Assembly: GCA_965240325.2 (NCBI GenBank)
Contig: OZ251233.1
Span: 620,001 to 684,000, forward strand
Direction: 5' to 3'
Source of the DNA: Rebecca billardiae RCC1528
Taxonomy: Eukaryota > Protista > Haptophyta
Length of the DNA: 64,000 bases
Positions 1 to 64,000 of the stretch are shown here, piece by piece. The position numbers and the translations under genes are program-made. The stretch's first letter is position 1; every line of letters begins with the position of its first letter. Under the pieces are notes generated by a model, which saw only the letters and a program-made list of their open reading frames with translations, made no database searches and was not told where the DNA came from.

Positions 1-79
1 CCATCTTGGTGAACAGCGCGTTCACCTGCTCGAGCACCTCCGGGGGCAAATCTGTACTCTTCGCCATCTTCGTGCTCAT
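1..79 (-). CDS. 5' end of a gene running off the window; possible EF-hand/calmodulin-like protein
   Basis: The minus strand from ATG at 79 reads MSTKMAKSTDLPPEVLEQVNALFTKM with coding-like codons. The helix-F-x-x-M ending resembles the entry to an EF-hand loop, but the loop would lie outside the window. Confidence 0.4.
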   Translation of the reverse strand, partial: MSTKMAKSTDLPPEVLEQVNALFTKM

Positions 80-358
80 ACAACCCATCGACGAGCGGCG
101 AACACGGCGCGGTGGGCGAGGGGCTCACCGCTGCCCTTTCTCCGGCCCGGTAGCTCTCCAAGCAGAGCGCATTTTGCCTCTCAAGCCAGCGCGGCTGAAA
201 CAGCGGCGTTGTCCGGATGGTGCAGCCAGAAGGAACCGGACTCTGCCGCGCTGGGCGTCGGGCGCGCGAGGTGCTGTGCGTGCGGTGCGGGCGTTGGTCG
301 ACCCGCGCAACCGTCGCGCAACACCAGGCCGCGCGAGCAAACGCCTCGCGCCTCGGAG

Positions 359-2257
359 ATGGAGGAGTTCTTCGGCGACTTCTTCGAGAAGATCGGCGAG
401 AAGGACAAGAGCCTCGTCGACGCCCCGCGCGACGTCTTCCAGAAGCAGGTGCCGCCCCCGCGCAACGTGGCGGCCGGCGAGGCCGAGCGCAAGCCCAAGC
501 CCAAGGCCAAGCCCGCCGCCTCCGCGGCCAAGCCGTCGGCGCAGGGCGGTGGCGGCGAGAAGGCGCGGCAGCGGAAGCACGCGTACGAGTACTTCAACGA
601 GTGGGACAAGTTCGACGTGGACAAGGAGCTCGCCGCGCTCGACGAGAGCGCGGGCGGCGGCGACGGCTCGGCGAACGCCGACGGCAAGGGCGAGACGGTG
701 TACGGCCTCGGGCTGGGCGACCTCGACCGGCTGCCGCCGGCGCACCGCGCGCAGATCGCGGCGGACGAGAAGGCCAAGGGCAACGAGTGCTTCCAGGCCA
801 AGGAGTACGTGCAGGCCATCCGCCACTACACGACGTCGCTGCGGATCGACCAGAGCGCCGCCGCGGTGTACGCAAACCGCTCGCTGGCGTTCATCAAGCT
901 GCAGCGCTGGCGCCCGGCGGAGACGGACGCGAGCGCGGCGCTCGAGATCCAGGCGGACTACACCAAGGCCCTCCTGCGCCGCGGCATCGCGCGCCTCCGC
1001 CTCGCCAAGCACGAGGAGGCGATCTCCGACTTCCGCGCCGTGCTGAGCCAGGAGGCGGGGCACCGGGAGGCGCACGACTACCTGCGCGCGTGCACCATCG
1101 ACCTGGAGCGCGAGCAGAAGGAGCGGTCGGAGGCGAAGGAGGCCGCGGCGCGGCTCGACGCCGCGGCGAAGCCGTCCAAGCCCGCCACGCGCGGCGCCGC
1201 CGAGCGCCCGCCGCCCGGCAAGCGCGTGATCATCGAGGAGATCTCGAGCTCGGACGAGGAGGCCGAGGCAGAGCAGGCGAGCGGCGACGCGTACGACTCG
1301 GACGCCGAGCAGCCGAGGGAGGGCGCGGGCGGCGGGGCGCGCGGGGCGGCGGCGGAGGCGCTGGGCGCGGAGGCGGCGGCGGCGCGCGCGCGCGCCAAGG
1401 CGATCGCGGACGAGGCCGACGCCTCCGCCCGCGCCGAGGCGGCGCGCGCGCGCGAGAACGAGGCGGAGGGCGTGGCGGCCAACCGGCCGTCCCACGAGCG
1501 CATCCAGGCCGAGGCGGAGTCGAAGGGGTTCCTCGACGCGCTCTCGTCGCTCTCGCTCAGCTCGCTGGGGATGAGCAGCGCGAAGGCCCCCGAGCCCAAG
1601 CCCGAGCCGCCCGCGCAGCCGCCCGCGCCCAAGCCCGCCGCCGCGGCCGAGCCGGCGCGCGGCGCGCCGGGCGAGCGCAGCTTCAGCGCGGCCGGCGCGT
1701 TTGTGGGCGCGCGCGCGGGCTGCGTGTTCAAGAAGGGCGCGCACGGCCTCGGGTACTACGCGGACGAGTGGGCCGCGCGCAGGCACGCCGAGGAGGAGGC
1801 GGCGCGCGCGCGCGCGCCCATGCGCCGCGTGCTCATCGAGGAGGACGACGACGACGACGAGGAGGAGCAGGCGGCGGCAGCGGGCACGGCGCGCGCGCCC
1901 AGCGGCAAGGGCGGCAACGGCGGTGCGGACGCGAGCGCGGACGGCTTCGAGATGGTGTCCAAGCCGAGCACGCCCGACGACGAGGGCAACGTGCGCGCCG
2001 ATGCCGCACAGCCGGAGCCGCCCAAGCCGGCCGGCAGCGCCGGCGGCATGCGCAAGCTTCAGATTGAGGAGGACGAGGAGGAGGAGGAGGAGGCGGCAGC
2101 CGCGCCGTCCGGCGCGGCGGCGGCGGCCGGCGGTGCCGCGCGCGCGCACCCCGCGCCGACGGCGCAGGCGGGCGGCTCGGCGCAGGCGCAGCCGGCGGCC
2201 GCGCACGGCGCGGCGGGTACTGACGGCCGCAGCGGCATGCGCAAGCTCGTCATCGAG

Positions 2258-2288
<31 letters not shown>

Positions 2289-4747
2289 TGGAGGCGGAGG
2301 CGACGGCAAGGACCGTCGCCGCGGCGGCCGCCGCGGCGCCACCGCCCACCACCGCCGCGGCCGGCGCAGGCGGCGGCGCGGCCGCGCCCAGCCCGCCGTC
2401 TCTGAGCCCGGCCGAGGCCGCGGCCCTGGCCGAGGCGGACCGGCTGCGCCTCGACGCCAACGCGCTGTACGGGCGCGGGCAGACCGAGGCAGCGCGTGAG
2501 GCCTACTCGGCTGCCCTTGAGCAACTGGCGCGCTGCGGCGCGCTCGTCTCGAGCGAGTGCGACGGGCTCGCTGCGGGGCGCGTGAGCTGGGCGGAGCGCG
2601 GGGCGGACGGCGGCGCCACCCCGCCCGCCCTCGAGGAGTGCGCCGTCAAGTGCCTCAACAACCGCTCGCTCTGCTCCGCGCAGCTGCACGCGCACGGCGC
2701 GGTCGAGCGAGACGCGAGCGCCGTGCTGGCGCGCCGCCCTGAGAACGTCAAGGCACTCGTTCGGCGCGGGCTGGCGCTCGAGGCGCGCGAGCGGTTCGCG
2801 GACGCGCTGGCGGACATGCGCGCCGCGTTCGCGCTCGAGCCCGGCTGCGCGCCCGCCTCCGACGCGATCGGCCGGCTGCGTCGGTACGCCAGCCTCAACA
2901 GCGCGGCCTCGCCGCTCGAGCCGAGTGCGCCTCACAAGCCGAGCGCGCCGCCGGCTGGGGCGAGCGGGCAGCGGCCGCCGGCCTCGGCCTCGGCCACGCA
3001 GCAGAAGGCGGCGGCGGTCGGCTCGAAGGCGGCCGGCTCGAAGGCGGCGGCTCCGCGCGCGCCCGCGCCAACCGAGCCGCCGCCGCCGCCGCCCTCCAAG
3101 ACCGCCCCCGACTCGTCCTCGTCGGCGCGGGCGGAGGCGGAGGCGGCGCGCGCCGCGCAGCAGCCCAGTGCGGAGGCGCGCGCCGCCGCGGCCGCAGCGC
3201 TCAAGGAGGGCGGCACCGCGGCGTTCAAGCGCGGCGAGTTCGACGAGGCGGCGTCGCTGTACGCGCGCGCGGCGGAGGAGGAGCCGGAGCGCGCCGTGCA
3301 CCACGCCAACCTGTCCATCGCCTCGCTCAAGGCGGGCAAGCTGCCGGAAGCGCTAAGCGCGGCGCGGTGCGTGCGTGCGCGCCGCCCGCTCGCGCGCGCG
3401 TGCGCGCCGCGCGCGCGCGCGCGTGGGCGGCCGTGCCGTGCGCCCGCTCACGCGCCCGCGCCCCGCGCGCACACGCGCGCGCGCGCGCACGCGTGCCCCT
3501 CCGCAGCACCTGCACGCAGCTCGAGCCCGCGTTCGCCAAGGGCTGGTACCGGCTGGGGCAGGCGCACCAGGCGCTCGGCCAGCTGGGCCAGGCGGCCGCA
3601 GCGTATGAGCAAGGCCTGAGGTGCGCGCACGTGCTGCGGAGGGGCGAGGGCGGGCGGGGGCGGGGGCGTGGGGTGTGGGCTGCGCGCCCGGCCGGGCGCA
3701 GTGGCGCGCACGCCGCGCTGACACGCGCACGCGCGCGCGCGCGCACCGCCGCCTCGCAGGGTGGCGGACGCGCCCGCGATGCGCTCCGAGTTTGAGCAGG
3801 GGCTGCGCGCGCTGCAGCAGATGGGGCTGGGCAGCGCGCACGCGGACGAACGGCTGCGGCAGGCGGAGCGCCGGGCGGCCGCGGAGGAGGAGGAGCGCGC
3901 GCGCGCGTCGGCCGAGGCGGCGGCGCGCGCGCGCGCGAGGCGCGAGGCGGAGAGTCGGCGCGCGGCGAGCGCGGCGGCGGAGGAGGAGGAGGAGGTCGAG
4001 GACCTGCCGCGCGCGCCGGCGCGCGCCAGGCCGGCGGCGCCGCCCAAGCAGCCGGAGGCAGCGCCCGTCCTCGCTGCGAGCGCGCCGCCTGCGCCGACCG
4101 AGCCCGCGGCGCGCCCGCCACCGCTCAGCTCGGCCGCGGCAGCCGGCGCGCGCGCCGCCGGCGCCGCGGCCGGCTCGCCCAAGGGCTCGCCCTCGACGGC
4201 AGGCGGCGGCGCCCAGCCGGCGGCGCCGAAGCGCGCGCCGGTCTCCTACGAGGCCGCCGCGCAGATTGCTGAGCGCGTCGCTCAGTCGCACTCGGCCAGC
4301 TCGCCGACCGCGCCGATCGCGGCCGCCGCCGCTCGGCCGCCGCCCGGTGCCAGGCCCCGGACCTGCACCGAGTTTGAGCGGCAGTGGCGCGCGGCGTGGC
4401 CCGCCAAGGGGCGGACGGACGCGCACGTCGACGCGGCGGCCGCGCTGCTCGAGCTCCTGCCGCCGGCCGAGCTCGCGCCCTTCTTCGGCGCGGGCATGAG
4501 CGACGAGATCTTCGAGGGCCTCCTCGGGCACGCGGCCGCGCGGCACGCGCGCGCGCGCGCCGACGACAGCGCGAGCGCGCTCGCGCTGCTGTGCGGCCTG
4601 GCGCGCGTGCGCCGGCACGACGTGCTGTGGATGTTTGCGGGGGATGCGGCCAAGGCGGCCGCGCGCGCGCTGATCTCCGCCGGAGGCCAGCCCGCGGCGC
4701 CGTTCACCGACGCTGACGTGCAGCGCGCGCGCAGCGTCTTCACCTGA
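359..4747 (+). CDS. Multi-TPR co-chaperone, RPAP3/SPAG1-like (exons 359-3366, 3507-3620, 3760-4747)
   Basis: Three TPR clusters (EKAKGNECFQAKEYVQAIRHYT..VYANRSLA; CLNNRSLC..NVKALVRRGLA; KEGGTAAFKRGEF..AKGWYRLGQA), an N-terminal YEYFNEWDKFDVD motif and an RPAP3_C-like segment (PRTCTEFERQWR..LARVRRHDVLWMF). GT-AG introns 3367-3506 and 3621-3759 join the frames cleanly. Confidence 0.85.
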
Positions 4748-6224
4748 GCAGCCGCCCGCGCCCTCTCAGTCTCACCGGTCTGCTGATGGCTGTGTGGAGT
4801 GCCGGGAGTCGTGGTGCAGCCGCAGTCGATCGGACTCTCACTCTGACTCTCGGATGCCGCGTTGCCATTAATCAATCTTGATTACTCCGAATAACCGCTG
4901 CCGTGCTGGCGCGAGAAATCGGACTGATCCCGCAGGCTCTCGGTGCGCGTGCGCGCGACCACGAGCGCAACGGCGGCCTGAGTCGGAGCGCGCGCCGCGT
5001 GCGCCGCCACGCGCCGCCGCCACGCGCCGCCGCCGCGCCGCCGCCGCCCGGCGCCGCGCGCGCGCCGCCGCCGCACCCGCCCCGCCGCCCGCGCGCGCGC
5101 ACGCGCGGCGCGGCTGCGCGCGCGGGCGCTAGGCGGTGGCGTGCGCCGGCGGCGGGGCGGCGACGGGCGGCGCTCGCGCCCTGCGATGCACCCACGCCGC
5201 CGCCCGAGGCGGTCCGGCCGCCGCGTGCGCTCGCGCGCGCGCTACGCCCACCACTCGCGTGGGTGTCGCCGCCCGCTCGGTTCCGAAAGTCCGGGAGGTC
5301 GACGACGAGTCGACGACGGACGTTCTAAGAACTTGTAAGAACTGTTCTCGGTCGCCTGGAAGGTTCCCCGATAAGTGAGCCGTGGCTGGCGTTAGCCAGA
5401 TCATACGGGCCTCGTCCGACATGCTCATATGGAATTCAGGCTTTTCCCTCTGAATCCCAGCCCTACAGAAAGGTGGCTGTCAGTACTACTGTCAACTTCT
5501 TCTGACCGCCTATGAAATCAGTGGCGAACAGCCTGAATCAGTGGGCACTTTGGGCAGCGATGCCTGTTCAGTTTGTTCTCATGGCGTATCAGACGAATGT
5601 TCTGCGAGCTGGGAATACTGCGTTCATAGTGTGATAGTGACGAGACCTGCGCCGCTGCGCGGCGCGCGCCACCGCACGATGGCCGCTGCTGAACCGGATA
5701 GAACGAAGTCCGGACGATTGCTCGTCGGGCGGCGTGCGCGCGGGCACCGTGCACATGGCGCACGCGCGCGCGAGAGGTGATGGGGCGGGCGGCGGCGCGG
5801 CGCGGGGGGGGTGAGCCGCCACCGAGCGCGGCGCGCCGCCGCCACGCCCGCCGCCGTCCTGACGCCGCCGGCGCGCGCCGCGCTCTGGCGCGTGCGCGCG
5901 CCGGCGCCGGCGCCGATGCTGACGGTCGCGCGGCGCGCGCGGCGAGGACGGCAGCGCGCTCGGCGCCGCGAACCGCTCGTCGGACGCGCCACCGCCGTCG
6001 TCGCCGCCACCGCTCGAGCTTCACGGGCCGCCCCGCCGCCGGCGCGCGCCGCCCGCCGCCGGGCGCCGCGCGCGCGCAGCCGCGCCGCGCGTGCGCGCGC
6101 GCGCGCCGCCGCGCGGCGCCGAGACGCGCGCGCGTGCGCGTTCGTGGTGCAGGTGTGCTCCCAAGGCGCGCGCCGGCTCGCCGCCTTTGATCAGCGCCGA
6201 GTACGGCACCGCGCGGCGAGCGCG

Positions 6225-7510
6225 GCGCACCAGGCGCTCGGCCAGCTGGGCCAGGCGGCCGCAGCGTATGAGCAAGGCCTGAGGTGCGCGCACGTGCTGC
6301 GGAGGGGCGAGGGCGGGCGGGGGCGGGGGCGTGGGGTGTGGGCTGCGCGCCCGGCCGGGCGCAGTGGCGCGCACGCCGCGCTGACACGCGCACGCGCGCG
6401 CGCGCGCACCGCCGCCTCGCAGGGTGGCGGACGCGCCCGCGATGCGCTCCGAGTTTGAGCAGGGGCTGCGCGCGCTGCAGCAGATGGGGCTGGGCGGCGC
6501 GCACGCGGACGAGCGGCTGCGGCAGGCGGAGCGCCGGGCGGCCGCGGAGGAGGAGGAGCGCGCGCGCGCGTCGGCCGAGGCGGCGGCGCGCGCGCGCGCG
6601 AGGCGCGAGGCGGAGAGTCGGCGCGCGGCGAGCGCGGCGGCGGAGGAGGAGGAGGAGGTCGAGGACCTGCCGCGCGCGCCGGCGCGCGCCAGGCCGGCGG
6701 CGCCGCCCAAGCAGCCGGAGGCAGCGCCCGTCCTCGCTGCGAGCGCGCCGCCTGCGCCGACCGAGCCCGCGGCGCGCCCGCCACCGCTCAGCTCGGCCGC
6801 GGCAGCCGGCGCGCGCGCCGCCGGCGCCGCGGCCGGCTCGCCCAAGGGCTCGCCCTCGACGGCAGGCGGCGGCGCCCAGCCGGCGGCGCCGAAGCGCGCG
6901 CCGGTCTCCTACGAGGCCGCCGCGCAGATTGCTGAGCGCGTCGCTCAGTCGCACTCGGCCAGCTCGCCGACCGCGCCGATCGCGGCCGCCGCCGCTCGGC
7001 CGCCGCCCGGTGCCAGGCCCCGGACCTGCACCGAGTTTGAGCGGCAGTGGCGCGCGGCGTGGCCCGCCAAGGGGCGGACGGACGCGCACGTCGACGCGGC
7101 GGCCGCGCTGCTCGAGCTCCTGCCGCCGGCCGAGCTCGCGCCCTTCTTCGGCGCGGGCATGAGCGACGAGATCTTCGAGGGCCTCCTCGGGCACGCGGCC
7201 GCGCGGCACGCGCGCGCGCGCGCCGACGACAGCGCGAGCGCGCTCGCGCTGCTGTGCGGCCTGGCGCGCGTGCGCCGGCACGACGTGCTGTGGATGTTTG
7301 CGGGGGATGCGGCCAAGGCGGCCGCGCGCGCGCTGATCTCCGCCGGAGGCCAGCCCGCGGCGCCGTTCACCGACGCTGACGTGCAGCGCGCGCGCAGCGT
7401 CTTCACCTGAGCAGCCGCCCGCGCCCTCTCAGTCTCACCGGTCTGCTGATGGCTGTGTGGAGTGCCGGGAGTCGTGGTGCAGCCGCAGTCGATCGGACTC
7501 TCACTCTGAC
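6225..7510 (+). repeat. Near-identical duplicate of the 3' part of the TPR gene (~3562-4850), including intron 2, the last exon and the 3' flank; partial copy or assembly artefact
   Basis: ORF 6424-7410 equals ORF 3761-4747 except for one residue (GS to GG). No 5' exons are present and the flanks look noisy. Confidence 0.85.
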
Positions 7511-7821
7511 TACTCTCTGTCTCTCGGATGCCTGGTTCACTCGACTCGGGGTTGCCATTAATATAATTATATTTAATATTTAATCAATCTATTATTATGT
7601 ATAAATAATAATAAATGAGGCCAGCATGGCCGGCACGACTACAGCTAGCTAGCCACAATCCATCCGGCCCACATGCCGCCACGTCGTCATGTGGGATTGT
7701 GGCTGCTGATGATGACTAGTCATCAGCAGCACCGCACCGATCGAGTGCGACGCTGTCTCGAGGATGGCCCGCCAGCGCTGCAAAGCCAAACTAGCCAAAG
7801 GGCGGCTCGCGAGAGGCGAGC

Positions 7822-8742
7822 TCACGGGGTCGCGGAGCAGAGGATCGGCCCCGCACGTGGCTCAAACAGTAGTCTGCGCCACCGGCCGAGCATGCTGCGC
7901 GCAACCCACGGGATGCGCTCGCGGAAGCACGCCCGCTGGTCGCCATCGAGCCCCCACCCGAGGCGCGCGCCGCCCGTGCTGTCCCCGCCCGCCCCGCCGC
8001 CACCGGCACCAAGGCGCCAGCGCAAGAACGGCGGGCCCCGCGCCGCCGTGCTCGCCACGACGTCCGCCATCTCGACGAGGTGCAGCCGCGACGAGCCGAT
8101 CCCGATCGTGCGCAGCACCGCGTGGTTGAACGCCTCCTGCTCCTCGCGCGGCACGTTGGCGGCCACGAGCGGCACGGCGAGCGAGAGCGCGTGCTGGTGC
8201 TGCTGCCGCAGCTCCTGGCGGAGCGCGAGGCACTCGGTGCGCAGGCGCGCGGCGGTGGCGCGCGAGAGCGGCTCGGTACTCGACGACAGAGCCCGCACGT
8301 CGGCCGCGACCTTCGAACCGCTGGCGAACGCGCTCGCGGAGAGCTCGGACAGTCGCGAGATCGCTCCGGTGTGCTCCGCCGGCAGCACTCGGGACAGCCA
8401 GGGCAGGAGCACCCGCTCCTCGATCCGGCGGAGAGACGACGCGGAGAAGTCCCAAAGGTAGCCCCACGCGACGCGCACGTCGGCCGAAGAGGGCAGCGGC
8501 TCGGTGCCGAGCGCGTGCGCCAGCCTGCCCAGGTGCGACTGGACGGCGAGCGCGTGCCAGTGCCAGCCGTGGATGACAAACGTTCGGTCCTCCGGGGGCA
8601 CCGAGCCGTGGGCGTGCGCGTCTCGACTCGCGTGGGCGATGTCGATGCGACGAGCCAGTGCCGACCACGGGGAACTGCTCGCCGTCGCCGCGGGCCACGC
8701 AGCGCACACGAAAATGACGACGGCAGTGACGCGAATCGTCAT
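7822..8742 (-). CDS. Hypothetical protein with signal peptide and hemerythrin-like helical region (306 aa)
   Basis: ATG at 8742 gives a hydrophobic leader (MTIRVTAVVIFVCAAWPATASS). HGWHWH and RRIEERVLLPWL resemble the hemerythrin HxxxEE..P pattern. Composition is coding-like. Confidence 0.6.
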   Translation of the reverse strand: MTIRVTAVVIFVCAAWPAATASSSPWSALARRIDIAHASRDAHAHGSVPPEDRTFVIHGWHWHALAVQSHLGRLAHALGTEPLPSSADVRVAWGYLWDFSASSLRRIEERVLLPWLSRVLPAEHTGAISRLSELSASAFASGSKVAADVRALSSSTEPLSRATAARLRTECLALRQELRQQHQHALSLAVPLVAANVPREEQEAFNHAVLRTIGIGSSRLHLVEMADVVASTAARGPPFLRWRLGAGGGGAGGDSTGGARLGWGLDGDQRACFRERIPWVARSMLGRWRRLLFEPRAGPILCSATP

Positions 8743-10365
8743 CGTGCAGCAAGCGCGATACGGTCGCTCTCTGGCTCGTCCTCCAATCATCACAGCCTTT
8801 TTAAATAAACTGTGCCCTGGCGGGCGGGGGTGTCGGCGGGCCGTGCCAGTGCTGTCGCAATGTTTCCTCTGCGGGTTCGCGTGTTCACATTCGCTCGTGG
8901 CCGTGGGTGACGGACAGTCCGAGGGCGAGGACCACGCATCAGAGAGGCCCACAGCACCCACGAGGGATTTGCAGCACGCGGGGCGGGGCGGGTAGCCCGT
9001 TGCTCCGCGCGAGCGCGTGTACGCGCTGTATGTGCCGCATCTCAACCGCGATGGCGTAATCGAGCGCCTCGCCGCCGACGAAACCGCCAGAGTAGATCAT
9101 GTGCATGTCCTCCTGGCACCGCCAGCCGAGAGCAGTCGTCGCGAGGACGCTTGCCGATGTCCGCTCCGGGCATGATGGACTCGGCGCAGGTCGCGTTGAC
9201 ATCGTACACTGCCGCCACGCTGAGCACTAGCGCGTTGACGTTCACGCGGTCGTCGCTCTTCGCCTCTTCGACAGGTCTGGCGCCCGCGTGTTCGGGCGGC
9301 ACGAGGAGCTGTTGGTTGTGCGCGCGCGCGCGCACAGCGACAGCGTGTGCCACTCGCGATCGAGAGTGGGCACGAGCTGCTCACGCAAGCACACGAATCG
9401 CAGCGCATCCGTCACTGGCGTGACGACTTCCGCCTCGTCCCGCAGCGCCTGCACCATGGGCGAGGATGGCGCGGCGATGTTGCATGCTCGACGTTTCATC
9501 TCTCTGCGGATGGCATCACGGGCTTGTCTGTGTCGCGCTGCGGCGAGGGTCGCCAACTCGCGAAGACACGGTTGCTGCCACGGCGACAGACCCGGGAGGT
9601 GCGTCCGCTGCGCGTCGTACGCCGTTGGCGCTGCGATTACGTCGCATTGGTCACCGTCGACGCCATGCAGGTCGGACGTGGGCTTCGGCTGACGGGCTGA
9701 GGGACCGCGAGCGAAAGTCCGGTGCGCGGATTCGGGACTCCGGCGATCGAGTTCAGTCGTTCAGAAGGCCGCGCCAAATCTTGCGTCGCGTGCGATGGCG
9801 CTTCCCGCCCGCGACACACCTCGTGATGAGGGCCTTTCCGCACCGAGCCCGACGCGCGGCGGTGGATCGCGCGAGGTGGTTGTCGTGCGCAGCGCTTGCT
9901 TCTATGGCCCGTGCGAGCGCTCGACGTGCAAGTCGGGCGAGGACCGCCCCAGGTCGCACGATCTTGTCGATGCGCCGAGCGTACCTCCAAACGCGTCGAC
10001 TTTGGCCCCCGTTCGACCTGCACGCGAGACGACGAGGGCAGCAATCGCGAATCGGGCGAAAACCCGTCTAGGGAATCCTCGCGCGATGTCCGCGCCGGCG
10101 TTGGATCTGGCGCGCGCCGCCCACGCGCTCCGCGCCATCGGGCACTTGTTTTCGGCCGAGCGTCCCCAGTGGGAGCTGCGAGGGCGCCCGGTGGTGAGCG
10201 AGGCGATTTTCTTTTATTGGCGAGGCGAGTTTCTTTTTCCTTTTCCTTTTCTTATCTTTTCCCCGGGCACTACAAGGGGCGGACCTACCGGTACGGCCCG
10301 CCATTCAGCAGCTCTTTTGAGTTTTGACCATCGCTTGGCGGCGGCCAACCGTCGCGTCGTTCAGC

Positions 10366-11787
10366 ATGGCGCCGACGACGCGTACCAAGGCGCGCTCGGC
10401 AACGGCGGCGGGGCGGCTGACCGCCCTGCCGCCCGAGCTGATCGCGCGCATCCTCGTCCACCTCGATGACGTGCGCGACCTCGCCGCTGCCAACGCCGCC
10501 GCTCGCCTCTTCCGCGCCGCGCCGCTCGAGCACGCGCTGCGCGAGCGCGCGCGTGCGCGCGGGCACGAGGCCGCGCTGCCGGCGGCCCTGCCCGCGGGCG
10601 TGCCCACGTGGGCGGAGGAGCTGTTCGCGCGCGAGCGCATCTCTGATCTCGCGCACGCGCATGCGCACGTCGCGTCTGCCAGCCCAACCATAGGCATAGC
10701 CTTCTCCGCCTTTGTTGACGGTGCCGGCGGCGTGCACACATGCGGCACACAGCTGGGCCATCCCGAGCTCAGCATGGAGACGCGCGTGCTCGTGCCGACG
10801 CGCGTGGGCTCGCTGGCGGCGGCGCGCATGCGGGCAGTGGCTGCCGGCCATTCCCACCTGCTCGCGCTGAGCGAGGTGGGCGCCGTGTGCGCGTGCGGCA
10901 GCAATGCCTACGGCCAGTTGGGCGTGTGCGACACCGCTGTGCGACGGGCGTTCGTGCAGGTGGCGGCGCTGGGCGCGGAGCTCGTCGTCGGCATAAGCGC
11001 TAGCGGTGACCACAGCCACGCGCTCACTGCTGCGGGCGTAGCGTACAGCTGGGGCCGCAATGTGTTCGGCCAGCTCGGCCACGGCGACACGAAGGACCGG
11101 CTGCAGCCGACGCGCATCGAGGCGCTGGACGGCGTGCGCGTGGGCGGCGTGGCCGCGGGCGGCTGGCACACGCTGCTGCTCTCGGCGTGCGGCGCCGTGT
11201 ACTCGTGCGGGTATGGCTATGCTGGTTGCCTTGGCCACGGTGACGAGCAGGATCAGTTCACAGCGCGGCGCATCGAGGCGCTCGCGGGCGTGCGCGCCGT
11301 GCACGTGAGCGCGGGCAGTGGGCACAGCCTGGTGGTGGACACAGCGGGCGGCGTGCACTCGTTCGGAGACGGCTCTCGTGGCGCGCTCGGCCATGGTGAC
11401 GAGGCGCGTCGATCGGTGCCCACGCGCATCGAGGCACTGGGCGGCATGCGTGCCGTGCGCGCCAGCGCGGGCTGTCACACGAGCGCGGTGGTGTGCGCGG
11501 ACGGCAGCGTGCACACGTTTGGGCACAACTACTACGGCCAGCTGGGGCTGGGGGACTCCACATTGGATCGCACGCTGCCCGAGCGGGTGGCGAGCCTCGC
11601 GCATGCGCCCGTGCTCGACTGCTCACTGGGTCAAGCGCACGCCCTCTACGTCACCGTGGACGGCAGCGTGCACGCATCCGGCGTACATTCGGGCGCGCTC
11701 GGCCTGGGCGTGGGCTGCGATGGCGGAGAGCAGCCAACACCGCAGCGCGTGGCCCAGCTGCCGCCCCTGCGCTGTGGGCTGAGCTGA
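10366..11787 (+). CDS. F-box + RCC1-repeat (beta-propeller) protein, intronless
   Basis: F-box-like LTALPPELIARILVHLDDVRDL followed by repeated RCC1 motifs (VAAGHSHLLAL..G.V.ACGSNAYGQLG; YSWGRNVFGQLGHGD; HTFGHNYYGQLGLGD). Confidence 0.9.
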   Translation: MAPTTRTKARSATAAGRLTALPPELIARILVHLDDVRDLAAANAAARLFRAAPLEHALRERARARGHEAALPAALPAGVPTWAEELFARERISDLAHAHAHVASASPTIGIAFSAFVDGAGGVHTCGTQLGHPELSMETRVLVPTRVGSLAAARMRAVAAGHSHLLALSEVGAVCACGSNAYGQLGVCDTAVRRAFVQVAALGAELVVGISASGDHSHALTAAGVAYSWGRNVFGQLGHGDTKDRLQPTRIEALDGVRVGGVAAGGWHTLLLSACGAVYSCGYGYAGCLGHGDEQDQFTARRIEALAGVRAVHVSAGSGHSLVVDTAGGVHSFGDGSRGALGHGDEARRSVPTRIEALGGMRAVRASAGCHTSAVVCADGSVHTFGHNYYGQLGLGDSTLDRTLPERVASLAHAPVLDCSLGQAHALYVTVDGSVHASGVHSGALGLGVGCDGGEQPTPQRVAQLPPLRCGLS

Positions 11788-12291
11788 GCGACCGGCCCGT
11801 GGCGGGTGCGGTGCTCACGCGCAGTGTTGCCAGTGCGGCGTGTGCGAGTGCTCGCCGCTGCTCTCTTCGGACATGGTCAGTGAGGCGTCGCAGCCATGCG
11901 CCAGCCACTGAGGCCAGCTGCCATCAGCCAGTGCCACACAGCTGGGCACGCATGCAGCCTCGTGTGGCCGCACGGCAGGGCTGGAGCAGCCGCTCGAGCT
12001 CGCGCTGCGAGTGGCGTGGTAGGCGGGCACTCATCATCGAGATGAGTGAGATGGTGATGACGCGCGCATTGCCATTGAGCATCAGCTGCGCGCGTGGGTT
12101 CCGCGCGCACACCGCCGTCGTGCTGTCGCACCTGCGATGCACTGTACAACAAGTAGCAGTAAGATACGGCTTCTATACCTTTGGCTGTACACGTTCAACA
12201 GAGTCGTACTGTATGACTGTACTGTCGTCCTGCCTGCGTCGGGCAGCCGGCAGCGTCGTCGTCGAGCGACTCGGCCGGCGTGGGCAACACC

Positions 12292-13716
12292 ATGGCGCCG
12301 ACGACGCGCTCGCGTACCAAGGCGCGCTCGGCAGCGGCGGCGGTGCGGCTAACCGCCCTGCCGCCCGAGCTGATCGCGCGCATCCTCGTCCACCTCGATG
12401 ACGTGCGCGACCTCGTCGCCGCCAACGCCGCCGCGCGCCTCTTCCGCGGCGCGCCGCTCGAGCACGCGCTGCGCGAGCGCGCGCGCGCGCGTGGGCACGA
12501 GGCCGCGCTGCCGGCGGCCCTGCCCGCGGGCGTGTCCACGTGGGCGGAGGAGCTGTTCGCGCGCGAGCACATCTCCGATCTAGCTCACGCGCACGCGCGC
12601 GTCGCGTCCGCCAGCCCAACCTTCGGCACGGGCTTCTCCGCCTTTGTTGACGGTGCCGGCAGCGTGCACACATGCGGCGCACCGCTGGGCCATCCCGAGC
12701 TCAGCATGGAGACGGCCGTGCACGTGCCGGCGCGCGTAAGCGCGCTGGCGGCAGTGCGCGCGCGTGCAGTGGCGGCCGGTGGCACGCACCTGCTCGCGCT
12801 GAGCGAGGCGGGCGCCGTGTACGCGTGCGGCCGCAACGACTACGGCCAGCTGGGCGTGTGCGACAAGGCTGAGCGACGGGCGTTCGTGCAGTTGGCGGCG
12901 CTGGGCGCGGCGCTCATCGTCGGCATACGCGCTGGCGGTGGCCATAGCCTCGCGCTCACGGCTGCGGGTGCGGCGTACAGCTGGGGTAGCAACTGCTGTG
13001 GCCAGCTCGGCCACGGTGACACGAAGGACCGGCTGGAGCCGACGCGCATCGAGGCGCTGGGCGGCGTGCGCGTGGGCGGCGTGGCCGCGGTCAGCGGGCA
13101 CACGCTGCTGCTCTCGGCGTGTGGTGCCGTGTACTCGTGCGGGCATGGCTATGCTGGTTGCCTTGGCCACGGTGACGAGTAGCGGCAGCGCACGCCAATG
13201 CGCATCGAGGCGCTCACGGGAGTGTGCGCCGTGCACGTGAGCGCAGGCGGTCTGCACAGCCTGGTGGTGGACGCAGCAGGCGGCGTGCACTCCTTCGGAT
13301 GCAATTATGGTGGTGCGCTCGGGCACGGCGGCGCGGCCCAACGCGTCGTGCCCACGCGCATCGACGCACTGGGTGGCATGCGTGCGGTGCGCGCCAGCGC
13401 TGGTGCTTGCGCCAGCGCGGTGGTGTGTGCGGACGGCAGCGTGCACACGTTTGGGGACAATCACTTTGGCCAGCTGGGGCTGGGGGACCGAACGCATCGC
13501 ACGCTGCCCACTCGGGTTGAGGGCTTGGCGCACGCGCGCGTGCTCGACTGCTCACTCGGCCAAACCCACGCCCTCTACGTCACAGCGGACGGCGGCGTGC
13601 ACGCGTGCGGCCAGCATTCGGCCGCGCTCGGCCTGGGCGTGGACAGCGATGGCGGAAAGCAGCCGACGCCGCAGTGCGTGGTACAGCTGCCGCCCCTGCG
13701 CTCTGAGGCGTGCTGA
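12292..13716 (+). pseudogene. Tandem paralog of the F-box/RCC1 gene with a single in-frame TAG at 13180-13182
   Basis: Collinear with 10366-11787. GAC GAG CAG in copy 1 is GAC GAG TAG here, and the same frame continues to TGA 13716. The 3' flank is also duplicated (11788-12190 vs 13717-14180). Confidence 0.8.
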
Positions 13717-14109
13717 GTGGCCGGCCCCGTGGCGGGTGCGGTGCTCACGCGCAGGCGTGCGAGTGCGGCGTGTGCGAGTGCTCGCCGCTGCTCTCTTCGG
13801 ACACGGTCAGTGAGGCGTCGCAGCCATGCGCCAGCCACTGAGGCAGCTGCCATCAGCCAGTGCCACCCGGGCTGCGCATGCAGCCAGCTTGTGGCAGCAC
13901 AGCGGGGCTGGAGCCGCCGCTGGAACTTGCACTGCGCGTGGGTGGTGAGGCGCCGGCGGATGGCAAGGGCATTGTAGTGAATGGGGCACTCATCGACATC
14001 AGTCAAGAGTGAGATGGACTACGATAAGATGATGCTCGCGTCGCACATATTGTCATTGAGCACCAGGTGCGCGCGTGGGTTCCGCGCGCACACCGCCGCC
14101 GTGCTGCTG

Positions 14110-15054
14110 TCATCGCACGACGACCTGCATGCACGACTGTGCAAGTGCAGCCAGCAGTAGACGTAGTAAGATACGACTGCATGTCGCCTTGCGCATGATA
14201 GAGGCCTTGTTGAGGTTGGCTTGGCGCGGTGCGGCCGGACGCTCGCCAGCGCGTGAGTCGGGCAAGGCGCGTGACGGCCGGCTCCGAGATTTGGACCTGC
14301 TGCGGCCTCGCCGCCTGCGCGTGCGCTCCCGGCCGCCGCCACCAAAGATGCGCTGGCGCCCTTGCGCGAACACATGCCGACCAGCTCCGCTTCGGCGGGC
14401 GCGTGCGCGCACGCGCTCACGTGCGCGCTGCGCTTGTGCCGCGCGCGCGCGTCGCCTCGCCAGGCGCGCCTCCGTCGCCAGCGCCCGATCGCGTGTGCGC
14501 GCGTCCGTGATCGCGTGTTGCTGCTCCGCAACGGCACGCCGGCGTGCCACGTCCAGCGCGCGTTGCGCGCGTGCGAGAACGTGATGCATGTGCGCGGGCA
14601 CGGCGCGTGTGACGCGCTCGAGCACAGCAATCTGGGTGCCCGTCTCGTCGGAGGCGTCGACACCCGGCAAATCGAGCCCGCGCGTCGCGCGCGGCTGTCG
14701 CCTAGCGGGCACCGGGCGGGGACGGCCCTGCGCCTCGCGCAGCGCGCGCCAGACGCACGCACGAGCGTCGGGCATGTGCGCGGGCGTGCAGCGCAGCGCG
14801 CGTGTGAACATGGCGATGTGCGTCTCCGTCGCGTCGAGGGGGTCGACGCCCGCCATGTGCAGCCCGCGCGTCGTGGGCGGCTCCGTCGGCATCCCGGCCG
14901 ATTCACGCCGGACCACGCCACGAGCGAACGGAATTGCACGCTGGACCTCCTCTCGTGGGCCGTGCATCCACTCTGGGACGCAGGCCGACGTACGGCAAAG
15001 AGCTTCGAGGACAAGCGCGGCCGGGCTCGGCGGCTTCGGCGGTTTTTCGGCCAT
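14110..15054 (-). CDS. Hypothetical protein with a two-fold internal repeat, possibly TE-associated or truncated
   Basis: ATG at 15054 (MAEKPPKPP). Repeat TRGLHMAGVDPLDATETHIAMF / TRGLDLPGVDASDETGTQIAVL. The 3' end runs into the duplicated RCC1 flank. Confidence 0.35.
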   Translation of the reverse strand: MAEKPPKPPSPAALVLEALCRTSACVPEWMHGPREEVQRAIPFARGVVRRESAGMPTEPPTTRGLHMAGVDPLDATETHIAMFTRALRCTPAHMPDARACVWRALREAQGRPRPVPARRQPRATRGLDLPGVDASDETGTQIAVLERVTRAVPAHMHHVLARAQRALDVARRRAVAEQQHAITDARTRDRALATEARLARRRARAAQAQRARERVRARARRSGAGRHVFAQGRQRIFGGGGRERTRRRRGRSRSKSRSRPSRALPDSRAGERPAAPRQANLNKASIMRKATCSRILLRLLLAALAQSCMQVVVR

Positions 15055-15180
15055 CGCGGCCACCGCCGTTGCGCCGGCCAGGGCGGAGAGGGCCACACGG
15101 CTCGTCGTCAGCAAAAACTCGGAGGTGTGGCCGCATGCACGCTTCGAACGGCGGCGGCACCAGCCAGGTTTGGCGCTCTG

Positions 15181-16291
15181 CCAAGGGAGTCAAGGGTGCC
15201 CGCGCCCCAGTGGCGCGCTCGGCGGATGTTGGGATACACCTTTTTGCCCGCGGCCCTGCGGCGGCGGCGGCGGTGGCGTGCTCCGCTGGCGGGGCGAGCG
15301 CACGGGGCACGGCGCTGCGGGCGCGGATGTGCCCGCGAAGCCGGCGCGTGCGGACGGGCTGTTGCGGGAGAGCATCAGGCGCCCTCCTGCGACGCGCGAC
15401 TTGCGCCACGCCTCTTTCGCCTCGGCTCAGAGCAGCGCGCACGCACGCACCGCCTCAAGGCCAGCCTTGCCGCGCCGCAGCCGACCGCGCGCGCGCCGTG
15501 CGCGGCGTGGTCGGGAAGGAACGGGCGCTGCTGCCGGGCGAGATGGCGACATCATGGGCGCACGCCATGCCGCCCCGCGGCGCCGCGAAAGAGCACGAGA
15601 ACGGATCCGCACAGCTGTTGACGAGTGCTGATTTCTTGCCGTGCCTGAAGCCAGACCTGAGCTCGAAGAAGATGATGAAAGAGCATCAGCGCGAGGAAAG
15701 CGTCGCACCCAGCACTTCTACATGACCACGCGGTGATGAACATTCATGTAAGAGTAGCCCGCGTGCCCGTCTGGCACTGTTCTGTGTCTCAATGATCGTC
15801 CCGACAACGGTCACGACCGCGAGGCAGTGCACACCATTTGTGACAAGTCGAAAAGGCGTGCAAACGGACCGACGACACTCTCGTCAAGGCGTGGCGGGGC
15901 GGCATGGCGTGCGCCTATGACGTCGCCATCTCGCCCGGCAGCAGCGCCCGTTCCTTCCCGACCACGCCGCGCACGGCGCGCGCGCGGTCGGCTGCGGCGC
16001 GGCAAGGCTGGCCTTGAGGCGGCGCGTGCGTGCGCGCTGCTCTGAGCCGAGGCGAAAGAGGCGTGGCGCAAGTCGCGCGTCGCAGGAGGGCGCCAGATGC
16101 TCTCCCGCAACAGCCCGTCCGCACGCGCCGGCTTCGCGGGCACATCCGCGCCCGCAGCGCCGTGCCCCGTGCGCTCGCCCCGCCAGCGGAGCACGCCACC
16201 GCCGCCGCCGCCGCAGGGCCGCGGGCAAAAAGGTGTATCCCAACATCCGCCGAGCGCGCCACTGGGGCGCGGGCACCCTTGACTCCCTTGG
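15181..16291. mobile_element. Non-autonomous hairpin/foldback TIR element (1111 bp, ~400-bp arms), TSD CTCTG (or TCT if both ends are extended by 1 bp)
   Basis: Ends CCAAGGGAGTCAAGGGTGCC / GGCACCCTTGACTCCCTTGG. CTCTG lies at 15176-15180 and 16292-16296. The empty site is present at 28430-28462 (reverse complement). Confidence 0.85.
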
Positions 16292-16314
16292 CTCTGCAGT
16301 GGCGGATGCCAGCT

Positions 16315-16980
16315 ATAACCGCGCGCGCGTCGCGCTCCTTCTGGCGATCCGGTGTTTACGATAGGCGGATGCAGGGGTTGCCTGGGGCCGCCAGTCGCCA
16401 CGGGGGGGGGCAGGGCGGCGAGGCAGCGCCCGCCCGGCAGCACATCGCCCCCCCCGTGGACGCTGACTCAAGCCGCACCCACCCCAGCGCGGCGATCCCA
16501 CGCCAGGGAGGGCGGGCGGGAGGCGGAGGAGCGCCGCTGGCTGTCCGTGAGTGTGCCGGCGCCGCCGCGGCCTGCCGCCCGGGGGCCCCGGGCCCGGGCG
16601 GGGCCGCTGTGCTCAGGCGTCGGCCGGGGCAGGGTGCGCCGGGGGGCAGTCGCGGCGGAAGCGGTCGGCTGCACGACGTGGGCTGCCCTGACCGGCCCCG
16701 AAGGTGCGCCTGTCACGCCGAGGGTCGGCCCGCCTGCAGGTACGCTCACTTTCCGCTTGGTACCCGCGCCGCAAAGGCGAGCTGCTTCCGACTCACATCT
16801 CGTCACCGTGCGGTCACTCCGGCGATGCCGCTGCGAGCGCCGAGCCCGCGTCCGGCCAGGTATACGCCCACCTAGCGGGGAGGGGCACGGGCGGCGGCGG
16901 AGCAGCGACGCGGCAGTCATAACGCGATAACCGCCGCGGACTGCCAAACCCACCACTCCCGTCGCGTCGGCCATCGCCCC
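16315..16980. mobile_element. Short copy (666 bp) of an element without TIR or TSD
   Basis: Same start (ATAACCGCGCGCGCGTCGCGCTCC) and same end (GTCGGCCATCGCCCC) as the adjacent long copy. Its blocks match 16981-17100, 20738-20979 and 21585-21804. Confidence 0.7.
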
Positions 16981-18719
16981 ATAACCGCGCGCGCGTCGCG
17001 CTCCTTCTGGCGATCCGGTGTTTACGATAGGCGGATGCAGGGGTTGCCTGGGGCCGCCAGTCGCCACGGGGGGGGGCAGGGCGGCGAGGCAGCGCCCGCC
17101 CAAAGAGGCGCAGCGCCAGGCGCCACGCCGGCGTGGCCGGCGTCGGCCGGCGCGGCCGAGGCCAGGCCCGGCCCCGACCCCCAGAGGCGCAGCGCCCTGC
17201 CCACCACCACGCCGCACGCCGCCGGTGTGAGGCCGCGGAGCGGCGGACTGGGTGCCCCCCCCCCTCCCCCCCAGCGCTCACTGCGCTCAGCCCCTGCCAG
17301 AGGTCGCCGAGAGCCCGCAGCGACCGGCGGACCACAGGACCACTGGCGTAACCCGCCCGTCGTCGCGCGCCGGCACAGGCCAGGCGAAGCGCTGCAGGTG
17401 ACCCGCAGGCCACGCCGTCCACTTGCCCGACGAAACCGCCCAGCAGCACGCGCGCACTGCCGCCGCCGCCGCCGGCCGGCGAGAGCGCATGCGCCCGAGC
17501 CGTCGCGGAACACACCCGAGCCGACATGAGGCGCAGGTATCGACGTCGGCTTGCCGACAACGTCGTCAACCACGCGCCTGCAGACCGCACGAGCGCCCGT
17601 GAAAGCGCGCCGAAAAGGGGCGTGCGAGGTGACGCGCACGGTGCGCGAATGGTGATGGCCGTGCGGCGCACGAATGACGATCGGTGCGCGCGCACGATGA
17701 GCGGTGCACGCGCGGGCGGATCGGAGCGCGCGCATGATAAACGGCGCATGATACTCGGCGCGCGCGCATGACGGCGCGCGCGCATGATGATCGGCGCTGG
17801 TCGGTGCGCGCGCATGATGATCGTCACGCGATGATCGGCGCGCGCGCATGACCATGCGCGCGCGTGACGAATTCGCCGCAACGGCTCGCGCGAGAGGCAC
17901 AAGGCGATTGACGATGAACGCGACCACGTTCGAGCGCTCGAGCGAAGCAGGAGGTGATGAGTGAGGAAGATGGCACAGGAATGGGAGAGGAACGCGTGGC
18001 GCGTGGCGGGAAGGGCCAGGCACGCTCGGCGTGAGGAAAGGAACGCGCGTAGAAACGGAACGGAACGGAAAGCAGCGGTTCGAGCGATAGACAGGAGGTG
18101 ATTGACGATGATGAGCGCGTCCGCGCTCGAGCGACGCAGAAGGTGACGAGCGAGGAAGACCAAGGCCAGGTGAAAGCGCCGCAGGTGGCCAGCGGGCCAC
18201 GTCGCTTTTCGCGCCCGAAAACGCCCAGCAGCGCGCGCGCCCCGCTGCAGTGGCAGCCGACCGGCGAGAGCTGCATCCGCCAGAGCCGCCACGCGGCGCA
18301 GGTATCAACGCCGGCCCGCCGACAACGTCGTCCCCGACACCCCGGCCACAGACACCACGTACACCCATGTAAGCGCGCCGAAAGGTGCGCGCGAGGATGG
18401 CGCACTCGGCACCCGAATGATGATGATGGTTGCGCGGAGCACGAATGATGATCGGCGCGCGCGGGTATCAACGCCAGCCCGCCGACGACGTCGTCCCCCA
18501 CGCCCCGGCCACAGACACCACGTACGCCCATGTAAGCGCGCCGAAAGGTGTGTGCGATGATGGCACGCTCGGCACCCGGATGATGATGCGATGGTTACGC
18601 TGAGCACGAAGTGATGATCGGCGCGCGCACATGATGATGATCGGCGCGCGCGCATGAGAAGACAGGTGCGAGTGACGCGCGGAGAAGATGCGCGCGGAGA
18701 CGATAGGCGCGGAGGACAT

Positions 18720-19166
18720 AGGCGCAAGTAACGCGCGGAGGAGATAGGCGCAAGTAACGCGCGGAGAAGATAGGCGCAAGTAACGCGCGGAGAAGATATA
18801 GTAGGCGCAAGTAACGCGCGGAGACATAGGCGCAAGTAACGCGCGGAGAAGATAGGCGCAAGTAAACGCGCGGAGAAGATATAGTAGGCGCAAGTAACGC
18901 GCGGAGACAGGCGCAAGTAACGCGCGGAGAAGTAGATAGTATAGGCGCAAGTAACGCGCGGAGGAGGTATAGGCACAAGTGACGCGCGGAGACAGGCGCA
19001 AGAAACGCGTGGGGAAGTAGATATAGTAGGCGCAAGTAACGCGCGGAGAAGTAGATAGGCGCAAGTGACGCGCGGAGACAGGCGCAAGTAACGCGCGGAG
19101 AAGTAGATAGTAGGCGCAAGTAACGCGCGGAGATGAGATAGGCGCAAGTGACGCGCGGAGAAGATA
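18720..19166 (+). repeat. Array of ~16 copies of the 21-mer AGGCGCAAGTAACGCGCGGAG with 2-13 nt variable purine/AT linkers
   Basis: Read directly from the sequence. Linkers include AC, ACAT, AAGAT, AAGATATAGT and AAGTAGATAGTAT. Confidence 0.9.
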
Positions 19167-19214
19167 GGGTGCGCACACGATGATCGGCGCATGATGATCG
19201 GCGCGCGCGCGAGG

Positions 19215-19301
19215 GATAGACAGATAGACAGATAGACAGATAGACAGATAGACAGATAGACAGATAGACAGATAGATAGACAGATAGATAGACAGATAGA
19301 C
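19215..19301 (+). repeat. (GATA/GACA)n microsatellite
   Basis: Direct observation. Confidence 0.95.
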
Positions 19302-19619
19302 GCGCGAGTGAGCGACGGCGAGCTGTAGAGAAGGGTGAGTCGTGCGGCGGCGAGTGGCGGCGGCGTGCTTGCAGCGCGGCAGCGGCGTGCGGCGAGCGCG
19401 AACACGCGGAGCGCGCGCGGCTCCGCTGTTGCGCCCCGAGGGGCCCGCGCCGAAGAAGCGCGCTCGCTCGAGCGGGGGGCAGATCGAAGGTGATGAAGCG
19501 CGCGGTTCCGCTCAAGCGAAGTAGAAGGTGATGAGCGACGAGTGTGCCCGACGGACGACAGCGCAACGACACCTCACGCGCCGCCCCGCCGGCCGCCCAA
19601 CAGATGGCCGAGAACGGGA

Positions 19620-20435
19620 CGCCGAAGTAGCATGTGTGCGCTCACTGCCCGCGCCGCCGACATGCGCTCCAGCTCGGACGAAGGGCAGAAGGTGTTGTTG
19701 AGCGCGCCCCCGCGAGCGCGCAGCAGCTGGTGAGGAGCGTGTTGTTGAGCGCACCCCCTCGAGCGCGCAGCAGCTGGTGAGGAGCGTGGAGCGTGCCCGA
19801 CACACGCCCGCTGGCGCCGCCCCGCCGTGCGCCCAGCCGCCGGACGCTGCCGATGGACGCAGAAGCAGCATGGATGCGCACGAGTCTCGTCCAGCGCCAA
19901 AATGCGCTCGCGCGCGAGCGAGGTAGACAGCGCCGAGCGCGCCCACGCTCGAGCGAAGCAGGTGGAGATGAGCGAGGAGCGCGCCCGACGGACGGCAGCG
20001 CACCGGCACCTCGCTTACCACCCCGACGTTCCGAAGCAGCATGTGTGCGCTCACTGCCCGCGCCGCCGACATGCGCTCCAGCTCGGACGAAGGGCAGAAG
20101 GTGTTGTTGAGCGCGCCCCCGCAAGCGCGCAGCAGCTGGTGAGGAGCGTGTTGTTGAGCGCGCCCCCGCGAGCGCGCAGCAGCTGGTGAGGAGCGTGGAG
20201 CGTGCCCGACACACGCCCGCTGGCGCCGCCCCGCCGTGCGCCCAGCCGCCGGACGCTGCCGATGGACGCAGAAGCAGCATGGATGCGCACGAGTCTCGTC
20301 CAGCGCCAAAATGCGCTCGCGCGCGAGCGAGGCAGACAGCGCCGAGCGCGCCCACGCTCGAGCGAAGCAGGTGGAGATGAGCGAGGAGCGCGCACGACGG
20401 ACGGCAGCGCACCGGCACCTCACTTACCACCCCGA
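19620..20435 (+). repeat. Tandem duplication of a ~410-bp unit
   Basis: ORFs at 19793 and 20202 (offset 409) have near-identical N-terminal translations. Confidence 0.85.
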
Positions 20436-20979
20436 TGTGCGCCCCCGATGTGCGCCCGGCCACCGGACGCCTCAGAAGGACACCCAGCACAAGCGTGGTC
20501 GCGCACGAGCGGATGAGAGAAGCAGAAGGCGCTGAGCGTTCCCCTCGAGTAAAGCAGTGGGCCATGAGGAGGAGGGAGCACGACGGACGGCAGTGCCCAG
20601 CACCTCGCGCTCCGCCTCGCAGTGCGCACGACCGTCGGATGCCGCCGCAGAAGGACGCCGAAGCAGCATCGTGAGAGTTCGAGCGTGATGCACGCGCACC
20701 ACGCCAGGGGGGGACAACGAGGAACGGGGAGCGAAGGAGGCGGAGGAGCGCCGCTGGCTGTCCGTGAGTGTGCCGGCGCCGCCGCGGCCTGCCGCCCGGG
20801 GGCCCCGGGCCCGGGCGGGGCCGCTGTGCTCCGGCGTCGGCCGGGGCAGGGTGCGCCGGGGGGCAGTCGCGGCGGAAGCGGTCGGCTGCACGACGTGGGC
20901 TGCCCTGACCGGCCCCGAAGGTGCGCCTGTCACGCCGAGGGTCGGCCCGCCTGCAGGTACGCTCACTTTCCGCTTGGTA

Positions 20980-21584
20980 TGGAGCGTTCGTTGGAACTTG
21001 ACGCCGGTTTGGCGCCCGCGCGGCGAGGGCGACGACGGGCGTACACGGGGCCCGCGGCGGCGGGAAGCGCGCGGGCGCGGCCGAGAACGGCACGGTCCGG
21101 ACGCCTCTCGCCAGCCGCGGACGCGCACCGCGCCTCCTCCTCGCACGCTGCTAACTTGATCCGGGTTAAACGGTGGTTTTGCTGCCGACCAGCTCAAGTT
21201 CCACGGCTGGTCAAGGTTCGGCTTGCGACCTCGCCGCTGGTGCTAGCAAGAAGGTACACGAGCTGGTCGAACTCCCACGCACCCGCTCTGCGCTCGTCGA
21301 CGCCCTCTGAAGGTGACTTGGGGTGCATGCGGGGCAGTGGAATGCAGTGGTTCGGCGTTGCCTCTCAGTCGTCCAGCGCGCAGGCCATGTGGCGCGGGTG
21401 TGGTGCGCGCATGGCCCGGTAATTCGGTCGCGGCATGTCTGTCTGGGCTGCCCAAGGCCTGCCGCACCGCGAAGCGAGCGCTCAGGAGCGTGTGCCGACC
21501 GTGCCAGCCCCGCCGAGATGGGGCACTTCGCTGGGAAATGCGGTGTCAAGTTCCAAGCCCCGCCAAGTTCCAACGAGCGCTCCA
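20980..21584. mobile_element. MITE, 605 bp, ~24-bp TIR, TA TSD (Tc1/mariner-type signature)
   Basis: TA|TGGAGCGTTCGTTGGAACTTGACG ... CGCCAAGTTCCAACGAGCGCTCCA|TA. The empty site CTTGG-TA-CCCGCG is seen at 16756-16768. Confidence 0.9.
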
Positions 21585-22579
21585 TACCCGCGCCGCAAAG
21601 GCGAGCTGCTTCCGACTCACATCTCGTCACCGTGCGGTCACTCCGGCGATGCCGCTGCGAGCGCCGAGCCCGCGTCCGGCCAGGTATACGCCCACCTAGC
21701 GGGGAGGGGCACGGGCGGCGGCGGAGCAGCGACGCGGCAGTCATAACGCGATAACCGCCGCGGACTGCCAAACCCACCACTCCCGTCGCGTCGGCCATCG
21801 CCCCGAAACTGGGGCTTTTGGCCCAGTTTGCGATGGCACAGTGGGGGGCTTCGCGGGTCAGTAAACTGGGGAAAAGCCTCAGTTTCAGATGGCACGCGCC
21901 CACTGCGGCCGTGCCATCGCAAACTGGGCCGAATCGCCCAGTTTGCGTGTGCACGGGGACGCACTGCGGCCGGCTGCAACTTGGCTCAGCATGGGGCAGC
22001 TGTCCACAGCCCAGGCGGGGCGTCACCGCCTGCGGGCCGCCGGTGGGCAGGGCGGACGGCGTCGCAGAGCTCATGCGTGGGAGCAGCGCGTTGAGGAGGC
22101 AACCAAGGTCGAGAAGGAGGGGGCAAGGCCGGCAAGCAGCAGGGCCACCGGTACGTTCCGGTACATGCCTCCACACCGGTGCACATCACCCTTGCTCGCG
22201 GCCGTGACCTGTGCTGCCAAACACCTCATCATCGCCCACCTTGCAGTGACGGCCGAGCTAGGGCGAACACTCACAGGCACCGAACACGCATCGACCGTGC
22301 CCACTGGTGCTGGCATGCTGTCCTCTACTTGCTGTCGGACAGCAAGGAGGCGGCACCGCCGCAGCTGCGAGCGGGTGAGGTGCTGCTCTGCTCAGCGAGG
22401 CTGAGAGGCTGAGCACGGATCACGGATGGTGAGCCCTGGTCTCGCAACGCATCCAGGAGAGCAGTTGGTGCATAACTGTGCTCAGACGTGCAGGACCAAC
22501 CATCCGGTGCTGCTTCAAGCACCCGCGCCAACAGCGGCGGTACTCAACTCCACGCTGCTCATGCGGCCGCACAGCTGCG

Positions 22580-24420
22580 GGGATGGTACCACGGCGGGCG
22601 GCGGCGGTCGACGCAGCTGTCAGCTCGGCGGTGCGCGCCCGAGGGGCCTAGGTGACGAACGCGCCGAGCGCGGTGTCGCTGCTCGCTTCGCCCAGCGCGC
22701 GCGAGCCGCTGCCATCGGGTGCCGCTGGGCACGCGCCCAGCTCGGGCTGCAGCAGCTGCACTCGACTCCGCGCCGAGTGCGGCGGCAGCAGCAGGGATGG
22801 TGCCACGGCGGGCTGCGGCAGTCGCTGGAGGTGGCAGCTCGGTGGTGCGCGCCCGATGAGCCTGGGCGCTGGGCGCACCGAGCGCGGTGACGCTGCTCGC
22901 CTCGCCCAGCGCGTTCGAGCCGCTGCCATCGGGCGCCGCTGCGCCCTCGCCCAGCTTGGGCAGCAGCAGCTGCGCTCGACTCCGCGCCGAGTGCGGCGGC
23001 AGCAGCAGGGATGGTGCCACGGCGGGCTGTGGCAGTCGCTGGAGGTGGCAGCTCGGTGGTGCGCGCCCGATGAGCCTGGGCGCTGGGCGCACCGAGCGCG
23101 GTGACGCTGCTCGCCTCGCCCAGCGCGTTCGAGCCGCTGCCATCGGGCGCCGCTGCGCCCGCGCCCAGCTTGGGCAGCAGCAGCTGCGCTCGACTCCGCG
23201 CCGAGTGCGGCGGCAGCAGCAGGGATGGTGCCACGGCGGGCTGTGGCAGTCGCTGGAGGTGGCAGCTCGGTGGTGCGCGCCCGATGAGCCTGGGCGCTGG
23301 GCGCACCGAGCGCGGTGACGCTGCTCGCCTCGCCCAGCGCGTTCGAGCCGCTGCCATCGGGCGCCGCTGCGCCCGCGCCCAGCTTGGGCAGCAGCAGCTG
23401 CGCTCGACTCCGCGCCGAGTGCGGCGGCAGCAGCAGGGATGGTGCCACGGCGGGCTGTGGCAGTCGCTGGAGGTGGCAGCTCGGTGGCGCGCGCCCGATG
23501 AGCCTGGGCGCTGGGCGCACCGAGCGCGGTGACGCTGCTCGCCTCGCCCAGCGCGTTCGAGCCGCTGCCTCCGGGCGCCGCTGCGCCCGCGCCCAGCTTG
23601 GGCAGCAGCAGCTGCGCTCGACTCCGCGCCGAGTGCGGCGGCAGCAGCAGGGATGGTGCCACGGCGGGCTGTGGCAGTCGCTGGAGGTGGCAGCTCGGTG
23701 GTGCGCGCCCGATGAGCCTGGGCGCTGGGCGCACCGAGCGCGGTGACGCTGCTCGCCTCGCCCAGCGCGTTCGAGCCGCTGCCATCGGGCGCCGCTGCGC
23801 CCGCGCCCAGCTTGGGCAGCAGCAGCTGCGCTCGACTCCGCGCCGAGTGCGGCGGCAGCAGCAGGGATGGTGCCACGGCGGGCTGTGGCAGTCGCTGGAG
23901 GTGGCAGCTCGGTGGTGCGCGCCCGATGAGCCTGGGCGCTGGGCGCACCGAGCGCGGTGACGCTGCTCGCCTCGCCCAGCGCGCTGGAGCCGCTGCCATC
24001 GGGCGCTGCTGCGCCCGCGCCCAGCTTGGGCAGCAGCAGCTGCGCTCGACTCCGCGCCGAGTGCGGCGGCAGCAGCAGGGATGGTGCCACGGCGGGCTGC
24101 GGCAGTCGCTGGAGGTGGCAGCTCGGCGGTGCGCGCCCGATGAGCCTGGGCGCTGGGCGCACCGAGCACGGTGACGCTGCTCGCCTCGCCCAGCGCGCTG
24201 GAGCCGCTGCCATCGGGCGCTGCTGCGCCCGCGCCCAGCTTGGGCAGCAGCAGCTGCGCTCGACTCCGCGCCGAGTGCGGCGGCAGCAGCAGGGATGGTG
24301 CCACGGCGGGCTGTGGCAGTCGCTGGAGGTGGCAGCTCGGTGGCGCGCGCCCGATGAGCCTGGGCGCTGGGCGCACCGAGCACGGTGACGCTGCTTGCCT
24401 CGCCCATCGCGCTGGTGAGC
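22580..24420 (+). repeat. 107-bp tandem minisatellite, left arm (~17 units)
   Basis: Identical ORF starts recur every 214 bp (22887, 23101, 23315, 23529...), i.e. two units of 107 bp. Confidence 0.9.
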
Positions 24421-25319
24421 CGCGGCCACCCGGCGCTGCGCTGTCTGCGCGCAGCCGGAGCAGCTGCAGCAGCTCAGATCAGCACCGTCGCGACTGCTCG
24501 GTCGATGCGTATGATGAACTAGAAGAGTGACGACGATGAATTCGTCTCGTCATCTGCTGCTCATAATCAATATAAATGCGCGCGCGCGGCTTATTGACGA
24601 GCAGAGTGCTAGCTCCGGACTGACTCAAATAGTCACCGCCGGCGGATATTATATCCCGCGGCGGGCGCGTCCCCGCCGGATCATTGAGTGACTGTGACTG
24701 CGGTCGCGGACGTGATTATGATGACGACATGATACGATAGAAGTCGTAGAGGCGGTAGACTTGTACGGATCGCACTTACAGTAGCAGTCGGATGATGACG
24801 GGCGGGCTCCGATCACGGACACCGGCCGCGACTACGGTAATGATGATGAGTGATGACTCGGCCGTGAGTGATCAATGCGCCGACGATGACTGTATCGCGC
24901 CGACTTAGATATACGGTCCAACTATGACCGGCCGGGCCGTGCGCGGCGGCAGACCGGATATCCGATGGCGACGCGACTCATCATCGTCAGTATATATATA
25001 TATACAAGTTCTCATCTGGCCGCACCGTCAGTCATATATATGGCACTCTGCCGTGATCAGTCGAGCGCGTGACGGACACAGTTCCGTATAAGGCTCATTA
25101 CCACGTCCACGGGCACGGCGCCACCCGCCCACCGGTCGCCAATGATGCCCGAATAGACGCCGCCTCGCCGGCTGCTGCTGCTGCCTGCGCCCCGGCACAA
25201 GCGACTCGCTCAGCTACTTCATACGCAGCGACCGAGCAGCAGTCGCGGTAGTAATCTGCTGAGCAGCAGCAGTTAATCACCGCCAGCCTGCTGCTGCTGC
25301 TGCCTGCCACGACACGGCA

Positions 25320-27660
25320 CGCGGCGTGGAGTCGAGCCGGCAGAGTCTGCAGCTGCCCGGGCGGTGCAGCAGCATCAGATGGCAGCGGCTCGAGCGCGGT
25401 GGGCGAGGCGAGCAGCGTCAGCGCGCTCTGTGCGTCCAGCGCCCAGGCCCCTGGGGCACGAACCGCCGGGGTGTCAGCTCCAGCGACCGCCGCCGGCCGC
25501 CGTGGCACCATCCTTGCTGCTACCGCCGCACGCGGTGGGAAGTCGAGCGCAGCTGCTGCTGCCCAAGCGGGGCGCAGGCGCAGCAGCATCGGATGGCAGC
25601 GGCTCCAGCGCGCTGCGGGAAGCGAGCGGCGTCACCGCGCTCAGTGCGCCAAACGCCTAGCCCCCTCGGGCGCGCACCGCCGGGCTTTGAGCTCCAGCGA
25701 CCGCCGCCGCCAGCCGTGGCACCATCCCTGCTGCTGCTGCCGCACGCGGCGCGGAGTTGAGCGCATCTGCTGCTGCCCCGGCTGGGCGCGGGCGCAGCAG
25801 CGCGCGATGACAGCGGCTCCAGCGCGAGAGGAGAGGCGAGCGGCGTCAGCGCGCATAGTGCGCCCGCCACGCAGGCTCCTCGGACGCGAACCACCTAGCT
25901 GCCAGCGGCAGCGCCTGCCGCCGCCCGCCGTGGCACCATCCCTGCTGCTGCCGCCGCACTCGGCGCGGAGTCGAGCGCAGCTGCTGCTGCCCAAGCTGGG
26001 CGCGTGCCCAGCGGCACCCGATGGCAGCGGCTCGCGCGCGCTGGGCGAGGCGAGCAGCGACACCGCGCTCGGCGCGTTCGTCACCTAGGCCCCTCGGGCG
26101 CGCACCACCGAGCTGCCAGCTCCAGCGACTGCCGCAGCCCGCCGTGGCACCATCCCTGCTGCTGCCGTCGCACTCGGCGCGGAGTCGAGCGCAGCTGCTG
26201 CTGCCCAAGCTGGGCGCGGGCGCAGCAGCGCCCGATGGCAGCGGCTCCAGCGCGCTGGGCGAGGCGAGCAGCGTCACCGCGCTCGGTGCGCCCAGCGCCC
26301 AGGCTCATCGGGCGCGCACCGCCGAGCTGCCACCTCCAGCGACTGCCGCAGCCCGCCGTGGCACCATCCCTGCTGCTGCCGCCGCACTCGGCGCGGAGTC
26401 GAGCGCAGCTGCTGCTGCCCAAGCTGGGCGCGGGCGCAGCAGCGCCCGATGGCAGCGGCTCCAGCGCGCTGGGCGAGGCGAGCAGCGTCACCGCGCTCGG
26501 TGCGCCCAGCGCCCAGGCTCATCGGGCGCGCACCACCGAGCTGCCACCTCCAGCGACTGCCGCAGCCCGCCGTGGCACCATCCCTGCTGCTGCCGCCGCA
26601 CTCGGCGCGGAGTCGAGCGCAGCTGCTGCTGCCCAAGCTGGGCGCGGGCGCAGCAGCGCCCGATGGCAGCGGCTCCAGCGCGCTGGGCGAGGCGAGCAGC
26701 GTCACCGTGCTCGGTGCGCCCAGCGCCCAGGCTCATCGGGCGCGCACCGCCGAGCTGCCACCTCCAGCAACTGCCGCAGCCCGCCGTGGCACCATCCCTG
26801 CTGCTGCCGCCGCACTCGGCGCGGAGTCGAGCGCAGCTGCAGCTGCCCCGGCTGGGCGCAGGCGCAGCAGCGCCCGATGGCAGCGGCTCCAGCGCGCTGG
26901 GCGAGGCGAGCAGCGACACCGCGCTCGGCGCGTTCGTCACCTAGGCCCCTCGGGCGCGCAGCGCCGAGCTGACCGCTGCGTCGACCGCCGCCGCCCGCCG
27001 TGGCACCATCCCTGCTGCTGCCGCCGCACTCGGCGCGGAGTCGAGCGCAGCTGCAGCTGCCCAAGCTGGGCGCGGGCGCAGCAGCGCCTGGTGACAGCGG
27101 CTCGAGCGCGCTGGGCGAGGCGAGCAGCGTCACCGCGCTCGGTGCGCCCAGCGCCCAGGCTCATCGGGCGCGCGCCACCGAGCTGCCACCTCCAGCGACT
27201 GCCACAGCCCGCCGTGGCACCATCCCTGCTGCTGCCGCCGCACTCGGCGCGGAGTCGAGCGCAGCTGCTGCTGCCCAAGCTGGGCGCGGGCGCAGCGGCG
27301 CCCGGAGGCAGCGGCTCGAACGCGCTGGGCGAGGCGAGCAGCGTCACTACGCTCGGTGCGCCCAGCGCCCAGACTCATCGGGCGCGCACCACCGAGCTGC
27401 CACCTCCAGCGACTGCCGCAGCCCGCCGTGGCACCATCCCTGCTGCTGCCGCCGCACTCGGCGCGGAGTCGAGTGCAGCTGCTGCAGCCCGAGCTGGGCG
27501 CGTGCCCAGCGGCACCCGATGGCAGCGGCTCGCGCGCGCTGGGCGAAGCGAGCAGCGTCACCGCGCTCGGCGCGTTCGTCACCTAGGCCCCTCGGGCGCG
27601 CACCGCCGAGCTGACAGCTGCGTCGACCGCCGCCGCCCGCCGTGGTACCATCCCCGCAGC
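25320..27660 (-). repeat. 107-bp tandem minisatellite, right arm, inverted (~22 units, more diverged toward the centre)
   Basis: Reverse complement of the left array, with the same 214-bp ORF periodicity (26277, 26491, 26705). Confidence 0.9.
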
Positions 27661-30600
27661 TGTGCGGCCGCATGAGCAGCGTGGAGTTGAGTACCGCCGC
27701 TGTTGGCGCGGGTGCTTGAAGCAGCACCGGATGGTTGGTCCTGCACGTCTGAGCACAGTTATGCACCAACTGCTCTCCTGGATGCGTTGCGAGACCAGGG
27801 CTCACCATCCGTGATCCGTGCTCAGCCTCTCAGCCTCGCTGAGCAGAGCAGCACCTCACCCGCTCGCAGCTGCGGCGGTGCCGCCTCCTTGCTGTCCGAC
27901 AGCAAGTAGAGGACAGCATGCCAGCACCAGTGGGCACGGTCGATGCGTGTTCGGTGCCTGTGAGTGTTCGCCCTAGCTCGGCCGTCACTGCAAGGTGGGC
28001 GATGATGAGGTGTTTGGCAGCACAGGTCACGGCCGCGAGCAAGGGTGATGTGCACCGGTGTGGAGGCATGTACCGGAACGTACCGGTGGCCCTGCTGCTT
28101 GCCGGCCTTGCCCCCTCCTTCTCGACCTTGGTTGCCTCCTCAACGCGCTGCTCCCACGCATGAGCTCTGCGACGCCGTCCGCCCTGCCCACCGGCGGCCC
28201 GCAGGCGGTGACGCCCCGCCTGGGCTGTGGACAGCTGCCCCATGCTGAGCCAAGTTGCAGCCGGCCGCAGTGCGTCCCCGTGCACACGCAAACTGGGCGA
28301 TTCGGCCCAGTTTGCGATGGCACGGCCGCAGTGGGCGCGTGCCATCTGAAACTGAGGCTTTTCCCCAGTTTACTGACCCGCGAAGCCCCCCACTGTGCCA
28401 TCGCAAACTGGGCCAAAAGCCCCAGTTTCAGCTGGCATCCGCCACTGCAGAGCGCCAAACCTTATTGGCGGCACACCGACAGATGTCGCGGATGCTCGCG
28501 TGGTCGGTTATCGAAACGGCAAGGCGTTCCGCACGGCATAGGATAGCACGAATGGCATATGCGAGTGAGTACCTCTCCACACATTCTTGTAGGTTGTCCT
28601 AGGAGGACCGTTTGTATGAAAGTAATCCCCACGCCACATACAAACAATCGAGATCGCGGGCGCGAACATTGTCCTATTTGCCAATACGGTAGAGGAGTCG
28701 GGGGGGGAGCATCAGGTAAAAGTGTGTTGTGCGTAAATTCCCCTTTATAACGGGCTCCGGGTGATCAGACTGGCGGCCGAAGCCTCCAGCCCTACCCTGG
28801 CCAGCCCCCAACCAACCACCACCCTCACCCAACCTCTAACCACTGACCGATACACCAAAGTTGGTCACCAAGTGCCTTGACACCACTCCGCTGTGGACAG
28901 CCCGCCTCCAGAGGGGGCGGGGGTATGCCATTGCCGACAGCATACAAGCCCAACACTGTGGGGTGGTCCCAGGTACCAGCAGTGCACTGCCTTGCAATTC
29001 GAGATCATCGAGTTTGAGCCCAGTCCGAGTCGGCAGACTGGGCACCCCTTAGGGTGCCCCAGTGTGGGCAGAGGGCCAGCCACTAGCCGATCCCTGCGCG
29101 GGGGAGGGGACGGAGGGGGCTGTCAGCGAGCCCAGTAGCTGGGCCGGGGTCTGGGCCACTGGTCCTGGCAGTGAGGCGCCTGTATTTCACTCGTGCTGCT
29201 ATGGAGGCAGATGGTGTCATGTCAGACATGTGTGCGATATCGGGCATCAAGTCAGGGCGTGAGCCTGCAGGCGGTCTTGCGTGTCGCGGTCGTGGCTTTT
29301 CGGTGAACTCGATGCAGGGAGCTCTTGCGTGGACAAGAGGCTCTCGCCCAGTGCCACTGCGGCATCGCGGGTGAGTTGCCCGCGGCCGCAAAGTCATCGT
29401 CACCACCATGGTGACTCAACAGTCACGGTGTACTGTCTTGGCCTACCCCAGCCAGTGAGAGTACGCACTACGACTGACTGGCACAGCCCAAAGCGTGGAG
29501 TGTACGATGTCCTCGCGTTGAGCACAGAGCATTGCGAGGCCTGGTCAAGGTCGGACACTCTGCGTAGCTAGTCAGCTAACAATCGGCTGAGGTACTGGCA
29601 GGAGTTGTCGCCGTGCGCGGTATCACGATGGCTGCAGCCTCCTTAACGATGGTGTGCGCCCGTGACACATGCCCTTGCGACGTGGGTGCCATTCAGCTAG
29701 AGGTCAGAGACTGGCGTGGCGAACCGTCGAACCGCCGCGGATACGTGGCGGGCTATGGCCTACTAAGACTGACGACTGTACGGCGGTACCATTCCGAAGA
29801 CTGTGACATCTGGACCTCTGCAACGGTATCATCAGTGGTACCTAGAATAGAGTCGTGCCTCGATGCGTTATGTTTAGCCTCCAAAGCTGCTATATACCGT
29901 CAGCAATAGCGAGCATTGTGGCCGCACTGCCACTCACCCTTCCGGCTTCCGCCGGATGCGGCCGGACCCGCCCCGTGCTATCTCCGAGTAGCCGCACCAG
30001 TACTATATTGTCATCATCCACTTTTACTGACCTGATGCTCGTATCATCGTCATTGTTATTCATCAAGCAGACCTACGGGCCGTTCGGCCGGTATCCGCCT
30101 TCTGCTATGAGCAGTCAGCGGCCGGCTCTCTCTACCCTGCCCTTGAGGCTGGTCGTGCGCGACTGCGCGTGCTCGCCGCCGACGGCCGATCCGATCGGCC
30201 AATCCCAAAGTTGTATCGCCAGTAGTCTGCACATCGTCGTCGTGCTTGAGCAGCCAGCACATCACCGGCGGGCCGTCACGCCGCGAGACTTCGCTGTGGA
30301 GTCTGCCAGCCGGTGATGGGCGGATGGTCAGACCAGTCGTTCAGAGCGATGAGAACATCTCGCGCCACTAGCGCATCACAGACAGCAGGGCGAGTGCTGC
30401 TGCACAGTGGCACAGTCACTCTCTAGCCTATTCTGAGACCAAAAATGTGCGTGGCGTACGGTAGCTGATCCTGCTGTGCAACGAACGCCGTCATCAACGG
30501 CCGTACTGTGTTTCATTCAGAGCGATTGAGGGGTGCCTGGGAGCCCTGGACGTGCGGTCGACTGTGCGCCCCTTTTATTCTCTTCTTCTAAGGCAACTGT

Positions 30601-30673
30601 ACCTGTTACTGGTACCATCGGCGACGGCTAGACATGGGCGCTGACAGTTGGCGGGCGTCAATCTCGCCTGCCT

Positions 30674-30864
30674 TATAATATATATATATATATATATGTG
30701 TATATATATATGTGTGTATGTATGTATGTATGTATGTATGTATGTATGTATGTATGTATGTATGTATGTATGTATGTATGTATGTATGTATGTATGTATG
30801 TATGTATGTATGTATGTATGTATGTATGTATGTATGTATGTATGTATGTATGTATGTATGTATG

Positions 30865-30960
<96 letters not shown>
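30674..30960 (+). repeat. Compound microsatellite (TA)n-(TATG)n-(TG)n
   Basis: Direct observation. Confidence 0.97.
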
Positions 30961-30962
<2 letters not shown>

Positions 30963-31592
30963 CGTTATAGGGAGTCACTAACTGAGTGTCTATGAGCGAC
31001 GCCAAGAATCCGGCTCGCATGGCATTCCTGCGTTGTCCCGCGCGCACCGCCGCGCGCAGGAGTCCTGGTGCGCTGCCAATCTGGCCCACAGCGGCGCACC
31101 TGCAGGACTCGGTTGGTTACCGCTCGTCGGGGCGATCAGGTTTCGCTCTCGGGGCGCCAGTTGGGCTGCTCACGACGAAGGCGCCGAGCTGGGCAGGGGG
31201 CCTTCGCCTGCATCGGACCACTGAGGTGCACTCTCCGCTGCAGGAGGTGCACCGCGGTCGCCGCAGCCCCTCTGCTCGGTAAGGTCGCTGGCTGTCTGTG
31301 TGGCCCGGCTCCCCACCTCGGATCGTTCGGCGGCGCCGCGACGACATCATCTGTCCTCGCCGCGTCGCCCCTCATGCCATCCTGGCCTCTTGCTCTCGCC
31401 GCTGTCGCGTCAACCCGCACGCTTCATCGTTGTTCGTTGCTCAAATCCCAACATAGCTAACCTGACGATCGTTCCATGATCATCGTGGTCGTCTACTCCA
31501 CGACGCCACGCGCCGCGACCATCCAGCTCCAAAGTCCAGTCTCTGTCTTACCCGACGCCTTGTACGAGCGGGGCATGGCGGAGTGGCTAGAC

Positions 31593-31741
31593 ATATCTAT
31601 ATCTATATCTATATAGATCTATATAGATATCTACATCTACATCTACATCTACATCTACATCTACATCTACATCTACATCTACATCTACATCTACATCTAC
31701 ATCTACATCTACATCTACATATATATATATATATATATATA
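31593..31741 (+). repeat. Compound microsatellite (TCTATA)/(TCTACA)n-(TA)n
   Basis: Direct observation. Confidence 0.95.
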
Positions 31742-32744
31742 TTAGTATTCTAAAGTAGCTACTAGTATAAGTTTCAAACTGTTGCTCTGCACTCGGACAG
31801 GCTACGCGGAGCAACCGAATCGGCAATAATCGTCATCACTGACGGATGTCGATGGCGAGTCCGCTGAGCAGCCATCAGGCAGCACACGTCAGGCGAGCTT
31901 GCCCGTCCATGCCATCACTTACGAGGCCACGCGCCTTGCAAATCGGCGGCAAGGTGGTGCAAGCCAGCATCAACTGGTCAGCCTATTCGCCTTCTGGCTG
32001 GTCCGGCGGCGCGCCGTCGTCCACCACCAAGGCCGGAGCGACATCATGTACACTGCGGCAGATGGGTCGCGCCTAAAGTAACGTGATGAGAACGAGCCGG
32101 TCTGACTCAAACCGACGCACACCGCCGCACCTGAACGTGCTCGTAGGCCGACACCAGGCACAAGCTCGGGCCGTGTCCGTAGGACAGTAACACAGTTCGG
32201 TCCGATCTTCCGACCAAGAAGGTGGCTTCACGACGACCGGTCTGGAGTCAAATGTCAATGCACTTCTCGTTTGCAATCGCCGCGCACCGGCGCGCTCGAG
32301 CATTCTCTCGCCGTGCGCGCATGCGCAGCGCAAGCGCAGATTGCAATTCTGTCCCGCTCGGAGGCCTGGGTGGTGAGGCACCGCTTGCCCAGCCAGGGAG
32401 GTGACCGTCGTCGGTCGGTAAGGTCAACGCGATCCTTCCACGCGGTAGTGGGGACCATAGCTATCGTGTATGGAGTACGTAGATAAGGAACCCTCACCTG
32501 GACCCCGTAATCATTATTACTCGTATTTGTGGGCGATTCTCATCGTTTTCAATTGTTGGTAACAGTCTTCATCGGGCGCGTGCGCGACGAGATCACGCGA
32601 GATTGCTTCGATGGGAATCCACTCACTTAGAGGCTCATGTTCTCATGCTTGTTGAAAGATGGATCGCGATCCCAATTGTGCCGAACTCGCGGTTGCTCAT
32701 CTTGGCGAAGCGCCGTGGCTTGCGGGCCGTCGTTCGATGAGGAG

Positions 32745-33663
32745 ATGGATGGCTCGCTCAGCCCAAAACCCGACACCGAAAACCTGCCACACCTACTCGA
32801 CGTAGTGGTCCAGCTCGAGGAGCAGGTTGGCAGGTGCGAATGGGCTCGAGGACACCCTCGCCCCCGTCCGAGCGCGCTTAGGCGCCGGGCTCTGCAGCTC
32901 TGCAGCATGCACGCTGCTCGAACAGGCCGGCGACGCGCGCGTCAGTGCAGTTGTGAGCGGGACATCTTCTGACACGCCCACACCATGCGCCGCGGCCCCT
33001 ACTATGGCGTGCGGCAGGCTTCAGGATGAGCACGCAGAAAATGCGCTAGGTACCCAGCAAATGATCCACGACATGCTGCGCATGGTGTGCGCCGCGCGCG
33101 CACCCGATGCCAGCCGCCCGAGCCGGCTATACGCAGCTGGCACGCCACTCGCTGATCCCACCCCTGCGCGTTCTGCGCGCGGCGCGCCGCACACGCCGCA
33201 CTGAATGCGGATGGCCGCGCAGGTCGAAGTGCTGGAAGACAAGAGGAGGAAAAGGCGACGTCCACACGCGTCTCCTGCGCCGCTTGATGATCGAGCTGAA
33301 GCCGAGGCCTATGATGATGGTGGTGGTGGCGGCGGCGGTGCCGCCTCTTCGTACTTGGCTGTTTCGGTCGCCAGCGCGAACTCCGCGAGCACCGGCAGGC
33401 AATACGCCAACACCAAGCAGCCCAGCAAGCATACCACACCCTCTTTCGACGTGCGCCCGTCCGCGGACGACGTGAGAAGGGCACCGCTGTCGTACGACGA
33501 GCTGCACTGCGCAACGCTTGCCACAGAACATGCATCATGCGTGGAGCGGCCTTCGTCGCCAGGCGCAGACGGCGTGGCCGACCCGCCCGCCGCATGCGGA
33601 GCTAGGCAAGGCCACTCGGCCTGGGACAGAGATGACGATCTGAATTCGGGTCATGATGGCTGA
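32745..33663 (+). CDS. Hypothetical 198-aa protein, 3 exons (32745-32833, 33018-33084, 33223-33663), N-terminal coiled-coil and basic NLS-like patch
   Basis: Two GT-AG introns give a continuous frame: MDGSLSPKPDTENLPHLLDVVVQLEEQVGRLQDEHAENALGTQQMIHDMLRMVEVLEDKRRKRRRP... Confidence 0.55.
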
Positions 33664-33937
33664 CCGTTCACCCCCGGGGCTCCGCGCGGGCGCGGGGCCT
33701 GCGTCCGTGCGAGCCGCGCAGATCACAGATGATATTGATAGTGTGGTCTCACTGTCAGAGCGCCTGCCGCCGGGCTGAGCAGCTGTCCCGCTGGCACGCC
33801 ACCTTGCGCACGCACGGCATCGGCGGCTGCCGAGTTATTGCCGAACCGGCGGCCTTCTAGTTCTGCCGCATCACGGCCCGCATGCATTATGGGGGCACCG
33901 TAACGGCGTAAGTACCCTCAACCCTGCGGCTGCAGGC

Positions 33938-34329
33938 TGCACGCCGCATTGCAGCGCCAGCCGCCGCCAGCAAGCCAGCTGAGCAGAGCGGCAAGCGCGC
34001 ACGCGGCCGCGCAGGGCACACGGGGACGACTACATCACCGCCGGATCACCCGCCAGGGCCCAGCGGCTGAGACCGCGGCCGTCTGACATCCGAACCTGCA
34101 CCCTCGCCCTCGCTAGTCGCTAGTCGCTGACGGGGCACAGCAGGTCCATGCGAGCCGCGCAGCGCAGGTGGATCGCGCTCCAGCAGCTCAAGGCCGCGCT
34201 CAAGCCATTCGATCGCGGTTCAGGCTATGCTCTGCCACCAGCGCCGACTTCGTGTCGACGATCGGGCACTGCCGACGACGAATCAGGAGACCTGCGCCGT
34301 CCTACCTGTGTCGTTAAATCATAGAATGA
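33938..34329 (+). mobile_element. 5'-truncated copy of the 45952-47030 element
   Basis: Matches ~46659-47030 and ends at the same terminus, GTTAAATCATAGAATGA. Confidence 0.8.
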
Positions 34330-34416
34330 GTCTGACGCCGGCGCGCCGCCGTGCTGGTCCGGGCCGGGGGGTGGTCCGGTCGGCGCACGGTGGCGAAAAA
34401 CGACCGGCCCCGGGCG

Positions 34417-35889
34417 ATGGGCGCTCTACTGCGCCCTCGTCAGACGGCCACCAATGCTGGCGCATTGGTGGCGGTGGCGGTGGCCTTCTTCGCCGCAGGC
34501 GCACTGGTCACGCATGCGTATCATCACATGCGCGGAATCCCCGGCTCGACAGCTAGCCCTATGGCGCGCGCACTTCAGGAGGTCTCGGCGCCAGCCATGC
34601 TGAGGCCATCGTTGTCTGGCGACGTGGCGTGCGGTGCGCACGGCGTGCTCTGGGAGGGCGAGCGGCGGTGCTCGTGCTTTGGTTGTGCCCGTGGGCCGCT
34701 CTGTGCGGCCATCGACGGTGCACACACGGTGGGTGCGCGCTGCATCCTCGACGCCCGATTCGGTCAGCCCACCATGTTTGAGGACTATTGGCGGCACGCG
34801 GGGGCGCGCAAGACGTGCGTTGCAGCTGAGCACAGCCTGGAGTACGCGCTCACGGGCCAGGCGATGCCGCGCCTGATCAAAGCCATCGAGAACGTGCACG
34901 CACTAGCTGGGAACGTTCGGCTCGACGGCAACACGAGCATCATCGTCGGCATCGGGTCGTTGTCGCTCATGCAGGCAGCCATGGCCGCCGGGGCCGGGGC
35001 CGCGAGCAGCAGGGGACGTCTCTCTGCGCCCCCGACCGACGTGTGGGCGCCCCCGCCCTACTTTAGCAACATCGTGGACTCGTGCATCCACCTCGGCGCG
35101 CGCGCCCTCAACTGCACGCACGTCGGTCGGCCTGAGCCTCCAGCTGGCCGCGCGCGCGCCCCTCCGCTCGTCGAGATCGTGACGAGCCCGAACAATCCGG
35201 ACGGCCGGCTGCGCACGCAGCGGAGTTCGCGGGCATCGGTCGTTGTGCTCGACCACGCGTACATGTGGCCGCACTTTACGCCCGTGCACGCCCCAGTCAC
35301 CGTCACCGATCCCGAGCAGGTCGCCCTCTTCACGCTGTCCAAGCTCACCGGGCACGCGAGCAGCCGGATCGGCTGGGCTGTGGTGCGAAAGGGCTCCAGA
35401 CTGGAGAGCCTGCTCCGCGCATTCGTCGCGCGGTCGACCGTCGGGATCCCTCGCGACGCGCAGCACCGCGCCGTTGCGGCTCTCGAGGCGATGGTCGCCG
35501 ACCGTGGAGGCGCCCTCCACTGGGCGCAGCAGACGATGGCTGCGCGGTGGCAGACGCTCGCTGAGATCTTCTCTGCGCACGCGCCGCCGCCGGCGACTGG
35601 CTCCGCCTTTCGGCTCCAGCAGCTCGAGCCGGCCCGACTGGACCGCTTCCTGCACACGGTGCGGCAGCCGTCGCCGGCGTACGCGTGGCTCGAGCGGATC
35701 GACGGGCAGAGTGCGCACGTGGCCCTGAAGAAGGTTGGCATTCTTGCGCGGCCCGGCACCAGCTTCGGCAGCGAGCAACGGTTTGCGCGACTGTCGCTGC
35801 TGATGCGCTCGACGGAGTTTGACGTGCTCGCCAGGAAGCTGCGCCAGCTTGGTCCCGCGGCGCGCATTACTGTCACTGAGCACTCATAA
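34417..35889 (+). CDS. Alliinase / tryptophan aminotransferase-related (TAA1/TAR-family) PLP enzyme with EGF-like domain, intronless
   Basis: N-terminal hydrophobic anchor, Cys-rich CGAHG..CSCFGCARGPLC, GQPTMFEDYW, EIVTSPNNPDG, DHAYMWPHFTP, and the PLP-lysine motif FTLSKLTGHASSRIGWA. Confidence 0.9.
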   Translation: MGALLRPRQTATNAGALVAVAVAFFAAGALVTHAYHHMRGIPGSTASPMARALQEVSAPAMLRPSLSGDVACGAHGVLWEGERRCSCFGCARGPLCAAIDGAHTVGARCILDARFGQPTMFEDYWRHAGARKTCVAAEHSLEYALTGQAMPRLIKAIENVHALAGNVRLDGNTSIIVGIGSLSLMQAAMAAGAGAASSRGRLSAPPTDVWAPPPYFSNIVDSCIHLGARALNCTHVGRPEPPAGRARAPPLVEIVTSPNNPDGRLRTQRSSRASVVVLDHAYMWPHFTPVHAPVTVTDPEQVALFTLSKLTGHASSRIGWAVVRKGSRLESLLRAFVARSTVGIPRDAQHRAVAALEAMVADRGGALHWAQQTMAARWQTLAEIFSAHAPPPATGSAFRLQQLEPARLDRFLHTVRQPSPAYAWLERIDGQSAHVALKKVGILARPGTSFGSEQRFARLSLLMRSTEFDVLARKLRQLGPAARITVTEHS

Positions 35890-36096
35890 TCATCAGCGCA
35901 CATCGTTACAGACGACAATATATAGCGCGCTATAGATCCAAGCGAGTGTATATATCGATATATATATATATATTAATAAGTAAACCGTTATCAGACTGCT
36001 TTTAAAAATATTATATATCACGGCTACTCGTGAGCCGGGCCGCTACGTCGGCTACTAGCTGTAATAAGAATATGTATATATGTATATATAGAGAGA

Positions 36097-37949
<1,853 letters not shown>

Positions 37950-38155
37950 TACAGTGGGCGGTTCCCACTGGGGGGCCTGCAAAACAACCGCACCCGGATC
38001 TTGGCGAAGCTTCGGCGGCTCGAGAGAGGCCTCGGGAGGCGGCTGGAGGGCGTCCCGCGAGGCAAGCGCGGGCGCTGGGGCGCGAGGCGAGTGCGAGTCC
38101 GCCGCGTGAGCCGGCGGGGAAGTGAGCGCCACGAGTTCTGAGGCGAACCGGAGCG

Positions 38156-39321
38156 ATGGCGGACGCGCGCAAGCGCAAGACCCCGCCGAATCGCAGCGAC
38201 TGGTACCGCGACCAGAGGCACAAGCCGGGGCCGACGCCGCGTGCGCGCTCGCGCGGCGCGCCAACCGTGCGTCCGCGGGGTGCAAAATCGGGCACGGTGG
38301 TTCCTCACGAGTTACTGTGAGCAACACGCTCCAGAAATTCCGCTTCAAAACGCCCGCCGGAAGCGCGGTCACCATACCTGACATCTGCTGCGGCGCCCCT
38401 TGCGCCGATCCGCCGTGCGCAGGGCCCAAGCCGCCGCGGACTCCGCGCCCGCGCGCGGAGTGGGAGCAGCTCGTGCAGGAGCAGATGCTGGACTCGGACG
38501 CGGGGGACGAGTCGAGCGCCACGTTCTGCACCCACTGCATGCGACGTTCCTGGGAGAAGACGGCCACGGTGCGGGTCGGCTGTCTCTTGCGCGAGTTGTT
38601 CTCGGAGATGGCAGCCAAGATGAGGCTGCCGCGTGGCAACGTCGTGCAGGGCGGGCGGGTGCAGCAGACGGCGTTGAAGAAGGTAGTGATGAAGCACGTC
38701 TCGCTCCACACGGCCTTTGGCATGTTCCGCGCCTTGGGCCCGTTCTCCCGCTCGCACACGAAGAGCTGCGGGCCGCGGGCGATGCGCCTCGTGCACTCGT
38801 GGGCGGTGACGTCGGCGGACAAGGTGGCCGAGTTCTTCACGCTGGAGGCGAGCCACTACATCCTCTCTCGGCGCACGCGGGGCCCGGCGAAGGTGCTCGG
38901 CTCGCGCAAGGCGCTCGTGGCCGCCCTGATCCCGCCGATCAAGATCGTCCACGTGCAGTGGATGGATCGCAACGGCCCGTACCGGACGGTGCTGAAGGTG
39001 ATCTTTCGGACGGCGTGGGTCACGGTTGCGCGGCAGCCGGCAGTGCACCTGCCGACGGAGATTCTCGGTGCGCGCTCGCGGTCCGTGCGCGCGCGCGGCG
39101 CGGAGCAGCAGCGCTCGCTCCACCCGTGGGCCAGCGGCTGATGATCGCCCGCCCCGCGCCCCCCCCCCCCCCCCGCGCGCGCGCGCGCGCTCGCAGCGGA
39201 GCTGTCGGAGGCGGAGGTGGCCGAGCTGAAGCAGTACATGGTGGAGCGCCTGCAGCATCTGGCGGAGGCGAAGCTGGTGACGATGCCGACGGCGGCGGAA
39301 GCGGCCGGCGGACGATCCTGA
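38156..39321 (+). CDS. Transposon ORF1 or N-terminal part of the transposase; Cys-rich, intron 39068-39196, start uncertain
   Basis: The frame of ORF 38122-39141 has CCGAPC..C and FCTHC. GT-AG splicing adds [29 protein letters not shown] 38156 (MADARKRK) is in another frame, so one more intron or an indel is needed. Confidence 0.5.
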
Positions 39322-39446
39322 GGAACGCGAGCGGCCGTTTCCAATCGCGCAAGGCGCACGAGCTCGCGGAGTCCCGATCGAGGTCGCGCTCGCGCTCGCC
39401 CTCGCGCTCGCGCTCGACGTCGCTCTCGGAGGAGTGGGACGGCGCG

Positions 39447-41502
39447 ATGCCGACGCGCGCCGCGCTCGCGGCCGCGCACACGAAGTATGAGGACGCGCAG
39501 GCGGACTTGGAGGCGTCCAGGCTGCAGGTCCACCTCCACGAGGAGCGCATCAAGGAGCTCGAGCGCGATCTCACGCACGAGCGCGGCATCGCCATCGAGC
39601 TGCGCCGCCGCCTCGCCTCTGAGGAGGAGCCGGCCGAGATGGACCCGACCGGCGCGCTCGACGCGCTCGTGCGTGCGCGCTACGAGTGCCGCGTCGCGGA
39701 GTTGGAGGAGAAGCTGGCCTCTGTGAATGGGGACCTGTCCGCGGCGAGGCGCTCGGCGGCGATGACGGGCAACCAGCGCGCGCTCAAGCGCAACGAGCCC
39801 GGCGCCGACCTCGACCTCTCGGACAGGGCGTGGCTGCTTCGCGAGGAGAAGGCCGCGGACGCCATCACGTCGCTCGGCCTGCACAAGAATGGCGACCGTC
39901 TCGTGAACACGCTGCGGCGCGCGCAGGCTCTCGAGGAGATCGAGAACGCGAAGCACTTCGTGAGGCGGTTCTACGAGGTGGCGGCGGACGTGGTGTCGAC
40001 CCTCGCCAACACGTGGGCGACGCCGTGGCGGTGGCTGCGCGTCAACCAGTTCGGCCCCGGCACGACCAAGGAGCAGCGCGGCTTGATGCGGCGAGCGATC
40101 TCATTGGATTGGGTCGTGAACGAGGCGACGGGCAAGGGCGAGTACCGGCCGATCAAGCTCTTCGAGAACGCGTGCGGCTCGCTCTACATGCCGATGATGG
40201 CGGGCGACTACCTCTACGACCGGTACCGCGCGCGCGTCATCTCGCAGCAGCCGTCGTTGACCAGCGCATCCGACGGCTCGGCGGTGGGCGGCCTGTCGCT
40301 GTGCGACATCGTCTTTGGCGTGCACTCGGCCGCGCACGACGTCGCCAAGCGGCAACTGCGGAAGTCGTTCCTCGGCCACCTGATGATGCCGCTCTACATC
40401 GCGCTCGCTGGCGACGGCAAGCCCCTGGACCGCTTCACCGACGCCGACACGGCCGACTTCGTCCACTTCAGCGCGTCCGCCGCCAACTCGGACCTGCCGC
40501 AATCCTTCGCCGCGAGGATCCTGGCCGGGATGCACTACGGGCACGAGGCTCAGGACGGCTCGCGCACGGTGCTCGGCCGCGCGGCAGAGGACTTGCGCGA
40601 GCTGATCGAGGACCAGCGCGACGAGTGGATGAGGACGAGGACGCTTTGGATCGAGAACGACGACCACGAGCGCGTCTACTTCTCGCCCTACCTCTGCGGC
40701 GACCTGCCTTTCCTCCGCATGATGCTCGGCCTCGGCGCGCACGGCTCGCCGCACAAGCTCGGCCTCCTCTGCATGTGCGACCACTCGCGCGCGTCGACGG
40801 ACAACTACTACCCGCCCGAGCCCGAGCTGGCGACTTTCACGGTCGAGACGCTGAAGGGCTGGTTCGAGAAGGTGCAGTGCGAGCTCATCGCCGAGGGCAC
40901 GCGGCTCGACGCCGCGCACCTGCCCAACCCGAATCGCGTCTACCCGTGGTTCTGCAAGCTCTGCGAGCTCAAGTTCTCGAGCGACGATGACCTCGCGGAC
41001 AAGCTCGCTGCCGTGCTCGCCGACCGGCACAAGTGCGAGATGTTCCGCAAGCAGCACTTCGCGCACGAGCCCGGCATGGGGTCTGTGTTGCCCGGCATCG
41101 ACGGCCAGAACACCGTGCCCGACTACCTGCACGCCTTCTTCCTCAACCTCGTCAAGCTCGCGCTCGAGTGGGGCGTCATCCGCGTGGCGTCGGACGCGGC
41201 CGACATCGACGCGATCAGCGCCGTGCTGAAGTCGAAGGGCGTCAACGTCATCAAGAAGAAGAAGGACGACGACACGGCGCGCGCGGTCCCGATCAAGGTG
41301 CCGACCCGCGGCGAGGATGGCAAGCTGATCCTCAAGCACCACGCCGAGCTCGTGCCGCGGCTCAACGCCGCGCTTCGCACGTCGTCGTCGACGGCATCGA
41401 GCGCCGCGGCGCCCGCGGCGCCCGCGGCGTCCGCGGCGGCGCCCGGCGCTGGGCGCGGCGCCGCGCCCGCTGTGGGTGGCGTGCGTGACGACGGCGGCGG
41501 GC

Positions 41503-41551
<49 letters not shown>

Positions 41552-42344
41552 CGGGCGGCGCGCATCTCGCGAGGAGGAGGGGCTCGGCGCGCACTTCACG
41601 CCACGCGCACCACCGAGCGGTGGCGGCGGTGCTGTTCCGGCGAGCGCGTCAGCTGCGCGTGCGAGCGATGAGCGCGACGTGAACGACGCGCGACGCATCG
41701 AGCTCTTCAAGCAGCTGGCGCTCATGGCCGCGGCGATTGAGGGGCCGCACGCCGACGACGCAGCGAGGCGTGCGGCGGCGGTCTGCGCCTTCCAGGCCGG
41801 CGTGCGCGCGCACCGCGCCTACCTCCACTTCAACCGCTCGCACGTGTCGAACTACTGGCACATCTGCGTCTGCGGCATGGTCCAGCTGATGCTGCGCGGC
41901 GTCGACGTGAAGTCGTTCGCGTGCTACGGCAACGAGAACGTCGGCCGCCTGCTCGGGACCAGCCTGCACCGTCACGCCGCGCATCATCGCTCGACTACGT
42001 ACACGCGCGGCGGCCAGACGCGCGAGCGGAAGAGCCGCGCGATGCAAGGCGTCGACGCTGCGCGGGTCGGCATGGCCCTTGCGCGGTCCAACGTGTGCGT
42101 CACGACGCCGGACTCGCAGCCTAGCTTGACTCGGCCGGCGAGCTTCACGCCGACGGTGCTGCCCGATCCATCGGCTCGGCGCACGCCGAGCACGCACCGC
42201 GCGCCAGGTGCGCAGTTGCGCGCGTCACCTCGCGCGCCCCGAGCGCGCGCTACGAGCTGTACGGGCTCGGAAGCTGACAGCATCCCCGCGCCCGGCGCCG
42301 CGACCGCGACTCCGCGCACAGGCTCGGGCCCCTCGGAGAGCTGA
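39447..42344 (+). CDS. DDE transposase of the RAG1/Transib/CMC group
   Basis: IALAGDG (D at 40413); YLCGDLPFLRMMLGLGAHGS..LLCMCD (D at 40701); VPDYLH (41121); SNYWH..KSFACYGNENVGRLL (E at 41934). These parallel RAG1 CDG, GYDEKLVREVEGLEASGS..CTLCD, DALH and NYFH..SEGNESGNKL. N-terminal coiled coil. Confidence 0.8.
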
Positions 42345-42537
42345 TTTTCGTCCGCGCGCTCTGCTGAAGTCGCGCTGGTGAGCTCAGACGTCGGCGCGTA
42401 CCCCGCCGGCGCTAGTCTGTCGCACCCCTTTTTGTTCCGAGTCGCTCAGACCGCGCCGATCGTCAGATAGTTTTGAATTTCGGTTCCGCCACTGGGACCA
42501 GCCCACTGTAATATATATATATATATATATGTATGTA

Positions 42538-44486
42538 CCAGGTCGTTCCCCCTGCACTGGGAATCCGCGGTTTGGACATACGAGAAAAACAGCCGCAGGA
42601 CGCACCCGTCGCTACCCGCGAATAAGATTTTCAGGTCTCGCGGGTGCGGATGTGCGTCAATCGATGAGCTGGTCTCGCAATCCCAAAATTGAGCCGCAAC
42701 GAGATAGAAGGCAGGGCGGAGCCCCCGGTGGCGGCTCGGCAGGCGAGGGCCGACCAAATCTTGACCTTTTGCCCTCGGCGGCAGGCGGGCAGCGGCAAGG
42801 CGGCCGAGCGCCGTTGGCGGGGCGCGCCCGGGGCACGCCGCACGGCGCTGCGGGCGCGGATGTGCTCGCGGAGCCGGCTTGCGTGGACAGGCTGTCGCGG
42901 GAGAGTATCTGGCGCCCTCCTGCGCCGCGCGTCTCGCGCCACGCCTCTTTTCGCCGCGGCTCAGGGCAGCGCGCACGCGCGCGCCGCCTCGAGGCCCGAG
43001 CACTGCCGCGCCGCAGCCAACCGCGCGCGCGCCGTGCGCGGCGTGGTCGGGAAGGAACGGGGGGTGCTGCCGGGCGAGATGACGACATCATGTGCGCACG
43101 CCATGCCGCCCCGCGGCGCCGCGAAAGGGCACGATAACGGATCCGCACAGCTGTTGACGAGTGCTGCTTTCTTGTCGTGCCTGAAGCCAGACCTGAGCTC
43201 GAAGAAGATGATGAAAGTGCATCCGCGCGAGGAAAGCGTCGCACCCAGCACTTCTACATGACCACGCAGTGATGAACATTCATGTAAGAGTTTCCCGCGT
43301 GCCCGTCTGGCACTGTTCTGTGTCTCAATGATCGTCCCGACAAGGCGGTCACGACCGCGAGGCCGCGTGCACACCATTTGTGACAACTCGAAGAGGCGTG
43401 CAAACGGACCGGCGACACGCTCGGCAAGGCGTGGCGGGGCGGCATGGCGTGCGCACATGATATCGCCATCTCGCCCGGCAGCCGCGCCCGTTCCTTCCCG
43501 ACCACGCCGCGCACGGCGCGCGCGCGGTCGGCTGCAGCGCAGGCAAGGCTGGCCTTGAGGCGGCGCGCGCGCGTGCGCGCTGCCCTGAGCCGAGGCGAAA
43601 GAGGCGTGGCGCAAGTCGCGCGGCGCAGGAGGGCGGCAGATACTCTCCCGCAACAGCCCGTCCACGCACGCCGGCTCCGCAAGCACATCCGCGCCCGCAG
43701 CGCCCTGGCCCGGGCGCGCCCCCCAGCGGTCACGACCGCGAGGCCGTGCGGCACACCTGACACCATTTGTGACAACTGGAAGAGGCGTGCAAACGGACCG
43801 GCGACACGCTCGGCAAGGCGTGGCGCGGCGGCATGGCGTGCGCACATGATGTCGCCATCTCGCCCGGCAGCACCCCCCGTTCCTTCCCGACCACGCCGCG
43901 CACGGCGCGCGCGCGACCGGCTGCGGCGCAGGCAAGGCTGGCCTTCGGAGGCGGCGCGCGCGTGTGCGCTGCCCTGAGCCGAGGCGAAAGAGGCGTGGCG
44001 CAAGTCGCACGGCGCAGGAGGGCGGCAGATACTCTCCCGCAACAGCCCGTCCACGCACGCCGGCTCCGCGAGCACATCCGCGCCCGCAGTGCCCTGGCCC
44101 GGGCGCGCCCCCCAGCCGGGGCCAGCGGCATCGCACTCGTGCCCGGCCGCAGCCGCAGGGGGCGGGTCAGAATCGGTGCTCCGCACCCGCGGCGGAGGGC
44201 TCCCGCCTCCAGGTTGCACACGAAGAACTCATTTCCAGCGCATCGATTTCGTGAGCGGACTATCGCTGACGAGGCTGATTACTGCGTTCCACGGCTTTGC
44301 CGCGCTCGGGATTTGGCTTCTCCAATGGATGGATCTAGTTTCGTCATTTTCAATTGGAAAGCTCGATTAGATCGTTCAAGTGGTCTGATAGACGAAGCGG
44401 AAGACTAAATCTGCGTTGCTATGCCGCGGCCTCGCGCTCTGAATAGGGCGAAACCGCGGATTCCCAGTGCACGGGGAACGACCTGG
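42538..44486. mobile_element. Non-autonomous TIR element (1949 bp), 36-bp TIR with one mismatch, TA TSD
   Basis: TA|CCAGGTCGTTCCCCCTGCACTGGGAATCCGCGGTTT ... AAACCGCGGATTCCCAGTGCACGGGGAACGACCTGG|TA. The interior ~42836-44100 is homologous to the 15181-16291 element. Confidence 0.9.
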
Positions 44487-44632
44487 TATATATGTATGTA
44501 TGTATATGCGGCGCATGACGAGGTACTCAATGCAGCAGCTGACGGAGTGACGGTCTAGCTCGGTCTAAGATTGCCCGCGGGCGCCGGGCTGAGCCCACTG
44601 CCCAGTGCCCAGGGCCCGTCAGGGCGTCACCG

Positions 44633-45865
44633 TCACCGTGCCGGGCGTGCCGACGGCCCGACGGTGCCGCGTGCGTGCCGCGCCGTGCACACCGACCACG
44701 CGCTGTGCTGGCCATCCAGCCTGCTGCGAGGGACGTTTCGCTGAATCACAAACTGCGGCGGGTTCGATTGCTTGATCACTTGTAAGGAGTTTTCCTTGCT
44801 GCACACTGCGTGGCAGACCGCGTCCTCGCGCTGCTTGAAGCTCGGCAGGTTTGCGTGCCAGCATCCGCCCATGGTTGTGGAGGCGATCATGATGCTAAAA
44901 CACATTTCGTGGTCCACGGACATCCCGTTCCACGTGCCGACCGCCCGACTCGTCGAGTCGTACGTGCACGTCGTCTGCAGCGCGTCGCCCGGTCGCACCA
45001 CGACGGGCGGGTCCAGCACGCGCGTCCCCGAGTGCATCGAGAAGTTGCGCGACTCGTACACGACCGAGACGCTGCCGCCCGGGTGGATCACCTCTGTGAT
45101 CTGGTGCCGGCCGATCGCGTGCATGTGGTGCCTGATGGCGAGGATCTCGACGGTGTCCACGCCCTCGCGCGCCATCGCGCTGCTCAGGCAGGTCGGCGCG
45201 CACACCGACGCCACCTTATACAGCGGCATCCCCCTCGGGATCTTGAGCATGTCTCGCCTGGGCCCCACGACGAACTGGCGGAACGCGCGCACGCTCGGGT
45301 CCTCCGTGAGCGTGAGCCGTAGCCCGGATGAGTCCCTCAGCGGCACGCGCGCGCCCATGATGTCCACGGGCTTGTAGTGCATCTGGATGAACGCGTTGGT
45401 CGGCAGGACGATCCCCTTGCCCCGCGGGAGCACCGTGCGCTTCTCCAGCGAGAGCGAGTGCACCATGTCCATCGTCGGCCTCGTCGGCCCGAAGCAATCC
45501 CACGGCTCACCGTCCATGTGCTCGTATTGCTCACGAGGGTTCTTCTCCCAGCCGTACATCGCAATGTGGTGGATGTACCGCCCGTTGACCGGCGGCTCGA
45601 TGTGGGCCTCGATGCGAGTGATCAGCAGGCGACGGCCGCGCGTGACGTGCGCCAGGTCGAGCCGGGCGCACACGTACTCGTCACCGCTTGCACCCTTCAC
45701 CTCGGAATAGCTGCGGATCAAAGTCGTGGAGTAATTCGTCTGCGCAAACGTGATGGTGAAATCATCGCCCTCGCCCTCGCGCACGAGCAGCCGCGCAGGG
45801 AGCGCGTGCGTGCCCAGTGTGACGACCAAGAGCGCGAGCGCGATGAGAGCTTTCGCGGACGCCAT
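44633..45865 (-). CDS. Secreted copper type II ascorbate-dependent monooxygenase (DBH/PHM/MOXD1-like), intronless
   Basis: Signal peptide MASAKALIALALLVVTLG; CuH ligands YIHH and QMHY; CuM ligands HMH (RHHMHAIGR) and HEMC; DSSGLRL and GDALQTTCTYD family motifs. Confidence 0.9.
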   Translation of the reverse strand: MASAKALIALALLVVTLGTHALPARLLVREGEGDDFTITFAQTNYSTTLIRSYSEVKGASGDEYVCARLDLAHVTRGRRLLITRIEAHIEPPVNGRYIHHIAMYGWEKNPREQYEHMDGEPWDCFGPTRPTMDMVHSLSLEKRTVLPRGKGIVLPTNAFIQMHYKPVDIMGARVPLRDSSGLRLTLTEDPSVRAFRQFVVGPRRDMLKIPRGMPLYKVASVCAPTCLSSAMAREGVDTVEILAIRHHMHAIGRHQITEVIHPGGSVSVVYESRNFSMHSGTRVLDPPVVVRPGDALQTTCTYDSTSRAVGTWNGMSVDHEMCFSIMIASTTMGGCWHANLPSFKQREDAVCHAVCSKENSLQVIKQSNPPQFVIQRNVPRSRLDGQHSAWSVCTARHARGTVGPSARPAR

Positions 45866-45951
45866 CGCTGGCTCCAGCTGAAGTCCGGAGACACGCCGTC
45901 CGGATCCAGACTATGGCTAGGTAAAATAATGCGCCATGCCGCTATCAATCA

Positions 45952-47030
45952 TCATTCTACTTTTCGATCTACCCGGCGAATCACGTGTACATGGCGACGC
46001 TCGCATGGACGACCTCGACGTGACTGCGCTGCTGCCCGAGGGGCTGTCGGATCGTTGGGTGCGCCTCTACGTCCGCCTTTGGCGTGACGCAGCAAGGCTC
46101 ACCGCCGCCGACGGCCTCCCGCGCGCGGTGCACATCTCCCTCCTGCCAGATGGGAGTGTCCGTCTGACGGTGTCTGTGCGTCCGCCTGATGCACAAGGGC
46201 CTGATGCTTCTCCACAGGGAACCCCCGCTGGTGGCAGCCAGCGGCGCGAGGGAGGTGGTGGCGCGCCTTCTAAAGCTCCCCTGCATCCCGCCCCGCGCCG
46301 AGCGCGCAAGTCGGCTCCGCCGGCGCGCGCGCTCGCCGCGCAGGGCTCGGGTACTGGAGTGCAGGCTGCAAACGGCGAGCAGCAGCACTCTCAGAAGCGG
46401 AAGAAGAAGCCTCGGCGCGGGAAGCGCGGGCCTCGGCGTGACGCGCAAGGCAGGCGGATTCGATCTCCATCGAGCCGCCGCACCTCGTCGCGGCGCGCCG
46501 TCGAGAAACGCCAGGAGCGCAAGGCGGCGCGGCTGGCGGCCTCTCTGCCCGCAGCACCTGCGCCTGCTCCAGCTGCTGTCCCCCACGCGGACCGAGACTC
46601 GTCCATGGACGACGACTCGGACGACGAGGATGCGCAGCAGCCGGGGGCAAAGCGTACCCTGCACGCCGCAGCAGCGCCAGCCGCCGCCAGCAAGCCAGCT
46701 GAGCAGAGCGGCAAGCGCGCACGCGGCCGCGCAGGGCACACGGGGACGACTACATCACCGCCGGATCACCCGCCAGGGCCCAGCGGCTGAGACGGCCGTC
46801 TGACATCCGGACCTGCACCCTCGCCCTCGCTCGGGGCACAGCAGGTCCATGCGAGCCGCGCAGCGCAGGTGGATCGCGCTCCAGCAGCTCAAGGCCGCGC
46901 TCAAGCCATTCGATCGCGGTTCAGGCTATGCTCTGCCACCAGCGCCGACTTCGTGTCGACGATCGGGCACTGCCGACGACGAATCAGGAGACCTGCGCCG
47001 TCCTACCTGTGTCGTTAAATCATAGAATGA
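45952..47030 (+). mobile_element. 1079-bp element with 8-bp inverted termini and 4-bp TSD, carrying an ORF
   Basis: ATCA|TCATTCTA ... TAGAATGA|ATCA. A second, truncated copy at 33938-34329 confirms the 3' end. Confidence 0.7.
46005..46790 (+). CDS. Element-borne hypothetical protein: small globular N-terminus, then basic/disordered region
   Basis: MDDLDVTALLPEGLSDRWVRLYVRLWRDAARL..VHISLLPDGSVRLTVSV followed by KRKKKPRRGKRGPRR. Confidence 0.5.
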   Translation: MDDLDVTALLPEGLSDRWVRLYVRLWRDAARLTAADGLPRAVHISLLPDGSVRLTVSVRPPDAQGPDASPQGTPAGGSQRREGGGGAPSKAPLHPAPRRARKSAPPARALAAQGSGTGVQAANGEQQHSQKRKKKPRRGKRGPRRDAQGRRIRSPSSRRTSSRRAVEKRQERKAARLAASLPAAPAPAPAAVPHADRDSSMDDDSDDEDAQQPGAKRTLHAAAAPAAASKPAEQSGKRARGRAGHTGTTTSPPDHPPGPSG

Positions 47031-47111
47031 ATCAGCGGCCCCGGCCGGCTGGTAATCGCGGCATCACTGCTATCCGCCAGGCCGGGACTGGGCACCGGAG
47101 GCGCCGGCGTG

Positions 47112-50075
47112 ATGCGCCCCTCTTCGCCGCGGCGAGGGTGGGTCGCCGAGCCCAGAGAGGGCCGACGGCGATCACCGACGCCACCACGTGAGCGCCGGCG
47201 CAGTCGCTCGCCTGTCCGCAGCCGCTCGCACTCGCATGCGGGGCGGAGGCGCGGCCCGCCGAGCAGAGGCTACGGCCGTGGCCGCAGCCGCAGCTGCAGC
47301 CGGAGCCGCAGCCGCAGCCGGAGCCGGAGCCGCAGCCGCAGTTGCAGCCGCAGCCGGAGCCGAGGCTTTGTGAGATCGCGCCCGGGCCCCCTCGGCCACG
47401 TGCCCTCGCGCTCACGATCCCTCACGCCAAGCCCCCGCCGCGGCGCGCGCTATGGGCCGCGGCCGTCAACTTCTCGCGAGTGGGGCGGCGGAGGGCGCGG
47501 TCGAAGCGCGGGGCGCGGCCAAGCAGACGACTGGTGCGCGCGTCGGCCACCCGCGCGCCCTACCCCACCGCCGTGCGCACGTGCGCCCGGCCTGTGCCTT
47601 GGCGCCGCGTGCTCACACACGCACGGCTCTGATCGCCGCCGCCGCGCGCGCAGGCTCCCGCCTCGCGGACCGATCGCAAGCAGGCTCCTGTCCGCACGTG
47701 GAATCGGCGGCCGTGGAGGCCAGCCGGGCCGTGCCCTGGGAAACGGGAGCGGCGGGCAGCAGCCGCGCGCCCCGTTGGCGACGCCGAGTGGCAGCGCAGG
47801 TGGCGCAGGCGGCGCGGGCGAGCCGGCGCGGGCGCCGCCGCAGCCCCGCGCGTTCTCTGCCCAGGCCATCGGCCGCTCGCCGCCTCGTGCGGCGACGGCG
47901 AGTCTGGTCCAGCCACCGCCGGCTGCCTCATCCCGCGCGGAGCCCGCGGAGCCCCAAGACGTCCCCATGCCCGACGCGGACGCGGGCGAGCCGCGCGAGC
48001 CAGCCGCGGCCGGAGGCGCGAGCGTGCGCCTCCGGCTGCGCGTGGACAGGTTCCGCGAGCGAGCGCGGCTGCTGCGGGCGACAGGCGTCCGCGCGCCGCT
48101 CGCCGAGCGGATTGGCAAGGGCTTCAACGCGCGCTCGTGCGGCGGGGCCGACGGCGGCGGCGGCGCCGAGGAGGGCAGCGCAGGTACGGCCGCACTCGAG
48201 CAGGCGGAGAGCGAGGCGGAGGCGGAGCAGGTCGAGGCACTCTTCCTGCGCTTCGCCGCGCGGGAGCCGTCCCCGCCCAGCCCGACGCAGTCCGAGCCGG
48301 CGGCCGACGAGCTGGATGGCGCACGGCCGGGCGTGGGCAAGACAGCTCGGCCGGGCGTCACAGCCGCGCCCAAGCCGCGGCGCGCGGAGGAGGGCGACGG
48401 CGGCGGCGCTGCCGGCGGCGGCGGCGGCAACAGACCCCACTGCCTGCTCGCGCCGAGCGGCCGTGCGAGCGCCGGCGGCAGCGCCGGAGGCGGCGCGCGG
48501 CCGGGCGGCGGCAAGGGTAGCATCAGTAGCTCCTCAAAAGGCGGGCTCGGCAAGGGTACCTTTGGCAAGGGCGGCGTGGGCGGCGGGAAGGGCAGCCTGC
48601 TCGCGAGCACACCGCCTCGCGCGGCGACGCCGCCCATCTCTGCGCCCCACGCGGTGGCGGGCGCCGCCCTGGGCACCGTCGGGGGCAAGGACGTCTGGCT
48701 GCACGCCGTCGGCGCGCGCGGCGGCGAGCTCGCTGACGCAGCGGACTCGACGGCCGGGCCAGACGGCGGCGAGGGCTCCCACGCGCTGCCCCCGGCTGGC
48801 TCCGCGCTCAAGCCGCCCTCCGGGGCCGCGTTCACCGCGGGCGGCGGGAGCGGCGCCGACGGCGCTCGGCCACGCGAGCGCGGCGGCACGGTCACCAGCC
48901 AGGACTCAGCCTTCCGCGTGCAGCCAGCGACCGAAGAGAACTTCACGCAGGCCGGCCGGCGCGCGGACGGCCTGCGCCGGCGCGCGGAGCAGACGGACGA
49001 GCCGCAGCTCAAGGCGCACATGTGCATGCGCGCCGCGCTGGCGTACCTCGAGCAGGCGTGCATCATCGAGGTGCGCCGAGGCGGAGCGTGGCGCACGCCG
49101 CTGGGCGCGCCGCCACTCCCGCCCACACCGGCCGTGGCCGGCGCGCGCCGCGCATGCCGCCTCCGCCCTCACGCCCGCGCCGCCCGCTCCGGCGCGCCCG
49201 CCCTCCCGCGCGCGCAGGAGCTGCACACACACGCGGCCCTCACCCAGCCCGCGCGCAGGGTGCAGCTGCGTGCGCACGCCGACCGCTGCTTCAAGCAGTC
49301 GGCCTGCTACCTGCGCACGCACGCGGCTGTCGCCTACATTGACGACGACGACGAGGAGGGGGCGTCCGTCTGGTGCGCGCGCGCGCGCGGACGAGAGGCG
49401 GCGCGCCGCCCGCGCGCCGCCCGCGCGCCGCGCGGGACGCGCGCGCGCGGGTGCGCGGGTGCGTGCGCGCCGGGCGGCGGCCTCCCGCCCGCACGCTCAC
49501 CGGGCGGCGTGCCCGCGCTGTGCCCGCGCTGTGCCCGCGCTGTGCCCGCGCGCCGCGCGCCGTGCGCCGCGCGCCGTGCGCCGCGCAGCTTCAAGTGCGC
49601 GGCCGTGTGCACCATGCGCGTCGTCGCGCTCGACGGCAAGGGTCTCAAGCAGAGCTGGCACGCGCACAGGCAGGAGCTAGTCGATGCCGGGCTGCTCGGC
49701 CCAGCCGGCGCGCTCCGGCCGCTCGGCCCGGCGGGGGACGGCGCGGGCGGACGCACGGCGCCGCCCGCCGACGGCAGCCCGGCCCTGCCGCCCGCGCTGC
49801 AGCCGCAGTCGATCGCACTGCTCGAGCGGCTCGGCGAGTTTGTGCAGGCGGCGGAGGACTGGCAGAAGGGCGAGGTGCTCCGCCCAAAGCCGGCACTCGA
49901 CCTCCAGCCTGAGCGCACGCCCTCGCCCCCGCCGCCGCCCGCCGCGCGGCTGCTGGACAACTACGCCGTCGTCAGCACGTGTGATGCGATGGACTGCGTG
50001 CGCGCGTGGCTCGAGTCGCGCGCCATCAGTGCGGGCATCAGCGATGGCGACGGCGAGGATGGCTCCGGATTCTGA
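47112..50075 (+). CDS. RS-rich, largely disordered nuclear protein with a C-terminal AF4/FMR2-CHD- or plant CW-ZF-like helical domain; predicted introns 47534-47653, 49071-49217, 49373-49588
   Basis: RSRSRS tract. The spliced C-terminus reads ADGLRRRAE..KAHMCMRAALAYLEQACIIE-ELH..FKQSACYLR..EGASVCFKCAAVCTMRVV. The introns have the typical GTGCG..GCAG form. Confidence 0.6.
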   Translation: MRPSSPRRGWVAEPREGRRRSPTPPRERRRSRSPVRSRSHSHAGRRRGPPSRGYGRGRSRSCSRSRSRSRSRSRSRSCSRSRSRGFVRSRPGPLGHVPSRSRSLTPSPRRGARYGPRPSTSREWGGGGRGRSAGRGQADDWCARRPPARPTPPPCARAPGLCLGAACSHTHGSDRRRRARRLPPRGPIASRLLSARGIGGRGGQPGRALGNGSGGQQPRAPLATPSGSAGGAGGAGEPARAPPQPRAFSAQAIGRSPPRAATASLVQPPPAASSRAEPAEPQDVPMPDADAGEPREPAAAGGASVRLRLRVDRFRERARLLRATGVRAPLAERIGKGFNARSCGGADGGGGAEEGSAGTAALEQAESEAEAEQVEALFLRFAAREPSPPSPTQSEPAADELDGARPGVGKTARPGVTAAPKPRRAEEGDGGGAAGGGGGNRPHCLLAPSGRASAGGSAGGGARPGGGKGSISSSSKGGLGKGTFGKGGVGGGKGSLLASTPPRAATPPISAPHAVAGAALGTVGGKDVWLHAVGARGGELADAADSTAGPDGGEGSHALPPAGSALKPPSGAAFTAGGGSGADGARPRERGGTVTSQDSAFRVQPATEENFTQAGRRADGLRRRAEQTDEPQLKAHMCMRAALAYLEQACIIEVRRGGAWRTPLGAPPLPPTPAVAGARRACRLRPHARAARSGAPALPRAQELHTHAALTQPARRVQLRAHADRCFKQSACYLRTHAAVAYIDDDDEEGASVWCARARGREAARRPRAARAPRGTRARGCAGACAPGGGLPPARSPGGVPALCPRCARAVPARRAPCAARRAPRSFKCAAVCTMRVVALDGKGLKQSWHAHRQELVDAGLLGPAGALRPLGPAGDGAGGRTAPPADGSPALPPALQPQSIALLERLGEFVQAAEDWQKGEVLRPKPALDLQPERTPSPPPPPAARLLDNYAVVSTCDAMDCVRAWLESRAISAGISDGDGEDGSGF

Positions 50076-53074
50076 CTGTCAGGCATCAGGCCCTCGGTCC
50101 CGCAGCCGAGCGCGGCGTGGCCCGCCAATCTTGCACGCGCGTACACTACACGCGGCTCAGGCGCCTCGCAGGCGATCGAGATTATTGACGCGCCCGCGCG
50201 AACTCGGTCACACGACTCTGACAGACTTGAGACTGACTTATTAGAAGAGTGATGAGTCACAACACTCGATCGGAGACTGACTCTGCTAAGATGAGAACTG
50301 GGCCGTACACCGCAGACTACAGTGCCACGCAGTAGTCTTATAGACTTATAGAGTCGCGTCGTCAGACGGGGCTTATTACTGCTATATACTGCTGACGACT
50401 GCCACAGTGCAGGATTGGAATTTTCCGTGACGCTTCGGACGGTCCGCAGCTCGAGTCAGCGAATCCGGTCTCGGCCGGACAGTGGAACTCGGGTGGAAGC
50501 CGCGACTTCGCGGCGGACGGAGCCTCAAACGAGCGGTGCCTCGGCTCGCGGCGCGATCTACTCGGCGAAGACCGACGAGGCTGCTCGCGGGCCCGACTAT
50601 GCGTCGACGCGGGCTGGGGTCGTCTTCCGCGTGGCGCTGGGCAAGTTCCTCGCCGCCCTGACGGGTGCTCTCCTTTCGCCCTCACGGCGCGCGCGGTGCG
50701 TTTCGCGAGCTTCTTGCATGCGCCGCCCGCGGTTGCGCCCGAGCCTGATGCTTCAGTCGACACGGCAGGTGGCTCGCGCAGGGTGGGATTGTGTGCGGGT
50801 GCCGCTGGCGGTGCGTCTCACCCTCCTGAAATTGTGTGGGAGGCTGTGACATTGCACGCGTACACCCCGCCACGCCCGCGGCCCGCCCGCGCAAACGCCG
50901 CGCCGCGCAGTTGTCTTTGACCTCGAGCGAGCCTGAGGCGTGGAGGCGACCGACGGCGGGGTGCGACTTGCCCACCGACCCGAGCCGCATCACCCAGCGC
51001 AGCCTCGCCCGCGACGACGCTTCGCCTGGCTGCCACTGCTCAGCCGCGTGCAAGGCGGGCTGGGCGACGTCTTTGCCGAGCGCGGCTGCAGCGCAGCACG
51101 CGAGAGGCTGGAGCGCCATGACGCGGATGGCGGAGCGGGCTTTGGGCTGGCTGGCATGAGCCGCCAGGCTGTACCGTCCGCGCAGATCGCGCTCGGCCCG
51201 GCCGCAGCCCTCCTGAGCGCGCGCCTCAGAGCTGAGACTGATCACGTGCACGCGCACAAGCCACACTGCCGTGGCTGTGTCGAGCAGCTGCGTGTGCTCG
51301 AGGCGCGGCGCTCGCACGGGCCACGCGGGCGCAGCGGGTGCGCGCAGCTGGCGCACGCAGTGCCACGTCCTGCCGCGCCAGTTTGGCGGCCGTCCGCCCC
51401 CCCGAGCTCGAGTTCTGCGCGCTTTGCGACGGCGCGGCCGGCCGCGCCCATCTTCATGCTTGGGCACGCCAGCATGGCCGCCGCCGGGCCTGCTGCGCGC
51501 GCCGAAGCTGGAGGGCGGAGGAGGGCGCTGGGCTGCTCCTACGGCGTGCTGCAGCCCGGGCAGGCTTTTCCGCGGCGCGGCGAGGCCGTCGCGCCTGCTC
51601 GCCGCCGTCGAGTCGCCCGTGCTGAGTGACCGTCGGCCGCATGTGCTCGGCGGCACCGCAGGCAGGCGTCCCATACCAGTGTGCTCGAGCCGCTGCGCGC
51701 ACCCAAGGCGAGCTGCTCGAGCGGGCTAGGTGGGCCCACGGAGTGCGCGCAGCTGGCGCACGCAGCCCCGCGTCATGGGGTGTCGGTTTGACGGTCGCCA
51801 GCCCCCGTGGGCTCGAGCTCTGTGCGCTTCACCACGGAGGTGCCGACGGCGCCCCGCGGCGCGCAACGGCGTGGCAGCATGGCCGCCGCCGGCGCCGCCG
51901 CACATGCCGCCGCTTACGGGCAGTCGAGAGCTTGGGGCAGCACCTACGGCATGCTGCAGCTCGGGCGGGCTCTGCCAGCCTGCTGTGGCGTGATCGCGCA
52001 TTTTCCAGACCGTCGACTCGCCCGCGCTGCATATTTGTTTGCTGCGCGTGCTCGACGGCGCCGCTGCTGCCGCTACGGCCGCGCGTTGCTGCGTCGCGAG
52101 CGAGCCCGATGCGAGCTGAACGGCGGCGTGCTCATCGCTGCTGGCGCAGATGGGCGCGTCATGGTGGCCACGCACGATGCTGAGTGCTCGCGCGTGCCAG
52201 ACGAGGCGCGTGCTCGCGCTGTGGCTCAATGTCCGGCAGTGCGCGTGGCAGGCCGCAGCTGCTCGACAACAGAACCAGCGGGCAGTGATCGGGCTGCGCG
52301 CGCGCAGCTGATGGCGGCGAACGAGCGAGCCCGCACCGCCGCGCAAGGGCTGGGCGACTGGCGCCGAGGTGGCGCGCACGTCGTCCGCTGCCGTTGGCAT
52401 CGCGGCGGACGCTTCAAGCTCGTTCGGCCGGCGTGTTTTCTCCGACGCCCACCTGCGAGCGCTGCCGGCACCGTGCTCGGGCGTCAGTATCGGTGGGCTC
52501 GAGCACGCGTGGTGAGGCGCTCGGAGCGGTCGACGGCCATGATCGGGCAGCGCACGGTGGGCGCAGGCCACGCGCACGCCAGCGCCCCGCGTGGCGTGGC
52601 TTCACGGGGCGCAGCCACCAGGAGACTGTGCTGCGACGAGCTCGGGCGCGCTCGGGCGCCGCTGCTCTGCATTTTCCCGAAAAATCGGTTTTCGTGCCCT
52701 CGACCGGCGGTATGCCGCCGGGGTGGCCGCAGCTGCGCTCGGAGCAGCGCGCACGCGCACCGCCGTGTGCGCCCGCCCGCTTTCGCCGCCGCCGAGCTCG
52801 AGCACAGCGCTGCGCGGGGCTGCGTAATGCCAACGGCGCATGATTTTTTGCCCGCGCCGAGCGCGCGTCGGCGCGCGCAGCGCGCTCAGGTGTGGCCTGC
52901 TACCAAGGTCTGTGCCACGATTCGACGCGCCTATGGTGCGCCGAATTTAGGCGCACCGCTTCAGAATTGTCCGATGATTCGACTAGTGGTGCGGACAACT
53001 TAAAACGTCACCCTGAGCAGTTTTCCGGCACTGTGGCTCGTAACCATATGATGATACGACGAGGACGCGACTGC

Positions 53075-53077
<3 letters not shown>

Positions 53078-53167
<90 letters not shown>
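53078..53167 (+). repeat. (CT)n microsatellite
   Basis: Direct observation. Confidence 0.97.
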
Positions 53168-53169
<2 letters not shown>

Positions 53170-54186
53170 TACGACGATTACTGCTAATATAATAATGACC
53201 GCGTTCCGCGGTCCTTTTCCGTAGAACGAACGTAGTTCGGGGCCCGCGGTGGCGGTGCACCCTCCGTCGCAGTCGTCCCGTACACGTGTAACTAGACTCC
53301 ATCCAGCGGCGCGCCGCCCCAGCGCCGCGCCGCCGCCGGCGTGCGCCGAGTGTGGATGTCGGTCGTCGGCCGAGCTGCCCTCATCACAGACGGCCCTTAC
53401 CTGACCCCCTGCGCGTGCGCGACGGCCGACAGGCGGATGCGACTCGGCGTGATCGACGCACGAGCGCGACTGTTGCACGCCAGGCCACCGGCGGAGCTGA
53501 CTGACAGCCAGGGAGCCGGACGGCGCGGGACCGCGCGGATTCGACCGTTCGTTCGGGCCTGCCGCTGACCGTCGTCGCCGCGACGCCAGCAGCGCAGGAG
53601 TAGATGATCTGCAGGTCAGTAGGATTCGACCTGCGCGCCTGCGCGACGGCCGACAGGCGGGCGCGAGGCGTGAGCGACGCATGAGCGCGACTCTACGTGC
53701 ACACCAGGCACCACGCGGCCGAGCTGACTGACCGCGAGCCAGGGAGCACGGTGCGAGCAGCCATGCAGCACCGGTGCTTGCGCGCGCCGCGCGTGCACGG
53801 GGTGACACACCTCGGTCAGGCTCGGCACGCGTCGCAGAGGCACGGCCAGCTCTGGGCACGCCAGGCGCCCAGGCCACGCGGAGCTGACAGCCACGGGGAG
53901 CCGACGGCGCGCGGGGCCGCGGCCAGTTCCGAGTAGGGGGTCCATCAGATTAAATTGAGTTTTGATTTTCTTTTCTTTTCCATTCAGAACTTGTTCGGCG
54001 GGTTTTCGCGATCGGCAGATTCCAAATCCGCGCTCGGCTGGCCCCGGCGCGGGAGCGGAGCTCTGAACGGGGTCGGCGAGGCTGATGGCCCTCATCGACG
54101 GCCGTCCGCTCGCCATTGGGCGCACCCACCTCGGTGCAGGCGCCTCGTCAAGCGGCTGGGCGGCTGCGGACGGGTAGCCATGACTC

Positions 54187-55692
54187 GTGCGGACCGGGCT
54201 CTCGCTGGGAGTCGTGGTCCAACCGAAGCTCGTGCTTCATAATTTGCATCTGCGTGCTCAACGTGTGCTGCTCGCGACCAAGGAGCGAGTCCTAGCAGCA
54301 CGTGCTGGCGACCTACGCGGAGACGAACATGACCTACGCGGTGGGGTGGACATTGACAACGACTCGACGCAGCCTCCTTGCCCACCCGACGCCGCGCTCT
54401 CGCGCTCTGACGCTCCCCGCGGGCCTCTGCCGCAAGGGCCGCTCGACGTCGATCAACTTGCTGACCGCCGTGCCGGGCATGACGAGGTCCAGGGCGTGGC
54501 GGATGATGATGTGCGCGTGTCCATGGACATGTGCGACCCGCCCGAGGTCCCCGCCAGCACCGCAGAGGGGCTCACCTCCTCCGCGGACGGCCACGATGGC
54601 GTGCAGCAGTCAAGGCTCGAGCTGCCGCCAGACATCAACGTCCGCGTGGAGCAGGTCGAGGAGACGGCGGCGGCGGCGCGCGCCATTCACGTGATGCACA
54701 CTTTTGGCTGCCGCTTCGTGGCCGGCACGCACCCGCGGTACGCATCGGTGCTCAACTTCGTGCTCCTCGACCTCCTCCGCACGCTCGTGGACCTCATGCT
54801 CGAGAAGAACTTGAGAAAGCGCAAGCAGTTGGTCAGAGTGTTCACCGCGGCGTACGCCCAGACCGCGGGCGACGGTGGGATGAGGAAGCCCAAGAAGGTC
54901 GCGCACGCCTGCGCGGACGTGCACGGCATCTCGGCACGCCACGACTCGCCGCGGCTCGAGATGATCGGCAACTGGCTGATGACCGTGCACAGGTGGTCGA
55001 AGGGCAAGCGCCAGGACGTGGAGCGCATCCTGAGCCGGAAGCTGGGCGCGTCGGCGGCGGAGAGGTTGGCGGAGCTGGACACCGACGACCAGTTGCTGGG
55101 CACCGCCCACGTCAGCTGCCCCTTCCGCGACCTCGACTCGCACCCCGACGCTGACGCGCCGCGCATTTCCGCATCAGGCCGCGTGCCGGTGCCGCTGCAC
55201 GAGCAGCGCGTGACTCCTGCTGAGCACGCGATCATCTCGGAGCAGCAGGTGGAGCTGGACTCGTCGCGCAAGGCGACCGCGCGCGCCGTCGCCGACGCTG
55301 CGCGCGCCAGCTTGCGCGCCGACGAAGCCGAGCGCAGCGCGTGCTGTGGCACAGATCGCGCTGCGGCCGAGCGGGCGGCCATGGCTGCCGACGGCGCCGA
55401 GCTCAAGCGCGAGAGGAGAGCGGCGGAGCTTCGGGGCGAGCGCGTGGCGAAGCGCGCGCAGTCCGTCGCAGTAGCGGTGAACCGGTGGCAGCCTCGCGTG
55501 GGCCGGGGTACGACGAACGGCGACGATGCCGGTGACACAGAGTACGGGCTTGGAAGTCGCCGAACGGACCGCGGCAAGCTTTATGGCGGCGGCAATCGAC
55601 TGCCAGTCTGCGCACGCAAGCCTCGACGGCGGAGCCGGAGGGCTCTCCTGCCAGTGTTGGGATGGTGGCATGCTCAGAGGTGGTCTTGCTAG
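54187..55692 (+). pseudogene. Coding-like remnant of unknown family, possibly TE-derived
   Basis: The central part has protein-like composition (HTFGCRFVAGTHPRYASVLNFVLLDLLRTLVDLMLEKNLRKRK..GNWLMTVHRW). The ends look frameshifted and no family was recognised. Confidence 0.35.
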
Positions 55693-57285
55693 TGTGCCTC
55701 GGCACGCAGCCCGCCGCCCGCATCAGGCCCGTCCGGGCCTGCTGCGGCACTGTTCGACTGTGGCATGAGCAGCCGCAGTGCCGCTGCTCCGCGGCGGCGG
55801 CGGCCTATTCGGATGGCCCAGTCTCAATATTGAACACGGTACCCACATATAGGCACCAATATGAATATATATAGGAGAGTGCACCCGTATTATATATTAA
55901 CGGGTAAGTCTGTGCGTATGTGCGGGTAGGGGGTCTCTAATTAAATGGGTAAAATGCTCGATCTTGGAGTAGTTTTTCACCGACCGCTACGCGCACTCAT
56001 CATGCCTACTAAAATTTAGCAATTCCACCCTAATTTTGTTGGGGCGGGTTGCAACGGTTATGAATAAGTAAGTCCGACGACATATCGTCATTTAGCCGCC
56101 ATCACAAGTCCTTGACGTTTGGCTGAATCTGTATGTGACACAGTGGCGCAGCTGGCGTGCGCGCACGACCGCGCGACGGCGCGCGGAGTCGGTTTTGAGT
56201 GCTTCCAACGGCTGGGCTGGGCTCTGGGACATATTTGTAAGCGACTCCGCAAGCGCCACGCTCGTCAGACACCTAAATCGCATGGTTGTCGAAAAGCACA
56301 AATCAATGGGCTGCTGTCATGGACCCCCTATTCCGAGTTCGACTTGCGCCTGCTCTGAAGAAGAGTTCTGGGAGACCCTGGCGGAGAGGCATGGCAAGGG
56401 GGGCGTGTGGTGAAGTCGGAGACTCAGAGATCGATCAGTCCGGCATCATGCGCCGCTGCCCCCGAGCTTGCGAGAGCCCGAACACAGGGCGGCGGCTGCG
56501 GCGGCGGCGGCGCGGCCGCGCGCCGGCCGGCCGCGCAGGCATCGACAGGGCGCGGCAGGGGCGTGCGGAGTGACTAGTGAGCGGGCACGAACGCGATGTC
56601 GACGGCCGTCGGGACCCGCCGCAGACGCGCGCTCCAGGCGCCACTCGGCACTTGCCACGCGCACCTGCCCATCGAGCGCCCCCTTGGAGGCTTGGACCAA
56701 GAGTCGTCGCGGCTCGCTCGCCACCCCGAAGCGGAACCTGCGCGTCACGTGCTTGCGACGGCGGCAGGTTTCCCACAAAATCGCGCTCGTAACGAACCGT
56801 TACACTAATGTCACGTCCAGCTGACGTCCAGATCGCACTTTACTTAAGGGAATCAGCTGGGCGCGGTTATTTTCGGCCTAATAGACCTCTCTATGCGATC
56901 TCAAAAACTCGAAACTCGGTCTCCGCCAGCCCTAAAAATCGCCCCCCGTCCCTTTTTTCTTGATCAAAGATCTTTTTGAAACGTGGTTCGGGCCCGCTGG
57001 TGCGGGCTCCACGCTGCGCGCTCCGCCCTGCACCGCGGGCCATAATGCTGCTGCTGAGGCTCCGGAGTTCGGTCCACCCCCCCCAGTCCGGTCCACCACC
57101 CCCAGTTCGGACTGGTCGACTGGAGCGTTACATGGCTTGACACTGCTATCGGCGGGATCGCCGCGCCTCTGATTGATAGTGATATAGTCTACGATAGCTC
57201 CTACTACTAATTTTCAAGACCACCCCAGGCGGTCCCTTGCCCTTGGACAGACATTACGATTTACGGCCAGATGGATCATCAGCCA

Positions 57286-57460
57286 CACCTCCAATAGGTT
57301 CAGACTCTATTTTCTATAACGAAATACCCAGTCCGGGTACCGTTTTCGAATATGTATATATGCAGGTGCCCGGCCCACGCTCGGACCGGACTGTGCTGAA
57401 ATCTGAGTGACGGGGCGGGTAATTACATAGTAAAAATAGAGTCTGAACCTATTGGGAGGT
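57286..57460. repeat. Small inverted-repeat element (~30-bp arms), MITE-like
   Basis: ACCTCCAATAGGTTCAGACTCTATTTT vs AAAAATAGAGTCTGAACCTATTGGGAGGT. No clear TSD. Confidence 0.6.
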
Positions 57461-58015
57461 GGTCGGATATGCGACATTTCTCGTTGAAGGACTTCATCAA
57501 TGGGGGGTCGGAATAAGGGACTCTGCTGCATGGTCCGCTTGGTTGACTTCGGCTCGGGGCCAAGACGTAACGGAGCTGGGGGGGGTGGACCGGAGCCGGA
57601 GCCCTGACGCGATGATGGTTATGAATCAGCCGAAGGCAAAGCGCGCTTGCGGGCCTGCGCCTGCGACGCGCGACGCCCGCGGAATTCGAGGCCGCTGCCC
57701 GTGCCAGGCGTGATGGCCAGCAGCATGTGCAGCGCGCCGTGGGGGGCGGCGCGATGGGACCGCGCCGTGTGACGTGTCCGATAAGCGCGGTCGCTCCACG
57801 CTCGCAGCTCGCGGTGAGACTGGCATCCGATCCGCAACACCGTTCACCGAGCGCTGTCAGCAGCTCGCAGTGACGATCGCCGAGACCGAACAACTACGAA
57901 GATGAACGACAAAGTCGTCGTCGTCGCATCGTGATGTCAGCGAGGAAGCCCGCCTCTCGCGCGGATGTTGGCGACACGCGAAACGGCGCGAACGCCTGCA
58001 CGAGCGATGCGCTCG

Positions 58016-58876
58016 TCACCGCGCCTGCAGCTCCGGGAACAGCTCCGCGCGCATGCGCCCCACGTACTCCACGAGGTTGGGGCACGTGTTTGCCAGCTCG
58101 ACCAGCGAGTGCCGCCACTCGCCCTGCATGAAGCACGCGCAGAAGGCGTACACGGTCGCGTCGACGCTGGAGGGCTTGTCCCCGAAGAAGTAGCGCTTGG
58201 AGCCGAGGTACGTGGAGACGGCGAGGATCTGCTTGCCGATCTTCGAGGTCACCTCCGCGTCCGTGTGCCGCCCCGTGCCCTGCGCCCACTGCTCCTCGAG
58301 CACCTTGGCGCGCAGCGCATGCGCGACGCGCACGCGCACCTCGGCCGGCACCGAGGAGAAGAAGGTGTTGACGGTGACGCGCTCGAACTGGCTGGTGGCC
58401 CAGCGCACGTGGATCACACCCCAGTACACCGACTCCTCGAGCATGGCCCCGAACGCTGTCGCGACCGCTCTCTGCTCCTCGCTCAGCCAGCTGTCGAGCT
58501 TTTTGCCAAAGCCCGCTTGCCGCAGCCGCTCGACCACAAAGTGCGCGTCGCTCACGACTTCGGCGCCGAGGACGCCGCCCGTGGCGAACGGGCGCTTGCT
58601 CTTAGGGGCGGGCACGTGGGCTGACCTCGCGTTGTCGACGTAGTCGTACGGCACATGCGCGAGCCGGCAGAAGGCCAGCAGCCGCGCGCACGCGGGAGAG
58701 AGGTCCGGGTCGTTGCGGATGGGCATGACGCCGTAGACGCGCAGCTTTGCCGGCGGGAGCGGTACGCTCACAGAGGTCTTCTTCGCCGCGTGCCGACGAC
58801 GGCGTAGGACGTGCAAGCACACGGTCGCCGCGGCGACGGCGGAGAGAGCAAGGAGCTCGCCCTTGATGCTCGGCAT
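58016..58876 (-). CDS. FAX (failed axon connections)/metaxin-like glutathione S-transferase-fold protein with N-terminal membrane anchor
   Basis: LSPACARLLAFCRL, APKSKRPF, VSDAHFVVERL, LDSWLSEEQRA..MLEESVYW..RW, QGTGRH, LGSKRYFFGDKPSSVDATVYAF. Confidence 0.88.
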   Translation of the reverse strand: MPSIKGELLALSAVAAATVCLHVLRRRRHAAKKTSVSVPLPPAKLRVYGVMPIRNDPDLSPACARLLAFCRLAHVPYDYVDNARSAHVPAPKSKRPFATGGVLGAEVVSDAHFVVERLRQAGFGKKLDSWLSEEQRAVATAFGAMLEESVYWGVIHVRWATSQFERVTVNTFFSSVPAEVRVRVAHALRAKVLEEQWAQGTGRHTDAEVTSKIGKQILAVSTYLGSKRYFFGDKPSSVDATVYAFCACFMQGEWRHSLVELANTCPNLVEYVGRMRAELFPELQAR

Positions 58877-59091
58877 GGGTTTTCGAGCAGAGATCGCGAG
58901 CGCCGAGCGAGCGAGCCGCCGAGCCCGAGGTGCTGAACCGTTCTGAGTACTACTTCTGAAGCGCTCAGATTGATACAAGTACCCACATTACCCAATATAC
59001 CTAGGCGGGCCAAGCCTACTGTAGCAATTGTTGTCGTGGCATGATACTATGATGCAAGTGCCCGCGATGGCGGCCAAAAGAGCGCGGTCCG

Positions 59092-62000
59092 TCACTTCTC
59101 TGATGCGCTGGCAGCGCTGCTGGCACCGCCGCTGTTCGCAGCCGCGGCGGCGGCGGCCTCGCCGATCGCGAAATCGGCATTCATGATGGCCTCGAGTGGT
59201 CTGCTCCCCATCGGCTGCAACTCGATGAGGGTGGACACCTGCATGCGGCGGCGCGGCCGTGGGCGCGCACGGGCGAGCGGTCGTCAGCCGCGGCGCAAAC
59301 GCAGAGCACCGCGGGCGTGGGCCGCAGCGCGTCGGGGGCCCGGCGAGGCGCACACCTTGAGCAGCAGGTCGCGCGTGATGTGCGCGGCGAACTCGCTCAG
59401 CGACTCGCTCCACTTGTCCACCTGCGGCTTGACCGTCTCCTGGATGTGCCAGCCGCGCTCCTGCTGGCCCTCGCCATACAGCTTGAGCGCGCCCCAGAAG
59501 CCCGGGCGGACGTCGCTGAGGACGGCGCCGTCCTCGCGCTCGATCGTGAGCGCGTCGTCCACGAGCTTGCGCATTTTCTGCGTCGCCGAGCACTGCTGGC
59601 TCACCCACTTGATCACCGTGCGCACTGACTCCTTCACCTCGTGCGACGCGGTGATGGCAGACGCGTCGACTGCCGCGCGCGTCTCCTCGGCGTTGCTCAC
59701 GGTCGCCTCGGCGCTGGGCTGGTGTGAGCCGATCTGCCCACCGCGCGTCGCGAGCAGCGTGCGCACCACCGGCTGCTCCTCGCCCTGCTCCCGGAGCGCG
59801 TCATCGTACGGCGTGTTGCCGTAGCTGGAGGTGGCGCGCGCGCGCGGGCCGAGGCGCGTGAGAGGGGGCGGGCGGGCGCGGCGGTGCGGCTCGTGCGCGC
59901 GGGAGGGCGCGCGCGCCCGTGCGACGGGGCCACGGTGCAGCACGCGCGCGCGCACCGATCCTCGACGGCCGGGTTGATGCCGGGCAGCTTGAGCAAGAAG
60001 TGCGTCGCGTCGACGTGCGCGTTGGACGATGCGAGGTGCAGCGCCGTCCTCGCGTCGTAGTCGCCCTCGTTCACGTCGCAGCGGTGGCGGACGAGGCGGT
60101 CGAGCGTGGGCACGTCGTTCGCGGCGGCGGCGGTGCACAGCGCGACCGCCGCCTCGAACTCGCCCATGTCCGCGCCGTACTCGAGCAGCAGCTCGGAGAT
60201 GTTGATCGGGCCGCCTCCCTTGTACGCGTCCTGCAGCGGCGTGCAGCCGCGCCGGTCGCGCGCGTTCACGTCCGCCTTGTTCTCGAGGAGGAGGCGGACG
60301 TTCTCGATCCGGCCCTCGGCGGCGGCGAGGTGGAGCGCGGTGCGCCCGTCGTAGTTGCCCACCGAGATCTCCGACGAGTCGAACGCCACGTGGAAGCGCA
60401 GCTCCTCGAAGCCGTCCTCGCGCGCCGCCGCCTCGCACATCAGATCGGCGAGCGTGCTGCACAGCCGCTGCGCGCCCAGCCGAAGCAGCATCGTCGCCGC
60501 CTCGCCCTGCTTGTTCGTGAGCGCGTCGTGCAGGGGCGACTTGCCCCGCCGGTCCATCACGTTCACGTCCGCGTTCGTCGCGACCAGCAGCTCGACCACG
60601 CCCACGTGCCCCGCCGACGCGGCCACGTGGATCGGCCGCCTGTGGTCGTAGTCGCCTCTGTTCACGTCCACGTCAGACATCGCGATCAGCCGCCGGACCT
60701 TGGCCAGGTCGCCGTCGGAGCACGCGCCGCAGAGGCGCACGGTGTGCAGGTTGTGCCGCTTCTGCTTCGCGTTGGTGATGATCTGCCGCACGCCAGCGTC
60801 GGGCGCGAGCGCAGCGCGCGCGGGCGGTCAGCGCGGCGCCCGAGGCTGCGTGGCGCGCGCTCTCATCGCGCGTCGCCCCTGCTGGACGGGCGGCGCGCGC
60901 GGGCGCGAGGGCGCACCTTGGCGATGGCGTCCATGTCGCTCTCGACGCCCCGGGCAGCTTCGGAGCGCATGCTGTGCACCGCGCTGCCAATGTCACTCCT
61001 CGCCTGGCTGGAGCGCTGCGATACCTTGGACTTGGCCGAGCGCGCAGAGCGCGCCGTCATCGCGCCTGCGCCATGCGGGCACGCGGCGCGCGGGCGGCGA
61101 CGCGCGCGCGCGCGGCGAGCGGGGATCATCAGTGCGGCGAGACGAGCCGCGCGCGCGCGCGCGACGCCGGTGCGGGTGTCGGCCGGGGCCGTGCAGCCCG
61201 GCGCGCCCCGCGCGCACGCACCGTCGTGCTGCTTCATCACGTTGGACATGATGACCTCCTCCTGCTGCGGGAAGGACTTGAGGAGCGTGCGGTACCGCTC
61301 GGTCGAGAGCGTGAGCAGCTTCGTCTCCGCGTCCGCCGTCGCGCGCGCGGTGGAGACGTGGCGGAGCGAGAAGACGAAGGGCAGCTCGCCCAGCGTGTCG
61401 CCCGCGTGGTGGATCGTGCTCGCGTCCGCCACGCTGCTCACGCGCTCCGCGGCGCCGTCCAAGTCGTCGTCGTGGTTGATCTCGACCGCGCCTGACTCTA
61501 TGATGAGCAGCTCCTTGCACAGGTCGGTCGTGCGGAAGATGACGGTCTCGGGCTCGACGGTGCGCTCGCGCAGCAGCGAGGAGAGCCGGTCGATGAAGCC
61601 GTCCGAGCAGTTCTTCAGCGGCGCGCACTCGCCCACCAGCGAGCGGTGCGTGTACGTCGACACCTCGATCTGGAGCGCGATCGGCATCGACTCGTAGATC
61701 TGCTCGTCAGCGATCGACGAGAGCGACGCGTCCTTGAGCCGCTGGTGGAAGAACGCCTCGATGCGCGAGGAGAGCTCCTGCGGCACGCGCACGTGCGCGA
61801 GGTACACCTGCACCAGCTCGAGCTGGGCTCGCTTCGAGACGACCTCGTCGTCTGCGCGCCGGGACGCGGGGCGCGCGAGCAGGGCAGGGCGGCGGCGCGG
61901 GCGGTGGCGCGGTGAGAGCTGCGCGCCGGGAGCCGCGGCCGCGCGGCCGCGCGGGCCGCGCCGCGGCCTGAGCGTCGCACGGCCCTCGCCGCGCGATCCT

Positions 62001-64000
62001 CGCCGCGCGCACCCTGCTTCATCACCAGCGCGGAGATCTTGCCCACCGCCCACGCGTACACCGTCAAGTTCAGCACCATCATCAGCAGCGTGATGCCCAC
62101 CTCGACTGCTCGGCGCGGCGGCGGTCGGGAGCGCGAGAGTGCCACGCGAGGGCGCGGCGCGGACGCGAGCACACGGTCGTGAGTGCCGCCCCGCGTGGCC
62201 GCAGCGCGCGCGCGCGCCGGCGCGCGGCGTGCTCGCGCGGCGTACTGTAGTTCGCCGGGATCGTGGCCATCCCCAGCGTGGTGAGCGTCGAGTAGACGTA
62301 GAACGTCGACATGATGTACCGCACGAGCAGCTCGACCTCGGCCGAGCCCTCGGCGGCCGCCGAGTCTGCGAGCGTGTCGCCGCCCGCGTCCAGGCTCAGA
62401 AAGTCGTGCTGGTCCTCCCAGCTCTTGAGGCCGCCGGTGGCGAACGGCGTCGTGAGCAGGTTCCACACGCACGCGCAGCAGTGCGCCGTGATCGAGATCA
62501 CCGTGATGTACTGCACCAGCCCGGTGAGCAGGTTGTCGCCCGTCTTGGAGCGTTCAAACGCGATGTACGATCGGTACACGTACCGCAGCTGCAGCAGCTT
62601 CACGCTGCGCAGCCCGACGAGGACGAGGCCGCGCACGCCGAGCATGAGCGCGAAGAGGTCGTGCGGCCACGCCGCGATCAGGTCGAGCGTGAACTCCGAG
62701 CCGAGGTACTGCCGCCGCACGGCCCGCGGGTCCCACACGTGCACGCTGTTCTCGTTGAGGTAGCTCGTGCGCAGCCGCAGCAGCACGCGCGCAATGTACA
62801 GGGCGTCGAGCGCGTAGTTGACCGGCCAGATCCACGCGATGCGGTCGGCCTGGTCGGAGTAGCACAGGTGGACCGACGTCTGCATCGCGTCCCACATCAG
62901 CGCACAGAGGAAGAGGTAGTTGAAGCCGATGTACTTGAGAGACGTGTGGTCGATCACAAACTTGTGCGTCGCGGCGGCGCGCGAGTCGGCCTCAGAGGTG
63001 GCCGCGCTCGAGGACTGGTGAGCCGCGCCGATGATCGAGTGCACCAGCTGCTGGAGGGCGTGGCCTGCGCGGGCCAGGATGCTCGCGCCGGCATCAGGGG
63101 GCGCAACGCCGCCGCCCTCCGCGCTGGCCTGCGCTCGCACTTGCCGCGTATGCGCCTCGAGCGCGCGCGCCACATCAGCCCACGTGGGGCCCGCGGCCGA
63201 GTCGCTCGACTCGGCCGCGGCGTCGGCGCTCGCGACCTCTGCAGCCTGCGCCTTCTCGGCCGCGCCCGGCTTGGCCCCGTCTTTGCCCGCCGAGTTCTTG
63301 CCCTTGGAGCCGCCATCGGAGCCCGACTTGAACGGCGGCGCGATCGGCAGGCTCAGCCCGAGGTGCGCCGTGCACCACGCCGCAATGTCATCAGGCTCCG
63401 CCTTGGTGGCCGTCTCGGGCGACATGGCGAGCAGCTGCGCGAGCCGGGTCGCGTTCGCCGGGCCGAGCTCGTTGAACACGCCGCTGGACACGCGCTTCCG
63501 CAAGGCCTTTGTCGCAGAGGCGCAGCCAGGCGCGCTGCTCAGCAGGCGCTCCAGCTCCACCAGCCCCGCGGACTGCGCACCCTCCTGAGCTGGCTTGCTC
63601 GTGATGTTGGCCGCACGGATGCCGCCGCCGCCGCCGCCGAGCGCGAGCTTGGGGATGCCCTCAGGCCGTGTGCTGGCCGTGCCCGACGCCGCGCCGTCCC
63701 CGCCGCCACCGAGGACCACGCCGCCGCCCTCGGTGAGCTCGGTCGGCTCGTCGTCGTCCGCGCTCGACAGGATCCACGCCGTCGCGCCCACGTAGAACTC
63801 GGCGCGCGAGACCGCCTTCGACCGCCCCGTGCGATTGTGGTCGGCCGACGCGGACGGCAGCTGCGTGTCGGAGCTGCGTCTCTCCCTGCCGCCATTGAGC
63901 TGGGCCGACTCGCCGAGCGTGGCGAGGGTGGACGCGGCGCGCATCAGGTGCGTGACGAGCGACCTGATCTCCGCGGAGCCGAGCTCGCCGAGCGAGCCCT
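59092..64000 (-). CDS. Shaker-like 6TM ion channel with cyclic-nucleotide-binding domain and ankyrin repeats (plant AKT/SKOR architecture); 5' end beyond the window
   Basis: S1-S6 helices, pore STLTTLGMATIPAN, C-linker (MPIALQIEV), CNBD (GDTLGELPFVFSLRH) and ankyrins (GDYDHRRPIHVAA, NYDGRTALHLAA). Introns 62106-62245, 61852-62012, 61066-61221, 60783-60916, 59825-59955 and 59239-59355 all keep frame to the TGA at 59092. Confidence 0.9.

Follow-up and report, generated by a model that had tools for sequence, protein, structure and literature searches.

What kind of transposon lies between positions 37950 and 42510 of the window (the whole 64-kb stretch of DNA analysed here), and how does its transposase relate to RAG1? 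The locus holds a 4.6-kb element bounded by 22-nt terminal inverted repeats (TIRs) and encoding a long, uninterrupted transposase ORF (Table 1). Our reading, which we hold to be probable, is that it is an apparently intact, autonomous cut-and-paste transposon with a RAG1/Transib-like DDE transposase, representing a rare, unnamed and unassigned lineage of the CACTA-Mirage-Chapaev-Transib (CMCT) assemblage rather than a canonical Transib or RAG-like element. It is a new sequence family inside that known assemblage and not a new kind of element; because the enzyme part is predicted to fold like RAG1/Transib, we treat it as a rare new family of a recognised transposon group.

The two TIR arms are identical at 19 of 22 positions, and the degenerate 22-mer TACAGTGGGCKGKTCCCASTGG has two exact matches in the window, one on each strand at the two ends of the element. 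None was expected by chance (0 in 100 shuffles of the 22-mer search), which rules out a fortuitous inverted repeat. The inverted repeats of about 22 bp and the (TA)n tracts on both flanks, as described in a sequence-only reading of the locus, are both borne out. TACAGTG, found at both element ends, matches the RSS/Transib-type heptamer CACAGTG at 6 of 7 positions, although its first two bases may instead belong to a duplication of the target. A subterminal CAAAAC block (ten occurrences in the window, both strands counted) lies inside each heptamer.

The insertion site is a dinucleotide repeat, so the length of the duplication cannot be read from it. The five bases outside the ends are TATAT and ATATA, in a single copy within a mutable microsatellite; duplications of 0, 2 or 4 bp are compatible with the site, whilst those of 3 and 5 bp are not. 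A 2-bp duplication is possible in two ways, as AT with TACAGTG ends or as TA with CAGTG ends. Excision in silico of the element with one AT copy leaves a continuous (TA)n tract; the alternative reading takes the TA at 37950-51 as the duplication and CAGTG as the start of the element, and only in this reading do CA..TG termini result. No second copy of the element or related ORF lies within the 64-kb window, and from this single copy we infer the ends, the duplication and any activity. Terminal repeats were sought on the metagenome contigs of relatives and none was seen; contigs from public runs break at the microsatellite and yielded no empty site.

Table 1. Features of the element and its flanks (positions in the window).
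Feature	Position	Strand	Basis or remark
Left flank, (TA)n microsatellite ending in TATG-interrupted repeats	37832..37949	.	read from sequence
Candidate AT duplication, left copy	37948-37949		within left flank
Left TIR	37950..37971	+	22-mer search, 0 expected by chance
Subterminal CAAAAC block	37980..37985	+	23 bp inside left heptamer
Conserved upstream coding module, frame 1	38422..39067	+	PRGN, RGPAK, PPxxIxHVxWxD; GC3 0.935
Putative GT..AG intron with C16 run and (GC)n	39068..39196	+	inferred from sequence
Transposase ORF, 965 aa, N-terminal coiled coil	39447..42344	+	uninterrupted
D323, proposed first catalytic Asp (GAC), LYIALAGDG	40413..40415	+	kept in 4/4 lineages covering the site
D419, proposed second catalytic Asp (GAC), context GDL	40701..40703	+	directly follows predicted strand
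CxC (C444, C446)	40776..40784	+	RAG1, Transib and CMC have C(2)C zinc ligands here
Embedded C2H2-like zinc finger (C503, C506 ... H537)	40953..41057	+	invariant columns
DxxH motif (D559, H562; DYLH)	41121..41132	+	invariant in 9 sequences
Ala/Pro-rich then RGG-rich disordered loop	41364..41726	+	between DxxH helices and C-terminal helices
Y803-W-H805	41853..41861	+	H(3-4)H at this place in RAG1 and CMCT
E830, proposed catalytic Glu (GAG), GNENV	41934..41936	+	invariant in 8 sequences
Subterminal CAAAAC block	42470..42475	-	28 bp inside right heptamer
Right TIR	42489..42510	-	22-mer search
Candidate AT duplication, right copy	42511-42512		within right flank
Right flank, (TA)n then TGTATGTA	42511..42538	.	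(TA)n itself 42511-42530

Targeting of TA repeats, as the sequence-only reading proposed, comes from one insertion and does not stand as a property of the element: 10.7% of all TA dinucleotides in the window's host DNA lie in (TA)n tracts, so a plain TA/AT preference would account for the site. TA duplications together with CAGTG termini are typical of Tc1-like elements, and the TA-flanked CAGTG ends agree with that pattern. They might accordingly be a Tc1/mariner-type shell, or chance, with the ORFs captured or host genes, and a TA signature has been called Tc1/mariner-like (bioRxiv 10.64898/2026.08.26.747230). We judge this highly unlikely, given that the TIR match is far above chance, that the ORF combines a conserved DDE triad with signals of a RAG1-like fold, and that Pfam searches of the element's ORFs found no Tc1/mariner or HTH domain. 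A Tc1/mariner identity proper is rejected, there being no such transposase; only the possible TA duplication and the CAGTG ends agree with it.

The transposase ORF is strongly coding-like (GC3 0.92-0.96 versus GC2 0.42-0.52). Its proposed catalytic residues D323, D419 and E830, which the sequence-only reading had placed correctly, are read in the contexts GDG, GDL and GNENV and are the same in all family lineages whose sequences reach them; the triad, CxC, CxxC..H and DxxH are kept across lineages that are only 22-31% identical. The motifs CMCD, DYLH, NYWH and WFCKLC..QHFAH and the RGG run noted earlier are all present, and the order GD ... C.C ... DxxH ... Y.H ... NE supports the resemblance to RAG1 and Transib. 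As for the altered metal site, one half of the earlier description holds family-wide, with CxC in all lineages and C444 invariant, whereas HxxxC (HICVC) is confined to this copy. At Y803-W-H805, Y is found in 8/8 sequences and H in 7/8, and only Y..H is kept; no lineage has the second His. In a profile search the embedded finger matches PRDM9-type fingers weakly (E 0.0097), and the RGG loop (pLDDT <35) has an equivalent at the same place in two other lineages (P0007 and P0008).

The family to which this protein belongs is rare. Eight relatives were found among 1.8 billion representative proteins, all of them metagenomic or from marine transcriptomes; a metagenome scan found only two contigs (P0002), and a scan of viral contigs found no family members. 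A homologous-protein search for more members was empty and missed the known relatives too, the likely cause being low-complexity words crowding the list of candidates. With nine family members as queries, Pfam matched no family at E values up to 10, and PF02992 (Transposase_21), KDZ and Plavaka were each absent at that threshold. Searches of PDB sequences by phmmer and hmmsearch (E up to 10; queries were the whole protein, the family, core and C-terminal profiles, and a 61-aa D2-CxC piece) yielded low-complexity RGG and C2H2 matches only, with no chain from RAG1, Transib or CACTA. As neither Pfam nor ordinary sequence searching reveals the family, such elements are likely to be unannotated in protist genomes.

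Evidence on the fold comes from predicted structure. The AlphaFold model of the core is poor (mean pLDDT 43, pTM 0.41), but even in this low-confidence model the succession strand-strand-helix-strand-D419-helix follows the order expected of an RNase H fold; the sheet around D323 is neither confidently modelled nor aligned to RAG1. Comparison of the translation with known structures, which had been suggested as a check, gave a divided answer: Foldseek of the core model against the PDB returned nothing significant, whereas the top six matches of an exhaustive search of 48,161 PDB cluster representatives were RAG1 (6cij, 6dbi, 4wwx, 6oem), BbRAGL (6b40) and HzTransib (6pqn) only. These six have Z scores of 8.4-9.8 and rmsd values of 3.7-8.0 Å over 148-207 aligned residues (4.0-8.0 Å for the four with most aligned residues). 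Z scores of 8-10 are within the chance range for helical models, and the argument from fold is instead that all six top matches are of one family and that the register agrees.

Residues 274-683 of the model align with 707-962 of mouse RAG1, in the register that the motifs would predict; the alignment begins four residues past D419, at RAG1 707, and ends at model residue 683 and RAG1 962, with D419 beside RAG1 D708 and E830 beside E962. For the opening half of the RNase H domain, D323 included, there was no structural match. In an ESM feature search the RAG1_RNase_H/ZnC2/ZnH2 clusters headed the list of named clusters (0.94, with 172 features in common), followed by Transposase_21 (CACTA) at 0.92; the top unnamed cluster includes Basidiomycota proteins. 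Together, the six leading structural matches and the leading RAG1 feature clusters uphold the proposed likeness of the D2-to-E region to RAG1/Transib, and the predicted fold of this region, from the model, resembles their zinc-binding insertion domain.

The same matches could be taken to mean that the element is a highly divergent true Transib/RAG1-like member, sister to or inside Transib, instead of an unplaced CMCT lineage. All the top structural matches belong to RAG1, RAGL and Transib, RAG1 clusters stand above CACTA clusters in the feature searches, and the heptamer-like terminus is accompanied by an A-rich subterminal block 23 bp inside the left end. No CACTA-type structure is among the matches and, to our knowledge, none has been solved, so that the structure search is probably blind to the distinction between Transib and CMC. 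True Transibs also vary in duplication length, 3-bp and TA duplications being on record; Oriex, a Transib of Bactrocera dorsalis with an apparent TA duplication, indicates that a RAG1-family transposase can give TA duplications and termini that do not start with C (bioRxiv 10.64898/2026.08.26.747230). However, Oriex is 63% similar to canonical Drosophila Transib, whereas HMMER and Pfam detect no similarity between our family and RAG1 or HzTransib, and published RAG-like and Transib proteins were detected by homology search (PMC9435367). The metal site also differs (CxC for C(2)C, no second His), the 5-bp duplication of Transib, RAG1 and ProtoRAG systems does not fit the site, the subterminal blocks are spaced at 23/28 rather than 12/23, and no RAG2-like gene was found. 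On balance we think membership of Transib rather unlikely.

An unassigned CMCT lineage, our preferred placement, accords with the general build of that assemblage: a TIR element of about 5 kb, a candidate short duplication within the 2-5 bp range, a DDE transposase in which a long Cys/His-bearing insertion separates the second D from E, RAG1-like motifs and predicted fold and, if TA is read as the duplication, the CA..TG termini seen in most CMCT lineages (PMC12730594). Described CMCT lineages retain C(2)C and H(3-4)H (PMC12730594), whereas our family has C(1)C and one conserved His, adds a C2H2-like finger, an RGG loop and a conserved upstream module, and has no detectable similarity to the Pfam models of those groups. 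The resemblance to CACTA/EnSpm is at the feature level only (0.92); its ends do not read CACTA, the site is incompatible with a 3-bp duplication and PF02992 is not matched. With regard to the earlier proviso that the protein might nest inside a described family, the element does fall within a named assemblage, but in no family testable by sequence.

The element could alternatively belong to a CMCT lineage already described with 2-bp duplications, namely ESTA, Mirage or PlavakaA, in which case both family and behaviour would be known. ESTA are EnSpm-like transposons with TA duplications from Pucciniales rust fungi, whose transposases reach RAG1 only by HHpred (PMC12730594). The TA reading, with its CA..TG termini, gives exactly the ESTA description, the RAG1 link is likewise seen only by structure-based comparison, and the Basidiomycota proteins in the top unnamed ESM cluster point the same way. 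The comparison with ESTA is by description only, and the duplication here is ambiguous (AT or TA; 0, 2 or 4 bp). The host is apparently a very GC-rich alga and not a rust fungus, the element has no TET/JBP gene, no Plavaka, KDZ or Transposase_21 model is matched, and the C(2)C and H(3-4)H patterns of those lineages (PMC12730594) are not kept in this family; we therefore consider this assignment unlikely.

What was novel in the sequence-only reading is correspondingly narrowed. TA duplications with a RAG1-like transposase had already been described in ESTA (PMC12730594) and Oriex (bioRxiv 10.64898/2026.08.26.747230). The lineage is indeed rare and without a Pfam model, but RAG-like and Transib-like elements outside animals were already published, including Aureococcus RAGL (AanRAGL) and plant, fungal and bacterial Transib-like proteins (PMC9435367). 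The element class, the TA duplications and the non-animal hosts are thus all on record; the algal family combines a RAG1-like fold signal with a modified zinc site, extra modules that are conserved and a candidate short duplication of a length other than 5 bp, and so broadens what is known of the transposon group from which RAG1 came. The element is no ancestor of RAG and leaves the view of RAG origin as it was. A bolder reading, which we hold to be rather improbable, would make it a superfamily-level RAG1-fold lineage with a rebuilt metal site (CxC plus one His), C2H2 finger, RGG loop and partner module, branching near the base of Transib and RAG1 in unicellular algae; if true, it would be informative on the RAG1 core before RAG2 was acquired.

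HzTransib and RAG suggest, by analogy, a possible mechanism. Acting probably as a dimer, the transposase would bind the TACAGTG-type ends and the subterminal CAAAAC blocks, nick at the element borders, and release the element via hairpins on the flanking DNA. The 3′-OH ends would then be joined to the target with a short stagger, most likely of 2 bp at an AT/TA dinucleotide, here within the (TA)n tract. The upstream module (as ORF1 or 5′ exons), the C2H2-like finger and the RGG loop would be family-specific additions, and probably serve DNA/RNA binding or regulation.

The upstream module was absent from the sequence-only description. Pfam gave no match for it, a language-model feature search no lead (0.87), and a structure search with a poor model (pLDDT 50) an uninformative best Z of 5.2; as neither structural nor feature matches are informative, a RAG2-like propeller partner is unsupported for this module of about 200 aa. 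Homologues nonetheless lie in syntenic position in two other lineages, where BLASTP matches the module (3e-20 and 6e-10) to ORFs that lie upstream of the related transposases in L001 and L003. It is either a separate ORF1 or the 5′ exons of the transposase gene, in the latter case with proposed introns at 39068-39196 and 39277-39353. Beyond the first putative intron, GC3 is again coding-like at 39199-39318 in the module's frame, and coding signal in the transposase frame is present from near 39324, so that the true transposase start may lie further upstream.

A genuine DNA transposon, to all appearances intact, occupies 37950–42510; it belongs to a rare, previously unnamed family and lies in a window whose G+C content is 61–80% almost throughout. 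A repeat scan and reading of the flanks and of the open reading frame bore out the sequence-only reading of 22-nt terminal inverted repeats, (TA)n on both sides and an uninterrupted ORF. The repeat pair is the only one in the window that fits the degenerate pattern (0 in 100 shuffles), and its arms are identical at 19 of 22 positions. Inward of the repeats, a weaker similarity between the arms reaches a CAAAAC block on each side. The window's 64 kb hold only 10 CAAAAC motifs, both strands counted; the left end resembles an RSS23 layout. A tandem repeat to the element's right is crossed by long GC-driven ORFs on both strands.

Features of the element and its surroundings (window positions)
Feature	Position	Strand	Remarks
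TPR protein	209–3616		in window
Alliinase / class I–II aminotransferase (host gene)	34351–35886	+	strong match to Alliinase_C (E 7e-64); some 2 kb to the left of the element
Left flank (TA)n tract			118 bp; terminates in TATG-interrupted repeats
Terminal inverted repeat, left	37950–37971	+	22 nt; degenerate pattern match
CAAAAC block, left	37980–37985	+	23 bp inside terminal TACAGTG heptamer
Upstream module	38422–39067	+	frame 1
GT..AG interval	39068–39196		looks like an intron
C16 homopolymer, then (GC)n	39163–39190		inside GT..AG interval
Second possible intron	39277–39353		
Transposase ORF	39447–42344	+	965 aa, without interruption
CAAAAC block, right	42470–42475	-	28 bp inside terminal TACAGTG heptamer
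Terminal inverted repeat, right	42489–42510	-	22 nt; degenerate pattern match
Right flank (TA)n tract			about 20 bp; then TGTATGTA
Tandem repeat	43371–44116		389-bp unit, x1.9, 95% identity; about 860 bp right of element
Ion-transport protein	62082–63944	-	in window

Because the insertion site is a dinucleotide repeat, the target-site duplication is not uniquely readable. With TACAGTG...CACTGTA termini, a perfect (TA)n tract is restored by a duplication of 0, 2 (AT) or 4 (ATAT) bp; with CAGTG...CACTG termini the duplication is TA, yet the restored site shows a TT/AA phase break. Neither a 3-bp nor a 5-bp duplication fits the junctions, and the element therefore departs from the duplication of 5 bp that is canonical for Transib/RAG-like elements; its own is most likely 2 bp. 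Tracts of at least four TA units make up 0.39% of host bases in the window and contain 10.7% of the TA and 6.3% of the AT dinucleotides of this host DNA. The single insertion in (TA)n speaks for a preference for TA/AT dinucleotides rather than random site choice, and is uninformative on microsatellite targeting as such, so that the TA-repeat targeting proposed earlier could not be upheld. An empty site was not recovered in contigs of the public sequencing run X1, since these break at the microsatellite. The run holds low-depth pieces identical to the element, together with more diverged ones; one contig passes from 41783 through 16 other letters straight to 42221, so that the region of E830 is missing from it, and may represent an internally deleted copy elsewhere in the sample.

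The transposase ORF has a clear coding signature (GC3 0.92–0.96 vs GC2 0.42–0.52), and the proposed catalytic codons were found where they had been placed (D323 at 40413, D419 at 40701 and E830 at 41934). Frame 1 of the upstream module is likewise coding-like (GC3 0.935), and is homologous to ORFs directly 5′ of related transposases on two metagenome contigs, L001 (150–875; BLASTP 3e-20) and L003 (640–1431; 6e-10). L001 carries two tandem copies of the module (150–878 and 983–1711) ahead of its transposase gene, which belongs to the P0002 lineage. In the element, the intron-like GT..AG interval would connect the module, in frame, with a short helical exon, the second possible intron would fuse it to the transposase frame, and the coding signal in that frame begins near 39324, 5′ of the ATG at 39447. 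Given the first interval and this early signal, the module may either form an ORF1 of its own or supply the 5′ exons of a single long transposase gene. It has no Pfam match and no useful language-model lead (0.87), and its poor structure model (pLDDT 50) gave structural matches only up to Z 5.2; there is no sign of a RAG2-like propeller.

The transposase matches nothing in Pfam, and when 1.84 billion representative proteins were searched in full with phmmer, only eight reached E ≤ 0.001, the top match having E 7e-21 and 36% identity. The sources of all eight are JGI/ENA metagenomes, Logan assemblies or MMETSP transcriptomes, and the MMETSP members show that a cultured marine protist transcribes at least one relative; no meaningful Pfam domain was seen in any of the eight, the sole match being a sub-threshold DUF4090 (E 0.074) in one protein. 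Across lineages that share only 22–31% identity, the first Asp (GDG/GDA/ADA/MDG), the second Asp (GDL/GDN/ADK), a DxxH, a Y..H and the Glu of [NL]E are conserved, as is a CxxC...H unit with weak likeness to a C2H2 finger (E 0.0097 to PRDM9). The altered metal site noticed earlier survives in part: its C-x-C pair is conserved across lineages, and its HxxxC is peculiar to the window copy. Four lineages cover the site of an RGG-rich loop; three of them (the window copy, P0007 and P0008) carry it in a matching position, and the fourth, P0002, lacks an RGG run at this site.

The likeness to RAG1/Transib stands for the predicted fold and register of the region from the second catalytic Asp (D2, D419) to the Glu, and not for sequence methods, which gave no such link: neither Pfam at E up to 10 for nine family members, nor searches of PDB sequences in which the protein itself, three family profiles and a brief D2-CxC piece served as queries. 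An AlphaFold model of residues 150–900 was poor (pLDDT 43, pTM 0.41; family alignment of only 12 sequences), and the Foldseek check that had been suggested returned nothing significant, with mouse RAG first at rank 26. In an exhaustive VIA-align comparison with 48,161 PDB cluster representatives, the six best rows were mouse RAG1 (6cij, Z 9.8), zebrafish RAG1 (6dbi, Z 9.6), amphioxus BbRAGL (6b40, Z 9.6; rmsd 4.0 Å over 195 residues), RAG1 (4wwx, Z 8.8; 6oem, Z 8.7) and HzTransib (6pqn, Z 8.4), followed by generic helical bundles at Z ≤ 7.4. Z values of 8.4–9.8 can occur by chance with helical models; the result is weighty because six separate clusters of one family come out on top, in the register predicted by the motifs. 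Model residues 274–683 (protein 423–832) are paired with RAG1 707–962, which places D419 beside D708 and E830 beside E962. Two model-independent ESM-feature searches gave RAG1_RNase_H/ZnC2/ZnH2 clusters as the best named matches (0.94, up to 172 shared features), with Transposase_21, the CACTA family, next (0.92). The low-confidence model runs from strands 339–342 and 357–362 through helix 372–397 and strand 409–417 to D419 and a helix; this predicted order is that of an RNase H fold, the D323 strand being absent from the model. A RAG1/Transib-type fold is thus supported, at the level of prediction, for the D2-to-E region, and a complete RNase H core is inferred; the architecture of the transposase is most likely of RAG1/Transib-CMC type.

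The CACTA-Mirage-Chapaev-Transib (CMCT) clade comprises EnSpm/CACTA, Mirage, Chapaev, Transib, Plavaka, ESTA, Lanisha and RAG1, with mostly CA..TG termini, 2–5 bp duplications, and C(2)C and H(3–4)H in the stretch from the second D to the E (Kojima, PMC12730594); the element's family instead has CxC and a single His. A TA duplication, non-CAC ends and a non-animal host had been read as signs of an undescribed kind, and all three have precedents. ESTA of rust fungi, linked to RAG1 by HHpred only, has TA duplications and PlavakaA 2-bp ones (PMC12730594); true Transibs show 5-bp, 3-bp and TA duplications and include termini lacking the initial C (2026 preprint, 10.64898/2026.08.26.747230); and an active RAG1L/RAG2L transposon is present in the pelagophyte alga Aureococcus, with Transib-like proteins known in plants, fungi and bacteria (Tao et al., PMC9435367). 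The element still stands apart in several ways: its sequence family shows no detectable similarity to any that has been described, it has CxC and a single His where C(2)C/H(3–4)H would be expected, and it carries an embedded C2H2-like finger together with an RGG loop and an upstream module that are both conserved. It is a variant new within a known assemblage, and is neither a canonical Transib nor a RAG ancestor nor a new class.

On L002, a contig of the P0008 lineage, a chromodomain ORF (PF00385; 2938–3900, minus strand) lies tail to tail with the transposase and may be cargo or a neighbour; beyond it are histidine kinase-like and response regulator-like genes, assigned by motifs and with no Pfam match on record. 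A second contig, L006 (7951–9441), is 99.7% identical to L002 (86–1578) over no more than 1.49 kb of the P0008-type gene, and the two diverge on both sides, a pattern suggestive of copies that are rearranged or truncated, or of chimeric assemblies.
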